Shown one piece after another: positions 1-64,000 of a stretch of 64,000 nucleotides of DNA. The notes below the pieces were generated by a model that was not told where the DNA came from, ran no database searches, and saw nothing but the letters and a program-made list of their open reading frames with translations. The stretch is from an uncultured delta proteobacterium. Lineage in GTDB: Bacteria; Desulfobacterota; Desulfomonilia; UBA1062. Position numbers and translations under genes: made by a program. Each line of letters begins with the position of its first letter. Position 1 is the first letter of the stretch. The DNA lies in contig CAWAUM010000012.1 of assembly GCA_963785235.1 (NCBI GenBank), positions 1 to 64,000 on the forward strand. The letters run 5' to 3'.

Positions 1-100
1 CCCTTCCTCTTCCTGGCAAGGCAGGAGAATTCATCTTTCGGTCCTGGTGCAGGAGCGTTGATTACTTCAACAGATGGGTGCTCTTGAAAGGCCCTTAATC

Positions 101-207
101 TGATGATCTTGGTTGAAACATAGGAAATTTATCACTTCATACCAGAGCGTGACATCTGGCATGTTATCTTCACATTACCTTGCCACTCTTTTCCGATGAT
201 TATGGAA
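101..207 (-). repeat. Copy 1 of a ~107-bp degenerate dispersed repeat (decayed receiver-domain N-terminal half)
   Basis: Aligns with 5411-5518 and 8967-9073 (shared TGATGATCTT-GGTTGAAACATA...TTTTC-GATGATTATGGAA). Minus-strand translation resembles REC alpha1-beta3 with stops and frameshifts. Confidence 0.6.
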
Positions 208-355
208 GAGTCTGTTGAAAAACCAAATGAATAATTGATGACTGAAAAAACGGCCTCACAGGATGCACGACATTTGAAATATTATCATCGAGCCTAATGT
301 TTTGATGGTTCAAATTTGATATTTTTTGAAATAACAGAGGTTTTTCAACAGTCTC
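208..355. mobile_element. MITE / internally deleted IS (IS5/IS1182-type ends)
   Basis: 17-bp terminal inverted repeats GAGTCTGTTGAAAAACC (208-224) and GGTTTTTCAACAGTCTC (339-355), 16/17 complementary. Flanked by GAA on both sides (205-207, 356-358). No ORF inside. Confidence 0.7.
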
Positions 356-467
356 GAAAGTAATCTATACTTTGGATTAGCCATTAGCCTCGGAACATAA
401 TCTTTACTTTCCTCTCCTGGCTTCTAGTGTAAGAATTTACAAAGATGAGAGTACCCCAAGTAAATAA

Positions 468-629
468 TCACTCATCCAGAATTCCCCTGATCTTTTTTGC
501 AAGATCTCCTAGAGAGAAGGGCTTCTGGATGAAACCATTGCACCCTTGTTGCATGATCTCCTTCGCCTGACCATCAAGACTGTAGCCGCTTGAAAGGAGA
601 ACTTTTACGCACGGATCAATACGTTTCAT
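468..629 (-). pseudogene. C-terminal half of a response-regulator receiver domain (truncated hybrid kinase remnant)
   Basis: Manual translation MKRIDPCVKVLLSSGYSLDGQAKEIMQQGCNGFIQKPFSLGDLAKKIRGILDE*. Has the SGY and KPF motifs but lacks the N-terminal DD and phospho-Asp part. Confidence 0.75.
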
Positions 630-672
630 TTTTTAAATTAATCGACTCCGGCACCATTTTTCCCCGGCTCAA

Positions 673-1611
673 TTATCTGTTTTCTTCAATGACCTGTCTT
701 ATATGCTTTTGATTCTACAAATATTTCGTCTTTAAATGGATTAAGCTTGTTTTTACGAATCTTATTAAACTGATAGAGCGCCAGTGCAACATTTGCGATT
801 AATGCCAGCAAGCTTACGATAAAAAACGCTGTTGGGATTATGTGTAGTCGGAACAGGAGCTATGCGATCTGCAAACGAAGGGACTGTCATGACAAACATG
901 ATCCACAAGGCTAGTGTAGACGCACGATGCTGCAGCCATGCTCCTTTTTTGATAAAGAAAGCAGGTATGGTGCAGGCAAGCAACAATGCTAAGCCACAGT
1001 AAAATGAATGATCAGCTATACAGTTGTAGGTATAGGCGAAATTCCACAAATCATAAGCTATGATCCAAGGCCAGATCATGTCAGGCCAGATCATATCCTT
1101 TGACTTGTCTTTAGAAATAAAAATACCAAGCCAGCCGCAGATGGTGATGATGTTGAGCAGTCCGGCTATACCATTCATGATATTCCATGGTCCGGACATT
1201 ACCCAGAGATTGTCAATATACGCTCCGTTCCATGCCCCATATGAAAAGCATTGAAAATCACGGATACATGCTTCAAAGATATTAAGTGCCAAGTATAAGG
1301 GGAGGAAAACATAATGCCCATTTCTTTTTAGCAAGTCCCGGAATATAGCGAATAGCCATAAAACCAAGACATCCGGCAAGGGCTGAATAGGTTTTTACCC
1401 AGTTAAACCATGTGCCCGTACCATATTCATTGCCAGGGGCTGCAGTTGTTGGCCATACAAAGATAGTCAGTACAATCGGAACAACCAGGAAAAGTACAAT
1501 TCCGCCCCATTTTGTTGTACGACCAAATTCATTGAAAGCCATTAAAGCAAAGAGAACAAAAAGCCAAATCGCCCAACCATTGAAGCTCGTTGCTTCATAC
1601 AAAATACCCAT
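673..1611 (-). CDS. DUF5692-family multi-pass membrane protein (frameshifted near 1290 and 825)
   Basis: ORFs 1282..1611 and 765..1379 join into one protein with TWFNWVKTYSALAGC, GPWNIMNGIAG, WIIAYDLWNFAY and GAWLQHRA motifs. Confidence 0.75.
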
Positions 1612-1954
1612 AGCACTTTACCTCCTATAAAATCGAAAATATTAATAATGGGATTGTTATGTGCAGTGCTTTTTCTTTAACCTTATTGATATAGTAAAGA
1701 TATACTGCACAGATTCAAGAGCTATGAGGGTAAAAGTATAAAGACTGTAAACATCATGACGAGGTCTATGCTTAGAGCCATTCAATCTTAGACTTTGTAT
1801 CCTGGCATGAAATCTATTCTCTACCCCTCAATTTAATAGTAATATATTACCATAATAATAGATAAATAATGAGCTTCCAATAGTCTGTGGCATCTTCTCA
1901 TTAGGTTAGATTGTAGATTCGTGAGATTTCATATCGGTTTTGGCTTGTCTGAGA

Positions 1955-2644
1955 TTATAAAATCCTTCCGTCAACCATATGGATGATTCTGTCAGCATCG
2001 TGTGCCAGTGTTTCGTCGTGAGTGACCATGAGGAAGGCCTTTTGGGTGGTCCGATTAAGCTCTCTCATGAGGTCAAAGACCATACGGCCACTCTTGCTGT
2101 CAAGGTTACCCGTAGGCTCATCAGCCAGCACCAGTACCGGGTCGTTTGCCAGTGCCCTTACAATGGCACCCCTTTGCTGCTGCCCACCTGAGAGCTGGCC
2201 CGGCGTGTAGTTCAATCGGTCACCCAAGCCCACCTGCTTCAATAATCCAGTCATGCGATCCCTGTTAGTGTCTTCCGATACTTTTCCTTTGAGCCTACAG
2301 GGCATAAGGACATTTTCCAAAACCGAAAATGCAGGCAGCAGGTAGTGAAACTGGAAGATAAACCCCAAATAGTCCCTGCGCAGGTATGCCCGTTCATCTT
2401 CCGAAAGGAGAGAAGTATCATTACCATCGAGGATAACTTTTCCAGATGTTGGTGTATCAAGCAAGCCGATGATATTCAGCAATGTTGTCTTGCCTGACCC
2501 CGAGGCCCCCAGCACGGCAATGAATTCCCCCTGCTTAATCGTTAGGTCGATGTCGAAGAGCACCTGGTTGACAACACAATCCCCATCTCCATAACACTTG
2601 GTTATTCTCTCAAGGATCACGACCTGTTTTTCCATATCCTTCAA
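1955..2644 (-). CDS. ABC transporter ATP-binding protein (LolD/MacB-like)
   Basis: Walker [17 protein letters not shown] signature, [14 protein letters not shown]. Confidence 0.95.
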
Positions 2645-2691
2645 TCCCTATCAATACCCTGCTCTTTGGAGCATACTCATGTTCTGATTAA

Positions 2692-3942
2692 TTATCTTAT
2701 CACATCCACCGGATTTGTTCTGGCTGCCTTCCATGCCGGATACAGAGCAGCAAGAAGCCCAACCATAAACGCTATGGCCATGGTGCCGAGCACCATTCCA
2801 AGAGTCAGATCAATGGGAAAGGTCTCCACCTTCCTTCCTGTAGCGCTCGCGACAGTTTTAAAGCTTGAAAGGAATAGTGCAAGTCCGCTGCCCAGTACCG
2901 CCCCGAAAAATGAACCCATAAGGGCCAGGAGTGCTCCTTCAATGGCAAATAACCCGATGACCTGCTTTCTGGTAGCGCCCATGGCCTTTAAGATGCCGAT
3001 CTCGCGTAACCTGTTCATGACCGACATGATGAGGATGCTTGCTATGGCAAATCCCGATGCAACAACAGTGAAGGCTATGATGAGGTTTGAGGATGAAGAT
3101 TGTGCCTTCAGACCTGTTAGCAGGGCCTGGTTCTCCTGCATCCAGGATATCGCCTCATAAGGTATTTGCATATTCATGCGTCCAACAAGCTTATCGGCAT
3201 CGAAAATACGGTCAAGCTTTATTCCTATGCTCGTTACAGCATTCCCCAATCCAAAGAGTGATTGGGAACTCCTCAGTGTCAGGAAAGCACGAGAATTATC
3301 CACAGCACTGAACCCGGTATCAAAAATGCCCGCAAGGGTATAGGTCTCTGAGTTTCCCTCAGAACTGGTGATCTTTATCTTGTCTCCAAGCTGCAGGGAA
3401 AATTCATCAGCAAGCTTGTAACCAATGGCTGTCTCGTTGGCGTTCAACTCGAAAAACCTGCCTTTCACAAGCTTTGACTGTATGTCCACTACCTTATTGT
3501 ACCGCCGGGGCTCCATGCCGGTGATGAAAACGGCCTTGTGCTTGGCGCCGCGCGACATTATCCCGTCTCCATCTACTGCTGGGGAGACAGCGATAATTGT
3601 TTTATCAAATTGTTCCAGACGTGGTATCCAAACAGCCCAATCTTCTATCTTGCGTTTGCGCTCTGTGAGGCTGACGGTCTTACTTGCAACCACGGTGTCT
3701 TTTTGCTTCTGGATTTGCATTTGCAGGACATTCATCGGGACTCGTTCAGGTTGTTTAATAACAATATGGGGTATGGACCCGGTAACACTGCTGATCAGAC
3801 GCTTCTGAAGCCCACTGATAAGGGCATTGAGAAAGATGATCAGGGTTACGCTGATAGCTACTACTACCATAGTGAGGAGGGTCTGGCGGAAATTAAAGAT
3901 AAGGTCGCGCCTGGCAACAGACCAGGTAAACCTGTCGGGCAA
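2692..3942 (-). CDS. ABC transporter permease, FtsX/MacB/LolE family
   Basis: N-terminal TM, periplasmic domain, REIGILKAMGA motif and C-terminal LYPAWKAARTNPV. Confidence 0.9.
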   Translation of the reverse strand: MPDRFTWSVARRDLIFNFRQTLLTMVVVAISVTLIIFLNALISGLQKRLISSVTGSIPHIVIKQPERVPMNVLQMQIQKQKDTVVASKTVSLTERKRKIEDWAVWIPRLEQFDKTIIAVSPAVDGDGIMSRGAKHKAVFITGMEPRRYNKVVDIQSKLVKGRFFELNANETAIGYKLADEFSLQLGDKIKITSSEGNSETYTLAGIFDTGFSAVDNSRAFLTLRSSQSLFGLGNAVTSIGIKLDRIFDADKLVGRMNMQIPYEAISWMQENQALLTGLKAQSSSSNLIIAFTVVASGFAIASILIMSVMNRLREIGILKAMGATRKQVIGLFAIEGALLALMGSFFGAVLGSGLALFLSSFKTVASATGRKVETFPIDLTLGMVLGTMAIAFMVGLLAALYPAWKAARTNPVDVIR

Positions 3943-3958
3943 GAAGCGGGATTTGCCC

Positions 3959-5137
3959 TTATTTTTCAGATTTCACCTCTGCAGCATTCAGGATGATATT
4001 TTCTTCAATTGAGACACCTTCGATTGCCACCCATTCTTTGCCCCTGCTCAGCACCTTTATCCCTTTTTTTACTGCTTTGCCTGATTTCTTCACAAATAAA
4101 TAAGCTGTGCCATTCGATTCCAATACAGCGCTTAAGGGCACCGTAAGCGCAGAAAATCTACCTGCTTCGATATTTACATCCACAGTCATGTCCGGCAGGA
4201 TATAATCAGGGACTGTTGTGGGGGTAAGCTTCACTGCGACAACACCCCTTAGGCTGTCCACCTCCGGGCCGATGGTGCTCACCCGGGCTTGAAAGGGACG
4301 GTCCTTGAATGCAGGGGCGATAATTGTTGCACTCTGAGTCTTTCTGATCTTGCCAAGATTGTTCTCATCGGTCTCCATGTAGATCTCAAGCTGCGACATA
4401 TCCGCGACACTCATCAGCACCAAACCTGCAGTAACAGCTTGCCCTGACTCGACATTGCGGGCTACTACCAGGCAATCATAAGGCGCTTTAATAGAGTGCT
4501 TCTCATACTCATGAGCAATAAGGTTTTGTGCAGCCTCAGCCTGTTTGAGCCGTGCATGCGCGATCTTCAGGTCTTCCATACGAGGTCTTTTCATGAGGTC
4601 ATTCAGGTTCTCCTGCGCCACCTGCTCGGAGGAGATAGATTTCTCTCGGTTGGCTTTTGCCTTTTCCCACTCAGACCTTGAAATGACTCCCTGCGTGAGC
4701 AGATTTTCAAAACGTCCATAGTCGGCATCAGCCTTTTCTCTATCCGCCCGGGCGAGTCTAATTTCTGCCTTAGCCTTGTTGATTTCCTCTGGATATGGCC
4801 CTTTCTCTGTCTTTATAAGCTCCTGACTTGCTGCCTCAATAGTCTGAAAAGCCTGTTCGAGTTTTGCTTTTGTAAGACTTGAGTCAAGTTCAAGGAGGAT
4901 AGCTCCTTTTGCTACACGATCACCCTCTTTGTAGTTGACCTTACACAGAGTTCCCGAGACTTCAGTTCCGATATCACTCTTTATCACAGGGCGTATCCTG
5001 CCAGTAGCAATCACTAACTCAATTACAGTTTGCCTCTTAGGAAGAACCGTATCAACCTTAGTTCCGCAGCCACAGGCCATATAGGATGACATGAGAAAGG
5101 TGATAATGATCAGCCATAGGAGGTATTGTTTATTCAT
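3959..5137 (-). CDS. Efflux membrane-fusion (periplasmic adaptor, MacA/HlyD-like) protein
   Basis: Lipoyl half-motifs (EVSGTL..V..KEGDRV.KG, IKAPYD), coiled-coil hairpin, lies in operon with the ABC genes. Confidence 0.9.
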   Translation of the reverse strand: MNKQYLLWLIIITFLMSSYMACGCGTKVDTVLPKRQTVIELVIATGRIRPVIKSDIGTEVSGTLCKVNYKEGDRVAKGAILLELDSSLTKAKLEQAFQTIEAASQELIKTEKGPYPEEINKAKAEIRLARADREKADADYGRFENLLTQGVISRSEWEKAKANREKSISSEQVAQENLNDLMKRPRMEDLKIAHARLKQAEAAQNLIAHEYEKHSIKAPYDCLVVARNVESGQAVTAGLVLMSVADMSQLEIYMETDENNLGKIRKTQSATIIAPAFKDRPFQARVSTIGPEVDSLRGVVAVKLTPTTVPDYILPDMTVDVNIEAGRFSALTVPLSAVLESNGTAYLFVKKSGKAVKKGIKVLSRGKEWVAIEGVSIEENIILNAAEVKSEK

Positions 5138-5410
5138 AAAAATAATATCCACTTTCAACAAAGCAGTTATCTTTGTCTTGAAATAGAAAAGATTACTTTC
5201 TTTTAGTAGTTACAGCACACATCCCTGTCAATGCAATCATCGAGATTTATCTCGACGCTTTGATATTGTTCCGTGGATTAACCGATAGAAATGACCTCCT
5301 GTATAAGGATGACTACAATTATAGGGAATGGATTTTGATTAGAACGCACAATGTTCCAGCAGAACCAGAGATCTCTTTGCTTTCATCATGCTTTCGAAGA
5401 GCTCACGAAT

Positions 5411-5518
5411 TGATGATCTTGGGTTGAAACATATGAAATCTCCCGACATACTAGACCGTCACAACTGGGGCATGTACTCTATGGTTTTGCATGCCCCTAT
5501 TTTTCGATGATTATAGAA
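5411..5518 (-). repeat. Copy 2 of the ~107-bp degenerate dispersed repeat
   Basis: Alignment with 101-207 and 8967-9073. Minus strand reads SIIIEK*G...CDGLV...FHMFQPKII across a frameshift. Confidence 0.6.
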
Positions 5519-5802
5519 AATAATCTCTACTCTGGGATAACCATTGGCACTAGCAAAATCAAGGGTGTCTCATGTCTTGTGAAAGCACCAATCTATTGCA
5601 GAGATCAACGCTTAGGACGTGTCATCTTCCAGATAGGGGGACATTTCTAACGAGTCTTGACAGTTTTGACGCGTTCTATTGAAAACGTCGTCATCCCCCT
5701 TATATTGGTAGGGTAAGGTATCTGACATTTACTGTATTTTTCATGCAATGACCCTTTCCGGGGATTAGTTGGATACTCATCTCGTATGAAAGGAGGTTCG
5801 TC

Positions 5803-7530
5803 ATGAAACGCGGAAATCGGTTTATCTGCATATTTTCCCTGTGTCTTTGTTTCCTGGCCATCAGTGCGGTTGAGGTTTATCCATGGTCCTTGAATCTGAC
5901 CGGGTTGAGAAGCTGGGACTTCGATCGGCTTGCCGAAGGAGGCTTCGGCGACAGCGCCAACAGTTATGCATGGTCTGTCACAATGTTCAATGGCGACCTG
6001 TATGTGGGGACAAACCGCCATCACATGTGGAGCCTCATGCAGAGCATGTCCGGCATGATGCCACCTATGCCCCCTGGATTCGGTCCCGAGGGGCCTGCCA
6101 ACGAGACCTGGGGAAACATGACGTGGGCCCAGGATTTTCGTGGTCAGATCTGGCGATACAGAGATGGGGCATGGTCTCTTGTACATCTCTCTCCTGTGGT
6201 TTACGGCGAATTACCCATTGCTCCGAATCCCACACTTCCCCCGCCGCCCAATCCTCCCATCGTCGGACATTACCCTGAATCCTATGGATACCGGACCATG
6301 GGAGTTTACAACGGGTACATCTATGCCATTGGAATCGGGACATGGGTTCCGAACATGCCGTTGGCACGTATCACCAGGTCCCCGAGCGGCGATGAGGGAA
6401 CGTGGGAAGATGTCTCGGGAATCATCAGTACGGCGACCAACCCGAGGGGTCTGGTCACCTACAAGGGCAACCTCTACATCACCGCATCGCTTCCAGGAAC
6501 TGCTCCAGCGGGAGCGGGCATCGGGCTTGTTTACCGCTATGATCCGAAAACCCAGGGCCTCTGGGTCCAGGTCAGTGATCCGGGTTTTGGAAACATCGAC
6601 AACGCAGAGATCGCGTACCTTACTGAATTCAATGGATATCTCTATGCATCGACCGTGAATTACAACACGGGCTTTGAGGTCTGGAAGACGAATGGCAAAC
6701 TCCGGCCTGACGGTAAATACACGTGGAAACGGATAATCAAGGAAGGGTTTGGCGACACGTACAACCAGTGGGGCATGACCATGACCCCCTTTATGAATCA
6801 CCTCTACATCGGCACTGCAGCGGGTGCTGGCATGGTACTGAAGAACGGAAGACCCGTGGGGAGGAGGGCCTTCGACCTGATCAGACTGAACAAGAACGAT
6901 CAGGCCAAGCTCCTTGTGGGCTCCTATGAACCGGATGATCCACCTGAAGGCTGGCCTGCTCAACGGGTGCCACTGAGCCGATGGGCTGCTGGATTCGGCA
7001 ATCCCTATAACGATTATGTATGGCACATGTGTGTTCATGAGAGCTGGCTTTACCTTGCCACCTACGACGAGACTTCCCACATCCTCCTCATGGCTCAGGG
7101 AGCTCTTGCTGGTGGCCTCAATCCCGGCGGTGTACTGCCACTGCCAATACTGCAACTCCGGCAGGGACTCGATGAGATGGATATCTCCAGGTATGCTCCT
7201 CAACAGCGCAACGCTGTCATCGCCCTGAAGAGTGCTCTAGATTCAAGAGATGTGAGCGCTGCAGGGTTCTACATCTCACAGATGCTCGACCTGTTCGGCG
7301 GGGCGGACCTGTGGAAGTCCCTCAACGGTGTGCACTGGTTTCCTGTAACCATCAATGGTTTCGACAACCATTTGAACTTCGGGTTCCGCAGGCTTGTCTC
7401 CGTTCACGAACCAGACCTTTGGGGCCTCGTTCTGGGTACAGCGAACGCCTTCACTGGTCACCCGGAAGGCGGATGTGAGATTCTTCTTGGGACAAACCCT
7501 TATACCATCGGACCGGACAGGCGAAGGTAA
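5803..7530 (+). CDS. Secreted hypothetical protein, probable beta-propeller
   Basis: RBS AGGAGG and signal peptide. Five GF[G/D]xxxN motifs (GFGDSAN, GFGNIDN, GFGDTYN, GFGNPYN, GFDNHLN) alternate with FNG.LY-type strands. Confidence 0.75.
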   Translation: MKRGNRFICIFSLCLCFLAISAVEVYPWSLNLTGLRSWDFDRLAEGGFGDSANSYAWSVTMFNGDLYVGTNRHHMWSLMQSMSGMMPPMPPGFGPEGPANETWGNMTWAQDFRGQIWRYRDGAWSLVHLSPVVYGELPIAPNPTLPPPPNPPIVGHYPESYGYRTMGVYNGYIYAIGIGTWVPNMPLARITRSPSGDEGTWEDVSGIISTATNPRGLVTYKGNLYITASLPGTAPAGAGIGLVYRYDPKTQGLWVQVSDPGFGNIDNAEIAYLTEFNGYLYASTVNYNTGFEVWKTNGKLRPDGKYTWKRIIKEGFGDTYNQWGMTMTPFMNHLYIGTAAGAGMVLKNGRPVGRRAFDLIRLNKNDQAKLLVGSYEPDDPPEGWPAQRVPLSRWAAGFGNPYNDYVWHMCVHESWLYLATYDETSHILLMAQGALAGGLNPGGVLPLPILQLRQGLDEMDISRYAPQQRNAVIALKSALDSRDVSAAGFYISQMLDLFGGADLWKSLNGVHWFPVTINGFDNHLNFGFRRLVSVHEPDLWGLVLGTANAFTGHPEGGCEILLGTNPYTIGPDRRR

Positions 7531-7566
7531 AAGAGCAGGTCAAGGAATACGCTTTCATAATATTTC

Positions 7567-7618
7567 AGGTTCATGACAACTATGGCATATGAAAAGTGCT
7601 ATCAGTTGTCATGAACCT
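7567..7618. repeat. Intergenic palindrome / possible terminator
   Basis: Perfect 15-bp inverted repeat AGGTTCATGACAACT / AGTTGTCATGAACCT just after the 5803..7530 stop codon. Confidence 0.7.
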
Positions 7619-7633
7619 AAATTTAATACTGCG

Positions 7634-7680
7634 GTCTAACAATGATGATATACTGGAATAGTGCAGTATAATAAATGGCC
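7634..7680 (+). other. Degenerate attI-like integron head site (GTT missing)
   Basis: GTCTAAC followed by 36 nt that are 29/36 identical to the site at 47507-47542 (minus strand). GGCC follows where GTTGGCC would be expected. Confidence 0.55.
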
Positions 7681-7699
7681 GAAAAGAACAAAACAATTT

Positions 7700-8848
7700 A
7701 TGATTTGCCACATCCGCATACAAGCATTCGACTGGAATCTCATAGCTGTTGCCTGCGCAATGTTTGCGGTCACCATCGTGACCTGGGTGACGTTTGCAGC
7801 GGCGGCTGAACTGGAAATTCGCATAGATAATCCACCGATGAATGGAACAGTGATTGCGCTACTGTTCAACTCTGCCAGCACGTTTGTCGACCTCCGCGAT
7901 CCGGTAAACGTTGTCACCCTTCCGTCCGGTGGCAGCATGCCTGGACGCATTCCTGACCTACCCAGTGGCGAGTATGCACTGGTAGTTTACCAGGACGAGA
8001 ACAGCAACGGACTCCTGGATAAGAATTTCATTGGTATCCCACGTGAACCTCTCGGCTTCTCAAATAGCTACTGGCCACAAGGTCCTCCTGCCTTCACCCG
8101 CGCGGTGTTCCGGCTCGACGAAGGTGAAACGAAAACAATCGATATCAAACTGCAATCGGTCTTTGGGAAGTTGGGTCTGCTGGGTGTGGGTGTTGGTGTC
8201 ATCTTGCAGACTAGCCCATACCGTGATTCCAAACACTTAATTGTTCAACCCATTCCTGCGATCAGTTACATCGGCGACTGGGTTCAGATTCTCGGTCCTA
8301 CAGCCCAGTGCGGCATCATGAACTGGAATGATGTCAGACTCGCAGCGACTGCAAGTTATCGCCTTGGAGCCTACCGCGAAAGTGACAGTCCCTACCTGCA
8401 GGGTATGGGAGATCGCGATGACACTCTGATGGGAGGCCTGGCATTGCAGGTTCAATTACCCGCGGGTTTCGAACTTTCTGCCGGTTATGAGCATGACCTA
8501 CTCGACCGCATCGGTGGCGGCAATGGACGCATAGGTCTGGGAAAGGCCTTTCAGCAAGGTCAGCTGACGGTTTCTCCGCAACTGGCGCTAAACTGGCTTA
8601 CAGCTGAACTGGCCGACTACGAATATGGAGTGCCCGCAGACCGAGTCCGCGAGGGTCGACCAGCCTATCATCCCAGCGATTCAGTGAATCTCGAAATAGG
8701 GGTTACTCTATTCCGAGAACTTTATGACAATTGGCGAATTATCCTTACTGGGAGTGTCATATTCCTGCCCTCGGAACTCACCACCAGCCCGATTGTGGAC
8801 CAGGCGCACATGTTTAATGGTTTTGTTGCAGTCACCCGGCTGTTCTGA
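7700..8848 (+). CDS. DUF2141 + MipA/OmpV (MltA-interacting) outer-membrane fusion protein
   Basis: N-domain YALVVYQDENSNGLLDKNFIGIPREPLGFSN (DUF2141). C-domain with SPY, L.GMGDR, YEYGV and SPIVD motifs and terminal Phe (MipA barrel). Start codon uncertain (7661 or 7700). Confidence 0.8.
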   Translation: MICHIRIQAFDWNLIAVACAMFAVTIVTWVTFAAAAELEIRIDNPPMNGTVIALLFNSASTFVDLRDPVNVVTLPSGGSMPGRIPDLPSGEYALVVYQDENSNGLLDKNFIGIPREPLGFSNSYWPQGPPAFTRAVFRLDEGETKTIDIKLQSVFGKLGLLGVGVGVILQTSPYRDSKHLIVQPIPAISYIGDWVQILGPTAQCGIMNWNDVRLAATASYRLGAYRESDSPYLQGMGDRDDTLMGGLALQVQLPAGFELSAGYEHDLLDRIGGGNGRIGLGKAFQQGQLTVSPQLALNWLTAELADYEYGVPADRVREGRPAYHPSDSVNLEIGVTLFRELYDNWRIILTGSVIFLPSELTTSPIVDQAHMFNGFVAVTRLF

Positions 8849-8880
8849 CGACGATATGCTGAGAAATGGAAGAAGTAAGA

Positions 8881-8917
8881 GGCCAACAAGCTCCTCCACA
8901 TGCACACGAAGTTATCC
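8881..8917 (+). other. Truncated attC-like remnant after the MipA gene
   Basis: GGCCAAC-AAGCTCCTCCAC start. GGCCAAC is complementary to the reconstructed GTTGGCC at ~7677. Confidence 0.35.
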
Positions 8918-8966
8918 CATATGAATATCACTTCGATTTCGTCTCGATTTTGAAATCACTTGAAAC

Positions 8967-9073
8967 TGAAGATCTGGTGGTGAAACATACGAAGTCTCTC
9001 TCTTCAAACCAAACCATCACAACATGTTGTAATCATCACTTTCTTATACCCCTCTTTTTCGATGATTATGGAA
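8967..9073 (-). repeat. Copy 3 of the ~107-bp degenerate repeat (best-preserved REC remnant)
   Basis: Minus strand, extended a few codons upstream: SVLFRMFHSIIIEKEGYKKVMITTCCDGLV*RERLRMFHHQIF, CheY-like. Confidence 0.6.
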
Positions 9074-9131
9074 TGAAACATACGGAATAAGACACTTCAT
9101 ATCAGATCGTGGGCAATGGCACCAAAGCTTC

Positions 9132-9187
9132 AGGTAACTTGGGAATCACCGGTGGCTGAAAGCCGTCCGGTGATTCCATGCTTCAAT
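9132..9187 (-). other. Degenerate attC site downstream of the YeeE/YedE pair
   Basis: AAC-ttgggaatcaccggtggctgaaagccgtccggtgattccatg-CTT. Core GGCTGAAAGCCGTCCG is identical to the attC at 43550-43606, with one core triplet mutated. Confidence 0.6.
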
Positions 9188-9200
9188 CATCTCGTTAATG

Positions 9201-9731
9201 TTATAAGCCCTTTTTCTCAAACCAGAAGAACAAGGAAATCGTTCCGGCCCAGAAGAAAGGAATTATGACCCATGGTGAGACTCCCAGGACTTCCGGCAAC
9301 CCTATCTTGCCGAAGTCTTTCCACGCGAGAACCGTCGATTTGAAGAAGGGAAAGAGCTCCGCGTAGAGGGCGGCCCCTGCTACCATTCCCGCAACGGCGA
9401 AAAAGGCATGCCAGCGCCCTTCACCCAGAGCGCCGATCGACGTGCCCGGACAGAAACCCATCACTGCCCATCCAGCTCCGAACAGGGCCCCTCCCAGAAG
9501 CACGGCGCCGAGGTTCATCGGTTTGTGGCTTAAGGTGATAATCCCTGCATCCGTGAGCAGAGCTATCCCGACCATGCCGACCAATATGGCGGAAAGCATG
9601 AACTTGAATATCGTCATGTCCTTCAGCAACATGGCGCCGACCTGTTTCTCAAATCGCAGAACGCGACCCTTCTGCAGCAGGAAGCCGAACAATACCCCCG
9701 TAATGAGACCGAGCATCTGATCTATACTCAT
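9201..9731 (-). CDS. YeeE/YedE thiosulfate/sulfur transporter, second subunit
   Basis: MSIDQMLGLITGVLFGFLLQKGRV...GWAVMGFCPGT. ATGA overlap with the upstream gene. The track ORF 9201..10340 is a frameshift chimera. Confidence 0.85.
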   Translation of the reverse strand: MSIDQMLGLITGVLFGFLLQKGRVLRFEKQVGAMLLKDMTIFKFMLSAILVGMVGIALLTDAGIITLSHKPMNLGAVLLGGALFGAGWAVMGFCPGTSIGALGEGRWHAFFAVAGMVAGAALYAELFPFFKSTVLAWKDFGKIGLPEVLGVSPWVIIPFFWAGTISLFFWFEKKGL

Positions 9732-10271
9732 GACGGCCTCCTTCCATAAACAAGGGCGGCAACGAGAACGCCGACACTGAAGAACATCGCGAGGGCGACA
9801 AAGGAACTGACCGAGAGCTGCATCATGCCGCTCAATCCGTGTCCGCTGGGACAGCCGTCGGCCATTCGTGCACCCATCATGGCGACGATGCCTCCCAGGA
9901 ACGCCCCCACTGCCCGTTTCCCGATGGATGGGCCGAAACGCTTCTCCCATGTCGGAGGAACACTCTCCAGTTTGAAGCTTCTGTCCGTTGCGGAAGAGAT
10001 CAGCGCCCCCAGGAAGATGCCCGAGAACGAGCATGAACTGCCAATCGACGCGAACCTTCTCCTTTATGAAGTACTCGTTTGCTGCTACTCGATCCGGAGC
10101 AACGGTCCGTTCAAGAAGGCCGGCAGCTCGCACGAAGGTAGTCGATGCGCCCAGATAGTTGGATTTCCCCATCCACTCAGTGGTTGCATAAACTGATGCA
10201 ATGGCCAACAATCCCAACAAGGCTCCTGCGAGGTAAGGACTCCATCCGCCATCCTGTGTTTTCCATTTCAT
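9728..10271 (-). CDS. YeeE/YedE transporter, first subunit (frameshift near 10020)
   Basis: MKWKTQDGGWSPYLAGALLG...DWQFMLVLG, then in another frame GARMADGCPSGHGLSG. RBS GGAGG. Confidence 0.8.
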
Positions 10272-10296
10272 CGAGATTTCCTCCTTTGTTATTGGA

Positions 10297-10353
10297 ATCG
10301 AACGACATGATGAGCCGCGACTGCAAGGATTCGGCTCCATTAAATAGTTATGC
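10297..10353 (-). other. attC site between psiE-like and yeeE cassettes
   Basis: ATCGAAC-43 nt-GTTATGC with stem ATGAGCCG/CGGCTC(C)AT carrying an extrahelical base. Same inner length as the attC at 43550-43606. Confidence 0.65.
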
Positions 10354-10413
10354 CGTTTCTATTCGGTTAGAGCCATTCAGAAATGCTCTTATCATTATTC
10401 ATGATAGTTGTGT

Positions 10414-10833
10414 TCACTCTCCCCTGTTGTGAGAGTGGGCTCTTTTCATCAGATAATAGCCCGCAGTCAGCGCAACAACAATAGAGGCAATTCCGACTAG
10501 GCTCAGGCTGTCCACCTCTTTGAGATCTAAAATGATCACCTTGCGTGCAATCGCAATGATTGCCACCGAGAGAACAACCTCGTAATGGGGTTGATCTTGG
10601 GTTATGTAGGTTTTCATTATTGTTTCAAGCAGTTCGATTCCTATCACGACCAACATAAAGAGTCCGAAAATCTCAAGCAGCTGCTCAACACTGAGAAGAA
10701 AATACGGTGGGTTTACTGTATCTTTTATGATAAGCCAGCCAAGGTCGATTGTGGCAAGTAGCAGAACAATTGCCATCATGACCATAAGGGCCAGAATCAT
10801 TACCTTTTCGCACATCTTCAGAACAGTGATCAT
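10414..10833 (-). CDS. Phosphate-starvation-inducible PsiE family membrane protein
   Basis: LLEIFGLFMLVVIGIELLET...VAIIAIARKVIILD motif, 4 TM segments. Confidence 0.85.
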   Translation of the reverse strand: MITVLKMCEKVMILALMVMMAIVLLLATIDLGWLIIKDTVNPPYFLLSVEQLLEIFGLFMLVVIGIELLETIMKTYITQDQPHYEVVLSVAIIAIARKVIILDLKEVDSLSLVGIASIVVALTAGYYLMKRAHSHNRGE

Positions 10834-10901
10834 ACTATTATTGCTCCCCTTGTAAAATGATGGTTGCTACGGTATCGCAATTTATCCTATTCACCATATT
10901 A

Positions 10902-10948
10902 GGCATAATTACTATGCCGACTCAGGGCGGTATATCAGAATATGTAAT
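10902..10948 (-). other. Degenerate attI-like head site (GTT missing)
   Basis: Plus strand GGCAT-AATTACTATGCCG...CGGTATATC versus GGCATAAC-AATTACTATACTG...CAGCATATC at 47499. GGCAT matches the GTTATGCC at 10347. Confidence 0.5.
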
Positions 10949-11409
10949 GACTCAGACAGATATGTCGTTCTTATCAACATGGATTAGATGAATTGCCTCC
11001 CCATTCTCATTGAACGTGTTCAGCAATTTCTTGATGTGGAATCAAAGGTGTGTAATTACTTAATTTCAATACTATATCATGAGCTTTATATCAAATCTAT
11101 ATCAGAGTGAATAGTACTTCGATAACTCATTAGTTTAACCTCCACTCTTTCAACCAGCGATTGTGTTTACAAATCTACAAGTTGGTCAAAGTGAAGGATC
11201 TTGCAATAAACATGAATGGTTCCATAATGCTCCCAAAATCGATGATCTACAAATATTACCTACACAAACAGATACTTAAATTTGGAGTGGACCTGCATCC
11301 GGCAATGAAATCATCATCTACTTCATACAATTAATCAATTTATATCGTTCAGCTTGAAGTAATATTGACTATTAGTAAGATGTTGAGGTATTTTGATAAC
11401 CAAGAATAA

Positions 11410-11467
11410 GGGTGTAGTGACCTGATGGCAGGTCGCCGCAGGACAAAAGGATGGTCGGGCCGCCATC
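11410..11467 (+). ncRNA. nhaA-I motif (Li+-I riboswitch candidate)
   Basis: GGGUG-stem(UGUAGUGACCUG/CAGGUCGCCGCA)-GG-linker-GGUCGGGCCGCC, matching my recollection of the nhaA-I consensus. In the 5' UTR of 11548..11886. Confidence 0.7.
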
Positions 11468-11547
11468 TAGAGATGCGACAGGATTTGTAAACTGTCGCCC
11501 AACCCAATCGATTTATTATGTCGTTGGGATGATCTCTGGAGGCACTT

Positions 11548-11886
11548 ATGGATAAAGAACCGCAACAGAATACCCCTCAACCTGAGAAATCAGGCTGTCT
11601 CTCAATCATCGTACGTCTAACTTGGATGGCTTTCGGTAACATGGCATTGATCATCACAGCCTTTTCAATTGTCCAGCAGAAGGCGGGTATTGTGCTTGAC
11701 GTCATATTCTGGGCTGTGGTGACTGGACTTATACTTATTCGGTACATAGATATCAAAGTTTTCCAGGGGAATACCGCTGATAATGAACCAGCAACACTTA
11801 AAGATTGGCGTCAATATTCGATTTTGCTCATTGTAATTTCAGCATTTGTTTGGTTTGTTGCTCACGTAACAGTCCGTTTACTGTAA
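11548..11886 (+). CDS. Small hypothetical membrane protein (3 TM)
   Basis: RBS GGAGG, hydrophobic segments, 112 aa. Confidence 0.75.
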   Translation: MDKEPQQNTPQPEKSGCLSIIVRLTWMAFGNMALIITAFSIVQQKAGIVLDVIFWAVVTGLILIRYIDIKVFQGNTADNEPATLKDWRQYSILLIVISAFVWFVAHVTVRLL

Positions 11887-11994
11887 GCTGGAATACCGTA
11901 CAAAACAATTATGAGGGAAGTGACCATACAATGAGAATGGACAATACACACAGATCACAACTACAGGCTCATATAGGGTTATTATAAAAATTAC

Positions 11995-12876
11995 ATGGAA
12001 TTTGAACCAGTTAAAAAAGGGCCGAGGCGGCTCATTATTTTCACCGACCTGGACGGATCGTTACTGAACCACGGCGACTACTCCTGGGAAGCAGCCAGAC
12101 CCGCCCTGGACAAGATACGGGAACTGGGCATACCCCTAATCATCTGCACGAGTAAGACTAGGTTGGAGGTGGAGTTTATCCAGAAGGAGATCAATATCCA
12201 GGGGCCATTTATCGTGGAGAATGGCGGTGGTATTATCTTCCCGCAGGAATACAGAGCTATCCCGATGGGCAGCGCTATCATCACTGACAACTACCGGTGC
12301 ATACCATTGGGGCTCTCCTATGCCAGGATCAGATCGTTCATTAAAGAGGCTTGTAAGGAGTTCTCCATCAGAGGGTTCGGGGATATGAGATATTGCGGAG
12401 ATCGCCGCAATCGGACTGGACTCCCCATCGAAAAAGCCGTCATGGCAAAGAAGCGGGAATTCACCGAGCTCTTTTATTGGAGCATGAGCAGGAACTGGAT
12501 ACCTTAAATAAAACGGCCAACCTCAAGGGATTTACGATCACCAGAGGAGAAAGATTCTTTCCACTGCATGGGCTACGGTAACGACAAAGGCGGCGCAGTC
12601 AGGAGGGTGAGAGAGACTTTATTCCGACACTGGCAGACGAAGACAATCTCCATGGGCTTCGGGGACAGCCCCAACGACTTCCCTCAACTGAAAGCCGTGG
12701 ACATACCCGTGCTTATTCCCCACGAAGACGGCAATTACGAGGACCTTGAGCTGCCGGGACTTATCCGTGCCCAGTTTCCGGGCAGCAGGGGTTGGAACGA
12801 AGCGGTCTTAAGATCATCACGACATCTCCATGAAGACACACAGGGTACGCAAGGATCACTCTACGTGATAACCTGA
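11995..12876 (+). CDS. mpgP: Mannosyl-3-phosphoglycerate phosphatase, HAD-IIB (frameshifted across three ORFs)
   Basis: IFTDLDGSLL, CTSKT, IVENGG, KREFTE, DKG, GDSPND.P.L and G.RGWNEAV motifs spread over 11995..12507, 12393..12581 and 12568..12876. Confidence 0.75.
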
Positions 12877-13048
12877 AAAGCAGAAACAGCCGTGGCCACG
12901 ACCCGGTGAATATCTGGGTTCGTTCCGCTACGAGCTCTCCGGCGAATTCGCCATTGACTAGATCCTTGTGGGCCTTTCTCCAAGTGAGCCTCTTCTCATT
13001 GCCAACCACCAGTACGATGGTGGTCATGGCCATGGGGAAAATGAATGA

Positions 13049-13903
13049 TCAATTCTCACGTAGATCACAGCTCGAATCTTCTTGACCCCCATCAGATGTG
13101 GCTCTTGAAATGTGCAGATTATGGACCAACTCGGCACCCAGGAGGAAGATGCACGCGGCGAAGAAGATCCACAGGAGGAAGATGACGAATGCGGTCAGCG
13201 GTCCGTACACAGTGCCGAACTCGGTGATCTTCATCATGATGTAATAGGTGAATACATGTTTCGCAGCCTCGAAGAGCACGGCCGTAAACAGGGCTCCGGT
13301 AAGGGCATGGCTCGTCCTCACCTTGGTGTGGGGCAACACCATATAGAGACCCGAAGCGATTATGAACACAAGGAAGGCAGGCAAAACGATCCCTACGGGC
13401 ACGGTCATAATATCCCAGTCCCTGAGTCCGGGGAAAAACCCGGCCAGTGGACCGATGAGCGAGGTCGCGCCGAAGGAGATCATGATAAAGACGATGAGCA
13501 CGTTGATGACGAGCAGGGAGAGGAGAAGCGACGTGAGCAGCGGACGCTTCCCGTGGGTGCCGAATATGGTGTTGACCGCGCTCTCCAGGGAATAAAAGAG
13601 CTGGTAGGAAAAATAGGCGTACACGGCCAGGGTGAACAGGCCGATCCTCTTGTAGGCAATGATCTTGCCAAGTTCTTCGTTGATCTCGCTGGTGGCGTCC
13701 GGGAAAGAACCCCGAGAGCCGTACTGACAGAAAATCATAGAAGGCCAGGTGCTCACCGAGGATATAGCCGAAGACCGACACGAGCAGGAGGAAAAAAGGG
13801 ACCAGGGCCATGAGGGAAAAACAGGCGATGGCACCGGCCAGCATGAGGCCGTTGTGTCTGAAAAAGTCAACAAGGCTCTTCCAGGAGAATCACGTATAAA
13901 TCA
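13049..13903 (-). CDS. YihY/BrkB-family membrane protein (frameshifted, start uncertain)
   Basis: LAGAIACFSLMALVPF in one frame. LESAVNTIFG and VYGPLTAFVIFLLWIFFAACIFLLGAEL in the other. Confidence 0.8.
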
Positions 13904-13995
13904 TGACTTCCGGATTCTGATTGATGGGCATTCATAGCGTCAATGAAATTTATCCGTTTCGAAGAATTGGGGCCGTGGTTCCATTTTCCAAAGGT

Positions 13996-14061
13996 CTTGG
14001 GATAGTATTTCATGCATTCCGGACAGATTTCATGACTGAACAAGGCTTCGGAATGCGATGT
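13996..14061 (-). pseudogene. Remnant of an FSHGICPEC-type C-terminal domain of deltaproteobacterial signalling proteins
   Basis: Manual translation TSHSEALFSHEICPECMKYYPK with no intact ORF around it. Confidence 0.5.
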
Positions 14062-14234
14062 TAGTTACCTTAACGAGAACACCTAAGTACATTTCTTATT
14101 GGAAAAGCAGGTGCCGGGCCTGCATCTCCCGGCACCATTAAAATGTGAAGGGTTCTACGGGGAGTCCCGAATGAGGTTATACTTAATAACACCCAGGCAT
14201 CCGATATTATCTGTTTGTAATCACGAGTATAATC

Positions 14235-14302
14235 AAAAGCCGCCATCCGATTTAACGGATGGCGGCCCGACCATCTAAATCCTCCGGTATTAAACCGGAC
14301 CC
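14235..14302 (-). ncRNA. Second nhaA-I motif (Li+-I riboswitch candidate) with overlapping intrinsic terminator
   Basis: Minus strand GGGUCCGGUUUAAUACCGGAGGAUUUAGAUGGUCGGGCCGCC, then terminator GCCGCCAUCCG-UUAAAU-CGGAUGGCGGC-UUUU. Shares GATGGTCGGGCCGCCATC with 11450-11467. Confidence 0.7.
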
Positions 14303-14487
14303 TATCATTTATTTATTATAGTTGTTAAGCATAGTTGAGATGATTAGTCAAATAAAGAAAAGCTCGTGTCGAAGTAGGAAACATAGGAGACCTTTTTATG
14401 TAATCAACAAGTTGATGTTGAATTGGCACAAATCATAGAAGTACTGTTTTCAGAACGATTCTATGTATTAATGGTGAACTTTACATA

Positions 14488-15882
14488 TCAGTTGGGATGA
14501 TCTGAGGCGATAAAACGCATCCAGAGGTATCCTAATGTCCCAGCCAGAATCGAGGCTAAGAGAATTCCTGTCTTTGCCATTCTCAGAGTGTTCACATCAA
14601 TCCCAAAAGAAAGCTCGGAAATGAAGATTGACATGGTAAACCCGATACCTCCAAGGATACCGACGCCGATAATATGAGTTGGCCGAACCATGGCCGGAAG
14701 AGAAGCTATTCCCGATTTCAATGCAATCAGAGAGAAGAGGCTTATCCCTATGGTCTTTCCCACAACAAGGCCCAGGATAATCGCAAGGGTGACCGGGTGA
14801 CCTATGGATTCCTTGAGTTCAATCAAACCCAGAGAAACGCCTGTATTGACCATGGCAAACAAGGGTATTACAAGCAAGGCCACCGGCAGGTGCAGCTTGT
14901 CCAGCATGCTTTGCACGGGTGATTCTGCCAAAGAAATGTTGCCTTTCATGCTGTGAAGGATTGCTTGCTGATCGGTATTTGTGAGAATGCTACTCTCAGG
15001 TTGCTCGAGACTCTCGAATTGCATGAGGTATCTCTTGGCACGAGAGATGAAGAGTGGCTGATCAAAATGTGCACGAGCCGGGATGCACATGGAGACCAGA
15101 ATCCCTGTAATAGTTGCGTGAATTCCGGATTTGAGAATAAACAGCCATAATACTACTCCGATGAGCAGATACAGCAGTCCTATCCTGACACCGGCCATAT
15201 TCATGAAAATCAGCGTGAGAATAATGGCAGCTGCAATTGCAAGAGCGACAATATTTATTGTGCTCGTGTAGAAAATTGCTATAACAATAACAGCTCCGAT
15301 ATCATCAGCAATGGCCAGGGTCACGAGGAACATAAGTGCACCTTCAGGCACTCTGCGTCCAAGCATAACCAGAACACCGACACAGAATGCTATGTCCGTT
15401 GCCATGGGGATGCCCCACCCATGGGCATACTCGTTCGGTATGATAAGGGAGTAAATCACGGCGGGTACAAGCATTCCTCCCAATGCCGCTGCGACAGGCA
15501 GCGCTGCCTTGCGGATATCTGAAAGTTCTCCCACGAGCATTTCACGTTTGATTTCAAGACCGACAACAAAAAAGAAAAAGGCCATTAAACCTTCATTGAT
15601 CCAATGCAGAAGCGAAAACTGCAATGACCATTCTCCCATGTTTATGGAGATAGGGAAGTGAATAATCTTCTCATAAATTTCTCCCCAGGGTGAGTTTGCC
15701 CAGAGCAGTGTGACAAGGGCGGTTATCATCAGAATAATACCGCTTGCGGTTTGCTTCTGGACAAAGGCTTGGAAAGGCGTCACCAATCGATTCACATGCT
15801 GTTCCCATGGATAGAAATACCGACCTTTTTCATCCACCGGGGCATTCGTTTCAGGGTGAATATTATCAGAATTATGTTTCAT
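14488..15882 (-). CDS. nhaA: Na+/H+ antiporter NhaA
   Basis: WINEGLMAFFFFVVGLEIKRE, GWGIPMATDIAF, LAIADD, GIGFTMSIFI. Confidence 0.97.
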   Translation of the reverse strand: MKHNSDNIHPETNAPVDEKGRYFYPWEQHVNRLVTPFQAFVQKQTASGIILMITALVTLLWANSPWGEIYEKIIHFPISINMGEWSLQFSLLHWINEGLMAFFFFVVGLEIKREMLVGELSDIRKAALPVAAALGGMLVPAVIYSLIIPNEYAHGWGIPMATDIAFCVGVLVMLGRRVPEGALMFLVTLAIADDIGAVIVIAIFYTSTINIVALAIAAAIILTLIFMNMAGVRIGLLYLLIGVVLWLFILKSGIHATITGILVSMCIPARAHFDQPLFISRAKRYLMQFESLEQPESSILTNTDQQAILHSMKGNISLAESPVQSMLDKLHLPVALLVIPLFAMVNTGVSLGLIELKESIGHPVTLAIILGLVVGKTIGISLFSLIALKSGIASLPAMVRPTHIIGVGILGGIGFTMSIFISELSFGIDVNTLRMAKTGILLASILAGTLGYLWMRFIASDHPN

Positions 15883-16324
15883 GCTTATCCCTTATCAATA
15901 TAGATCAAATTGATATCAAGTATAATCTTCTTTTACTCTCCGATATGATTTCAACTATAGAAACCAAAATGTTCTCCATACTGGAGGTGCCCCATAGTGT
16001 TGTTAGGTGGAGCGTTAATCACTTTGATATTACTAGCCCCAATCTAAGACTATGAACCATTGATTTCTACAAAAACACCTCGGGGTTAAGATGCCTGGAA
16101 CCCGTAGATTATGTTCAGAACTATACACATTTACTCAAGTGTTGATTATGCAATAAAATCATCGGTAAATAAAACCTAAGAAACCGTTGATTTTGATCCA
16201 TAATCAATTTGAGTATTCCTCATGATCTGCATAGATCTCATCTGTAAACTCCAGACCCACCGGTAACCTGCAGGCTTTATCTGCTCAGGGGAGCAGTTTT
16301 TACCCAGCAAGCCCTCAGATAAGA

Positions 16325-17197
16325 CTAGTTTACCCCGGCAATGCCGGCAAAGTTCCCTCCCAGCAGCTTTTCCTGGATCAGGATATCCGGGAACATACGC
16401 TCGATCCTGCGCTTGATGAAGCCGTAGTCGTACCTGTGGTCAGGCCCGTGGAATCCGTAGGGCCCGTCAGTGCCGAAGAAGAGCCGGTCCGCACCGAGGT
16501 AATCCACGGTCTCCCGGGTGGCCCGGTCACTCGTGTAGCTCGTCTGGGAAAGGTCCAGGTATACATTCTTTAGGCCTTTGATCTTCTTCCAGGTGTCGGC
16601 ATATCCGGGGAAACCTGCATGGGCCAGGATGAGCTTCAGGTCAGGCACCTTGGCCAGCAGGGCATCGAAGTTGCCCTCTTCGCCGAACCCGGCATGGATG
16701 AGCAGGGGTTTGCCGGTCTTGGCCAGACGCTCGGCCACGGGCGCAAGCTCTACGGGCTGGAAGTGGTGCCAGAAAGGGTGCGCCTTGACGCCGATGAACC
16801 CTTGGCTGTCCTTGTATTTCTCAAACTCGGCGACCTGGTCTTTTTTGCCCTTCGGATTCACGAAGATCCAGCCGAGGAAACTCTCCGGGTGATTCTTGAC
16901 CGCAGCAAAGACCTTTTCATTGTCCGGGTCGGTCTCGATATGATACGGCTTGCCCAGGATCTTGACCTCCCCCCTGTCGGTGAAGTTCGAGATCAATGCC
17001 TTGCCGATACCCCTGGTGGAGTTGTTTTCAAGGAGATACTGCAGGATCGTAATGAGGAACATGGGCGGCTCACGAAAGGGCTCGATCATGCTCCCCATGA
17101 GGGCGACCTTGTGGATGCCGCACCTGTCCATCTCCCTTAAAAGCCCATCTACCGTGAGAACCCTCTCCTCGATATGATAATGACAATCAATGACCAT
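16325..17197 (-). CDS. Amidohydrolase family protein (Amidohydro_2)
   Basis: IDCHYH, GVKAHP, LIHAG, ILAHAG and FGTDGP metal-binding motifs. Confidence 0.85.
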   Translation of the reverse strand: MVIDCHYHIEERVLTVDGLLREMDRCGIHKVALMGSMIEPFREPPMFLITILQYLLENNSTRGIGKALISNFTDRGEVKILGKPYHIETDPDNEKVFAAVKNHPESFLGWIFVNPKGKKDQVAEFEKYKDSQGFIGVKAHPFWHHFQPVELAPVAERLAKTGKPLLIHAGFGEEGNFDALLAKVPDLKLILAHAGFPGYADTWKKIKGLKNVYLDLSQTSYTSDRATRETVDYLGADRLFFGTDGPYGFHGPDHRYDYGFIKRRIERMFPDILIQEKLLGGNFAGIAGVN

Positions 17198-17341
17198 GGC
17201 CCCTCCCCTTTGTGAATACATGGATATGACATGAACTGCGTGATTACAGTGTATGCATCTACGAAAGGAATGCCAAGGCTTTTTTTAACAGAGACTCATA
17301 TTCGAAAAGGATCTGGAAAACCGATCTGTATCCCGGCCTCG

Positions 17342-19252
17342 TCAGCAGAACTGCTCCAGGATCATCTGGGTGGAGAGAACACCCAGCAATGCGCTGTTAT
17401 CCCGGAAGCCCATGCGTTCCTGGCGTGAACATTTTGCAATAAGGGCATCCACCCGGTCAGGGTCAAAAACATTGGCCGCGAAAATAGAATCCCGCTCGAG
17501 AAAAGGGGCTACATTGCCGCGGGGGGCATTATCCTTGAAAAATGCCTCCTTGTTGGGCGCGCCATAGGGCTGTTTGACCCGGGAGAAGATCTCCTGGGGC
17601 AAATCGGGCCTGAAGGTCTTCTTGAGGATATATTTCTCCTTGAGCCCTTTGAGCTTGAGCCGCGGGCTCAGGCGTGAGGCGAACTCACAGAGGCGGTGGC
17701 TCAGGAAGGGATAGCGGCCCTCCACGCCGTGGGCCATGGTCATACGCTCGCCCTGGGAGGAGAGCAGGTAGCCTGCGAGCAGGAGCTTGATCTCCAGATA
17801 CTGGGCCTGGTTGAGCGGGTGCCAGGCGGAGAAATCCTTGGGAATGAGTCCCTCAAGGTCTTCAACCGGATCATATGAACCCATGATCATGCGGAATTCT
17901 TCCGTGAAGAACTGCTGGATGGCCGATGTGGTGCGCCACGTGGGGAGGTGCGAGTAGCCGAAGTGCCGGGTTTTCAGGAGGTCTTCTGCGTAAAACGACA
18001 TGAGCATGCGTCCCGAGCGCCGCATCTGAATGGGCGAATGGGGGTACAGGGCATAGAGCAGCAGGGGACGGATTTTGGAGTCGGGCTGTTTGGCCCAGAA
18101 GCGTCTGATGAGTGTCTCCTTGAATATGTCATATCCCCCGAAGAGCTCGTCTGCGCCTTCACCGGTGAGCACCACCTTGATGCCGTTCTCACGGGCGAGC
18201 TGCGAGAGGAGGAACATGGGAGCAGGGGCCGATCTGAGGACCGGTGTCTCGGCGTGCCATACCACCTGCTCGAAGACCTCCCCGATATCTCCATAGCCGA
18301 TCCTGCGTACATGGTGGTGCGTGCCCAGGCTCCTGCCCATGGATTCCTGAAAGGCAGACTCATCGAAGGCAGGGTCGGCAAAACTCACCGAGAAGGTCTC
18401 CATGCCGGGCGCATATTTCTTCACCAGGCTTGAGATGACGCTCGAATCGAGACCGCCGCTCAAGTATGCGCCCACAGGGACATCGGCGCGGAGCCTCAAC
18501 GAGGCGGACTCGTCCAGGATCTCATGGAGCATGGACATGGCCTTTTCTTCCTCACCTATGTCATGTCCGCCAAGTGCCGGAAAGGTCACATCCCAATATT
18601 GAAACGACCTCTGTGAGCCGTCCTTATAGACCATGCACTGTCCGGGCCTGAGCTGCTCTACTCCATCAAATACGGTCCTGGGCGCTACTGCAGCCCAGAA
18701 GGTGAACACCTGGGCCATGCCCTGGGGTGAAAGCTTGAGCCTGCCGAGCAGGGGCAGCATGGCCTTGATCTCCGAGGCAAAAACGAGCATGTCCGAATGC
18801 CTGCTGTAATACAGAGGGCAGATGCCGAACCGGTCACGGGCAAGCACAAGCTGTTTTGCCGCGGCGTCCCACAGGGCAAAGGCGAACTGCCCTTCCAGGT
18901 GCTCGAAGAGGTCAAGCCCATACTCTTCATAGAGGTGCAGGATCACCTCGATGTCGCAAGTTGTCCTGAAACGGTGTCCGCGTTTTTTCAGGTCTGCTTT
19001 GATCTCCTTGTAATTGAAGATCTCACCATTGGCACAGACATGGATTTTTCCGTCTTCGTTGGTCATGGGCTGTGCACCTGTGGTGAGATCTATTATGGAG
19101 AGCCGCCTGTGGCCGAGGATAACAGAATCGTCCCGGAAGATGCCCTGACCGTCAGGACCCCGGTGGGCCATGCTCGACAGCATTCTTCCAAGCGCCTGCT
19201 CCTTGATGTCGCCAAGGTGGTGCTGGTTGTAGATGCCTATGATTCCGCACAT
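17342..19252 (-). CDS. asnB: Asparagine synthase (glutamine-hydrolysing) family
   Basis: MCGIIG N-terminus, HRGPD, GHRRLSIID, LSGGLDSS, GEGADELFGGY. Confidence 0.93.
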   Translation of the reverse strand: MCGIIGIYNQHHLGDIKEQALGRMLSSMAHRGPDGQGIFRDDSVILGHRRLSIIDLTTGAQPMTNEDGKIHVCANGEIFNYKEIKADLKKRGHRFRTTCDIEVILHLYEEYGLDLFEHLEGQFAFALWDAAAKQLVLARDRFGICPLYYSRHSDMLVFASEIKAMLPLLGRLKLSPQGMAQVFTFWAAVAPRTVFDGVEQLRPGQCMVYKDGSQRSFQYWDVTFPALGGHDIGEEEKAMSMLHEILDESASLRLRADVPVGAYLSGGLDSSVISSLVKKYAPGMETFSVSFADPAFDESAFQESMGRSLGTHHHVRRIGYGDIGEVFEQVVWHAETPVLRSAPAPMFLLSQLARENGIKVVLTGEGADELFGGYDIFKETLIRRFWAKQPDSKIRPLLLYALYPHSPIQMRRSGRMLMSFYAEDLLKTRHFGYSHLPTWRTTSAIQQFFTEEFRMIMGSYDPVEDLEGLIPKDFSAWHPLNQAQYLEIKLLLAGYLLSSQGERMTMAHGVEGRYPFLSHRLCEFASRLSPRLKLKGLKEKYILKKTFRPDLPQEIFSRVKQPYGAPNKEAFFKDNAPRGNVAPFLERDSIFAANVFDPDRVDALIAKCSRQERMGFRDNSALLGVLSTQMILEQFC

Positions 19253-19578
19253 TGCTTCACGCCCTGCGAGATTTCTTTGATTGCCTTTTGTCCATTGCCA
19301 GAACAGTGCCACGGGCATGTATTGTGGAATCTTTGATAAGGGCCTGCCCCTGAAGCATTGCCTGCAGCCTCTTTCTCCCCTTTATGGCCATGAAGGAAAG
19401 ACCAGGGCATCAAGACAACTGAGAGATACTATTACGCATCATTATCGTATCGTTTCTTTTCATTTTAACATATTTGTATCATCCCTTTGAGCGGCCGGGA
19501 ATCCGGATGTCCCCTGAAACCAGCCCTCCATAACGATGTTGCGCCGGTTTACCGTAAAAACGAGGCAGCATGAGAACA

Positions 19579-19594
19579 TGGCATTCCCCTTGCT
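19579..19594 (+). promoter_or_regulatory. Sigma-54 (-24/-12) promoter of amt-glnK
   Basis: TGGCATTCCCCTTGCT matches TGGCAC-N5-TTGCW, about 40 bp upstream of amt, where a sigma54 promoter is expected. Confidence 0.75.
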
Positions 19595-19635
19595 GAACAC
19601 TCGAACATAAAAATAATCAATCGGAGGACTTATCC

Positions 19636-21228
<1,593 letters not shown>

Positions 21229-21480
21229 TCGGGTCGAGCCGGTGTGCAGGCTTGGGTCCTTCGATCCGGCCTGCTCCCTATCCGCAAAAGGTAGCCTTAA
21301 GAATGACACTCATGGCGAGCATGGTATTGTCCTTCAAATAGGTTCGTTCAAATCCGTATTTAAATCAAGTATCACCACGAGCCGGGCCTTCTGCCGACAT
21401 GAATTGAATTGTTTCGAGTTTTTGTGTACATATTGGTTTCCACTAGATTCATATCCCCAAGACAGGTGGTGAACAAACGG

Positions 21481-22467
21481 ATGCCTGCGAATCTACCCCC
21501 TACATATCTTGAGGCCGAAAGGCGTTACAAGGAGGCCAGGACCACCGAAGAAAAGATCGAGGCCCTTGAGGAGATGCTTGCCATCATCCCCAAGCACAAG
21601 GGTACGGACAAGATGCAGGCCGACATCAAGCACCGTATCTCCAAGCACAAGGAAGAGGTCCACAAGAAGGCCGGGGCGGCCAAGCAGAAAAGCGTGTTCG
21701 CCATCGACAAGGAGGGCGCTGCCCAGGTGATCGTTATCGGGCCGCCCAACTCGGGCAAATCCTCGCTGATCGCTTCCCTGACCAATGCCGAACCTGAAAT
21801 AGCCGCCTTCCCCCACACAACCCACAAGCCCACACCCGGCATGGCCCCTTTTGAAAACATCCAGTTCCAGCTCATCGACACGCCTCCCGTTACCCCCGAG
21901 TATGTGGACCCGTTGATGATGGACCTGGTGAGGAGGGCCGACATTGTGGTTATCCTGCTTGATATCGCTGCCGACCTCATTGATCAGTATGAGCAGATCA
22001 TTGAAATACTCGCATCGCACAGGATTTTCCCCGAGGGATTTGATATACCCGAAGGCGCCAGGAGGCCCATATTCCCCAAGAAGGTCATCATCGCAGTGAA
22101 CAAGGTGGATGGGCCAAAGCAGGAAGAAGACTACCAGACCTTCCTGGAGCTGACAGGACTGATACTCCCGGCAATACCCCTGTCAATCCTGAAGGGGAAA
22201 AACCTCGAATCGCTCCTGAAATCCATCTATGGTCTGTCAGGGGTCATCAGGGTGTACTCAAAAAATCCAGGCAAGGACCCTGACCTGAACGAACCCTTTG
22301 TCATCCCCAGGGACAGCACGCTGGAAGATCTCGCAGGAAGGATACACAAAGATTTTCTTGTGAAACTCAAGTACGCCCGCATCTGGGGCAAGTCGGTCCA
22401 CGACGGCATGATGGTCCAGCGCGACCATATCATGCAGGACGGAGATATTGTAGAGATACATCTTTAG
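21481..22467 (+). CDS. DRG/OBG-like GTPase with C-terminal TGS domain
   Basis: MPANLPP, PKHKGT, GPPNSGKS, DTPP, NKVD, and TGS motif DH.MQDGDIVEIH. Confidence 0.9.
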   Translation: MPANLPPTYLEAERRYKEARTTEEKIEALEEMLAIIPKHKGTDKMQADIKHRISKHKEEVHKKAGAAKQKSVFAIDKEGAAQVIVIGPPNSGKSSLIASLTNAEPEIAAFPHTTHKPTPGMAPFENIQFQLIDTPPVTPEYVDPLMMDLVRRADIVVILLDIAADLIDQYEQIIEILASHRIFPEGFDIPEGARRPIFPKKVIIAVNKVDGPKQEEDYQTFLELTGLILPAIPLSILKGKNLESLLKSIYGLSGVIRVYSKNPGKDPDLNEPFVIPRDSTLEDLAGRIHKDFLVKLKYARIWGKSVHDGMMVQRDHIMQDGDIVEIHL

Positions 22468-22524
22468 TCTAAGATTTTGGGTTTGGATGTACCCATAGTG
22501 AAAAGTGGAGTTTTTTTATATAGG

Positions 22525-22610
22525 TCCGTTAAGAACCTCAATCTTGCAGCCTTGAAGGACCGGGTAAATGAACATCCCGCAAAGGCTGCAAGATTGAGGT
22601 TCTTAATGGA
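22525..22610. repeat. Long palindromic intergenic element, copy A
   Basis: ~29-bp arms TCCGTTAAGAACCTCAATCTTGCAGCCTT / AAGGCTGCAAGATTGAGGTTCTTAATGGA. Homologous to 29012-29093. Confidence 0.85.
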
Positions 22611-22774
22611 TCAAGTTTTTACTCATCTTAAACGCCAAGTCTGAGATAAACATTCTTTCTGAATCTCTAAGCAATAATCATTCTCCAGCAGGTACAACAG
22701 ATGCCTGTGCATACTCAAGCATTGACACCCGGGGTAAAGCGGATTATCAGAGGGAAAACCAAGGGGGTCAAGCC

Positions 22775-23218
22775 ATGATATCTATTATGAGAAACCGAAT
22801 TCTTGCAACGTTTGTCACTGTTCATATGGTATTTTTTGTGACTTCACCCGCCTTTGCAGCCCTGATCCCCTCCATGGGTTCCAGCGGCCACACAGCAAGC
22901 GATACGCTCCAGAAAGATATCGACACCATCCAGCAGGCCCTGGAGACAAAGATGGTCCAGGAGAAGCTCAAGGCCTATGGCCTCACTGCCTCAGAGGTTG
23001 CAGCAAAGATCCCCTCCATGACCCCGGACCAGATACACACCCTAGCCACGGCATCCAACGATGTGCTCACAGGGGGGGATGGCCTGGGAGTCATCATCGC
23101 TTTGCTCGTAATCATCCTGCTGGTCATCGTAATCATGAAGCTTTTGAACCATGACATCATCATCAAGTTGAGCGGTCTTGACAACGATACTTCTCCTGAT
23201 TTCGCTTATCTCGGCTGA
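22775..23218 (+). CDS. PA2779-family exported protein
   Basis: Signal peptide, LE.K.V..KL..YGLT..E motif, GG followed by a hydrophobic helix. Confidence 0.75.
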   Translation: MISIMRNRILATFVTVHMVFFVTSPAFAALIPSMGSSGHTASDTLQKDIDTIQQALETKMVQEKLKAYGLTASEVAAKIPSMTPDQIHTLATASNDVLTGGDGLGVIIALLVIILLVIVIMKLLNHDIIIKLSGLDNDTSPDFAYLG

Positions 23219-23666
23219 TCCAGGATCTTTCGAGATCAAAGGCGTTCCGCTCGTGAAGCAGGAATCGCACTTTTGCGGCCCTGCTGCACTTGCATCGGTG
23301 TTTACCTACTATGGCCTTGCCCTGGACCAGGGAGCCATTGCACAATCCGTTTACAATGAAAAGCTGGGCGGCGCGCTCATCACAGACCTGCAGAACTATG
23401 CCCAAGGCAAAGGGCTTCAGACACGGCTCGGCCAGGGCACTTCGGATGGGATAAAGAACTTCCTGAAAGAAAAACGGCCGGTAATAGTTCTCGTGGACCT
23501 TGGTTTCTGGGTCTTCTCCCAGCCCCACTACCTGGTAATCACGGGTTTCAATGACAGCGGTTTTATCGCGCATACGGGATATGAGGCATCCAGACCCTTC
23601 GGCTATGCCGAGTTTGAAAAGATATGGAAGAAAAAGGGTTCCGTTTACCTGCTTGTGTGGCGCTGA
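23178..23666 (+). CDS. C39-family cysteine peptidase (PA2778-like)
   Basis: VPLVKQESHFCGPAALA (catalytic Cys), HYLVITG (His). Confidence 0.85.
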   Translation: MTTILLLISLISADPGSFEIKGVPLVKQESHFCGPAALASVFTYYGLALDQGAIAQSVYNEKLGGALITDLQNYAQGKGLQTRLGQGTSDGIKNFLKEKRPVIVLVDLGFWVFSQPHYLVITGFNDSGFIAHTGYEASRPFGYAEFEKIWKKKGSVYLLVWR

Positions 23667-24097
23667 GTCTGGCTCTGAGTGTCTTAGCGCTGACGGCATG
23701 CTCCACACCCAGGATCATCGTCCTGAACGATCCACTGACGGCCGGGGAGCACGTTGACCTCGGAGCGGCTTATGAACAGAAAGGCTTGCTCGACCAGGCG
23801 AAAAAAGAGTACCTGAAGGCTCTCGATATTCAGGACACCTGGGCAGTGCCCTATTTCAACCTGGGCAATGTCGCCTACAGGCAAAGGGACCTGAAGGCGG
23901 CTGAAGGATATTACCGCAAAGCCCTGAAGTTGGACCCTGAGAACCCTGACATCATGAACAACCTCGCAAGCCTCCTTCATGATACGGGCCGCAACGAAGA
24001 GGCAGAGGTGCTCATCGATAAAGCCCTGGCTACCTCGCATAAGGCGCAATACCTGGACACGAAACAGAAGATTACAGGACCACAGGGGCAGCAATAA
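23624..24097 (+). CDS. TPR-repeat lipoprotein
   Basis: Lipobox LTAC, TPR motifs (LGAAYEQKG, YFNLGNV, MNNLASL). Confidence 0.85.
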   Translation: MEEKGFRLPACVALSLALSVLALTACSTPRIIVLNDPLTAGEHVDLGAAYEQKGLLDQAKKEYLKALDIQDTWAVPYFNLGNVAYRQRDLKAAEGYYRKALKLDPENPDIMNNLASLLHDTGRNEEAEVLIDKALATSHKAQYLDTKQKITGPQGQQ

Positions 24098-24128
24098 TTA
24101 TAAGACAATTACAAAACTCAAAAAAAGG

Positions 24129-24200
24129 TGTCACCCCCCTCGAAAGCGGGGGTCCAGGAGTACCTGAAAAGACTGGATTCCCGCTTTCGCGGGAATGACA
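24129..24200. repeat. REP-like doublet (GTCATTCCCGCGAAAGCGGGAATCCAG type)
   Basis: TGTCACCCCCCTCGAAAGCGGGGGTCCAG ... CTGGATTCCCGCTTTCGCGGGAATGACA in inverted orientation, inside looser outer arms at about 24101-24227. Confidence 0.8.
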
Positions 24201-24249
24201 ATCTCAGACTTTTGCAAGTGGCTCTTATGGGAAGAATACGAGAACTATT

Positions 24250-25035
24250 ATGATCGGCGCTATTGCAGGGGACATCATCGGATCGGTCTATGAGTGGCAC
24301 CCGATCAAGAGCAAGGAATTCCCCCTATTCACTCAGGGCTGCAGATTCACGGATGACAGCGTCCTGACCATTGCACTCGCTGATGCAATTATGAGCTCCC
24401 GGAGCTATGAACGGCTCATGCGGGAATATTACCACCGCTACCCTCATGCCGGCTATGGGGGTATGTTCCGTAAGTGGGCGCAAGATCCGGATAGCACACC
24501 ATACAACAGCTTCGGCAATGGTTCAGCCATGAGGATCAGCGCCGTGGGGTTCGCCTTTGACACACTGGAGGCTGTCCTGGACAAGGCCAGGCTCTATACC
24601 GAGATCACCCACAACCACCCCGAGGGCATCAAGGGGGCACAAGCTACGGCTGCTGCAATTTTCATGGCCAGGACAGGCGGCTCCAAGGACGATATCAGAC
24701 GCTTTATCGAAGATACCTGTCACTACGACCTTTCACGCACCCTTGACGAGATAAGGCCGGGCTACGGTTTCGATGTGACCTGCCAGGGGAGCGTGCCCGA
24801 GGCCATCATCGCCTTCCTGGAATCGACAAGCTACGAGGACGCCATCCGTGGCGCCATATCTCTTGGCGGCGACAGCGATACCCAGGCGTGCATTACGGGC
24901 GGAATTGCGCAGGCCTTCTATGGCGGCGTACCCAAAGGCATCGCCGATGCGGCCTTTGCTGTCCTGGATGATCACCTGAGGTCCGTCACCGTAGCGTTTA
25001 TGCAGCGCCACTGCGGTAAAAGTGAACTCTTTTAG
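24250..25035 (+). CDS. ADP-ribosylglycohydrolase family protein
   Basis: GAIAGDIIGS, FTDDS, GNGSAMR, ITHNHPEG, GGDSDT. Confidence 0.93.
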   Translation: MIGAIAGDIIGSVYEWHPIKSKEFPLFTQGCRFTDDSVLTIALADAIMSSRSYERLMREYYHRYPHAGYGGMFRKWAQDPDSTPYNSFGNGSAMRISAVGFAFDTLEAVLDKARLYTEITHNHPEGIKGAQATAAAIFMARTGGSKDDIRRFIEDTCHYDLSRTLDEIRPGYGFDVTCQGSVPEAIIAFLESTSYEDAIRGAISLGGDSDTQACITGGIAQAFYGGVPKGIADAAFAVLDDHLRSVTVAFMQRHCGKSELF

Positions 25036-25150
25036 GGACATAAAAGAGTATCAATAGGGAAACATCTTTGATAAAATATCTCACAGTTCACAGAGCACAT
25101 CATTGTCATAGGCATCTGCCGCACATATACTGAAAAAAGGAGGAAATGAA

Positions 25151-25546
25151 ATGGGTGTGATACAGGAGTTCAAGACCTTTGCAGTCAAAGGGAACATGAT
25201 TGACATGGCAGTGGGCATCATCATCGGGGCCGCGTTCGGCAAGATTATCTCGTCACTTGTGGGCGACGTGATCATGCCGCCTATCGGCATCCTCCTGGGC
25301 GGCGTCGATTTCAGCAACCTGACGGTCGTGCTGAAGGAGGCCGTAGAAAAGGCCCCGGCAGTCACCCTGAATTACGGCAAGTTCATCCAGACCATAATCG
25401 ACTTCCTCATCATCGCTTTTTGCATCTTCGTCATGGTCAAGGGGATCAACACCCTTAAGCGTGAAGAAAAGGAACACCCGGCAGAGCCGCCCAAAGAGGA
25501 AGTTCTGCTCACTGAGATCAGGGACCTGCTGAAATCGAAGAAATGA
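25151..25546 (+). CDS. mscL: Large-conductance mechanosensitive channel
   Basis: [32 protein letters not shown]. Confidence 0.97.
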
Positions 25547-25621
25547 CGCTGGTGATTTTCAAGGTATCAGGGAACTGTGCACCCTTATAGGGCCTGATCA
25601 TTACCCTTTTAAGAGGTTATC

Positions 25622-26074
25622 ATGGATTTGACTGTTGCTTACTGGCACTGGCTCATCTTCGGCATGGCCTTCCTCATAGCCGAGATGTTTCTGGGCAGCA
25701 TGACCATCTTCTGGTTCGGGCTTGGAGCCGTTATCATAGCGGCCCTGCTCTTCTTCGTGCCGGGCCTCGGTCTCACCTGGCAGCTCTTCATCTGGGCTGT
25801 CTTATCCGGAGCGCTTACGTTTCTCTGGTTCAAATACTTCAAACCGCACATGGCTGACCGGACCAATGCAGGCATTCCCCGGGAGGCGGTGCTTGGGGAG
25901 ATGGGCATTGTCATCCGGGCACCCGAAGAAGGAAGGCGGGGCATGGTGAGGTTTTCCATACCCCTGATGGGATCCGACGAGTGGCCTTTCATCTGCGGGC
26001 AGGAGGTGAAAACCGGAGACCGGGTCATGGTAAAAGAGATATCAGGCAATACGCTTATCATTGAAAAGCGCTGA
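25622..26074 (+). CDS. NfeD-family membrane protein
   Basis: WHWLI.G...LIAE TM region and C-terminal OB fold. Paired with SPFH gene. Confidence 0.9.
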   Translation: MDLTVAYWHWLIFGMAFLIAEMFLGSMTIFWFGLGAVIIAALLFFVPGLGLTWQLFIWAVLSGALTFLWFKYFKPHMADRTNAGIPREAVLGEMGIVIRAPEEGRRGMVRFSIPLMGSDEWPFICGQEVKTGDRVMVKEISGNTLIIEKR

Positions 26075-26104
26075 ATCCGGCGCTCTAACCGTAAGGAGGA
26101 ACAC

Positions 26105-26953
26105 ATGGAAGGACTGTCCTTTATGGTTGTGGTCTTTGTCGTACTGGTCTTCATCACCATTTTCCTGGGTGTGAGGATTGTCCCGCAGGGCAGCAAGCAC
26201 GTGGTCCAGCGTCTCGGCAAATTCCACACGACACTCGGGCCGGGTTTGAACTTCATCATCCCCTACATCGACACCGTGGCCTATAAGATCACCTCCAAGG
26301 ACATCGTACTGGATATCCCCTCCCAGGAGGTCATCACCAAGGACAATGCCGTCATCGTGGTCAATGCCGTGGCCTACATCAATGTCCTGTCCCCCGAAAA
26401 GGCGGTATACGGCGTTGAGGACTACCGCCTTGCCATCCAGAACCTGGTCCAGACATCGTTGCGCTCCATCATCGGCGAGATGAACCTCGATGACGCCCTG
26501 TCTTCGCGCGAAAAGATCAAGGCCCGGCTGAAGGAGAACATATCGGACGACATCGCAGACTGGGGCATCATGCTCAAGACCGTTGAAATCCAGGACATCA
26601 GCCCTTCTGAAACCATGCAGAAGGCCATGGAGGAACAGGCTGCCGCAGAACGGGCACGCAGGGCCACAGTCACCCGGGCAGAAGGAGAGAAATCAGCAGC
26701 CATCCTCCAGGCCGAAGGAAGGCTCGAGGCGAGCAAACTTGACGCCAGGTCCAAGGTGGTCATGGCAGAGGGCGACCAGCTCGCCATCACCAAGATCACC
26801 GATGCAGTACAGAACAACGAGCTTCCTGTTATGTTCATCCTGGGCGGGCGGTACATCGAGGCCCTGAAAAACGTTTCCACATCCGGCAATTCCAAGATCG
26901 TGATGCTTCCCGCCGACCTCCCGGCAGCCATCAAGGGGATGCTGGGCAAATGA
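26105..26953 (+). CDS. SPFH/stomatin (band 7) protein
   Basis: VVQRLGKF, PGLNFIIP, QEVITKDN, TSLRSIIG, AER.RRA. Confidence 0.93.
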   Translation: MEGLSFMVVVFVVLVFITIFLGVRIVPQGSKHVVQRLGKFHTTLGPGLNFIIPYIDTVAYKITSKDIVLDIPSQEVITKDNAVIVVNAVAYINVLSPEKAVYGVEDYRLAIQNLVQTSLRSIIGEMNLDDALSSREKIKARLKENISDDIADWGIMLKTVEIQDISPSETMQKAMEEQAAAERARRATVTRAEGEKSAAILQAEGRLEASKLDARSKVVMAEGDQLAITKITDAVQNNELPVMFILGGRYIEALKNVSTSGNSKIVMLPADLPAAIKGMLGK

Positions 26954-26973
26954 TGCCGGGCCGGGGATAGAAC

Positions 26974-28041
26974 ATGGCTGATGAGGCATACAACGCCTTG
27001 AGAGAATTTCTGGACCAGTTCCCCCTGGGACTTCCCAGGACCGAATCGGAACTTGAGATGGAAATACTCAAACGGCTCTTCACCGAGGATGAGGCCGAAA
27101 CTGTGACCCTGCTCACCCCCTTTGCCGAGGAGGCTTCACAGATCGCGTTGCGCATGCACCTGGATGAGGCGGTATTGAAAGACAAGCTGGAGGCCCTGGC
27201 CGACAAGGGCCTCATCTTCCGCATAAGGCGTGGCAGCAAGACCCTCTTCAATGCCGTCCCCTTCATGATCGGACTGTATGAATATTCGGTGCAGATGATG
27301 GACCCCGGGCTTGCAATGCTCTACGGGGATTATTACGAACAGGCCTACCAGAAAGAGATGGCTGCAAGCAACGTTCCCGGATTCAAGGTTATACCCATTG
27401 AACATACCATCAAGGAAGAAATGGCACTTATCCCGTCTTGCATGCTTGTAGATCAGGTGAAAGAGGCCAGGGTCATATCAGTGGCACCGTGCATATGCCG
27501 GAAAGAGGCAAGACTGAGAGGCAGCTGCTGTGACAGGCTTGAGGAGACCTGTCTCCACTTCGGTGCGGCAGCAGAATACTACATTGAAAACCACCTGGGC
27601 AGGCAGATCAACGCCGAAGAGGCCCTTGCCATCATCAGGGAGGCGGACCGTGCAGGGCTTGTCCATGCAGGCGTGAACACCCGGCACCTGTCGAACCTGT
27701 GCAACTGCTGTCCGTGCTGCTGCGCCTCCATGAAGGGGATCACGGAAAAGGGCATGGACAAGCACGGTTTTCTCAATGCCCTGTTTGTGGCAGCCGTTGA
27801 TCCGGATTCATGCACCGGGTGCGGCATCTGCACGGATCGCTGCCCTGTGCACGCCATTTCGGCCCATGAGGTGGCCGGTGTAGATTACCGGAAATGCCTG
27901 GGCTGCGGACTTTGCTCAACAGCCTGCCCTGTTGAGGCAATCACCATGCACGTGAGGGAAGACCGCGAAGAGCCCTTTGATACGGTCATTGACATGGGTC
28001 TTGCCATATTGAAGGGAAAGCTGATGGTCAGGAACATATGA
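26974..28041 (+). CDS. 4Fe-4S dicluster domain protein
   Basis: CICR, CNCCPCCC, CTGCGIC..RCP and CLGCGLC..ACP. Confidence 0.88.
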   Translation: MADEAYNALREFLDQFPLGLPRTESELEMEILKRLFTEDEAETVTLLTPFAEEASQIALRMHLDEAVLKDKLEALADKGLIFRIRRGSKTLFNAVPFMIGLYEYSVQMMDPGLAMLYGDYYEQAYQKEMAASNVPGFKVIPIEHTIKEEMALIPSCMLVDQVKEARVISVAPCICRKEARLRGSCCDRLEETCLHFGAAAEYYIENHLGRQINAEEALAIIREADRAGLVHAGVNTRHLSNLCNCCPCCCASMKGITEKGMDKHGFLNALFVAAVDPDSCTGCGICTDRCPVHAISAHEVAGVDYRKCLGCGLCSTACPVEAITMHVREDREEPFDTVIDMGLAILKGKLMVRNI

Positions 28042-28583
28042 GCCAGAGCAAGAAGACACCTTCAAGGAAACCCGGTATCCGGCCAGACAGACTCAAGCCC
28101 TTTACGCTCCGGGCATGTGAGCTGGGCGCAAACGAGGCCAGGATCATCGACGCAGCCACCGTGCTGACCGCACCATGGGTGCCCTTGAAATGCCGCTTCG
28201 GGTGCGAGCTCTATGGACTTGGATACTGCTGCCCCCCGCAAACACCCACGCCTTTAGAAATGCGTGATGTAATCGCATGCTATGAGCATGCCCTGCTCTA
28301 TCACTGCACAAAGCTCGGAGGCACGAGCCGCATAGCCTACGAGCTGGAGCGCGAGATATTCCTGTCGGGTTATTACAAGGCCATCGGCCTTGGATCAGGG
28401 CCTTGCAGGATCTGCAGGAAGTGCTCTCCCAAGGGATGCTTGCACCCTGATCGGGCCAGGCCGTCCATGGAGGCCTGCGGAATAGATGTATACACCACGG
28501 TGCGGGCAAATGGATTCCCTATCGAGGTGCTCAAGGATGAAAGCTGCCAGGGGAATTACTACGGATTGGTCCTGATAGACTGA
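28038..28583 (+). CDS. DUF2284 metal-binding protein
   Basis: KCRFGC..YG...CCPP, GPC..C..C, RPSMEACGIDV. Confidence 0.88.
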   Translation: MSQSKKTPSRKPGIRPDRLKPFTLRACELGANEARIIDAATVLTAPWVPLKCRFGCELYGLGYCCPPQTPTPLEMRDVIACYEHALLYHCTKLGGTSRIAYELEREIFLSGYYKAIGLGSGPCRICRKCSPKGCLHPDRARPSMEACGIDVYTTVRANGFPIEVLKDESCQGNYYGLVLID

Positions 28584-28713
28584 GAATGGTACATGAAAAG
28601 GGATGCCAGGAAACCCTTGATTTTAAGCGACTGAGTTCATATGATAAAACAAAGAGGGCTTAGTGAAAAAGACAAAAACAATACCTAATAATACCTTTGG
28701 GAGGTGAAATTCA

Positions 28714-28893
28714 ATGGCAGAAAAGAAAAAGGCTATCACTCCATCAAACCTGGCAAAAGAATGGGGCGTCGGTATGAAGGCGGTTAAGGATGCCATCATC
28801 AAGGCGGGCATCGAACCGAATTCAACCCGCGGGGCATGCAAGTACTACACAGAGGCGGACGCAAAAAAGATAAAGACCTTTTTAAAGAAATAG
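28714..28893 (+). CDS. 59-aa basic HTH-like protein (absent from ORF track)
   Basis: RBS GGAGGTG. MAEKKKAITPSNLAKEWGVGMKAVKDAIIKAGIEPNSTRGACKYYTEADAKKIKTFLKK*, followed by a hairpin. Confidence 0.8.
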   Translation: MAEKKKAITPSNLAKEWGVGMKAVKDAIIKAGIEPNSTRGACKYYTEADAKKIKTFLKK

Positions 28894-28905
28894 CAGGCAA
28901 TAGCC

Positions 28906-28963
28906 AGGTTCAGGCCTTGACCTCCGACAATCCAATACCTTTGATGGTCAGGGCCTGAAACCT
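28906..28963 (+). terminator. Hairpin downstream of the small HTH gene
   Basis: AGGTTCAGGCCTTGACC ... GGTCAGGGCCTGAAACCT followed by TCTTT. Confidence 0.5.
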
Positions 28964-29011
28964 TCTTTAAGATCAATTCTCGATAGTTCTTTAAGATGCA
29001 TAAATTTTTTC

Positions 29012-29093
29012 CCGTTAAAATCTTCATCTTGCAGCCTCCCGAACCGAGAAGGTGAACATTCCATAAAGGCTGCAAGATGAAGAATTTTAACGG
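29012..29093. repeat. Long palindromic intergenic element, copy B
   Basis: CCGTTAAAATCTTCATCTTGCAGCCT ... AGGCTGCAAGATGAAGAATTTTAACGG. Loop shares TGAACAT with copy A. Confidence 0.85.
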
Positions 29094-29123
29094 ACCTATT
29101 TCAAAAACCAATTCAACGTTTGC

Positions 29124-29561
29124 ATGAGAGGAGACAATCGGATGATGACCGTGAGCCCCACCCGTGAAAGCATTGCCCGGCTGAGAGATACCTTTCCCAA
29201 GGACACCCCTGTGGTTATGGTCAACCTTTTGAGATTCCGTGACATGGCCTCATATCCCAAGGGGTCTTCCTTTGGAGAATGCTCGGGCAGACACGCCTAT
29301 AAACGGTACATGGAGACAGCCATGGAAAAGCTCAGTGAGGTAGGTGCCCGGCCCATCTGGATGTCCAAGGCCTTTACCTGCGTGATAGCTCCGCAAGACG
29401 AGCAATGGGACCAGGTTTTTCTGGTAAAATACCCCTCGGTGGACGCCTTCATGTCCATGCTCAAGATGCCGGAGTACCTTGCCGCAACTGTCCACCGCGA
29501 GGCAGCATTGCTAGACTCCCGGCTTATTGCTACCATAGAAATTATCTCCGAACAGGGTTGA
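29124..29561 (+). CDS. DUF1330 domain protein
   Basis: PVVMVNLLRFR..A.Y, WD.VFLV.YPS..AF, HREAAL.DSRL. Confidence 0.85.
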   Translation: MRGDNRMMTVSPTRESIARLRDTFPKDTPVVMVNLLRFRDMASYPKGSSFGECSGRHAYKRYMETAMEKLSEVGARPIWMSKAFTCVIAPQDEQWDQVFLVKYPSVDAFMSMLKMPEYLAATVHREAALLDSRLIATIEIISEQG

Positions 29562-29619
29562 CGGAAACCTTTGCTCATGAAAAAGGTTGCTTACCACGAA
29601 AAAAATAACTCTTTTACTG

Positions 29620-31011
29620 TCATGAGAATTTCTGCTGGAACCGTGCATACCGGATCAGGTGCGACACGGCCTTGAACCCGTCCTCCACATGGTCGATGAA
29701 GTATGCCTCATGGTCGCGGTAATAGTGCCTGGCATAATCGCTCACCTCACGGAAGGTGATGGGGATTACAGGTTTGCCTGCTGTATGGAGCATGGGCAGG
29801 AAGGACTGGTTGAACCCGTCGGCCCAGGTGTCCAGCTGGCTGCTGGGGGGGAAAGACACCGGGATGAGGATGTCGATATTCTCGTCTTCAAGCAATATCT
29901 TCACGACCTTGTCCATGCCGCTTGCAAAGCCGGACCCTGTTACGTCAAGGGGGTTGGCGGGCTGGGCGAAATCAGGCAGCAATGCTTTCAGCGCCTCAAC
30001 GGTTTTGGGCGAGAGATCCGGCAGGTCGATCGCCAACCGCTCACACAGGTCTGCATAGAGCCCTGCGAGCCCTCCGGAAAAGGTCGATATCCCCAGGCGT
30101 GGGCCTTTGGGCAAAGGACAGCGCGAGAAGATGCCTGCCGTCTCCACAAGCTCCTCGATGGTATCCACCCGGATAATTCCATACTGTTTGAAGAAGCCTT
30201 CCATGACGCCCGCGTCGCCTGCCAGTGCTCCAGTGTGCGAGAGTGCAGCCTGAATACCCTTCTCGGAACGGCCTACCTTGATAAGGATGATGGGGATCCC
30301 CTTTCCGGCAGCATCCAGGGCCAATCGCCTCATCCTGGGTAAATCCCTGAAGCCTTCCATGAAGCCGATGACAACCCTGGTCGTTCCGCTTTCAATCATG
30401 TACTCCAGGCAATCCTCGCTCGTAAGGAGGGCCTCGTTGCCCGTGGTGACATAGAGCGAAATTCCGAGCCCCTTTTTGAATATTTTCGTTGCGATGATCT
30501 CACTGGTTGCGCCGCTCTGCCCCAGCATACCGATGGCTCCGGGCATGAATTCGCCTTCCACCGATCCCCCGGAAAAGATGCTTGTCTTGGTTTCCATATT
30601 CATGAAGCCCAGGCAGTTGGGACCCATGAGGATGATATCCTTCTGGCGGCATAGGTCCTTGAGCTCCTCCTGCAGGCGCTCACCTTCGGGCCCTGCCTCT
30701 GCGAAACCCGATGAGATGAGGAGAATGTTTCTGATGCCGTTGTTTGCAAGCTCATCGAGCGTGGCAAGCACCATGGAGCTCTTGACAATGACTGCGGCAA
30801 AATCGATGGCGCCACGGGGGAGTTCTGCAATGGAGCGTACGGCCGGTATTCCGCATACCTCTCTTGCCCCGGGGTTTACCGGGAAAAACCGCCCTTCATA
30901 ACCTGCCCGCCTGGCATTGCCTGCCATGTTGAAGAACCAGTGATTCTTGGTGGACGCACCTATCACTGCTATATTTTCTGGTGAAAAAAATCTTTTTAGC
31001 CGCTCATTCAT
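29620..31011 (-). CDS. Acetate/acyl-CoA ligase (ADP-forming) alpha-subunit-like CoA-binding protein
   Basis: IAVIGAS, SGFAE, GPNCLG, QSG, GNEA, SHTGALAG (phospho-His), NPLD. Confidence 0.9.
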   Translation of the reverse strand: MNERLKRFFSPENIAVIGASTKNHWFFNMAGNARRAGYEGRFFPVNPGAREVCGIPAVRSIAELPRGAIDFAAVIVKSSMVLATLDELANNGIRNILLISSGFAEAGPEGERLQEELKDLCRQKDIILMGPNCLGFMNMETKTSIFSGGSVEGEFMPGAIGMLGQSGATSEIIATKIFKKGLGISLYVTTGNEALLTSEDCLEYMIESGTTRVVIGFMEGFRDLPRMRRLALDAAGKGIPIILIKVGRSEKGIQAALSHTGALAGDAGVMEGFFKQYGIIRVDTIEELVETAGIFSRCPLPKGPRLGISTFSGGLAGLYADLCERLAIDLPDLSPKTVEALKALLPDFAQPANPLDVTGSGFASGMDKVVKILLEDENIDILIPVSFPPSSQLDTWADGFNQSFLPMLHTAGKPVIPITFREVSDYARHYYRDHEAYFIDHVEDGFKAVSHLIRYARFQQKFS

Positions 31012-31192
31012 AGTGTGCCTCGTATTTGCCTTTCCGCCAGGGCTGCTCTCCATTTGAAGACCATTTCGGGGTCCTGGTTGTCAAATATATTCTGGGCTGG
31101 AACCCGGATTTTGCAATTGCGATGTATCCATAACTGCTTCATGCACCTCAAGTGGCATTATATAAGGCTCATAGTGACCAAGGGATCCGGGT

Positions 31193-32212
31193 TCAGAAAA
31201 CCGCATTGATAAGCAACGCCAGCACAAATGAAATGACTATCACACAGGAGACCAAGGTTATTGTGAGCCGAGGCCCCATTATTCTGAGAAGCATGGCAAT
31301 GGAGGTGGTACATACAGCTGTGGAGGTCAGCGAAAACGCCACGGCCGTGCCCATGGGCATCCCATGGTTCGTAAGCGGTCTGAGAAAAAGTATCTCCGCC
31401 CCGTTGCAGAAATAGAGCGGTACCCCTATGAGAATCCAGATGGCAATACCTGCCAGGCCACTGCCTGCTCTTTCATCCAGCAGAAAAGACCGGGGGCCGA
31501 GAAACTCAAGAAAAACCCCCAAAGCCCCCCCCACAAGGACATAGGGGAGCATCTTTTTAAAGATATCAAAGGTTTCGAGATAGACATCACTGCCCTGCGA
31601 AGAACAGGTCTCCATACAAACTCCCGGGACCATGGGAAGAAGGCTTCCGCTTTCCTTTCTGTTGAGAAAAGAGAGGATAAGCACGGTAGTCATGACCAGG
31701 ATAAAAGATGATATGATGCGGAGCATACCATAAGTGAATCCCAGGACGGAGAAAGAGAGTGCCAAGATGTAGGGGCTCAGAAGCGGTGCTGTGAGCACGA
31801 AGGACATGGTCGTTGCAAACTTCATCCGCCCCTTCATTGTGGAAAGCAAAGGGATGAGGGCACATGAACACAACGGGATAACCGAGGCATAAAAAAAAGC
31901 TGTTACAGGGTTGGTGGGATAGAACCGATGCAGCCGCTGAAACCATCTGCCTACCAGAATTGCGATAAATATCCCCACGAACACGATGACAACGGTCTCG
32001 AAGAAATATTCAAAAATAATGAACCACATCCTGGGCAGTGACTTGTAGAGAACACATCGCTCGCGATTTACATAGGATACGTCCTTGACGATCTTGTAGA
32101 TGATATCGGTTAACCAGATGGCGCTGCACAGAAAGACAGCAGCACGGATAAGGCGCTGTTTCAGTGTCAAAACCCCATCAGCTTTCATGAGATCAGTCTC
32201 GGGGTTCTCCAT
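31193..32212 (-). CDS. Predicted permease (ArsP/DUF318-like)
   Basis: IPLCSC..IP and GVPLYFC motifs, multiple TM segments. Confidence 0.75.
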   Translation of the reverse strand: MENPETDLMKADGVLTLKQRLIRAAVFLCSAIWLTDIIYKIVKDVSYVNRERCVLYKSLPRMWFIIFEYFFETVVIVFVGIFIAILVGRWFQRLHRFYPTNPVTAFFYASVIPLCSCALIPLLSTMKGRMKFATTMSFVLTAPLLSPYILALSFSVLGFTYGMLRIISSFILVMTTVLILSFLNRKESGSLLPMVPGVCMETCSSQGSDVYLETFDIFKKMLPYVLVGGALGVFLEFLGPRSFLLDERAGSGLAGIAIWILIGVPLYFCNGAEILFLRPLTNHGMPMGTAVAFSLTSTAVCTTSIAMLLRIMGPRLTITLVSCVIVISFVLALLINAVF

Positions 32213-32545
32213 CCGACCTTTTCCAACTCCCGCCAATTACTTCATTTGAACCCATCATGCAGATCCTGGGGTATCACTTGATGTTTTTAATACTAAATCC
32301 CCAGCGCATTTGGGCCGTAAGGCATCCATCACCTATTAAAACACTGTACCGCGAACAAGCCATACTTGTCGAAAAGAATATATAGCAACCTCTCAGGAGC
32401 TTGTGCTATAAAACAGGCAGGAGATGGCCGTTTTTTTGATATATAAACGTTCTCTGTTATTAGTGCGGTTTCCTTTCATTTACCTGAGTATGTAATTATT
32501 TTGAATTTGAGATTAACTCCAAAGGGTCCCCGCAAGGAGGTTTGT

Positions 32546-33529
32546 ATGGAGAGAATGCTTCCGGCACGCATCATCATCTTTTTCATCCTCTTGTCTCTCC
32601 TCACCCAGTGCAATGTATCCGGTCACCGCCCGGGCGAGCTGGCGGTAATCCCCGAATCGGCCAGGACCGTCACGTTCGGCGGCACCACCTGGTCGGATGT
32701 CGTATTCCAGCATACCCAGCATTCGGAGCACTACAAAGGGCAGTGCATAAAGTGTCATGACCATCAGGCCATAGCCGGGGAAACGCACTGGTATTGCAGG
32801 TCGTGCCACACAGCGGGCCAGGACAGCGAAAAACTCTGCAAGCCTGACCAGTATCATGGGTGCATCATGACCCAGTGCAGCAACTGCCATGAGACCAAGG
32901 GGGCAAACCCGGGAATGTCATGTGCAGGCTGCCATAAGGGAGGGGAAAAGGCCAAAAGTGCTGAATCTCCAGTTCCAGTTCCAGTTCCAACTCCAACTCC
33001 AGCTCCAACTCCAGCTCCAACACCAACTCCCGTTCCAACTCCTGAACTCCCTGCATCATTCTCAAAGACTTATGTGGGTTCAATAGACCAACAAAGCCAG
33101 GTGGATAACATCACGTTTAAAATCCTGGCACCAGGAAGCCTTGTGATCGATGTGGATGCGTGGGAGGGCTGTGGAAGCAAGGTAACTATTCCCACTGACC
33201 TATTCGCAGACGGAGTTTCTAATAATAGACTCAAAGCGAATATATACCTTTTCAACAATTCCGGGAGTCTTGTAGCCAGCAAGGTGGGCCAATATCCCGG
33301 AGAAGGGGCACCAGGCGCCCACTCTACACGAACCGGGCAAAGCCCATATCTTGCAATAAATATAACCACCGGCACTTACACCCTGGCCATCGGAAGTTAT
33401 CCCCTGAGTGAAGCCGACGCAAAGGCAGGTAATAATTCAGATGGTTCCTCCTGGACAAATTATGATGACTACCATCTGATCAATCTTTACAATAAGTATA
33501 GAGTAAAAGTCGTTTTCCAACTCCCATGA
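32546..33529 (+). CDS. Lipoprotein tetraheme cytochrome c (c3-like) fused via a Pro/Thr linker to a PPC-like beta-sandwich
   Basis: RBS AAGGAGG, LLTQC lipobox-like, V.F.H..H, four CxxCH (CIKCH, CRSCH, CSNCH, CAGCH), IYLFN..G and GTYTLAIGSY. Confidence 0.8.
   Translation: MERMLPARIIIFFILLSLLTQCNVSGHRPGELAVIPESARTVTFGGTTWSDVVFQHTQHSEHYKGQCIKCHDHQAIAGETHWYCRSCHTAGQDSEKLCKPDQYHGCIMTQCSNCHETKGANPGMSCAGCHKGGEKAKSAESPVPVPVPTPTPAPTPAPTPTPVPTPELPASFSKTYVGSIDQQSQVDNITFKILAPGSLVIDVDAWEGCGSKVTIPTDLFADGVSNNRLKANIYLFNNSGSLVASKVGQYPGEGAPGAHSTRTGQSPYLAINITTGTYTLAIGSYPLSEADAKAGNNSDGSSWTNYDDYHLINLYNKYRVKVVFQLP
32969..33043 (+). repeat. In-frame hexamer tandem repeat (CCARYT)n encoding a PV/PT/PA linker
   Basis: ccagtt x3, then ccaact/ccagct units, about 12 copies. 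Confidence 0.85.
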
Positions 33530-34434
33530 GAAGAATGAACATTATTACGGCCACTCATCAATCAGGGGTTTTGAATTGGGCACTATCCGGAGTGCCATCA
33601 TCCCAATACGGGTCCCAGCAGAATATGCCTGCCTCAAATAATTCCGGCACCTCCATAAGACTCGCCCGCATCCTGGCCATGATCTCTGTAGCCATTGTCC
33701 TGAGCGCCTGCAGCACCGCATCCCTTGGCTCATCCCACCCGGGCATCTCCCGGTCAGACCGCACTGGCCTGGCGGTGCTCAATTTGAAAAATGCCACGCC
33801 CAAGGACTCTGCCGGACAGTTCCAGCCCTGGGAATATGGCATCGCCACCATGCTGACCACAGACATTGAGGCCATTGGCATATTCAATGTCGTAGAGCGG
33901 GAGCGGCTCCTGGACATCGCCAGGGAGCTAGAACTCCAGAAGACCGATCTCGTGGACAAAGAGACGGCCGTTTCCATCGGCAAGATGACAGCGGCCACGT
34001 ATATCCTCACCGGCTCATTCACCGAGATGAACGGCCAGCTCAGGATCGCAGTGCAGATCTTCTCCGTGGAACAGGGCATCCAGCTGGGCGCGGCTTCCAT
34101 GACAGGCAAGACCGAGGAGTTTTTCCTTCTTGAAAAGAGGCTCTTCATCAAAGTCATCGAGTTCCTTGAAGTCATGATAACCGAAGAGAAAAGAGCACGG
34201 ATCATGGACACCATCGAGACCAAGTCCGTAGATGCCTCTTTGAAGAACTATTCCGGCGAGATGACCGTAGCAAAGGCGGGGACGCTGAGAAAGGCGGGAA
34301 GGGACGACGAGGCACTCAGGCTGCTGGGCCAGGCAAAAAAGGAGTTTTCAGAAGCGCTCGCTTACGATCCGGATTACGCACGGGCCAAGAACAATCTCGC
34401 AACGCTGGCAATGGCCATTCCCATAACACTGTAG
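33526..34434 (+). CDS. CsgG/HfaB/FlgO-fold lipoprotein with C-terminal TPR
   Basis: Lipobox LSAC, VVERERL..I..EL.LQ...LVD..TAV.IGK, ALAYDPDYARA. True start is probably downstream of 33526. Confidence 0.8.
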   Translation: MRRMNIITATHQSGVLNWALSGVPSSQYGSQQNMPASNNSGTSIRLARILAMISVAIVLSACSTASLGSSHPGISRSDRTGLAVLNLKNATPKDSAGQFQPWEYGIATMLTTDIEAIGIFNVVERERLLDIARELELQKTDLVDKETAVSIGKMTAATYILTGSFTEMNGQLRIAVQIFSVEQGIQLGAASMTGKTEEFFLLEKRLFIKVIEFLEVMITEEKRARIMDTIETKSVDASLKNYSGEMTVAKAGTLRKAGRDDEALRLLGQAKKEFSEALAYDPDYARAKNNLATLAMAIPITL

Positions 34435-34494
34435 GGGATCGTTCCGGCATCATGAAAAAGGATTGCGGATAGGATGATAAAAGGGGGTTATGCC

Positions 34495-35355
34495 ATGAAG
34501 AAGGCATGGGGGGTAATCGGAATACTGGCTGTCATTCTTGCTGTGCCTCTCACACACACTCATGCCGGCACCTTTATGGTCGGCGCCAAGTACTGGTATG
34601 CACAGTGGGACTCGGCTGTTCTGGACTGGTTTGAAAAGGATATCGGGGTGGGGTTCAAGGCCCTGGGAGTAACCCTGAACTCTGATATCGATACCGGGAC
34701 CGGATACATGGCCGGGCCTGTCTTCGGCTATCAGACCGATGACAAATCCTGGTCGTTCAGCTTCGCTCCCATGGCGCTCAGCTCTTTTTCCCAGGATTGG
34801 AAGGGCACGGCAGGCAGCATGATCCTCAAAACCGATATAGACACGACCCGCAGGGATTACGATCTGGCCGCCACTTATTCGCTCTCGCAGTATAAAGAGA
34901 AACTGCCGTTCCTTGAATATTGCAGGGTCTATGCAGGGTTCAAGTACCAGACCGTGAAGTATGACCTGAAACTTGACTACAATACCGAGATGGGTGATGT
35001 CACCTATGACTATAAGCTCGATGCAAAGGTCAGCATGCCCACACTCGGCGCCGGAGTGGTATACCCGGTATCCGACAAGCTCGTGCTCGGGCTGCAGGGC
35101 GGAGTGGGCCTGGCTCTCATCGACCTGAAGATGAAAGACCCCTACCATGTTACCTTTGATATTGATCCCGATTATTCTTTCATGTTCAATGCCGAAGGGA
35201 GTGTGAACTTCCTGCCCATGAACAACCTGATTTTGCAGCTTGGCCTGAGGTATCAGGAATGGTACCTGAAAGCCCGGAGCCCGCAGCGTTGGGACAAGAC
35301 CGAATCCCGGGATAGATCCTTTGGCCCGACACTGACCGCGGTGTATACATTCTGA
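34495..35355 (+). CDS. Outer-membrane beta-barrel protein
   Basis: Signal peptide, alternating aromatic strands, C-terminal TAVYTF BAM signal. Confidence 0.75.
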   Translation: MKKAWGVIGILAVILAVPLTHTHAGTFMVGAKYWYAQWDSAVLDWFEKDIGVGFKALGVTLNSDIDTGTGYMAGPVFGYQTDDKSWSFSFAPMALSSFSQDWKGTAGSMILKTDIDTTRRDYDLAATYSLSQYKEKLPFLEYCRVYAGFKYQTVKYDLKLDYNTEMGDVTYDYKLDAKVSMPTLGAGVVYPVSDKLVLGLQGGVGLALIDLKMKDPYHVTFDIDPDYSFMFNAEGSVNFLPMNNLILQLGLRYQEWYLKARSPQRWDKTESRDRSFGPTLTAVYTF

Positions 35356-35398
35356 TAGCTTGCTGTTATAAAACACCCTCGTCCCTGGAGTTTATGAT

Positions 35399-36310
35399 AT
35401 GCACCGAGAGATCCCAGACATCGCCATCATGTTCGTTGATATATCGGGCAGCACGAGTTTGTACGAAACCCTTGGAAATGAGCCTGCCTATAAGCTGGTG
35501 ACCAAGTGCATATCCATCCTTTCGAATATCATTGACCAGCACAAGGGCACACTCATCAAGACCATCGGCGATGAAGTCATGTGCACCTTTTCCGATGCCT
35601 GCCAGGCAATAAACGCTGCAATCAAGATGAACAACAGCTTCGAGGACATTTTCAAGACCCGTCTGAAAAAAAACCTCAGGCCGAGCCTGCGCATCGGGCT
35701 ACATACCGGCAGGGTGATCAGGCAGGACAATGACGTGTTCGGTGATGCAGTGAACATGGCCGCACGGATGGTGTCACTTGCAAAACCCAAACAGATCCTC
35801 GCGACCCAGGAGATGATCGATGAACTCCCTTCAGATTTGCAGGAAAAGTCCAGGTTTGTGGACAAGACAAGGATAAAGGGCAAGGACGGCGAGTTCAACA
35901 TTTATGAGGTTATCTGGAACGTGGGCGACATGACCCTCGTGCTGTTCGACGGCACAGACAGCCAGGACCAATGCGAGCGCCTCCACCTCAGGTACGGGAA
36001 AAAAGATGTCTACATGGACAAGGACAGGCCTGCCTTGATGCTGGGCAGGCTGCCCGAGAACGACCTGATCGTGGATGACGACATTGCCTCGCGCTTTCAT
36101 GCACGCATCGAATACCACCGGGGCAAGTTCGTGCTCATCGACCAGAGCTCAAACGGAACCTATGTCTTCCCGGACGGACAGAAGCCCGCCTATATCCATC
36201 ATGATGAATGCGTACTGAGCAGCTGCGGCTACATCAGCCTGGGGCGCGAAGCCAAGGCCGGGTCTGTGGATATGATACGCTTCTCCTGTAACAAAACGGC
36301 CCTGCGTTGA
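35399..36310 (+). CDS. Class III adenylate cyclase + FHA domain
   Basis: MFVDISGST, KTIGDEVM (Lys suggests ATP specificity), DVFGDAVNMAAR. FHA motifs LGR, SRFHA, SSNGT. Confidence 0.9.
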   Translation: MHREIPDIAIMFVDISGSTSLYETLGNEPAYKLVTKCISILSNIIDQHKGTLIKTIGDEVMCTFSDACQAINAAIKMNNSFEDIFKTRLKKNLRPSLRIGLHTGRVIRQDNDVFGDAVNMAARMVSLAKPKQILATQEMIDELPSDLQEKSRFVDKTRIKGKDGEFNIYEVIWNVGDMTLVLFDGTDSQDQCERLHLRYGKKDVYMDKDRPALMLGRLPENDLIVDDDIASRFHARIEYHRGKFVLIDQSSNGTYVFPDGQKPAYIHHDECVLSSCGYISLGREAKAGSVDMIRFSCNKTALR

Positions 36311-36328
36311 ATCGCAGGGCCGTTCTTT
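36295..36328 (+). terminator. Intrinsic terminator overlapping the cyclase stop codon
   Basis: AACGGCCCTGCG-TTGAAT-CGCAGGGCCGTT-CTTT. Confidence 0.65.
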
Positions 36329-36368
36329 CTCAATGTTTTGACCAGTCGGACTATACTGGGAAAAACTG

Positions 36369-36392
36369 ATCGCGGCTTAAGCCGCTCCTACA
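36369..36392 (-). repeat. Single GTAG-type REP
   Basis: Minus strand TGTAGGAGCGGCTTAAGCCGCGAT between convergent genes. Confidence 0.6.
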
Positions 36393-36431
36393 GCATATCT
36401 CCTCTGTCGGCATACAACATCCTGGCCGTAA

Positions 36432-36953
36432 TCATTTTGTTTTCAACAGCTCAACGGCTGCATCGCGGGCTGCCTTGATCCAGCCGGCAATATCATTGGC
36501 CCCTGCCGTCATCTTTGCCGTCCTGATAACCTTACCGGTTGCCACATCGACCATTCTCAGGTCCAGGCGCATGGTATTTCCCACTACCATATAACCTCCG
36601 AAGACCATCTCGCGGGCCCCGATCATTTTGCCCACCTTCAGCCTGGTGGATTCATCAGCCAGTTCCGAAGAACCCAGCTTGAGCTCCTCGAGCATTGCAA
36701 CGAGCTTTTCCCGTTCAACCACCTGGATGTCGGAAGACTGCAGGGTCTGGATGATCTCACCTGCCAGGACCTGACCGAGGTCCGGCCTGCCGGAATCTTT
36801 AAAGCTCAGGTTCTCCGGGTCCCATACTGCCACGGCACTGATGACCGGCTGCTCGGCTGTAGTGGCGCACCCCACGAAAGCGCCTATCCATACGGCCAGG
36901 CAGACCAGCATCATGGCCTGACTATAGAGGGCTATGCCCCTATTCTTTAACAT
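36432..36953 (-). CDS. CsgG/HfaB-fold lipoprotein
   Basis: Lipobox FVGC, VVEREKL..MLEELKLGSSELADE.T.LKVGKMIGA, DLRMVDVATG. Confidence 0.8.
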   Translation of the reverse strand: MLKNRGIALYSQAMMLVCLAVWIGAFVGCATTAEQPVISAVAVWDPENLSFKDSGRPDLGQVLAGEIIQTLQSSDIQVVEREKLVAMLEELKLGSSELADESTRLKVGKMIGAREMVFGGYMVVGNTMRLDLRMVDVATGKVIRTAKMTAGANDIAGWIKAARDAAVELLKTK

Positions 36954-38883
36954 CTTCAACCTTTTCAATGATCTTGTCATCCTTGGTGATTGATCTCTTC
37001 TTGCTCACAATGCTGCAATAGGCCAGCCCGGGCTCGGTCCTGGTCACCTCGAGCTCGCCCACCACGTTCGGTGATGATTTGAGTTTCTTGCCCTTGTACT
37101 CTATCTCCTTGCCGCCTTCGATGACATTGAACTTTGTCCCTGCCACCACCCCCTGGTCCATGCCCAGGTTGATCATGGCCTTGCCGTCGGTGACGTCGAC
37201 CACATAGGCGTGCAGGGGATATTCCTTGATGATTGCGCCTAAGATCTGCCGGTTGAGCATAAATATATCCTTGGTCTGCAGTCCGCCTGAGGCCATCTGC
37301 AGGGTGATAACCTTGGCGATGGAGGTGGTCTCGGTGTCTATGAGGCGCATGTTCAGCAGCGTGCCTTCAGGCATAGTGAACATGGTGCCGGTGCCCATGA
37401 CCCGGGCCGCAAGCACGCGGCCGAGCTTCAGAGAGGTCTCGGGGTCGGCCAGTTCGGAAGAGCCGAGGTTAAGCTCTTCTAAAAGCTTGTCCAGCAGCAC
37501 GCGGTCCACCACCTTCACCCTGCCCGAGGCCTTGAGCTGCTCTCCGAGCTGGGCGGTGAGCACGGTGGACATGCCTTCCCGTTCCGAGAGGCCGCCGGTC
37601 TCCTGAAAGTCCACAAAGGAAAGCACCATGGGGGCCGATGTCCACGTATCTTCGGGCTTCGGCTGCTTCTGCTGGGTCCTGAACCGTTCCGCCAGGTCCT
37701 TCACAAGCTTGTCCACACGGTCCTTCCGGGCTGAGTCCTTCTGGTATGCGAGCATCTCAGAGGCCCTTGCTGCAAGGACCCTGGAAAAGGTGTCATCCTT
37801 GTTTACACTCTGGCCCTGCTTGTACGAATCAAGGGCCTTGTCCCACTTGCCCTCCTTCTCGTAGGCCACGCCCTTGTTGGCCATGGCCTCCACATAGTAG
37901 GGGTCAAGGGCCACTGCCTGGTCATAGAGGTCGCGCGACTTCTTGTAGTCCTTTACGCTGGCATAGAGGCGGCCCAGCTTGTTGTAGGCGACAGCCTTCT
38001 GATAGGTCTCGGCATCGCCCTTTTTCGTGGCGGCCTCATATTCGGCCTGTGCCTCCTTTTTCCTGTTCTGAGAGTAGAGGACGTCGGCCTTCACCACGTG
38101 TGCATATGCCCGGTTGGGCGCCTTCTTCTCAACCTCACCGGCCAGCACCAGGGCCTTGTCGGCCTTACCCTGCTTCGCATAAACAGCTGCCAGGCCTTCC
38201 TTGCCCAGGATCTCGGCCAGGCCTTTTCCCTTGGCCATAGCAGCAAAGGTCTTTTCCGCATCTCCCACCTTGCCTGCCTTCAACGCCGCATACCCGTTCA
38301 CGGCCCTGGCCTGGTCATTGTCCGGGTTGTTCCTGGCCACGTCATCGCTGATGGCCAGCGCTACAGCCGTGTCCTTCTGCTGGAGCTTGCGTTCGGCCAG
38401 CCTCACCAGCATGACGCTCATGGTCTTGCCGCCGCCCTGAAAGACATCCAGCACCTTCAGGTCGGGCCCTATGATGCAGACCGTGGGCAGGATGGCCTTG
38501 GCGTTGTATTTCTCACTCACCGAGGCGGTGTCGAGCAGAATGGGGAAAGACGGTTTTGTCTTGGCCGCAAAGTCGGCTGAGAGGGCCTTGGTGGAACGGG
38601 TGACCCCCCATACGACGAGCTGTGCATTTTTATACTTCTTGGCAATCTGGTCCAGGCTCAACAGCCCTTCCTGGGAAGGCCTTGATGCTGCATCGAAGAA
38701 ATAGAGCACCACCATGGGGCCCTTCTTCATAGCAGACAGGTCATGTTTATTTCCCCCCAGGTCCTGAAGCGAGAAGACCGGGGCTGTCTGGCCGGCAGCC
38801 AGGGCATGGCACAGCGGCGCCCCCGAGACAAACATCGCCAGGGCCAGCACCAGACACACGATTATCCGACTGATATGCTTCAT
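36940..38883 (-). CDS. Secreted redoxin-like + TPR + CsgG-fold + FlgT-C-like multidomain protein
   Basis: Signal peptide, APVFSLQDL.G (redoxin, CxxC replaced by SRPS), TPRs, VVDR..LDKLLEELNLGSSELAD, INLG.DQGV..G. Confidence 0.8.
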   Translation of the reverse strand: MKHISRIIVCLVLALAMFVSGAPLCHALAAGQTAPVFSLQDLGGNKHDLSAMKKGPMVVLYFFDAASRPSQEGLLSLDQIAKKYKNAQLVVWGVTRSTKALSADFAAKTKPSFPILLDTASVSEKYNAKAILPTVCIIGPDLKVLDVFQGGGKTMSVMLVRLAERKLQQKDTAVALAISDDVARNNPDNDQARAVNGYAALKAGKVGDAEKTFAAMAKGKGLAEILGKEGLAAVYAKQGKADKALVLAGEVEKKAPNRAYAHVVKADVLYSQNRKKEAQAEYEAATKKGDAETYQKAVAYNKLGRLYASVKDYKKSRDLYDQAVALDPYYVEAMANKGVAYEKEGKWDKALDSYKQGQSVNKDDTFSRVLAARASEMLAYQKDSARKDRVDKLVKDLAERFRTQQKQPKPEDTWTSAPMVLSFVDFQETGGLSEREGMSTVLTAQLGEQLKASGRVKVVDRVLLDKLLEELNLGSSELADPETSLKLGRVLAARVMGTGTMFTMPEGTLLNMRLIDTETTSIAKVITLQMASGGLQTKDIFMLNRQILGAIIKEYPLHAYVVDVTDGKAMINLGMDQGVVAGTKFNVIEGGKEIEYKGKKLKSSPNVVGELEVTRTEPGLAYCSIVSKKRSITKDDKIIEKVEDVKE

Positions 38884-39015
38884 ATTCTTCCTCCTCCTTG
38901 ATTTCCCGTTTCCATAATAAAGATTCTCCACGGATTGGCAAGCCGGAAACGAATCCATCCGGCCCTCATTTCTTATCAGGCAGGGTGAAAAAGCTCCCAT
39001 TGCCGCACTGGCTTC

Positions 39016-39981
39016 TCAGACATGGTTCCTCAGCATCAGCTCCATGGGGTGCGGCTGCAGGAACAGCTGGCCCATCAGATAGGGGCTCTGATATTTCCGT
39101 ATGTAGTGGTTCATCAGGGTGACCGGGACAATGAGCGGGACAAGCCCGTCATGGTAGTGCCCGATGAGCCCCTTGAGCTCGGCCTTTTCATCCATCCCGA
39201 GCTCCTTCTTGAAATACCCCATCATGTGCATGAGCACATTGGTGTTCTTTTTGACCGTTGCGATCTTTTTCAGGGCCGTGATGAAAGGCCCGAAATAGGC
39301 GTCATAGAGTTCAGGCTGGGAATATGACTTCCCGTGGGCAACCAGAGCGCCGAGTTCCTTGAGGGTCTTGGGGCAGTGGGCCATGAGCAGATACTTGTGA
39401 GACGCATGGAAAGCCATCAGGTCCTTCAGCGATCTCTGTCTCCCCACCAGTTCATGCCAGCGGTGCATGACAAAGATGCGCTCAATGAAGTTTTCCCGGA
39501 GTCCTGCATCCTGAAGCCTTCCGTCTTCCTCCACGGGGAGCAGGGGGAACCGGGCCGTGAACCCTGCGGCGAACACGCCCACTGCGTTGTTCGCAGCACC
39601 ACCTTCTTTGTACACCTTGACCCGCATGAGCCCCGAACTGGGGGACCTGGACTTGAAGATGAACCCGCAGAGATTCATGCCGGACAATGCATCGAGCCTG
39701 GGGCCCATCCAGGACTTCATCTTGTGTGTCATATCCTTGCCGGTCTGCCTGGTTACGAGTCTGATCCCGCCACCTTCCTCCACCAGGTGTACAGCCTCGC
39801 GGGGTATGCCCATCCCGCATTCCACTTCGGGGCATACCGGTACAAAGTCGACATACCTGCCCAGCACATCTCTGAGATACCGGTCGAGCTTGTGCCCCCC
39901 GTCATACCGCACGTTCTCGCCCAGCAGGCAGGTGCTTATCCCTATGAGTGGCTTATCCGTCATGGTAGAAGCGAATTTCAT
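39016..39981 (-). CDS. YbgA / DUF523-DUF1722 (2-thiouracil desulfurase-like) protein
   Basis: IGIS.CLLGENVRYDGGH, CPEVECGMG.PRE, KS.SPS, FH..HKYLLMAH. Confidence 0.9.
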   Translation of the reverse strand: MKFASTMTDKPLIGISTCLLGENVRYDGGHKLDRYLRDVLGRYVDFVPVCPEVECGMGIPREAVHLVEEGGGIRLVTRQTGKDMTHKMKSWMGPRLDALSGMNLCGFIFKSRSPSSGLMRVKVYKEGGAANNAVGVFAAGFTARFPLLPVEEDGRLQDAGLRENFIERIFVMHRWHELVGRQRSLKDLMAFHASHKYLLMAHCPKTLKELGALVAHGKSYSQPELYDAYFGPFITALKKIATVKKNTNVLMHMMGYFKKELGMDEKAELKGLIGHYHDGLVPLIVPVTLMNHYIRKYQSPYLMGQLFLQPHPMELMLRNHV

Positions 39982-40025
39982 GTCTGGTAAAAAAGTATCG
40001 GGCCTTGAAACTTGACGTAGAGCAT

Positions 40026-40376
40026 TCAGCCCATAAGTTTTCGAAGCTCAGTGGCATCAAAAACCAGCCGAATGGATTTAATCTTGCCGCCTGTTACCGA
40101 AAAGAACTCAGCTGTTCTGATCACACCTGCAGGGCTCATAGTGTCGCAATCATAGAGCAAAGCGGCTCCAGTTTCAGAAAAGAAACTTTGAATTACGTTG
40201 ATTCCCCGAAGCATCTTTTGGAACATAGTGAGCGTAGCGATAAAGTCATCAGCCCTGCGGAAGGTATCAATGCTTCCTTGAAATTCCAAATCATCTGCCA
40301 GGTGAACGCGTGCTGCCTCCATATCACCGCTCGTCCAAGCATTATGATAATCTGTCACAACCTGCTTCGTATCCAT
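40026..40376 (-). CDS. SnoaL/NTF2-like protein (cassette)
   Basis: Y..AW..GD......LADD..F.G, E.F.V.GGKI..I...FD. Confidence 0.8.
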   Translation of the reverse strand: MDTKQVVTDYHNAWTSGDMEAARVHLADDLEFQGSIDTFRRADDFIATLTMFQKMLRGINVIQSFFSETGAALLYDCDTMSPAGVIRTAEFFSVTGGKIKSIRLVFDATELRKLMG

Positions 40377-40434
40377 GATCCATCCTCCTTTACTTCTCTG
40401 TTATCTTAACATCATTGAGGTACAGATCTAGGGT

Positions 40435-40494
40435 GCCCACCGTGAAAGCTTATGCGACGCGGCTCAGCCGCGTTCCCTGGAGCGCCACTGGCCC
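40435..40494 (-). other. Decayed attC
   Basis: GCCCAC-CGTGAAAGCTTATGCGACGCGGCTCAGCCGCG...GAGCGCCACTGGCC. Central hairpin present, core triplets mutated. Confidence 0.45.
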
Positions 40495-40497
40495 TGT

Positions 40498-41268
40498 TTA
40501 AAACTCCATTAATTCTCCATCTTCCGGGATCATTACCTTGCCGGACAATCCTTCTCTTGAAACAGCATCTCTGAGTATATCACGAGTTGTTAAACAATGA
40601 TTGAAGGCATCAAGATGCACGGCTATGACCTTACCAGGTGCGGCTCTCATAAAATCCAACTGCTCATTGAGAGGCATAAGAATGGGTCTGCCAAAATCAA
40701 GGGTTGCTGTTCCTGCATTTACTATTGATATATCAGGTCGAAGGTCTTTCAGTATCTGCCTGACAGTTTGCGTCATAACGGTATCACCGCTGATGTAAAT
40801 AGATCTGTCTCCCGGCAGTTCAATGAAATACCCTGCTCCCGGCCTCATGAGCATACCGGCTAAACCGTGTCCATGGGCAGTAGGAAAAGGGGTAATGCTC
40901 CCTGTGAGAAATTGACTTCTCTTATTCATTGTAAGGGGGATTGTATTGATGCGGCGGCGTCTCAGATACGGCTCATCAAGGGAATTGCAATATGCAGGGA
41001 CCTGTTTCTGTGCCAGCAGGCGGACCCCTGATTTATCAAGATGATCAAAATGTCCGTAACGGCAATGGGTGATGAGTCCGGAGGTAATTTGACTTAATAC
41101 GGATTTCGAGTCCGGGGGTAAATCAACGAGAGGGTTAAGTCGAGGTCTCTTGCGGAAAAGCGTATATGGCGGCAAACTGCCTTTCGGATTCAGGCAGGGA
41201 TCCACTAAGATTCTATGCTCATCATAATGAATGATCATGCATGCATTGCGGAGATGGTGTATCTTCAT
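40498..41268 (-). CDS. Metallo-beta-lactamase-fold hydrolase (cassette)
   Basis: RNA...I.....ILVDP, TH....HFDHLD, YISGDT, VHLDAFNH. Confidence 0.85.
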   Translation of the reverse strand: MKIHHLRNACMIIHYDEHRILVDPCLNPKGSLPPYTLFRKRPRLNPLVDLPPDSKSVLSQITSGLITHCRYGHFDHLDKSGVRLLAQKQVPAYCNSLDEPYLRRRRINTIPLTMNKRSQFLTGSITPFPTAHGHGLAGMLMRPGAGYFIELPGDRSIYISGDTVMTQTVRQILKDLRPDISIVNAGTATLDFGRPILMPLNEQLDFMRAAPGKVIAVHLDAFNHCLTTRDILRDAVSREGLSGKVMIPEDGELMEF

Positions 41269-41288
41269 AAATCAACCCCCGAGTGTGA

Positions 41289-41338
41289 GGCCAAGGAGCA
41301 GATCAACCGAGGCCGTCGGCTGGATTTGCCGGTTGATC
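41289..41338 (-). other. Decayed attC
   Basis: GGCCAAG...GATCAACCGAGGCCGTCGGCTGGATTTGCCGGTTGATC, related to the attCs at 43550 and 45881. Confidence 0.5.
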
Positions 41339-41362
41339 CAGCCATAGACATCTTTCCAAAGC

Positions 41363-42043
41363 TCACCGGTGCGGGTCTTCCGTTTCCGGTACAGCCCTTT
41401 GTCGGGTGGTATCTTTCCCGACTATTCTTTCAAAGGTACCGACAGGATCATTAAATATTTTCCTTTTCCCATAAGATTCAATGAATTGAATAATATGTTC
41501 AGCATCATCTGTGATTCTCACACATTCCGACTTTCCTTTTAATCTTTGGCCTTGCTCTCCATCATACTCGTCTGGATTCTCGGTAATCTCACCTTCAAGC
41601 CGTCCCTCCCGAATTGCATTTTCAAATATTTCTTCATCCCAATTGAACAATGACAGTCGATTATTATCCAACAAGTCATACATTACAAAAATATACCCAT
41701 CAAATTTTCCTTCAGGCAGCAAGGCTAACTGAATATTTAAAAAATTGTCTGTGCCGATACATGTAGGAAATGCGATGAATGAAGCCTTATCCATTGTTCC
41801 ATCGTTTTTATGTTCAATATATTGGATCTCCGTGTAATTATCCTTTCCCTTCCCAATGTGGAGATATGCATTGGTATTATCAATCTCTGCATGCCATGCC
41901 CCCGATAACCTCTCATCAAATTTCAGATTATTGGAATCAGAAAGTGGATGGAGTGATGTTGTTGGACAGCAACCTGAAAATATTACTGTCATTGCCAGGA
42001 GCACCGTGAAAGATGTTTTATTGATAGTGAAATGATAATTCAT
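41363..42043 (-). CDS. Hypothetical lipoprotein (cassette)
   Basis: Lipobox FSGC, S.HPL.....FDERL.G.W, AT-rich. Confidence 0.75.
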   Translation of the reverse strand: MNYHFTINKTSFTVLLAMTVIFSGCCPTTSLHPLSDSNNLKFDERLSGAWHAEIDNTNAYLHIGKGKDNYTEIQYIEHKNDGTMDKASFIAFPTCIGTDNFLNIQLALLPEGKFDGYIFVMYDLLDNNRLSLFNWDEEIFENAIREGRLEGEITENPDEYDGEQGQRLKGKSECVRITDDAEHIIQFIESYGKRKIFNDPVGTFERIVGKDTTRQRAVPETEDPHR

Positions 42044-42073
42044 AAATCCCTCACCAGTGTCTCATAGGAAGAC

Positions 42074-42138
42074 ACACAACGTTTGACATGAGCTGCCGAC
42101 GTAGGCCGGAGGAAGTACGCCAGGTGGAAGGGTTAGGT
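42074..42138 (-). other. attC site
   Basis: ACACAAC-GTTTGACATGAGC...GGTGGAAGG-GTTAGGT. Sequence type differs from the other attCs in the array. Confidence 0.7.
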
Positions 42139-42154
42139 CTCCTGTTGTACTGTC

Positions 42155-42781
42155 TCATGGCTTGGGGATATGGAATCGGCTGATCATCAGCGAACCCGAA
42201 AGTGCAAACATGAGCACGAGGGGATGAAGTTTGAAGCCCACCAGGGTGATCTCGCCGAACCACAAGTCCTGGTGCAGTGCCCCGGACCATGCAGCCAGCG
42301 CGAGGACAAAGACGAGGAGGATCGAAGTCGGTATGGGTGTTCCTTCGAAGTACTTCACCTTGTCAGTTCCCTGGGACAATGCTTCAGCAGTTACATTGTA
42401 CCGGGCAAGGCGTGAGACCCCGCAGGCGACGAAGAAAGCCAAGACGATGCGGTCATATAGACCCTGCATACCGCAACCGTACCCGATGATTGCCGGCGCC
42501 ACTCCGAAGGAGATGATATCAGCCAGTGAGTCGAGTTCTCGACCCAGTATTGAAGTCTTCTGCCGCCACCTGGCGATGCGGCCGTCGAGAACGTCGAATA
42601 TCATCGCAGCCAAGACGAGGCTGCACGCAAAATAGACATGCCTGACCTCATGCAGTTCGAGGTACGTCATGATGGAGAAGAGTGCACCTGTACCGCAGAC
42701 AGCGTTCGCGAGAGTGAACCAGTCTGCCAATTGGAACTCTCGAATCATCGAGAACGGCTTTTCCGGGGTACTTGTCTTCAT
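42155..42781 (-). CDS. CDP-alcohol phosphatidyltransferase (PssA-like) (cassette)
   Basis: FD.LDG.IAR......G.ELDSLAD.ISFGVAP, SRLARYN, FEG.PIP. Confidence 0.9.
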   Translation of the reverse strand: MKTSTPEKPFSMIREFQLADWFTLANAVCGTGALFSIMTYLELHEVRHVYFACSLVLAAMIFDVLDGRIARWRQKTSILGRELDSLADIISFGVAPAIIGYGCGMQGLYDRIVLAFFVACGVSRLARYNVTAEALSQGTDKVKYFEGTPIPTSILLVFVLALAAWSGALHQDLWFGEITLVGFKLHPLVLMFALSGSLMISRFHIPKP

Positions 42782-42811
42782 GGGATAAACCTCCCCCTGT
42801 TTTGATTGTGT

Positions 42812-42875
42812 ACCGAACGGTCAGCATCAGCGGTGCAGGCGGCAGCCCGCGTCCGTGTGCATGCCATGGTTGGAT
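42812..42875 (-). other. attC site
   Basis: ACCGAAC-GGTCAGCATCAGCGG...CCGTGTGCATGCCATG-GTTGGAT. Confidence 0.85.
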
Positions 42876-42879
42876 GCGA

Positions 42880-43287
42880 TCATTTTACCTTTTTATGAAT
42901 AATCTCTGAAAATAATCTTGGACTTAGGATTGGTATTTTTTTATATTTTTCAAGAATGAGCAAGTCTTTATCACCTGTTACAATGTAATCTGCTTTGGAC
43001 GCAACCGCTAGCCCAAGTATTTTTATGTCATCCGCATCACGGCAAACATCTTGTGGCAGGGAAACTGGACTGAACAGAGAGGAGTGTTCAAGAAGGAACT
43101 CCTTGATAGCGTGAATCATTGTTGCAGGAAGTTTTATTTTACGTTGGAGATTTCTTGTAACTTCATTCAGCAAATCATCGCAAAGGATTAACTCATGTTC
43201 GCTTAGGCAAAGTTCAAAGATGGATTCGCATAGTCCACGAGAAGCGAATGCAGCAACGATAACATTGGCATCAAGAACAATCTTCAT
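42880..43287 (-). CDS. PIN-domain toxin (VapC-like)
   Basis: IVLDANV, CRD.DD, ADYIVTGDKDLL. Confidence 0.9.
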   Translation of the reverse strand: MKIVLDANVIVAAFASRGLCESIFELCLSEHELILCDDLLNEVTRNLQRKIKLPATMIHAIKEFLLEHSSLFSPVSLPQDVCRDADDIKILGLAVASKADYIVTGDKDLLILEKYKKIPILSPRLFSEIIHKKVK

Positions 43288-43499
43288 GAAATTGCTTTGA
43301 AGACGTCCTCATCAGTTAAAAATCCTTGGGCCTCGGCAAATGGTAGTACCTTCTTCCGCAAAGAACGAAATTTCTCAACAGCTACATAGCGACGAATGGA
43401 TTCTCTCACTATATCACTCACGGGTTTGCTCTGTTCTTCGCTGAGCTTCTGTAAATCATCCCTTAAATCTTCTGGTAATCTAATCGTTAATGTATTCAT
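43284..43499 (-). CDS. Ribbon-helix-helix (CopG) antitoxin
   Basis: MNTLTIRLPEDL...L..LS......SDIVRESIRRY. ATGA overlap with the toxin. TTGATT-16-TACAAT ends 8 nt before ATG (probably leaderless). Confidence 0.85.
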   Translation of the reverse strand: MNTLTIRLPEDLRDDLQKLSEEQSKPVSDIVRESIRRYVAVEKFRSLRKKVLPFAEAQGFLTDEDVFKAIS

Positions 43500-43549
43500 G
43501 GTAAGACATTGTAGCACTCTAATTTTGAAAATCAATAGCTACTTATAGC

Positions 43550-43606
43550 ATCCAACGTGCGGATCAGCGGCGGCTGAAAGCCGTCCGCTGGATTTGCTGG
43601 TTCGCT
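43550..43606 (-). other. attC site
   Basis: ATCCAAC-GTGCGGATCAGCGGCGGCTGAAAGCCGTCCGCTGGATTTGCTG-GTTCGCT. Confidence 0.9.
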
Positions 43607-43864
43607 TTAGCGATAGACATCTTTTCGATGACCTACTTTGACAACCCAGACAGTAAGTTCATTATCTTGGATAGAATATACAATGCGATAAAGTCCTTGA
43701 CGTATACGATACCTTTCTTGGCCTGTTAACTTTTCACTACCTGACGGGCGAGGATTTTCAGCGAGTTTCTTAATGCGATCAAGGATTCTGTTAAGATCCT
43801 TTTTTGGTATTGTCTTGAAATCTTTCTCTACAGATCTTTTGAAAAAGATATTATATGCGGCCAT
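43607..43864 (-). CDS. RelE/ParE-family toxin
   Basis: LA.NPRP.G.EKL.G..RYRIRQG.YRIVY.I.D..L.V.VVKVGHRKDVYR. Confidence 0.92.
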   Translation of the reverse strand: MAAYNIFFKRSVEKDFKTIPKKDLNRILDRIKKLAENPRPSGSEKLTGQERYRIRQGLYRIVYSIQDNELTVWVVKVGHRKDVYR

Positions 43865-44099
43865 CTTTTTTCAATCTCTTGACCATTTCATCATAGCTGA
43901 TCAGAGGTTCGGATACTCTATTCTCAAACGCTTCAAGATCTTCAGCGTCTTCTGCAAGGGATTCTCTGACGGCTTCATTAACCAGATCTGATACAGACCG
44001 GGATGTTTCGACAGCCTTTAATCGCAGTGCCTTATGAATATCTGGATCAAGGTATATAGTTGACCTTTTAGCTTGCATCGTCATAGCGTCACCTCCCAT
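43851..44099 (-). CDS. CopG/RHH antitoxin
   Basis: KRSTIYLDPDIHKALRLKA....SVSDLVNEAVRESLAED. Overlaps the relE start. Confidence 0.88.
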   Translation of the reverse strand: MGGDAMTMQAKRSTIYLDPDIHKALRLKAVETSRSVSDLVNEAVRESLAEDAEDLEAFENRVSEPLISYDEMVKRLKKDGRI

Positions 44100-44108
44100 T
44101 GGTGCTAT

Positions 44109-44140
44109 AACATTATAACGTCATAATGTTGATTTTTCAA
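44109..44140 (-). promoter_or_regulatory. Cassette-internal sigma70 promoter with overlapping operator palindrome
   Basis: TTGAAA-17 bp-TATAAT (44140-44112). Inverted repeat AACATTAT-N6-ATAATGTT overlaps it. Confidence 0.75.
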
Positions 44141-44153
44141 GAGTGATAATAGA

Positions 44154-44279
44154 GGCGAACGTTGCGGATCAGCGGACACAAACATAGCGGGGCACCAAGC
44201 CGGAAATTACCAACAGCCGTGAAGCGGAGCGGGGACAGAGGCAAAATCCAGCGCGGTTTGCTGGATTTGCTTGTTAGCC
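44154..44279 (-). other. Long attC site
   Basis: GGCGAAC-GTTGCGGATCAGC...GCTGGATTTGCTT-GTTAGCC. The hicB stop codon lies inside the core site. Confidence 0.8.
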
Positions 44280-44489
44280 TGTGATGGCAATGTATTCTGC
44301 ACTGGCGTGCGATTTTGGAATGGGTAGGTGATCTTCTTTTAACCCTTGTATATGTAATTCGATTGCATCATGGATGTTTTTTGCAGCTTGGTCCTTTGTT
44401 TTTCCCGTTGCTATACAACCAGGAAGATCAGGGGAATATGCAGAATAGTTTCCATTGGCTTTTTCAATCACGATTAAGAACCTGTGCAT
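44274..44489 (-). CDS. hicB: HicB-family antitoxin
   Basis: YSAY.PDLPGC.ATG.T......NI..AI..HI.GL......P. Confidence 0.9.
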   Translation of the reverse strand: MHRFLIVIEKANGNYSAYSPDLPGCIATGKTKDQAAKNIHDAIELHIQGLKEDHLPIPKSHASAEYIAITG

Positions 44490-44502
44490 GGAGATACCCT
44501 CC

Positions 44503-44703
44503 TTATTGCTTCCCGGATTTCTTTATCCCGGCTTGTTTAAATACGCTGTTTAAAGTTCCTGGGGCCAGATCATCGCCGGGATGTCCAGCAATTGTTACAC
44601 GCCCTTTCTTTTCAGGGTGCTTATACTGTCGATGACTCCCTTTCTGATACACTTGGTACCAGTCATCTTCTTCGATTGATTTTATTACATCTCTGATCTT
44701 CAT
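44503..44703 (-). CDS. hicA: HicA-family toxin
   Basis: KGSHRQYKHP.KKGRVTI.GHPG.DL..GTL.S. Confidence 0.92.
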   Translation of the reverse strand: MKIRDVIKSIEEDDWYQVYQKGSHRQYKHPEKKGRVTIAGHPGDDLAPGTLNSVFKQAGIKKSGKQ

Positions 44704-44758
44704 ATCATTATATTTAAACTATCCCATACTTCTATCCAGATCAAGTTATTACAAGGAA

Positions 44759-44817
44759 AGCTAACACCGGGCATCAGCCGCGCCCGTAGCGAGTCGGCCT
44801 GGATGCCCTTGTTCGGC
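44759..44817 (-). other. attC site
   Basis: AGCTAAC-ACCGGGCATCAGCCG...CGGCCTGGATGCCCTT-GTTCGGC. Confidence 0.9.
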
Positions 44818-44831
44818 GTCATTACATTAAC

Positions 44832-45835
44832 TTAGATTACCAATGCTTCATATTCAATTGGTATAGAAAAACGTTTTCTTAGTCGACGGAGGTATTCTTT
44901 ACTTTCTTCGTCGATCTGACTTTCGCCTACAACTATAATTCGATTTGGCTCCTGAGCTCCTGGCCAGAATCCATACTCTAAGAGTTGTCCAATAGCCTCA
45001 CGTAGACAGGCCCTCGGAGTCAGGGCCGTCTTGATCTCGTAGAACCAATAATGTTTTTTAATCTTAACTACTAAATCAATCAGCGTTCCCACTCCACTTG
45101 GTTGCTCTACTCTGACATTATCTCTGCCATATTTAGATGCCAGCTTCTTATAGAGCGCCTCCTGAAGGATATTATGGCGAAGATCAAGGTCGAGTTCTCT
45201 CTCTGCATAGGTTACTTTTGATTTAGTCGCCTTCTTGGCATATCCTGATTTGAAATTAAATCCTTGCTTGGGTAGCGGTAATGGTGCAGTAGCCCCTCCA
45301 CTTTCAACGTACTGATACAAAGGTATAAGCCGATTAAAATCATTTAAAATCTCCTCATAATCGATTCTCTTTGAGGATTGACGGTTTCCTAGAAAAACAA
45401 ATACGTTCTTCTCAATGAGCGTTGATGGAATCAAACCAGGTGGGTAATCTGAACTTCGCTCAGGATTATAATGCCACATACGCATATCATAAATTCACTG
45501 GCATTCATTTCCATATAATCATTGAAGAGCTTGACCTTCGGAACCAAGACATCAATCGACTGTAATGTCTGGCTGAGCTCAAATGAGAAAGCGACACCGT
45601 ATCTTATATCTTCATTCTCATCGCCATTTGCATATCCGATATTAAACTGAAGCTCTGTTCTCCCCCATGATGGAAGGCATAGTCATCAAATGTTGATATG
45701 TACACTGAAGATCTTGTCACCCGGTCGGCGCTTCAACTTCTTTAATTTGGTACGAATGTCCTGAATTGTGCCAATTGGATGGGCCTGAGCCAGTTTATTT
45801 AATTTGTTTGCTATAATAGGAATGTCAAGGGGCAT
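44832..45835 (-). CDS. Hypothetical protein with C-terminal PD-(D/E)XK nuclease-like domain (frameshifted cassette)
   Basis: Starts MPLDIPIIANKLN at 45835 and continues through indels into 44832..45485 with IDLVV.....WFYEIK...REAIGQLLEY. Confidence 0.7.
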
Positions 45836-45880
45836 AGTTTCTTCCTCTTACTAATTGTGTTGATAATGCTGATCCATATC

Positions 45881-45932
45881 GCCGAACGTGCCGGTCAGCC
45901 GCGGCCGAAGGCCGTCGGCTGGAGTGTTAGGC
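45881..45932 (-). other. attC site (one arm shortened)
   Basis: GCCGAAC-GTGCCGGTCAGCCGCGGCCGAAGGCCGTCGGCTGGAGT-GTTAGGC. Confidence 0.75.
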
Positions 45933-45936
45933 TCTT

Positions 45937-46859
45937 TCATGATTTGGGGCCTTTGCCCAAGACGGCTTCAAGCCTCACTTGAAGCCTATTAGCCAACTCT
46001 TTCGGTGACTCCCAGTCAATACAGTTAAATTGCCTTATATCGAAGTGCAGATCTGCCATTTCGCTTCTTTGACAAGTCCAAAACACGGGTAACCCAATAC
46101 CTAGGGCATAGCCAGCTTCAAAATACACACCACCTCGTGGCCGGTAAAATCTGCTACAACGAATTTCGAGGAATTAATCTGCCTAATGATTTCGTCGTCT
46201 ATGCGATTGATGTGTTCTACCTGATCCATTCGCACTGGCTCGTACCCTGCCTCCATAATCCCCACTTGAAATCCATTGGTATATATTTCGTTCAGTTCTG
46301 GCTTAAAAGACATTGCTACAAAGCCGTTAGCAGACGCTGAGCTTTTGCCCCTTAACTCATCAAGCTTGATGTATCCCCCTGGTAAGATTGCGCATTCCCC
46401 ACCCATTGCTGTAAATTCTGCGAATCCCTGATCACGGAGTATTCCAAGAAGATAACCTACATCATCATTATTGGAAGAGTAGGTTGCTGCTAAAAACCTT
46501 GGCTCATTGATATTGAAATTGTCGCCAAGCCTCTTTAGGCCTTTTTCTGCTTCCACTAGCAATAATTTAGCCCGTTCCATTATGGGGGGAATAGGTGTGG
46601 CGATTATCGTTTTTAAGCTATCGGATGTGATAAAAGGAACAGAGCCAAGAGTATTCTGATTTCGAACCCATCCTGAAAGTATTGACCGGCGTTCTTTTCC
46701 CAGGCCATGACTCATCATTGAGAGAGCTGTTCCAGATACTTTGAACTCTCCACAACGAGGACAATTCTGATGAATACCGTCGAACCCCCCGCTGGGGATT
46801 GTTGTAGCAAGCTCGACAGAGCAGACTTCACACCGATCCTTGTCTTCATCTAGTTTCAT
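45937..46859 (-). CDS. Zn-ribbon/wHTH + nucleoside 2-deoxyribosyltransferase-like protein (frameshift near 46135)
   Basis: CEVC..CPRCG, FVAMSF, RIDDEII..I..S.FVVADFT, then YFEAGYALG.G.PV and HFDIRQ. Confidence 0.8.
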
Positions 46860-46872
46860 GTGAATCTCCGTT

Positions 46873-46932
46873 GCCTAACGCCACGCATCAGCCGCGCGCG
46901 TAAGCGCGTCGGCCTGGATGCGCTTGTTATGC
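46873..46932 (-). other. attC site
   Basis: GCCTAAC-GCCACGCATCAGCCGCGCGCGTAAGCGCGTCGGCCTGGATGCGCTT-GTTATGC. Confidence 0.9.
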
Positions 46933-47485
46933 CTTTTTGCCCCGGATACCATCAATATTTGCATCAAACCAATTGCCCCAGTTTTCAAGCAAGACTTGTG
47001 AAGCGATTGATCCTTTTACATCACCTGTCTCGCTACTCTTTATGAAAAGCTCAACACCTCCAATAAATTCATTTTTAAAATGATCGCCGAACCCTTGATA
47101 ATGCCTATTCATAGAATCGATATCTGCTTTTTTTGCTTCTTCTAGCGCCTTTTTGTAATAAGAAAGAATCTCATCCATATCCGGTTGAGATATAAATTGC
47201 GAACCACCCTTATTTATAATTGCTGTAGCCTTATTTGTGTAATCTATTGCCAAAGAAACATGAGATGAAGAGTTATTAAGAAGGAGATATGAAAACAAAA
47301 TATGGCCAGGCTATAGCCTTTGCTGTGGCGACGACTTCCCCAAAAGCAAACCATTTCATAAATCCATGGGTCTTTGCATAATCCCAATTGTAGTAAGGAG
47401 TAAATACAAAGAAGGTCACAATAAAATAAAGACCGAAAATGGTACTAATAAGGTTAGTAAAAAATTTTTCAAAGATTGCTTTCAT
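46927..47485 (-). CDS. Hypothetical membrane-anchored protein, first cassette (probably one gene with a frameshift near 47280)
   Basis: ORFs 47276..47485 (TM) and 46927..47298 overlap within a single cassette with one RBS (AGGAG). Confidence 0.6.
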
Positions 47486-47499
47486 TATTATCTCCTAAG

Positions 47500-47578
47500 G
47501 CATAACAATTACTATACTGCACTTTTGCAGCATATCCCCATTGTTATTCGTAGCACAATTGCAGTATATCCAGATATT
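47500..47578 (-). other. attI-like head site of the array
   Basis: Minus strand GAATAAC-aatggggatatgctgcaaaagtgcagtatagtaatt-GTTATGC. AT-rich, short inner palindrome, upstream imperfect direct repeat GATATACTGCAA. Unlike the GC-rich attCs. Confidence 0.65.
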
Positions 47579-47686
47579 GAGTGCAAGGCATTACGATGTT
47601 ATAAATATTTAAATAAACGATCGACAACTCTCATCCATTCCAATAATTTCCCAGATGAGACTGATTCAAGGATAAAAAGGCAGGTA

Positions 47687-48856
47687 TCACGGAGAACCCT
47701 TTTCCACCGGCACCAGTTCTATCTTCAGCGGTTCTCCCTGCTGCTTCTCCACCTGCACCTGGGCCTCCCACTCGTAGTAATCGGGCATGATCATGCGCAC
47801 CTCGTGGCCTCCGATGGGCAGTTCCATTGCCAGCGGGGATTTACCCTTGAAGGCGCCGTCGATATAAACCTGGGCGCCTGTTGGAAGGCTTTCCACCTTG
47901 AAGGCCCCCATCTCAACAGGGACTTCCTTTTTTGAAGACAGAAGAAAGAACGCAACTGCCGCTATAAGCACGAGAACCACCACCGCAGCCATGACCATGA
48001 CAATGGGGCTCTTCTTTTTCTCCATCTGTCCTGCAATTGCAGGCTCTTTTGATTTGAGAAAGGCCCGCAGGGCATCGGCAAGTTCGTGACCTCTTCCGAA
48101 GCGCTCGGCCGGTTTCTTGGCCAGGCATTTCATGATTATGTCTGAAAACTCAGACGGAACGGATGGGTTTAGAACCTCGGGCCTGGCCGGGGTCTCGCTG
48201 GTTATGGCGTGGAAGATGACTGCCAGGTTCTCCCCCTTGAAGGGCTTTGCGCCTGTGGCAAGCTCATAAAGGATTACCCCAAGTGAATAGAGGTCGGACC
48301 GTCCGTCCGCCTTTTGGCCCATGACCTGCTCGGGCGACATGTAGTTGGGTGTTCCCATGATCTCGCCCACCTGGGTCTGGTGGCTCGCCTCCGGGTCTTC
48401 TATGTGGGCGATGCCGAAATCCGTGAGCTTCACCGCACCGCCGGTGGCGGCCATGATGTTCTGGGGCTTGATGTCCCGGTGGACGATGCCCCGGGAATGT
48501 GCATAATCCAGGCTCTGCGCCACCTGGATGCCGATATCCGCTATCTCTTCCATACTCAGGGAATTTTCGCGGGCATAGGTATTGAGAGGCACGCCCTCGA
48601 GCAGCTCCATGGCGATGTACACCGTTCCCTGGTCTTCACCCACATCATAGACCGTCACGATGTTCTGGTGCGACATGCGCCCGATGGCTTTTGCCTCCTT
48701 GAGGAAACGCTGGACAAAGTCCTCGCTGCCCATGCGGTCGGACCTGAGCACCTTCAGGGCGATCTCCCTGCCGATGTTGGGGTCATGCGCCTGGTAGACA
48801 ACGCCCATAGCCCCCTTGCCCAACTCCTTGACGATCTCGTAGCGGCCGTAATTCAT
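47687..48856 (-). CDS. Membrane Ser/Thr protein kinase with C-terminal PEGA domain
   Basis: GKGAMG, IALK, HRDIKPQN, DFG, GTPNYMSPEQ, TM segment, S.P.GA.VYIDG. Confidence 0.95.
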   Translation of the reverse strand: MNYGRYEIVKELGKGAMGVVYQAHDPNIGREIALKVLRSDRMGSEDFVQRFLKEAKAIGRMSHQNIVTVYDVGEDQGTVYIAMELLEGVPLNTYARENSLSMEEIADIGIQVAQSLDYAHSRGIVHRDIKPQNIMAATGGAVKLTDFGIAHIEDPEASHQTQVGEIMGTPNYMSPEQVMGQKADGRSDLYSLGVILYELATGAKPFKGENLAVIFHAITSETPARPEVLNPSVPSEFSDIIMKCLAKKPAERFGRGHELADALRAFLKSKEPAIAGQMEKKKSPIVMVMAAVVVLVLIAAVAFFLLSSKKEVPVEMGAFKVESLPTGAQVYIDGAFKGKSPLAMELPIGGHEVRMIMPDYYEWEAQVQVEKQQGEPLKIELVPVEKGSP

Positions 48857-48859
48857 ATC

Positions 48860-49828
48860 CTACTTTTCCTTTATAAATGAGATGACCGTATCCAGGGGGA
48901 TAAGCAGCCCTGAGAGGTTGTCCCCTTTCAGTCTCCCCTTTACCATGGCCACGAGGTTTCCTTCTGTGTCAAAGACAGGGCTCCCGCTGCTGCCGGGCTC
49001 CACAACCATCCTGGCCTGGAGGAGGGGCTGACCGTCCACGAGCCTCGGCGTACCGCTGATAAAGCCTGTTAGTATCTTATTCCCATGGTCCAGGGGAAAA
49101 CCGATGGAGAAGACCTTCTGACCCATTTCAGGCTTTGCCTTGCTGTTATTAAGCGAGATCACCTCTGAAAAATGGTGGCTGCAATCGATCAGGGCGAGGT
49201 CCTTGCGTTTATCAATCCTGATGATCTTTCCAGCTACCATCAGCCCGTTGGAGAGAAAGATGGTCAGGGCCTGCGGCCTTTGAAGGGTGTGCGCCGTACA
49301 GATGATCAACCCATCCCTGTCTACGATGAACCCGGTGAGCTGAGCGGGGTTGTTTTTCCCTAAGGCCTTGATGCAGACAACAGCATCCATTCTATTCAAG
49401 ACAGGTGCAGGTACCTTCCTTTTTGGATCATCTTCGAGAGAAGGCTTATTCTGCAGGTTGACCGGGCCGGCCGGATCTTCACGCGTGGAGGTGTATCCCC
49501 ACGCGTAACCTTTCAGGTATTTCCATAATGCACCGGCATGGCCCGTTGTAACGGTGTTGTCTATTGATATCTCTGTAGACAGGGTGGAATGATGCTTCAG
49601 GACGACCCTCAAGGCCTGGTTATTCTTTGTTGCGCTGAGCAAAACTGAATCCTCACCTGTTGAACCGCTCACCTTGTATCCCTCGTGCTTCAGCCAATCC
49701 GCAACAACCTGTTCGGCTTCGTACCTGGGGATGGGGAAAACCTTGCTCTCAAAACCCTCTTGCGCCCATGCGAGGCCGGCATACAGCATGAGGGCCATGA
49801 ATATGGTGGCGATGAGTTTCTTCTGCAT
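48860..49828 (-). CDS. Secreted trypsin-like serine protease
   Basis: Signal peptide MQKKLIA..AWA, CTAH, DLALI, GSSGSP. Confidence 0.88.
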   Translation of the reverse strand: MQKKLIATIFMALMLYAGLAWAQEGFESKVFPIPRYEAEQVVADWLKHEGYKVSGSTGEDSVLLSATKNNQALRVVLKHHSTLSTEISIDNTVTTGHAGALWKYLKGYAWGYTSTREDPAGPVNLQNKPSLEDDPKRKVPAPVLNRMDAVVCIKALGKNNPAQLTGFIVDRDGLIICTAHTLQRPQALTIFLSNGLMVAGKIIRIDKRKDLALIDCSHHFSEVISLNNSKAKPEMGQKVFSIGFPLDHGNKILTGFISGTPRLVDGQPLLQARMVVEPGSSGSPVFDTEGNLVAMVKGRLKGDNLSGLLIPLDTVISFIKEK

Positions 49829-49850
49829 GTGATTCCTTACGAAAAGACCT

Positions 49851-50573
49851 TCAGCCAAGCAGCTCCACCAGCACAACCGTAACATTATCCTTTCCCCCTG
49901 CGGCCTTTGCCAGCTCGATGAGCTGACCGGCAAGGGCCTCAAGACTTTCCCTTCTGGTTAAACAGTTCCGGATAGCTGCATCGTCAACCATATCACTCAG
50001 GCCGTCCGAGCACAAAAGAAAGATGTCACCCGGCAGTCCCTTGCCCTTGAGAAGATCGAGCTCCACGAATTCCTTTGCACCCACCGCCCGCAGGATCACA
50101 TGGCGCATTGCATGGTTCCGGGCGTCCTGCTCGCTGATAAGCCCCTGCTTGACCTGATCGGCCACAAGGGAATGATCTACTGAAAGCTGCTTCAATTCGG
50201 CATTTCTCAGGCGATAGGTCCGACTGTCTCCGATATGCCCGATAACAATGTCATCGCCCGATATGGCAAGGATCTCTGCCGTGCACCCCATCCCTGCATG
50301 CTCGGGGTTCGAGGCCACATGATCGAGTATCCTCGAGTTGGCAAAAGTGAAGGCGTTCTTCACACGGTCCATCTGGGTTTGTTCAGTACTGTGAGAGGCA
50401 AAGACCTCTGTGGCGGTCTCTACAAAAATACGGCTCGCAACCTCTCCGGCAGCAGCACCCCCCATACCGTCGGCCACTGCCCAGAACCCCAGATCGGGCC
50501 TGACGACAAAGGCATCCTCATTGTTCGTGCGTTTCAGTCCCACATCCGTGATGCCGAAGGCATTGATCTTCAT
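49851..50573 (-). CDS. PP2C-type Ser/Thr phosphatase (Stp1/PppA-like)
   Basis: R.NNED, VADGMGG, HIGDSR, LLCSDGL, GGKDN.T. Confidence 0.95.
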   Translation of the reverse strand: MKINAFGITDVGLKRTNNEDAFVVRPDLGFWAVADGMGGAAAGEVASRIFVETATEVFASHSTEQTQMDRVKNAFTFANSRILDHVASNPEHAGMGCTAEILAISGDDIVIGHIGDSRTYRLRNAELKQLSVDHSLVADQVKQGLISEQDARNHAMRHVILRAVGAKEFVELDLLKGKGLPGDIFLLCSDGLSDMVDDAAIRNCLTRRESLEALAGQLIELAKAAGGKDNVTVVLVELLG

Positions 50574-50613
50574 TCTTTCTTCCCCTTATCCAAAAACCTG
50601 CTCCTGTGTTTCC

Positions 50614-51438
50614 TCAGCGCCTGCGCGGGCTGCCCGGGCTGCCTGCCTGTTGTGACATCCTGAGGAGTCTCTCCCGTGTGCGCACGGGCGATGCCGAGGT
50701 GGCTGCCGTCGCAGGCGGCCTCGACCTTACCGACATGGTCGGGGGCCCGCTTGTGCGCACCGGGGGGCCGGTGCGCGGCAGGATGCCCGTGGACGGTGCC
50801 CTGGCCGGATATCCGGGTCTGACTGCTATAGAAACAGGCTGCAACTGCAACCTCAAAGGACGCACAGTTCCCGTAGACCTGGCCCTGCTCACAAGCACCT
50901 GTTCCGTAGTCTGCTGGGCACGCTGCTGATGGATGTCGCGCGGGCGCCCTGTCGAGCCCGATACGGCCCGGTGTGTTGCCTCAATGCCCGCAGGGGTGAA
51001 CATTGTGAACAGCTGGATGACCTGCCCCGTAGCCCTGGCCCTGTCCATTGCGGTGCGCGAGTCCGCACCCCTGCTCCGTTGCACTACATAGCTCATGGCA
51101 GTGAACGCATCGCTCCTCAGGCTGTCCAGGTCGGCGACCACCTGCCTGCACCACTCGGCCACCGGGTCCGTGGTGGATACTACCTCATCAGGCCCTATTG
51201 CGGATATGGCAGGGCTGCCCCGCCTGGATTCGGGGATCAGCATCCTCCACTCCTGAGGGATGTACCGCTGCCGGATGGTCTCGTAGGAAGGGGGCGGAAC
51301 CACGCCCTCCACCTCGGGGAATTCCCTCCTGAGGAGGGTATGCATCACCTCAGGGTCATCCAGGTTCAGGTGCGAGTCCCGGTACCGTTCTCTGATCTCG
51401 TGGAGCATATCCAGAAATTCTTCGGCAGTTACATACAT
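50614..51438 (-). CDS. Hypothetical lysine-free protein with R/S/T/P-rich disordered tail
   Basis: 274-aa ORF with RBS GAGG, co-oriented upstream of the phosphatase. No recognised domain. Confidence 0.65.
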   Translation of the reverse strand: MYVTAEEFLDMLHEIRERYRDSHLNLDDPEVMHTLLRREFPEVEGVVPPPSYETIRQRYIPQEWRMLIPESRRGSPAISAIGPDEVVSTTDPVAEWCRQVVADLDSLRSDAFTAMSYVVQRSRGADSRTAMDRARATGQVIQLFTMFTPAGIEATHRAVSGSTGRPRDIHQQRAQQTTEQVLVSRARSTGTVRPLRLQLQPVSIAVRPGYPARAPSTGILPRTGPPVRTSGPPTMSVRSRPPATAATSASPVRTRERLLRMSQQAGSPGSPRRR

Positions 51439-51611
51439 AGGGATACCTCTGTTTTTTTACCTAGACTCTTCTCTCTATCAGAGCATAATGCAGACGGTTG
51501 TTTACCGAGCACGCTTCCCTGAATCAACACTGCTTTTACAAGAGGGCCTGCATGAATCGAAGCGCTATCTCCTTGACACATGCCCCCTGAGCCTGTAATT
51601 TCTTCAACCGT

Positions 51612-52610
51612 ATGAAGGAACTGCCGGTTATCATTGTCAAGCTCGTGCATATCCAGGGTCCGCTCATGGGCCAGATCCAGGAGTTCACCGGGGACACCAT
51701 CACCATTGGAAGGCACCCGTCCTGCCAGGTGCAATTTCCCACAGATATCACCTCCATTTCCCGCAACCACGCCGAGCTCGTCCGCGATGGCAACCGGTAC
51801 AAGATCGTTGACCGCAGCACCAACGGCACCTTTGTGAACGGCAAGCGGGTGAGCGAGGCATTTCTCAAGGATGGCGACGTCATCATGTTCACCGAAAACG
51901 GCCCCAAGGCGAGCTACCTTGCCGAGATAACCGATGCCGTCAGGGCAGAGCCGGTCAGTGAACCCCCTGTCCCAGAGCCCGTTCAGCCTGAGAGGCCTGC
52001 CGAACCCGTTGCACAACAACGCCCTGCTGAACCGGCTATTGTCTCTCTTGAAGCTGCACCGGTACGTCCGACTGAGCCTGCCCGGCAGGCCCCCCCGGTA
52101 AAACCGTCTGCACCAGTGGGCAAGGCGGCCCCCAGCGCACCGGCAACTCCTCCCCAGGAGCCGCCCAGACCGGCCGGGCAACCGCGCCAGACTCTCCAGA
52201 AGGTGCAGGTTCCCCTCATTGTCCAGTTCGGCCCCATGCTCAAGTCCTACAAGGAGCTGCCCATTGTCATAGGCAAAAAGGCCGACGCCGACTTTGTGCT
52301 CAACCACACGGCCATTGTCGAAACACACGCCCAGATCTTCTTCAGTCAGAACCAGTACTGGATCAGGGACCTCACAGGCAGAAACATCATCACCATAAAC
52401 TGCATGCCCATCGGCTTCGAGGCGCCGCTGAAGGCCCAGGACATCATCTCGCTCGCCCCTCATGGTCCGGCGCTGAGATTCCTCGGCGAAGGAAGGCTTG
52501 CCGAATACGAACAGGAGCCTGCCGAAGAGGCACCCCAGCCTGCGAAGCCCGCAAAACCCGGACCCGCGAAAAAGACCTCGAAATCCATCTTCGATATCTT
52601 CAAGAAATAG
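51612..52610 (+). CDS. Dual FHA-domain protein with Pro-rich linker
   Basis: IGR....ISRNHA...DRSTNGTFVNG. The second FHA is degenerate (IGK...HAQI..WIRDL). Confidence 0.88.
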   Translation: MKELPVIIVKLVHIQGPLMGQIQEFTGDTITIGRHPSCQVQFPTDITSISRNHAELVRDGNRYKIVDRSTNGTFVNGKRVSEAFLKDGDVIMFTENGPKASYLAEITDAVRAEPVSEPPVPEPVQPERPAEPVAQQRPAEPAIVSLEAAPVRPTEPARQAPPVKPSAPVGKAAPSAPATPPQEPPRPAGQPRQTLQKVQVPLIVQFGPMLKSYKELPIVIGKKADADFVLNHTAIVETHAQIFFSQNQYWIRDLTGRNIITINCMPIGFEAPLKAQDIISLAPHGPALRFLGEGRLAEYEQEPAEEAPQPAKPAKPGPAKKTSKSIFDIFKK

Positions 52611-52624
52611 ACCCCCTGCCCCCC

Positions 52625-53032
52625 CTAGCAGTTCATGAGGATGCGCTCGCCGTCTATCTTCACGTCGTCATTGGCCTGAAGGTTCACGTTTCCGAGCTCG
52701 GCCGTGATGTTCTGGATCCGTGCCTTGGTGGTGAGGTCGCCCACCGCGCAGATGTGCGCGTCACCCCCGGTGGTAAGGGCAATGCCGTCGCGGCCATGGA
52801 TGGCCAGGCTCTTCGCATTGATGGCCAGGTCACCGTCGGTCTTGATCATGAGGCCTGCACCTTCCAGGTGCAGCACCGGCCCGGCATCGGTGATGGTGAT
52901 GGTGAGGCTCACCTTTCCGTTGGCGCTTGTAATCATGAGGCGGTCTTCCTGCTGAGATTGTTCAAGAACGAGGTGCTGATCGCCCTGGAGGTCGATTACC
53001 TGGATTGCCGTTGTCTCATTTTTTGTCTCCAT
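52625..53032 (-). CDS. Small gp5/VgrG-tip-like beta-strand protein
   Basis: Directly downstream of vgrG. Repeating short beta-strands ending VKIDGERILMNC. Confidence 0.7.
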   Translation of the reverse strand: METKNETTAIQVIDLQGDQHLVLEQSQQEDRLMITSANGKVSLTITITDAGPVLHLEGAGLMIKTDGDLAINAKSLAIHGRDGIALTTGGDAHICAVGDLTTKARIQNITAELGNVNLQANDDVKIDGERILMNC

Positions 53033-53045
53033 ACTTTCCTCCGAG

Positions 53046-55211
53046 TCAGCAATTGTTCTTGATCGTGGCGCCTTCCAGCGTGATGTTGCCGCCTGTGCTG
53101 ATAGTGATGCCGGAAGGACCTATTGATATGGTCGAGCCGCCGGCATCGATGGTTATGGTTCGTGCGGCGGTGATGGTGATGCCGCCCGCACCGGAGGAGA
53201 TCTCTAAATTTGTATGCCCATTCAACATTGCCTGACCGGACGGCGCATTGAGGTACATGTCACCTCCCGTGGACCCGAAGAGGGCATCAGCGGACGCCAT
53301 AACGACACGCCTGCCCGTGGCATGATCCTCGTGGTCGGCGTCCACCTCCACGACCAGGCCCGAGTGCACGGTAAGGTTGTAATTGCCCGTGACTTCCTCG
53401 ATGCGGTTGGCGCCTGCTGTCAGCCGCTCGTCGCCGCCTTCAATGGTGACTGCCCTGCCGCCCCTTATGGTCTGGGTCTCGCCGCTGGTCACGGCCACGT
53501 CGCGGCCCTGCTCCACCAGGAGGGTCTCGCCCCCATGGATCGTCCTGGTGCAGCTGCCGGTCACCTCGATGGTCTCGTTGCCCGACACGGTCAGGCTGCG
53601 ATTCCCGCCCACTCCCACCGAGTCGTTGGCGGTCACCGTGGCGCTCCGGTTGTTCTCCACCACGATGTTGTGGTCCTTCTGGGCGTGGATGAACACCTCC
53701 TCCTCGCCTTTTTTGTCCTCGAAGCGGATCTCGTTGGAGCCGCCGCCTCCCAGGCTCGATTCCGACTTGATGGTGCTCTTGGTCTTGTCGTCCGGCAGCG
53801 TATACGGCGGGGTGTTGGAGCCGTTGTACACGCTGCCGATGATGATGGGCCTGTCCGGGTCGCCCTCAATGAAGCTCACGATCACCTCGTGGCCGATCCG
53901 GGGGAGCCACACGGCGCCCCACCCCATGCCTGCCCAGATCTGTCCCACCCGGATGAAGCACGTGGTGTTCTCGTCGTACTGGCCTTCCCTGTCCCAGTGG
54001 AACTGCACCTTCACCATGCCGTGCTCGTTGGTGTAGATCTCCTCGCCCTCGGGTCCGGTCACCAGGGCGGTCTGGACCCCCACGACGACGGGCTTGGGAG
54101 TCATGAGAGGAGGCCTGAAAGGGATGCTGTGCGGAATGCACACGAAGCTGTTGGAATAACTGGCCTCGCTCTCGGCACCGCTCCCCGCAATGGGCTCGCC
54201 GGCCGAGTGGTTGATGGCCGTCAGAACGTAAGGCCGCTCGTTCATGTCGTCGCGGTGGTATTCCTGGAGGGTGAAACGGAAACCGCTGATGAATGCCCGG
54301 CAGTTGCTCGTGCCGGAGAGCACCGTTATCTGGGCCTCTTCGGCCTGCATGCGCATGTCCGCGTAGCGCTCGCCCTCGCGCACGGACATGTACTCACCGG
54401 GGTAGTCATACAGCTCCCGGTCTCCCTGGCCCACAGTAATCCTCGTGGGCATCTCTACCCTAAGGTCAGTGAGCGGCATGAGGAAGTTGAAGTCCTTGGT
54501 GGTGTACTTTCCGAACCGGATCTCCTCCCCCCAGCCGAGGTTCTTGATCACGTCTTCGGTCTCCAGGGTGGTCTCTCCAGTGAGCTGACAGTGGACATTC
54601 ACCTGGTGGGGACAGTCCTGGTGGGCGTCGGACGAGTCGGCCATGACAAGAAGATGCCGGCCGTCCTCGTGCTCGAAGAAGTAGAAGATCCCTTCGGCCT
54701 CGAAGAGCCGGGAGATGAAGTTGAAATCCGACTCGTGGTACTGGACGCAGTATGCCTTTGCCGTGTATTCGCCGGACAGCCTGAATTCGAAGTCGGCGAA
54801 CTCCCTGTCGGCGAAGATCTGCTCCACGATCTGCTGCACGGTCTTTTCCTGGAATATCCTGGAGTTCACGGTCCTGGTGAGCAGCCAGAACCAGGGGACC
54901 ATGGTGGCCGAGTACGTGGCTATGTTCAGGTACTGCTCCTGGTCGGAGCCGTCGCCGAGGCGATCCTGGGAGAAACGGCAGACGATGCCGTTGATGTATC
55001 TCCGCTCGTCGTCGCTCAGGCCGATGGACACGGTCACACTCTGCCCGATGATGTCCCGCGGGTTGATGTCCGTATCCTCGGAGGCGAGCGTCAGCTCGAA
55101 GCCGAAGGGCTGGGAGATCCCCTCTGACCCGGAGAATCCGGTGAGCAGGAGCGTTTCTTCGCCAAGCGGGGTGGCAATGGAGAGAAGACGGTTTTCCTGG
55201 GTCAATGTCAT
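53046..55211 (-). CDS. vgrG: Type VI secretion spike protein VgrG
   Basis: G.EGISQPF.F, YCVQY.ESDFNFISRL.E.EGI, VKVQFHWDR, PRIG.EVIV.F.EGDPDRP, NEIRFED, HAQKD, gp5 repeats. Confidence 0.97.
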   Translation of the reverse strand: MTLTQENRLLSIATPLGEETLLLTGFSGSEGISQPFGFELTLASEDTDINPRDIIGQSVTVSIGLSDDERRYINGIVCRFSQDRLGDGSDQEQYLNIATYSATMVPWFWLLTRTVNSRIFQEKTVQQIVEQIFADREFADFEFRLSGEYTAKAYCVQYHESDFNFISRLFEAEGIFYFFEHEDGRHLLVMADSSDAHQDCPHQVNVHCQLTGETTLETEDVIKNLGWGEEIRFGKYTTKDFNFLMPLTDLRVEMPTRITVGQGDRELYDYPGEYMSVREGERYADMRMQAEEAQITVLSGTSNCRAFISGFRFTLQEYHRDDMNERPYVLTAINHSAGEPIAGSGAESEASYSNSFVCIPHSIPFRPPLMTPKPVVVGVQTALVTGPEGEEIYTNEHGMVKVQFHWDREGQYDENTTCFIRVGQIWAGMGWGAVWLPRIGHEVIVSFIEGDPDRPIIIGSVYNGSNTPPYTLPDDKTKSTIKSESSLGGGGSNEIRFEDKKGEEEVFIHAQKDHNIVVENNRSATVTANDSVGVGGNRSLTVSGNETIEVTGSCTRTIHGGETLLVEQGRDVAVTSGETQTIRGGRAVTIEGGDERLTAGANRIEEVTGNYNLTVHSGLVVEVDADHEDHATGRRVVMASADALFGSTGGDMYLNAPSGQAMLNGHTNLEISSGAGGITITAARTITIDAGGSTISIGPSGITISTGGNITLEGATIKNNC

Positions 55212-55274
55212 GGTCTCACTCCTTCCGTAAGGTCTATCTTTTTTTCCATGATATGCCTCTTTCTTTTACTTCAG

Positions 55275-55330
55275 CCTGATCAAAAGATTGATTTCGACGG
55301 CTTTTTGTCGAGATCAATCTTTTGATCAGG
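55275..55330. repeat. 24-bp-arm palindrome upstream of vgrG
   Basis: CCTGATCAAAAGATTGATTTCGAC-N8-GTCGAGATCAATCTTTTGATCAGG (23/24 complementary). Confidence 0.85.
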
Positions 55331-55364
55331 TCAATACTCCCGGCTATTCCCACGGAGAAACCCT

Positions 55365-56522
55365 TCACGGCCACTCCGCCCGCAGCGGCATGGCGGCGAG
55401 CTCATCGGGCATATAGGGCCTCAGGGCCAACGCAGAGCCCCGCCAGAGAATGCTCACGCGGTCCTCATCGGGTTCTATGAGCACGGTGTGCATGACAGGC
55501 TCGGTGGGGTTCATTTTTCCATTCCTGCCGTCGGTGAAGAGACGTGGGGCCTTAAGCGGAAGCTTGATGCGCAGAGCCTCCAGACGGGGATGCATGTTGC
55601 CCAGCCAGATCTCCTCGCCCTCCTTAAGGTACGGGACAGCAAGCCCGGGCGAGGCGCCGTTTGACATGAGGAATGAACCCTGTGCGTCCGGGGCGCGCTC
55701 GGTGGTGATCCAGGAGGGTGCGAGCCCTCGTCTGACCTCGGCAGGTATCGCACCTTCCGGTTCGAAGTAGGGCACGATTCCGGCATAGGAGATGCGGGGG
55801 AACCAGCTGTAGTCATACCAGTCCGTGGCCTGGGGTAAAGGCATGCGGATCCACTGCTGGTGGTCGAGCACCAAGAGTTTTTCCGGAGTCAACGGGTCTA
55901 ATGGATCTTCCAGGTTGGGCAGTTCGATGGCCTGTGCGGCCTCCTGCTCCGGCTCGATAAGGTAGCCCTTGCCGCAGGTGTTGCGCGGGTAGAGGAAGGG
56001 GCTCGCCATGTCCATGTCGCAGTGCCGCTTGTCCACACCCGGGTGCAGCTCCAGGAACGGGTTGCCGTACTTTTTCTCAGCGACCTTGTCGCGGCCGCCG
56101 TAGGCGTGTGTGTATGCGAGCGGCACCTTGTCCACGGGTGCGGGGTCGGAAAAGACCAGAGCGCCACGTGAGTTCAATGTGCAGCGCCTGTCCCCGATGA
56201 CGAGAATACGCTTCTCCGTGACATGCGCACGGACGGCCGCTTCGAAGATGGTCCTGCCGCCTCCGTAGGCATGGCCCTTGATCACCACGTCCGTTGCCGG
56301 CTTGAAGGGGTAGATGTCGCTGTCCTGAACAAGCAGGCACTTGATATCCGGGTGGTCTTCGAGCTCCATGACCAGGGGAATCTGCTTTCCCGCCGGCTCC
56401 AGCCGTCCGTCGGGCATGATGGCATACGTTATCTTGAGCAGGACGGCCAGGATGAAGCGGCCTTCCGGATCCCTGCCGGAAAGCTGGATGACTGACGGAG
56501 AAGGTGTGGTCTGTACAGGCAT
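55365..56522 (-). CDS. DUF2169 T6SS accessory/adaptor protein
   Basis: D..PFKP.TDV.I.GHAY, V.GDR, PL.Y..AYGG, LPNLEDP, TVLIEPD..RV...WR. Confidence 0.88.
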   Translation of the reverse strand: MPVQTTPSPSVIQLSGRDPEGRFILAVLLKITYAIMPDGRLEPAGKQIPLVMELEDHPDIKCLLVQDSDIYPFKPATDVVIKGHAYGGGRTIFEAAVRAHVTEKRILVIGDRRCTLNSRGALVFSDPAPVDKVPLAYTHAYGGRDKVAEKKYGNPFLELHPGVDKRHCDMDMASPFLYPRNTCGKGYLIEPEQEAAQAIELPNLEDPLDPLTPEKLLVLDHQQWIRMPLPQATDWYDYSWFPRISYAGIVPYFEPEGAIPAEVRRGLAPSWITTERAPDAQGSFLMSNGASPGLAVPYLKEGEEIWLGNMHPRLEALRIKLPLKAPRLFTDGRNGKMNPTEPVMHTVLIEPDEDRVSILWRGSALALRPYMPDELAAMPLRAEWP

Positions 56523-56537
56523 GAATCCTTCCTTCCT

Positions 56538-57431
56538 CTAAAAATTCCCGGTCTGGCCGCCGCCACCCATGCCTGAGCCCCCGTGATCCGCCGGGCCCGG
56601 GCCGTTGAGATAGCCCTGGGCCGCGTCTCCGGCCGCCCCGCCCGGGGTCCACAGGCCCACATCACCGCCGTCCGCCCCCATGGGGCCGCCGCCGAAGAAG
56701 CCGGTGACCGCATTGACCGCGTTGCCCAGACGGGCGGGCACGTCCCTGGCGAGCATCCGGGAGTATGCCTCCCTCTGGGACCGGGCAAAGTCCCTGGCAG
56801 CCTGGTTGATCATGTTGCCGGGTATGCCACCCCGGTTCCTGAGCAGTTGCTTGGCCGCGGCCCTGCTCATGACCTGGGGCCCGAACCGGCCGAGCAATCT
56901 GCCGGCCATATTGCCGATGCCGTTGCCCAGGGCATTGAGGACAGTCTGGACACACCAGTCTATGGCCATGGCGGTGAACCCGTACCTGATGTCGGCCAGA
57001 CTCATGTTGGTATAGACCGATACAAAGGCGATGACCACCCCGGTGGGTGTGGGGCAGGGTATGCCGCAGTCGAGGTTCATGTTCACGGTCTGAAGCACCG
57101 CGGCCCCTATGCGCTGCCCCTGGGACTCGGTGCTCGCCGGGCCAAAATACGACTTGGACGCGCTGAAGGCCATATCGATGGGCAGCGTCACGGATGGCGC
57201 CCCCACGTGCGGGATCAAAGGACCCACATCGGTGGGCACCTGCATGGTCCAGCCGAACCCCTGCTGCACATGAGTGGTGGCGGGAGAGGCCTTTACGCCG
57301 ATGCCGAACATGGTGGTGCAGGTCTTGTACGGCACGGGCGACGGCGCAGGCGACGGGGAGCCCGGTGGCCACGGGATGTGGAAGTCCACACCCATGATGG
57401 GGTGCCATTGTTTCAATACCGCGCACAGCAT
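56538..57431 (-). CDS. PAAR-like spike-tip protein with Gly-rich C-terminal extension
   Basis: HPIMGVDFH, Pro-rich loop, IPH and LDCG.P (candidate Zn ligands). Flanked by DUF2169 genes. Confidence 0.6.
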   Translation of the reverse strand: MLCAVLKQWHPIMGVDFHIPWPPGSPSPAPSPVPYKTCTTMFGIGVKASPATTHVQQGFGWTMQVPTDVGPLIPHVGAPSVTLPIDMAFSASKSYFGPASTESQGQRIGAAVLQTVNMNLDCGIPCPTPTGVVIAFVSVYTNMSLADIRYGFTAMAIDWCVQTVLNALGNGIGNMAGRLLGRFGPQVMSRAAAKQLLRNRGGIPGNMINQAARDFARSQREAYSRMLARDVPARLGNAVNAVTGFFGGGPMGADGGDVGLWTPGGAAGDAAQGYLNGPGPADHGGSGMGGGGQTGNF

Positions 57432-57456
57432 CTCTTGTCCTCCTTGCGCTTGGATC

Positions 57457-58419
57457 CTAGCCCTCTGCCAGGAGCTCGCACGATCGCTTCACCAGGGGCA
57501 CGAGCACGTAGCGGAACGGGTAGCGGTAGGTGATGAAAACCTTTTTCTTGTCCACCTCGACCCCGATCTGGTCTATGGCAGGCTCCACGAGGTTGATCTC
57601 CTGGCCGAAGCACAGCCTCACCATGAGCCCGGAGTGCGGTAGATTGAATTCCACTGGCCCGGCCGCGCTCATCCCGGTGATGCGCATCCGATCGCCCTCA
57701 TGGACAGAAGGTGCGACCATGGAGGGAAAGGCCTGGTTGAAAAGGGTGGGCTTCATCTCCCTGAGCTCAAAGGTCTTCTCATCGAAGACGAGCGATTTTT
57801 CCAGCCGGGGCCCGAAGGCCATGCCGCAGTGGGAAACGCCCACGGGATCGGGCTGGTCGTTCCACGCGCGGATGAGGTTCATGGGGTCTTCGATATTCGG
57901 CAGCTCCTTGCCTATGGCATTGGCCTCTTCCAGGTAAAATCCCTTGCCGGAAGGGTTCTTGGGGAACGGCACAGGCAGGCCGTCCCAGAGGTCTTTGCCG
58001 CCATAGGCATATGTCAGGGTGAGCGGGATCTCCCTGAAGGGGTACGGCGGGCTCGGCACCAGAGCGCGAGCCTCCTTGCGCCAGATCCTGGGGCCGAAGA
58101 CCTTGATGGATGCCTTGAAGGAATCCCCGAGCTCCACGGTCACGTCCATGCTGGTGGCCTCGCCGCGCTCCGGCCGGGCAGAGCCGAAGGCAAAGATATC
58201 CACCCCGCCCCGGTAAAACACCTCGTCCGAGTCCATGGGCCCATACTCGCATTCCCAGGGCGGAGGCGAGACCTTCCACGTCTGCTCGGACGAAACCTTG
58301 AGCATACGGCCCACCATGTCATAGGTCACCCGGGCTATGACGGCGCCAAAGAGGCGGCTTTCGTCGATGCCGCCCCGGAAGATCATGGCCGGGTAAGGCG
58401 TCGAGTTCACGAGCTGCAT
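57457..58419 (-). CDS. Second DUF2169 T6SS accessory protein
   Basis: MQL.N.TPY, VFGPR.W, PL....AYGG, NP.GKGF, LPNIEDP, D.I.V...K..V.ITYR. Confidence 0.85.
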   Translation of the reverse strand: MQLVNSTPYPAMIFRGGIDESRLFGAVIARVTYDMVGRMLKVSSEQTWKVSPPPWECEYGPMDSDEVFYRGGVDIFAFGSARPERGEATSMDVTVELGDSFKASIKVFGPRIWRKEARALVPSPPYPFREIPLTLTYAYGGKDLWDGLPVPFPKNPSGKGFYLEEANAIGKELPNIEDPMNLIRAWNDQPDPVGVSHCGMAFGPRLEKSLVFDEKTFELREMKPTLFNQAFPSMVAPSVHEGDRMRITGMSAAGPVEFNLPHSGLMVRLCFGQEINLVEPAIDQIGVEVDKKKVFITYRYPFRYVLVPLVKRSCELLAEG

Positions 58420-58456
58420 ACTCTACCCTGAAGGCGATAGCATCGCTGCATCACGC

Positions 58457-59983
58457 ATGTTCTCCTTGGACAACGCACTGAAATTTCGATACAACCATAT
58501 CATGACGGTCTTGAATCCCGAAACGATGCTCTCCATCCGCAGCACCTTCCTTCAGGCAGGCTATACCAGAACCGGCATCCTCGAGAGGATCCGGGCAGGC
58601 GATTTCCCCGCGCTCAAGGCGAGCGACATACCCATCCTCATGCGTCACACCCAAAGCGGCTCCGCCCTGGACACTCTCATCAGGCTGTTCCTGGTTGAGG
58701 TGCCGTGCAACAAGGACGCCGTGAGCGAGGCGATCACACCCATGGACGTGTCGGACTGGGCCGAGGCCGGTCTCATCACCATGAACGGCTCTGAAGTGCT
58801 TGCTGCCGTGAAGGTCCTTCCGTTTCACGATCTCCTCCTTGCCTTTGACCTGCCTTCCATGCTCACAGGCGATTCCGGGCGCGACTATGTCATGGGTCTC
58901 GGCGCCAGCACGCTGACCCTGGCCAACCTCACCATCCGCAAGGCCTCGAGCCTCACCCTGGACATGGGGGCCGGCTGCGGGCTGCAGGCCCTCCTGGCGG
59001 CCCGCCATAGCGAAAAGGTCATTGCCACGGACATCAATGAGCGGGCCGTGGCCTTTGCCAGGTTCAATGCGGCGCTCAACGGCATTGAAAATGTTCAGTG
59101 CCGCAGGGGCGACTTCTTCGAGCCCGTCAACGGCATTGAGTTCGACCTCATCATGAGCAACCCGCCCTATGTCATCTCGCCCGAGCACGACTATGCCTAC
59201 TGCAGCGCCGGTCTGGCAGGCGACGAGCTGTGCAGGAAGATCGTGCAGGAGGGAAGCGCCCTGCTCGCCGAAGGCGGCTTCTGCCAGGTCCTGTGCAACT
59301 GGGCCGAGTTCGACAAGAGCCCCTGGATGGAGCGAATCAGGGGCTGGGTTGAGGGCAGCCTCTGCGATGCCTGGGTCATGCGCTCCCAGTCCCGGGACAT
59401 CACATCGTATGCATCCACCTGGATCCGTCACACCGAACCCAGGGAGAACGGCATTACCCAGGAACGCTTCGAGAAGTGGATGCGCTACTATGATCATATG
59501 GGCATCTCGAGAATAGGCGCCGGCATAGTCACGCTGCGCCGCAGGACCGGCGGACAGAACTGGTTCAGGGCCGACGAGGCCCCGAAGAAGATGCTGGGCC
59601 CCTGCGGGGAAAATATCCTTATGGGTTTTGCCCTGAGGGACTTCCTGGAATCTTCAACGGATTCGGATCTTCTAGCCGCCAGGCTCGTCCTCTCGGCCGA
59701 TGCCAGGCTCAAACGCATCTGCACACCGGCCAGTGGCGGCTGGAAGGACACGTCCCTGAAGCTGAGCCTTGAGCGCGGATTCGTGTATTCCGGGGACATC
59801 GATGGGGTAATGGCCAACTTCCTCATCGCATGCACAGGACAGAAAACCCTCCGGGAGGTCCTGCAGGAGAGTGCAGCCGACATGGGCGTAGCGCCTGATT
59901 CCATAAAGGATGCGTTTGTGACCATGGTCAGGCCCCTTGTGGAGCAGGGGTTCCTGTTTCCGGTCACAGCCACACAGCCCTGA
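58457..59983 (+). CDS. Class I SAM-dependent N-methyltransferase with N-terminal helical domain and C-terminal PqqD-like wHTH
   Basis: LIRLFL N-domain, LDMGAGCG, TDIN.RA, SNPPYVISP, C-terminal L.ACTG.KTLRE...LVEQGFL. Start may be 58502. Confidence 0.85.
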   Translation: MFSLDNALKFRYNHIMTVLNPETMLSIRSTFLQAGYTRTGILERIRAGDFPALKASDIPILMRHTQSGSALDTLIRLFLVEVPCNKDAVSEAITPMDVSDWAEAGLITMNGSEVLAAVKVLPFHDLLLAFDLPSMLTGDSGRDYVMGLGASTLTLANLTIRKASSLTLDMGAGCGLQALLAARHSEKVIATDINERAVAFARFNAALNGIENVQCRRGDFFEPVNGIEFDLIMSNPPYVISPEHDYAYCSAGLAGDELCRKIVQEGSALLAEGGFCQVLCNWAEFDKSPWMERIRGWVEGSLCDAWVMRSQSRDITSYASTWIRHTEPRENGITQERFEKWMRYYDHMGISRIGAGIVTLRRRTGGQNWFRADEAPKKMLGPCGENILMGFALRDFLESSTDSDLLAARLVLSADARLKRICTPASGGWKDTSLKLSLERGFVYSGDIDGVMANFLIACTGQKTLREVLQESAADMGVAPDSIKDAFVTMVRPLVEQGFLFPVTATQP

Positions 59984-60040
59984 GCGATCCGCCTGGAGAT
60001 CATGGGAAAGGCGGGTTTCATCACCCTTGTTCCCATCCTT

Positions 60041-61549
60041 TCACCTGCCGTGTGCCACTGACAAGAATCCTTTCAGCATGAGTTTGCCCATGATATCGAT
60101 GCTTGGCGCCACGATCTTATCCGGGTCCATCTTCAACCCTGCTGCCATGTCGCGCACCAGTTCGCCCAAGGTCCGCTCCCCGGTGCATCCAGCGAGCATG
60201 GTGGCCATGAGCCTGTCCACATTCCCGGTGAACGGGAACCCGCCCGACTGCCTGATCTGGGCGCTGCTCACCTTCCATATGCCTTCATGGGCCTCAAGGG
60301 TCTGGGTCAGCTCGTGCTCTGCGGTCAGGATGAACCGCAAGCCCAGGATGTCCTTGCCCGAGTCCAGGATATCCTGGGCAGCGAAGATCCTTTTGAGCTG
60401 GTCGCTGCAGGGCCCTTTTGCCCGGTACTCGGGCGCGCGGTCCGTGTAGACCCAGTTCTTCACACCAAGCCTACGCCTGAGGATGATTGCACCGAAGCTT
60501 ATCTTGCCGATGCCCAGGCTCTGGTAGTATGCAAGCCACCTGTCCAGCGTTTCGGGGAATTTTTCCGGCGGCACGGCAGCATCGCGCGCAAGCCAGGACG
60601 AGGCATAGGAGATGGGGTCTTCCGTCTCCGAGCAGAGCAGCATGATGTCGCACCCGCTGGAATCGAGCCAGGCAAGCGGCCTGTCCTGCCAGTCGTCTTG
60701 ATTCCTGTGGTGCCAGTTGACCAGGACCGTGCAGTACCCGCCATCGTTCAAAAGCTTGGGCGCGCCCCTTACTATACGCTCGCAGAGCGCATCTCCTTCC
60801 ATGCCGCTGTCGCGGTACTGGTAGAGGCCCTTGGGTGAGATGACAAAGGGAGGATTGCAGACGATGAGGTCAAAGGAGCGGCCCTCGACCGGCTCAAAAA
60901 GGCTTCCCTGAAGGAATTCTATGTTCGCAGCGCCGTTAAGCCTGGCATTCATGTGCCCGAAGTTGAGCGCCCGGGCATTGATGTCCGTGGCGAACACCCT
61001 CTCGCCGTGAAGGGCGGCCCTGAGGGACTGGTAACCGGCGCCTGCACCCAGATCGAGGATGTCCTTTGCCTTTTCGCGCACGGTCATGTTGGCCAGGGCA
61101 ACCGTGGAAGGCCCGATGCCCAGCACAAAATCATCTGCAGCCTGTGAGCCTGTCACCTGGGGGAGAAAGTCGCACAGGAAGAACACATCCTCGTATGACA
61201 TGAGGCCCGCCTCTGCGCGGATGCCGGTTTTTGCCTTGCGGAGAAGGCCTGCGGCCAGGAGGTCTTCCACCTTGAGAGGATCGAGGGCCTCCTGAGCGGC
61301 CTGGGTGGATACCTCGCTGCCCAGGATGAAGAGCCTTACCAGGGTGTTGTAGGGGGATGGTTTCTCCGTGCGCCTGAGTATGGCATACACGTCGGCCTTC
61401 CTGGCCAGGGGACCTTCCGGGGCATCGAGGTTCATGGTCTCAGCAATGGCCGCCTGTACATACCCCTTGCCCGCAAAGGTCTTGCGGAAGAGGTCTATAT
61501 CCAGGGGGTAATCGAGGTTGAAGGGTTTGTGATTATTCGATCTGTTCAT
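60041..61549 (-). CDS. Paralogous class I N-methyltransferase, same architecture
   Basis: LVRLFI, LDLGAGAG, TDINARA, CNPPFVISP, L.GCTGERTLGE...LM.KGFL. Confidence 0.85.
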   Translation of the reverse strand: MNRSNNHKPFNLDYPLDIDLFRKTFAGKGYVQAAIAETMNLDAPEGPLARKADVYAILRRTEKPSPYNTLVRLFILGSEVSTQAAQEALDPLKVEDLLAAGLLRKAKTGIRAEAGLMSYEDVFFLCDFLPQVTGSQAADDFVLGIGPSTVALANMTVREKAKDILDLGAGAGYQSLRAALHGERVFATDINARALNFGHMNARLNGAANIEFLQGSLFEPVEGRSFDLIVCNPPFVISPKGLYQYRDSGMEGDALCERIVRGAPKLLNDGGYCTVLVNWHHRNQDDWQDRPLAWLDSSGCDIMLLCSETEDPISYASSWLARDAAVPPEKFPETLDRWLAYYQSLGIGKISFGAIILRRRLGVKNWVYTDRAPEYRAKGPCSDQLKRIFAAQDILDSGKDILGLRFILTAEHELTQTLEAHEGIWKVSSAQIRQSGGFPFTGNVDRLMATMLAGCTGERTLGELVRDMAAGLKMDPDKIVAPSIDIMGKLMLKGFLSVAHGR

Positions 61550-61692
61550 AGTTCATAATAACATATTTGATTATCTGCCTTGGGCATAGCCACGGCAGAT
61601 TGAGCTCAACTTTCATATACGTATTATCATACATAGTGTGTTTTCTTACAAATATGAAATCATAGGTCATTTAGTGCTGTGGCAGCTTCCCC

Positions 61693-62280
61693 CTATTTGC
61701 CAAACTTCGCCAACAAGGCTTTAAACTGATTCACACCAGCACCTTGAACAGCAGGAGGTGCAGCAACTATATCAGCCATCTTTTTCCATTCCGGTTTAGC
61801 GTTCCAGGCTGGCCTCTGTGTGTACCAGGAGATACATCCTGGTTTTACTATGGTGTAAAATGTGACTTCTTTAGTAGGTGCAGTTTTTGCACTATGATGA
61901 ATTGCCACAGTAGTAGCTAATTCGGGAGACCGGCTGTTCATTATGAGACAATCGACGTTGTCAAAGTCAGCGGTTCTTATTTCGCCCCCTATACCATCTT
62001 TCGTAAACTCAAACGCATATACCGGGTCAATTTTGAAATAATAAATTATACTACCATATGAAGCTCCAGCTATATGTCTTGCCGAGGCGGTAGCCTCATC
62101 TGGCGTATGGCCGCGGAGGATGGAAAGCAAGCCCGCAAAAGTGCCTTTGCCCTTTTTTATAACGTCCTGCTTTATGTTTTTCAGGATGGCTTGCCCATTA
62201 CCAACATATCTGGCCCTTCCCGAGAACCCATCACGTTTTATCACTTCTGGTGCCCTATTATCACCCCGATATAAAAACAT
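61693..62280 (-). CDS. Putative ADP-ribosyltransferase toxin (R-S-E clade, scabin/pierisin/enterotoxin-like)
   Basis: MFLYRGDNRAPEVIKRDGF (catalytic Arg strand), ATASA..., YG..IYY.I, KEVTF...I. AT-richer than neighbours, RBS GGAGG. Confidence 0.65.
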   Translation of the reverse strand: MFLYRGDNRAPEVIKRDGFSGRARYVGNGQAILKNIKQDVIKKGKGTFAGLLSILRGHTPDEATASARHIAGASYGSIIYYFKIDPVYAFEFTKDGIGGEIRTADFDNVDCLIMNSRSPELATTVAIHHSAKTAPTKEVTFYTIVKPGCISWYTQRPAWNAKPEWKKMADIVAAPPAVQGAGVNQFKALLAKFGK

Positions 62281-62439
62281 TATAACACCTCCATATTATA
62301 TTTCGGGTCCGCAGTTTATTGATATCGTAAGGCCTTTGCATAACCTAATGCCAGACATTGTGAGTGAGGCGAAACAATCCCTGCATCTTGGCACAGTCTG
62401 GATTCGTGGACATCTTCCATGGCCGGGTACCGGGTTCAA

Positions 62440-62862
62440 TCATTTCGCAGGAAGGCACTCAAGCATCGACCTGTCGCAGACAACCTTCTGCCCTGCCTCG
62501 GCGTCCTTCTTCCATTTGGCATAGGCGTCGTCAAAGGCCTCGGGGTAGACAGCGCCTTTGTTCATAGCCTTGGTGACGCTCCTTTTCAGGGCATCTTTCG
62601 TGATAGCCATGTGGTTGCAGATGCGCTTGATGTCCCAGGAGGGCCTGCCCTTCACGTGTCCGATAACCTCGATGTGGAAGATCCCGGTGTCCTTGGCCTC
62701 TGCGAGGTTGTGGATCACGATCCATCTATCCAGGGTCCCCTTCCCTTTTATGGCCCAGATGCCAGGCTTGTGGCTGAAGATGGCCGCTTCATCGACGGCA
62801 TATGCCTCACAGGCAAAAGCGCACAGAAACAGCATGAGCATGACCGGTATGATGACCTTCAT
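62440..62862 (-). CDS. Exported DUF5086-like protein
   Basis: RBS AAGGAG, signal peptide, RWIVIHN, FHIEV, HMAIT..AL..SV, VYPE.F, two C-terminal Cys. Confidence 0.7.
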   Translation of the reverse strand: MKVIIPVMLMLFLCAFACEAYAVDEAAIFSHKPGIWAIKGKGTLDRWIVIHNLAEAKDTGIFHIEVIGHVKGRPSWDIKRICNHMAITKDALKRSVTKAMNKGAVYPEAFDDAYAKWKKDAEAGQKVVCDRSMLECLPAK

Positions 62863-62896
62863 AAAAACTCCTTTTATGGAGCAGCCCGGCAGTCCC

Positions 62897-64000
62897 TTAC
62901 CCGGCAGTCCATCTCCCGGAGAGCGACGTGGGCGGCTCAAAGAGCGACTGGAAGCGTACGAGGCGCGCCGTGTCCGTATCCTTGAGTGTGGCCAGTGGCA
63001 TGATGCCCGCATCCATGATGGCGTCGGCCGCCTTTTCAGTAAGCAGCACCTCTGCACATGGCTTTATCGTGGAGGAGCCCTGGTCGGAATACACATGCAG
63101 GGGCAGGTTGTCCACGTCTTTTACCGCGCCTACATGCATGTCCCAGCCGTTGAGCGAAAAGGCGCACGCCAGGAGATATGCGCAGGCAAGTGCAGGGTTT
63201 CCCCACAGATAGTGCTCGTGAACGATCTCACCCGCCATCTCCTCGAAATCGAAGGTCTCGGCTGCATCCGTGTCGCGGCCGAACGGCAGGCGCAACAGGA
63301 AGCGCGGCATGACAAGGCCCAGATAAGCAGCTTCCGGGATGTGCCTGAGGCTGTCCCATGCGGCAAGGGACTCCCTGTGGGGAAAGGCCCTCCAGGTGGC
63401 AGGATCAGGCGTTCCGCTCAAGGTCGAGCACCCCACCAGGCAGGGATCGGCCTGGGCGATGAACGGGGCATGCACGGCCGACGCTATCTTGGCCATGCGT
63501 CCCAGGAGCGCCGCATCGCTGTGATCAAAGGAATAGTTTCCTGCAAGAACGGAAAACGCCATGGTGCCCTCTGAACTGCGGGGGCCTTGCGTGAGGAGAC
63601 GGTATATGCCGGTGCGGGACAGGTCGTCGTTTGACAAGAGGTCTTCTGCAAGCTCTTCTTTGGATACGTCCAGCAGAAAGAGCTGCAGGCTCTCGTCCGT
63701 CTCCGTGCGGGACACAAGGAACTGAACCCCACGCCAGGCCGACTCCAGGGTCTGGAAGTCCCTGTGGTGCATGACCTCTGCCACAAGCTCCGAGATGGAC
63801 CGGTCCAGGGCTGCGGTCAAACGGGCCTGCTCCGGGTCTTGCCCGGCCACCAGGTGGGGCCTGACAACGGCCTGGACGAATGCATCCAGGTCGCTGCCTG
63901 AAGCGGGTTTATTTGTGCTGTTCACCGCCTGGCCGATCATCTCGTCCAGCAGGCTGCCGCCTTTGGGCTCGGATTTTTCCCTGTCCGTTCCCGGTCCGGC
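62897..64000 (-). CDS. tssC: T6SS contractile sheath large-subunit-like protein (TssC/ImpD type), 5' end beyond window
   Basis: MHH.DFQ.LES.WRG..FLV, APFI, YLGL.MPRFLLRLPFG, HYLWGNPA. Frame stays open to position 64000. Confidence 0.85.
   Translation of the reverse strand, partial: AGPGTDREKSEPKGGSLLDEMIGQAVNSTNKPASGSDLDAFVQAVVRPHLVAGQDPEQARLTAALDRSISELVAEVMHHRDFQTLESAWRGVQFLVSRTETDESLQLFLLDVSKEELAEDLLSNDDLSRTGIYRLLTQGPRSSEGTMAFSVLAGNYSFDHSDAALLGRMAKIASAVHAPFIAQADPCLVGCSTLSGTPDPATWRAFPHRESLAAWDSLRHIPEAAYLGLVMPRFLLRLPFGRDTDAAETFDFEEMAGEIVHEHYLWGNPALACAYLLACAFSLNGWDMHVGAVKDVDNLPLHVYSDQGSSTIKPCAEVLLTEKAADAIMDAGIMPLATLKDTDTARLVRFQSLFEPPTSLSGRWTAG

Follow-up and report, generated by a model that had tools for sequence, protein, structure and literature searches.

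The 64,000-nucleotide stretch of DNA analysed here (the window), which comes from a sediment bacterium, holds three copies of a 30-base core, at 7647-7676 on the plus strand and at 10907-10936 and 47507-47536 on the minus strand, each within a longer attI-like module that we refer to as a head. The features concerned are listed below, with a stroke marking a junction.

7637..7676, plus strand: head s5, type A attI-like module, right part only (homology to genome G002 from 7637, 94% identity; junction in X3 and X4 contigs)
7700..8848, plus strand: gene for a DUF2141 and MipA outer-membrane-type protein (MipA 4.9e-37, DUF2141 3.2e-22)
8881..8916, plus strand: GGCCAAC, proposed in the preliminary description as a complementary core; not supported as attC
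8950..9130, plus strand: dispersed repeat of ∼130 nt, one and a half copies, unrelated to cassettes
9133..9187, minus strand: attC closing the second s6 cassette (R'' AAG instead of AAC, R' GTTACC; model R1 25.7 bits, E 1.6e-3)
9201..10271, minus strand: YeeE/YedE-type sulfur transporter gene pair, second s6 cassette (Sulf_transp 5.7e-22, DUF6691)
10298..10353, minus strand: attC of the PsiE cassette (R'' GCATAAC, R' GTTCGA; model R1 28.5 bits, E 2.2e-4)
10414..10833, minus strand: PsiE family membrane protein, first s6 cassette gene (PsiE 1.3e-29)
10902..11040, minus strand: head s6, type B attI-like module (core 10907-10936; junction GTAATT/ATGCC)
10988..11110, plus strand: divergent recombinase-like ORF stub (MNCLPILI...) of ∼40 codons; its counterpart beside head s7 has 159 aa
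47501..47612, minus strand: reference head s3, type A module, complete and ending GTAATT/GTTATGCC, with an array of 7 attC down to 41290

GTT stands directly after the core at 47507-47536 (positions 47506-47504) and is absent after the cores at 7647-7676 and 10907-10936. On the minus strand, 47500-47549 reads GAATAAC-N36-GTTATGCC; positions 7641-7676 are identical to this N36 at 29 of 36 positions (manual count) and run on into GGCC, while minus-strand 10902-10915 reads ATAGTAATT-ATGCC, the counterpart at 47.5 kb being ATAGTAATT-GTT-ATGCC. GGCCAAC lies at 8881-8887 and GTTATGCC at 10347-10354. What the preliminary description stated of the letters at 47500-47549, 7641-7676, 8881, 10902 and 10347 agrees with the window throughout, as do the inner stems that it gave (TATGCCG/CGGTATA versus TATACTG/CAGCATA). 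For the copy at 7647 the absence of GTT is real, whereas the GTTGGCC with which it had been contrasted was a construct of that description and no such sequence occurs at the locus.

A search of the window with the 30-base pattern, allowing up to 3 mismatches, returned exactly these three sites, against a mean of 0 in 100 shuffles, and the motif is not due to chance. Because the pattern was built from the three sites themselves, the real test lies in the rest of the genome and in its relatives. The GTT-less junctions are not an assembly artefact: gap-free contigs span both 10902-10912 (X1 record 8, X2 record 16) and 7676/7677 (X3 records 17 and 18, X4 record 25), and an inserted GTT is found in 0 contigs from four runs of four different studies, the support being assembled metagenome contigs rather than raw reads and X1 possibly being the source sample.

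Intact heads are modules of ∼110 bases that combine a pair of direct repeats (GGATATRCTGCAA..GTGC) with an inverted partner (GCAGTATA) and with a tail, TAGTAATT, that is conserved; the module stops at the crossover G/TT, and cassettes with attC start from there. No Rfam family matched any head at the gathering threshold. The suggested scan was run on the genome and on relatives. In this genome it found 9 sites with the 30-base motif, so that the family has at least 9 copies here; congeners have up to 14 or more, and the majority of copies are without intI. GTT is present at +0 or +1 in 28 of 47 heads and missing in 19, by several routes that include point substitutions; the GTT-less pattern is thus not special to the two sites for which it had been proposed.

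One copy (s8, C12:116493-116522), which GTTATGCGG follows, lies divergent from the only integron integrase gene of the genome (C12:115.4-116.4 kb, 464 bits at a cut-off of 265). The whole-genome search with TIGR02249 gave this one integron integrase, other matches falling far below the cut-off and none adjoining s1-s5. Among relatives, locus L067 has the same module between intI and GTTRRRY, and L069, L070 and L078 have the same hairpin-plus-TAGTAAT tail there; such a tail is found on the array strand in 8 of 80 IntI loci. Downstream of s1, s2, s3, s4, s6 and s8 there are attC arrays on the strand of the head, so several heads without a neighbouring integrase are present in this genome and carry arrays, as had been supposed. 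Head s7 has one weak attC match, and attC matches occur in 15 of 37 loci of relatives, every one downstream and on the head's strand. Among 57 pairs of heads with a common upstream flank, 0/57 have common downstream sequence, i.e., different cassettes are joined at the same base; the orthologous pairs s3/L032, L038/L039, L043/L052, L057/L063, L037/L056, s6/L152 and s1/L046 all differ downstream, and in s3/L032, L038/L039 and L043/L052 the upstream flanks match strongly.

The preliminary description had called the motif attI-like and had raised the objection that it might never be associated with intI or attC. Since it adjoins intI both here and in relatives, the attI-like reading survives and, judged from sequence, appears largely right; the single IntI would act on the scattered heads in trans. 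Our main reading, to which we assign a probability of about 0.7, is that s5 and s6 both belong to a multi-copy family of attI-type heads of integron arrays and have decayed. The adjacency to intI is a property of other members (s8, L067, L069, L070 and L078) and not of s5 or s6, neither of which has the GTTRRRY core that 28 of the 47 heads carry at the boundary with the first cassette. Cassettes with attC on the same strand lie downstream of s6, which has two attC, and not of s5.

At s5, the palindrome TATACTG-N8-CAGTATA occupies 7649-7670 and TATAAT 7667-7672, and GGCC follows immediately after the module without GTT (ATAAAT/GGCC). Head s5 lacks the left two thirds of the module, which L049, a copy in a congener, does have. 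The gene region matches that of L049 (G002) at 93% over 900 nt. GGCCAAC at 8881 had been taken for the cassette end of this gene, but a model search of the plus strand after the gene with filters off gave a best match of only 6.5 bits (E 2.1, 8881-8916), and it was rejected as an attC. With no detectable attC there, the gene cannot be shown to be a cassette, and it may never have been one at all. As a decayed attI-type head, s5 would be a truncated copy fused to a DUF2141-MipA gene that has lost its attC. No recombinase-like ORF remnant was kept beside s5. The partial second copy of the ∼130-nt repeat further downstream abuts the last attC of the s6 array.

The ∼100 nt upstream of s6 are conserved, being common to s7 and to copies in G011 and G004 that have GTT. 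All of its nearest relatives (L152, L153 and L154) have GTT, and L152, which is 96% alike, reads ...AATAATT/GTTAGAA. Beside s7, the 159-aa counterpart of the divergent ORF stub matches Phage_int_SAM weakly (E 0.001, below cut-off), and the recombinase-like ORF shows 30% identity to the IntI N-terminus at E 0.059.

The claim that the s6 cassette ends in a complementary core at 10347 is borne out by an attC there, which starts with GGCATAAC and is supported by R1, a model built on other sites. Both s6 attC sites rest on this independent model; their R2 scores are circular, since the two sites are in the R2 training alignment. The array is decayed: the PsiE attC hairpin is weak (-5.4 kcal/mol, z -0.18, compared with -18.1 for the attC at 46874-46932), and the second attC has AAG in R''. 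Inside the PsiE attC, at 10300-10309, the contigs of all four runs diverge into other sequence. A contig from another sample has the PsiE cassette with the canonical start G/TTATGCC, and no PsiE cassette was detected in congeners when 15 genomes of the genus were searched at the DNA level. The transporter has DNA matches of 78-86% in G008, G009 and G012, limited to the gene. The pair is one frame here owing to an extra base near 10020-10023, the contigs of all four runs omitting one base at 10023; compared with four other samples, this assembly thus has a frameshift in the first sulfur-transporter gene. The s6 array has two attC, and the closest intI lies ∼105 kb off on the same contig; it is thus a CALIN, a term for two or more attC that have no intI in their vicinity. 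We read the head at 10907 as a relic platform with two weak-attC cassettes, PsiE and the sulfur transporter, and s6 would accordingly represent the remnant of a whole platform consisting of a recombinase-gene stub, attI and these two cassettes.

The GTT-less state of the heads appears to be derived, given that the closest relatives of s6 have GTT and that the PsiE cassette elsewhere starts G/TTATGCC. The G of the triplet is gone in both flagged heads, the junction being ATT or AAT plus RRRY. Five GTT-less heads show plain substitutions (GTA, GTG, ATT, GAG), and these would fit neutral decay as well as any 'locking' advantage. Genome G003 is without intI, yet it has GTT in 6 of 11 heads, so GTT is not simply tied to a resident integrase.

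A loss of three bases could have arisen by replication slippage across TTGTT or by cutting one triplet off register. The second route, by which GTT-less junctions would be dead-end products of IntI, is possible, with the odds against it. The bottom strand of the head carries a tandem AAC-AAT, and cleavage after the AA of AAT would join ...GTAA to TT-RRRY, giving GTAATT+RRRY; unmatched to GTT partners, such a product would be irreversible and would accumulate in the manner of a ratchet. In its favour, about 10 of the 47 heads have AATT followed by a purine-initial, RRRY-like tetramer (ATGC, GGGC, AGCC, ATGT and others), spanning both module types and four genomes, which is many for an exact 3-base loss. 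Among such heads, attC arrays (L032, L033, L036, L038, L050) are as common as among intact ones, and the TTATGCC start of the PsiE cassette elsewhere makes the s6 junction readable as GTAA/TTATGCC with the cassette end intact. However, a 3-base slippage deletion in TTGTT would leave the identical sequence, so the two routes cannot be told apart from the letters. The junction is followed by AT in 6 of 10 short heads against 6 of 28 intact ones (manual count), as slippage with TT.T microhomology predicts and off-register cutting does not. The s5 junction, AAAT/GGCC, needs a further change to fit, and the secondary sites known for IntI1 are GWT, not ATT, in the available text of 10.1101/2022.09.11.507474. 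The preliminary description had suggested an aberrant recombination product; the absence of the triplet stands, and such an origin is possible as one of these two routes.

IntI1 requires its two partner sites to agree in the first triplet base (Frumerie et al. 2010, PMC2811028), and a change of G1 in one partner lowers class 1 recombination 10^3 to 10^4-fold (PMC2811028), according to the available text of that paper. By this identity rule, ATT-type heads would be expected to be nearly inert against GTT attC, and, by analogy with class 1, the first gene behind a G-less head would hardly be excised or displaced and would stay beside the head. The loss of three bases thus probably fixes neighbouring genes in place, although class 1 cleavage data may not be transferable to this IntI. 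The only head whose first gene is common to species is the GTT-less s5/L049 pair, and the argument for fixation draws on this one orthologous pair. Of the proposal that these are locked, permanent genes, the absence of GTT holds, while locking would follow from the class 1 data. A broader proposal, that of a distributed integron in which one integrase or none serves a dozen-odd attI heads with small arrays while an AAT-cleavage ratchet fixes the first cassette, strikes us as rather unlikely; if true, it would account both for where many CALINs come from and for one way in which cassettes become domesticated.

The compensatory-looking stem changes pointed out in the preliminary description are confirmed, with 15 double-change cells against 4.8 ± 1.9 in shuffles (0/500 reaching 15). 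A symmetric operator would likewise show compensatory arms, the core palindrome overlaps a -10-like TATAGT/TATAAT, and LexA boxes are known in intI promoters (available text of PMC3108266), all of which would suit a promoter-operator unit for a transcription factor (e.g., an SOS or other stress repressor) in place of a recombination site. We nevertheless hold this to be very unlikely. Conservation ends exactly at G/TT and the downstream sequence differs in 57/57 flank-sharing pairs, which marks a recombination junction rather than an operator. Across the genome, the palindrome is confined to heads and two chance matches in coding regions, so there is no regulon; about 10 heads are without the left palindrome arm, so the palindrome is not a universal requirement; and no sigma-70-type promoter was found by consensus scan at the 47.5 kb reference head. 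A LexA operator as the main reading was rejected, no LexA_DNA_bind match being found in the 93% complete genome and the palindrome having no regulon-like spread. The head may have a dual role as operator and recombination site, and a promoter role of the TATAGT/TATAAT tail is an assumption of ours.

Hardly credible is a miniature attC, i.e., the hairpin end of an ORF-less, promoter-bearing cassette inserted by IntI at many GWT sites and then seeding arrays: cassette insertion outside att sites is documented (available text of 10.1101/2022.09.11.507474) and the 47.5 kb site has ATAACAAT...ATTGTTAT around an inner hairpin (-6.8 kcal/mol, z -2.9 versus shuffles), but this was rejected as a family property because, of 5 heads folded, only that copy was above chance, the others, including intI-adjacent ones, folding at chance (L043 z 0.03, s8 z 0.47, L067 z 0.39), while heads are unmatched by attC models R1 and R2 and their left boundary is not sharp, running into three or more different upstream repeat families.

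Read as attI-type array heads, the modules invite comparison with attI1, the site of class 1 integrons. The layout of attI1 comprises a simple site (L/R) plus direct repeats DR1 and DR2. As far as the available descriptions of attI1 extend, both it and the heads lie between intI and the first cassette, end at the G/TT of GTTRRRY, have two upstream direct repeats with an inverted element, and join different cassettes at the same base. The heads differ in lacking sequence similarity to attI1, in their conserved TAGTAATT tail, and in an inverted repeat located 6-7 bases upstream of the crossover, whereas that of attI1 contains the crossover. Unlike attI1, these putative IntI sites number 9 to 14 or more in a genome, and most have no intI beside them. 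Only a few integron classes have a known attI site, and there is debate about how cassette clusters without an integrase originate.

According to the available text of Cury 2016 (PMC4889954), attI is unknown for most integrons. Our literature search, which covered passages of main texts, found no description of multi-copy attI heads or GTT-less attI junctions; neither is described in the available text of 10.64898/2026.03.17.712381, and attI-headed CALINs are not described in that of PMC4889954 or 10.1101/2022.09.11.507474. The IntI1 data of Frumerie 2010 (PMC2811028, available text) concern engineered class 1 mutants, whereas the variants here are natural and recurrent and belong to a distant IntI lineage. 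The decayed chromosomal integrons of Xanthomonas are alike in that an ancestral platform was progressively inactivated and left CALINs at conserved positions (10.1101/2025.06.18.660453); the available text describes this decay for intI, and not loss of the attI crossover triplet or multi-copy heads.

In the lineage studied here, many integrase-less clusters start with a conserved, multi-copy attI-type head, and 19 of 47 heads are without the crossover triplet. Should the heads work in trans, the integron would be a dispersed system and not one locus; should losing the first base block recombination, mobile cassettes would have a simple route to becoming resident genes. Searches with the head sequence could also help to find arrays that are listed as orphan clusters by tools relying on attC only. 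CALIN and SALIN clusters and attG insertions are similar in that attC clusters lie away from an integron integrase (PMC4889954; 10.1101/2022.09.11.507474). In the available text of the same sources, most CALIN and SALIN clusters are not near intI pseudogenes (Cury 2016, PMC4889954; 10.1101/2022.09.11.507474), and Loot et al. consider in their preprint that cassettes outside the platform might be domesticated (10.1101/2022.09.11.507474). As described there, CALIN or attG insertion takes place at an arbitrary GWT site, whereas the integrase-less arrays found here begin with a conserved attI-type head.

The sequence features from which two GTT-less heads had been described match the window at all three places. 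Minus-strand 47549-47500 consists of GAATAAC, 36 bases and GTTATGCC, in that order. A second copy of the 36 bases lies at 7641-7676 on the plus strand (29/36 identical) and is followed by GGCC, while the third, at 10936-10902 on the minus strand, reads ...CATAGTAATT-ATGCC versus ...TATAGTAATT-GTT-ATGCC in the 47.5 kb copy. A 30-base pattern finds only these three matches in the window, and none in 100 shuffles; being drawn from the same sites it is circular, and the real test is how the motif behaves elsewhere in this genome and in related ones. The absence of the triplet was upheld by the contigs of four public metagenome runs (X1-X4, four studies), which have no inserted bases at either GTT-less junction and for which the only listed indels are at 9171, 10020 and 10023. 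Contigs run gap-free across the junction at 10.9 kb in X1 and X2; X3 and X4 supply such contigs for the one at 7.68 kb. This support consists of assembled contigs, not raw reads, and X1 may be the source sample.

The window opens contig C12 of a 3.9 Mb assembly, in which the motif family has nine sites. The heads s1-s8 are as follows:

s1, contig C1: type A head with a module of ~110 bases
s2, contig C7: type A head with the ~110-base module
s3, window 47507-47536, minus strand: type A head with the ~110-base module, the reference head with GTT
s4, contig C13: type A head with the ~110-base module
s5, window 7647-7676, plus strand: truncated type A, GTT-less
s6, window 10907-10936, minus strand: type B head, GTT-less
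s7, contig C1: type B head
s8, contig C12, 116493-116522: type B head

In s1-s4, the module ends sharply at GTAATT and is followed by GTT. The preliminary description had left association with intI to be checked, and the motif does adjoin intI: s8 is divergent from the genome's only integron integrase (TIGR02249, 464 bits, cut-off 265), and 3' of it stands GTTATGCGG, then the main cassette array. The same holds in other genomes, where locus L067 (IntI 68% identical) has a type A module ~60 bases from the intI start, ending ...GGTATAGTTATT/GTTATGCG, and L070, L069 and L078 have another palindrome yet the same TAGTAAT-like tail ahead of GTTRRRY. Of 80 IntI loci, 8 show such a tail on the strand of the array. 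Two more degenerate heads were seen, at C5:159276-159305 and C1:456608-456693; the former resembles a type A module in which a single 34-base repeat unit has collapsed, lacks TAGTAATT and GTT, and precedes an ORF that we take, from our own reading of its translation, to be Asp/Glu-racemase-like.

The type A module was found in 7 of 14 congeners (1 to 14 matches each), with no copy adjoining intI; the complete genome G003 has 14 matches and no integron integrase. Among the 47 heads collected for alignment, GTT stands at +0 or +1 after the module in 28 and is absent in 19. Common sequence upstream of the module was seen in 57 head pairs, and common downstream sequence in 0/57; the flank-sharing pairs that look orthologous, with long, strong matches, are s3/L032, L038/L039, L043/L052, L057/L063, L037/L056, s6/L152 and s1/L046. 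The left side is conserved, the junction falls at one base and the right sides are unrelated, a combination that classically marks an integration site.

The motif could instead be a transcription-factor operator, as its arms co-vary (83% paired, with 15 double-change cells where shuffles give 4.8), and some dyad or hairpin constraint therefore exists in part of the family. An operator, however, leaves the sharp junction without explanation, and the palindrome lacks a regulon-like spread in the genome, a search of which found no LexA domain. The left palindrome arm is missing altogether in ~10 heads. A cassette promoter in the TATAGT/TATAAT tail is plausible but unsupported. A miniature attC was ruled out as a family property, since folding was no stronger than in shuffles for intI-adjacent heads and for others.

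The integration-site reading places cassettes 3' of the heads. A first attC covariance model, trained on four clear attC sites in the window and searched against the whole genome, found arrays 3' of s8, s3, s2, s1 and s4, each on the same strand as its head. Several integrase-less docking sites had been proposed, and the arrays behind s1-s4, together with the multi-copy type A modules of congeners, none beside intI, agree with this. Behind s6, the model found two sites, one at 10298-10353 (28.5 bits, E 2e-4), the other at 9133-9187 (25.7 bits, E 1.6e-3). The core noted at 10347 as ending the cassette of the third copy is the R'' box (GGCATAAC, 10347-10354) of the first of these; with two attC sites, s6 therefore has a PsiE cassette and a second one encoding a YeeE/YedE-type sulfur transporter pair. 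A second attC model, with 37 loci from relatives, gave attC in 15, all downstream of the head on the same strand; it also gave a single weak site, which follows the MazEF-like pair behind s7. No attC was found after the 7647 head: GGCCAAC at 8881, previously read as a complementary core after the s5 gene, scores 6.5 bits (E 2.1, filters off), and that reading was dropped.

In the main integron, the first cassette encodes DUF1801, the second (L012 5050-5916) a metallo-beta-lactamase-fold protein and the third (5955-6728) a protein of 258 residues, a class D-like size, with a transpeptidase/beta-lactamase domain; the latter two correspond to C12:117049-118730 of this genome. The array behind s3 (42880-47485, minus strand) holds small ORF pairs, presumably toxin-antitoxin cassettes (PIN-like with RHH, RelE-like, HicA/HicB-like) judging by eye from resemblance; the two larger proteins (252 and 217 residues), the only ones of that array searched, had no Pfam match. 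An IS91-family element (Y2_Tnp and Zn_Tnp_IS91 transposase) with its own tyrosine recombinase lies directly after the GTT of three heads, beginning GTTGAACTAAGCC in two of them:

L026, G002 contig C5: beside intI, the intI-adjacent attI of G002
L029, G002 contig C21
L043, G004 contig C7

By module comparison, the GTT-less state of s6 is derived, because its nearest relatives (L152 at 96%, L153 and L154) all have GTT at the end. In an X4 contig the PsiE cassette extends to 10908, beyond which other sequence follows; the minus strand there reads ...CCTTACG/TTATGCCTAA, a canonical start. The 19 GTT-less heads are heterogeneous, and both s5 and s6 fall in missing-triplet classes:

~10 heads: module AATT followed directly by a purine-initial tetramer of the kind usual where cassettes start (ATGC, GGGC, AGCC, ATGT)
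2 heads: s5 and its G002 counterpart
5 heads: substitutions (GTA twice, GTG, ATT, GAG)
2 heads: ambiguous

Removal of TTG, TGT or GTT from AATTGTTAT gives an identical product each way, and IntI cleavage at AAT directly beside AAC (bottom strand) would yield the same product, so the route of the three-base loss is not separable by sequence. AT follows the junction in 6/10 short heads versus 6/28 intact heads, an excess that, in a small sample of non-independent heads, would slightly favour slippage with extra microhomology.

In a study of class 1 sites (PMC2811028), changing the first triplet base in one partner only lowers recombination 10^3 to 10^4-fold, and with a non-complementary triplet within attC it drops to 6e-6 from 2.2e-3. 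Judged by these values, the ATT-type head at 10907 would be expected to have almost no activity with GTT attC sites, and the second attC of the s6 array (R'' = AAG) to be impaired as well. The PsiE attC forms a weak hairpin (-5.4 kcal/mol, z -0.18 vs -18.1 for a canonical site). Given the G-less head, the AAG box and this hairpin, the s6 locus looks like a relic platform, made up of a recombinase-like ORF stub, an attI lacking the G and two cassettes whose attC sites are decaying; the counterpart of the stub, beside s7, has 159 residues and weak integrase N-terminal matches.

That triplet loss makes cassettes permanent genes, as the preliminary description proposed, found mixed support. Among the heads, only s5 and its G002 counterpart have a first gene common to two species (93% over 900 bases); this single case is the only direct pointer to fixation. 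An extra base in the first sulfur-transporter gene speaks against a simple reading as permanent genes: at ~10020-10023 the window reads CCC, one base longer than the contigs of all four runs, and the first YeeE-like gene is fused or broken. The cause may be misassembly of the homopolymer or a genuine frameshift.

Other elements were also observed. Two nhaA-I riboswitch matches exceed the gathering score, at 11410-11468 (plus strand, 49.7 bits), upstream of a small membrane-protein ORF (11548-11886), and at 14257-14302 (minus strand, 44.9 bits). A 76-base near-perfect palindromic repeat (TCAAAACCTCAATCTTGCAGCC...GGCTGCAAGATTGAGGTTTTGA; 22530-22605) occurs in >60 places on all large contigs and is not an attC. 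A dispersed repeat of ~130 bases (84-207, 5408-5518, 8950-9075, partial 9077-9130; at least 15 genome copies) ends in a GGCATG...CATGCC hairpin and T run, and may therefore act as a terminator unit or encode a small RNA; the 5' half of this repeat is the upstream flank of one head subfamily.

In the literature covered, we found no account of multi-copy attI heads opening integrase-less arrays or of recurrent crossover-triplet loss at attI. According to Cury et al. (PMC4889954), most integrons have no known attI, and CALINs lie mostly away from intI pseudogenes; insertion at GWT sites is proposed as origin in the Loot preprint (10.1101/2022.09.11.507474). As concepts, CALIN and SALIN elements and attG insertion come closest; the nearest known object is attI1, which has direct repeats and a simple site.
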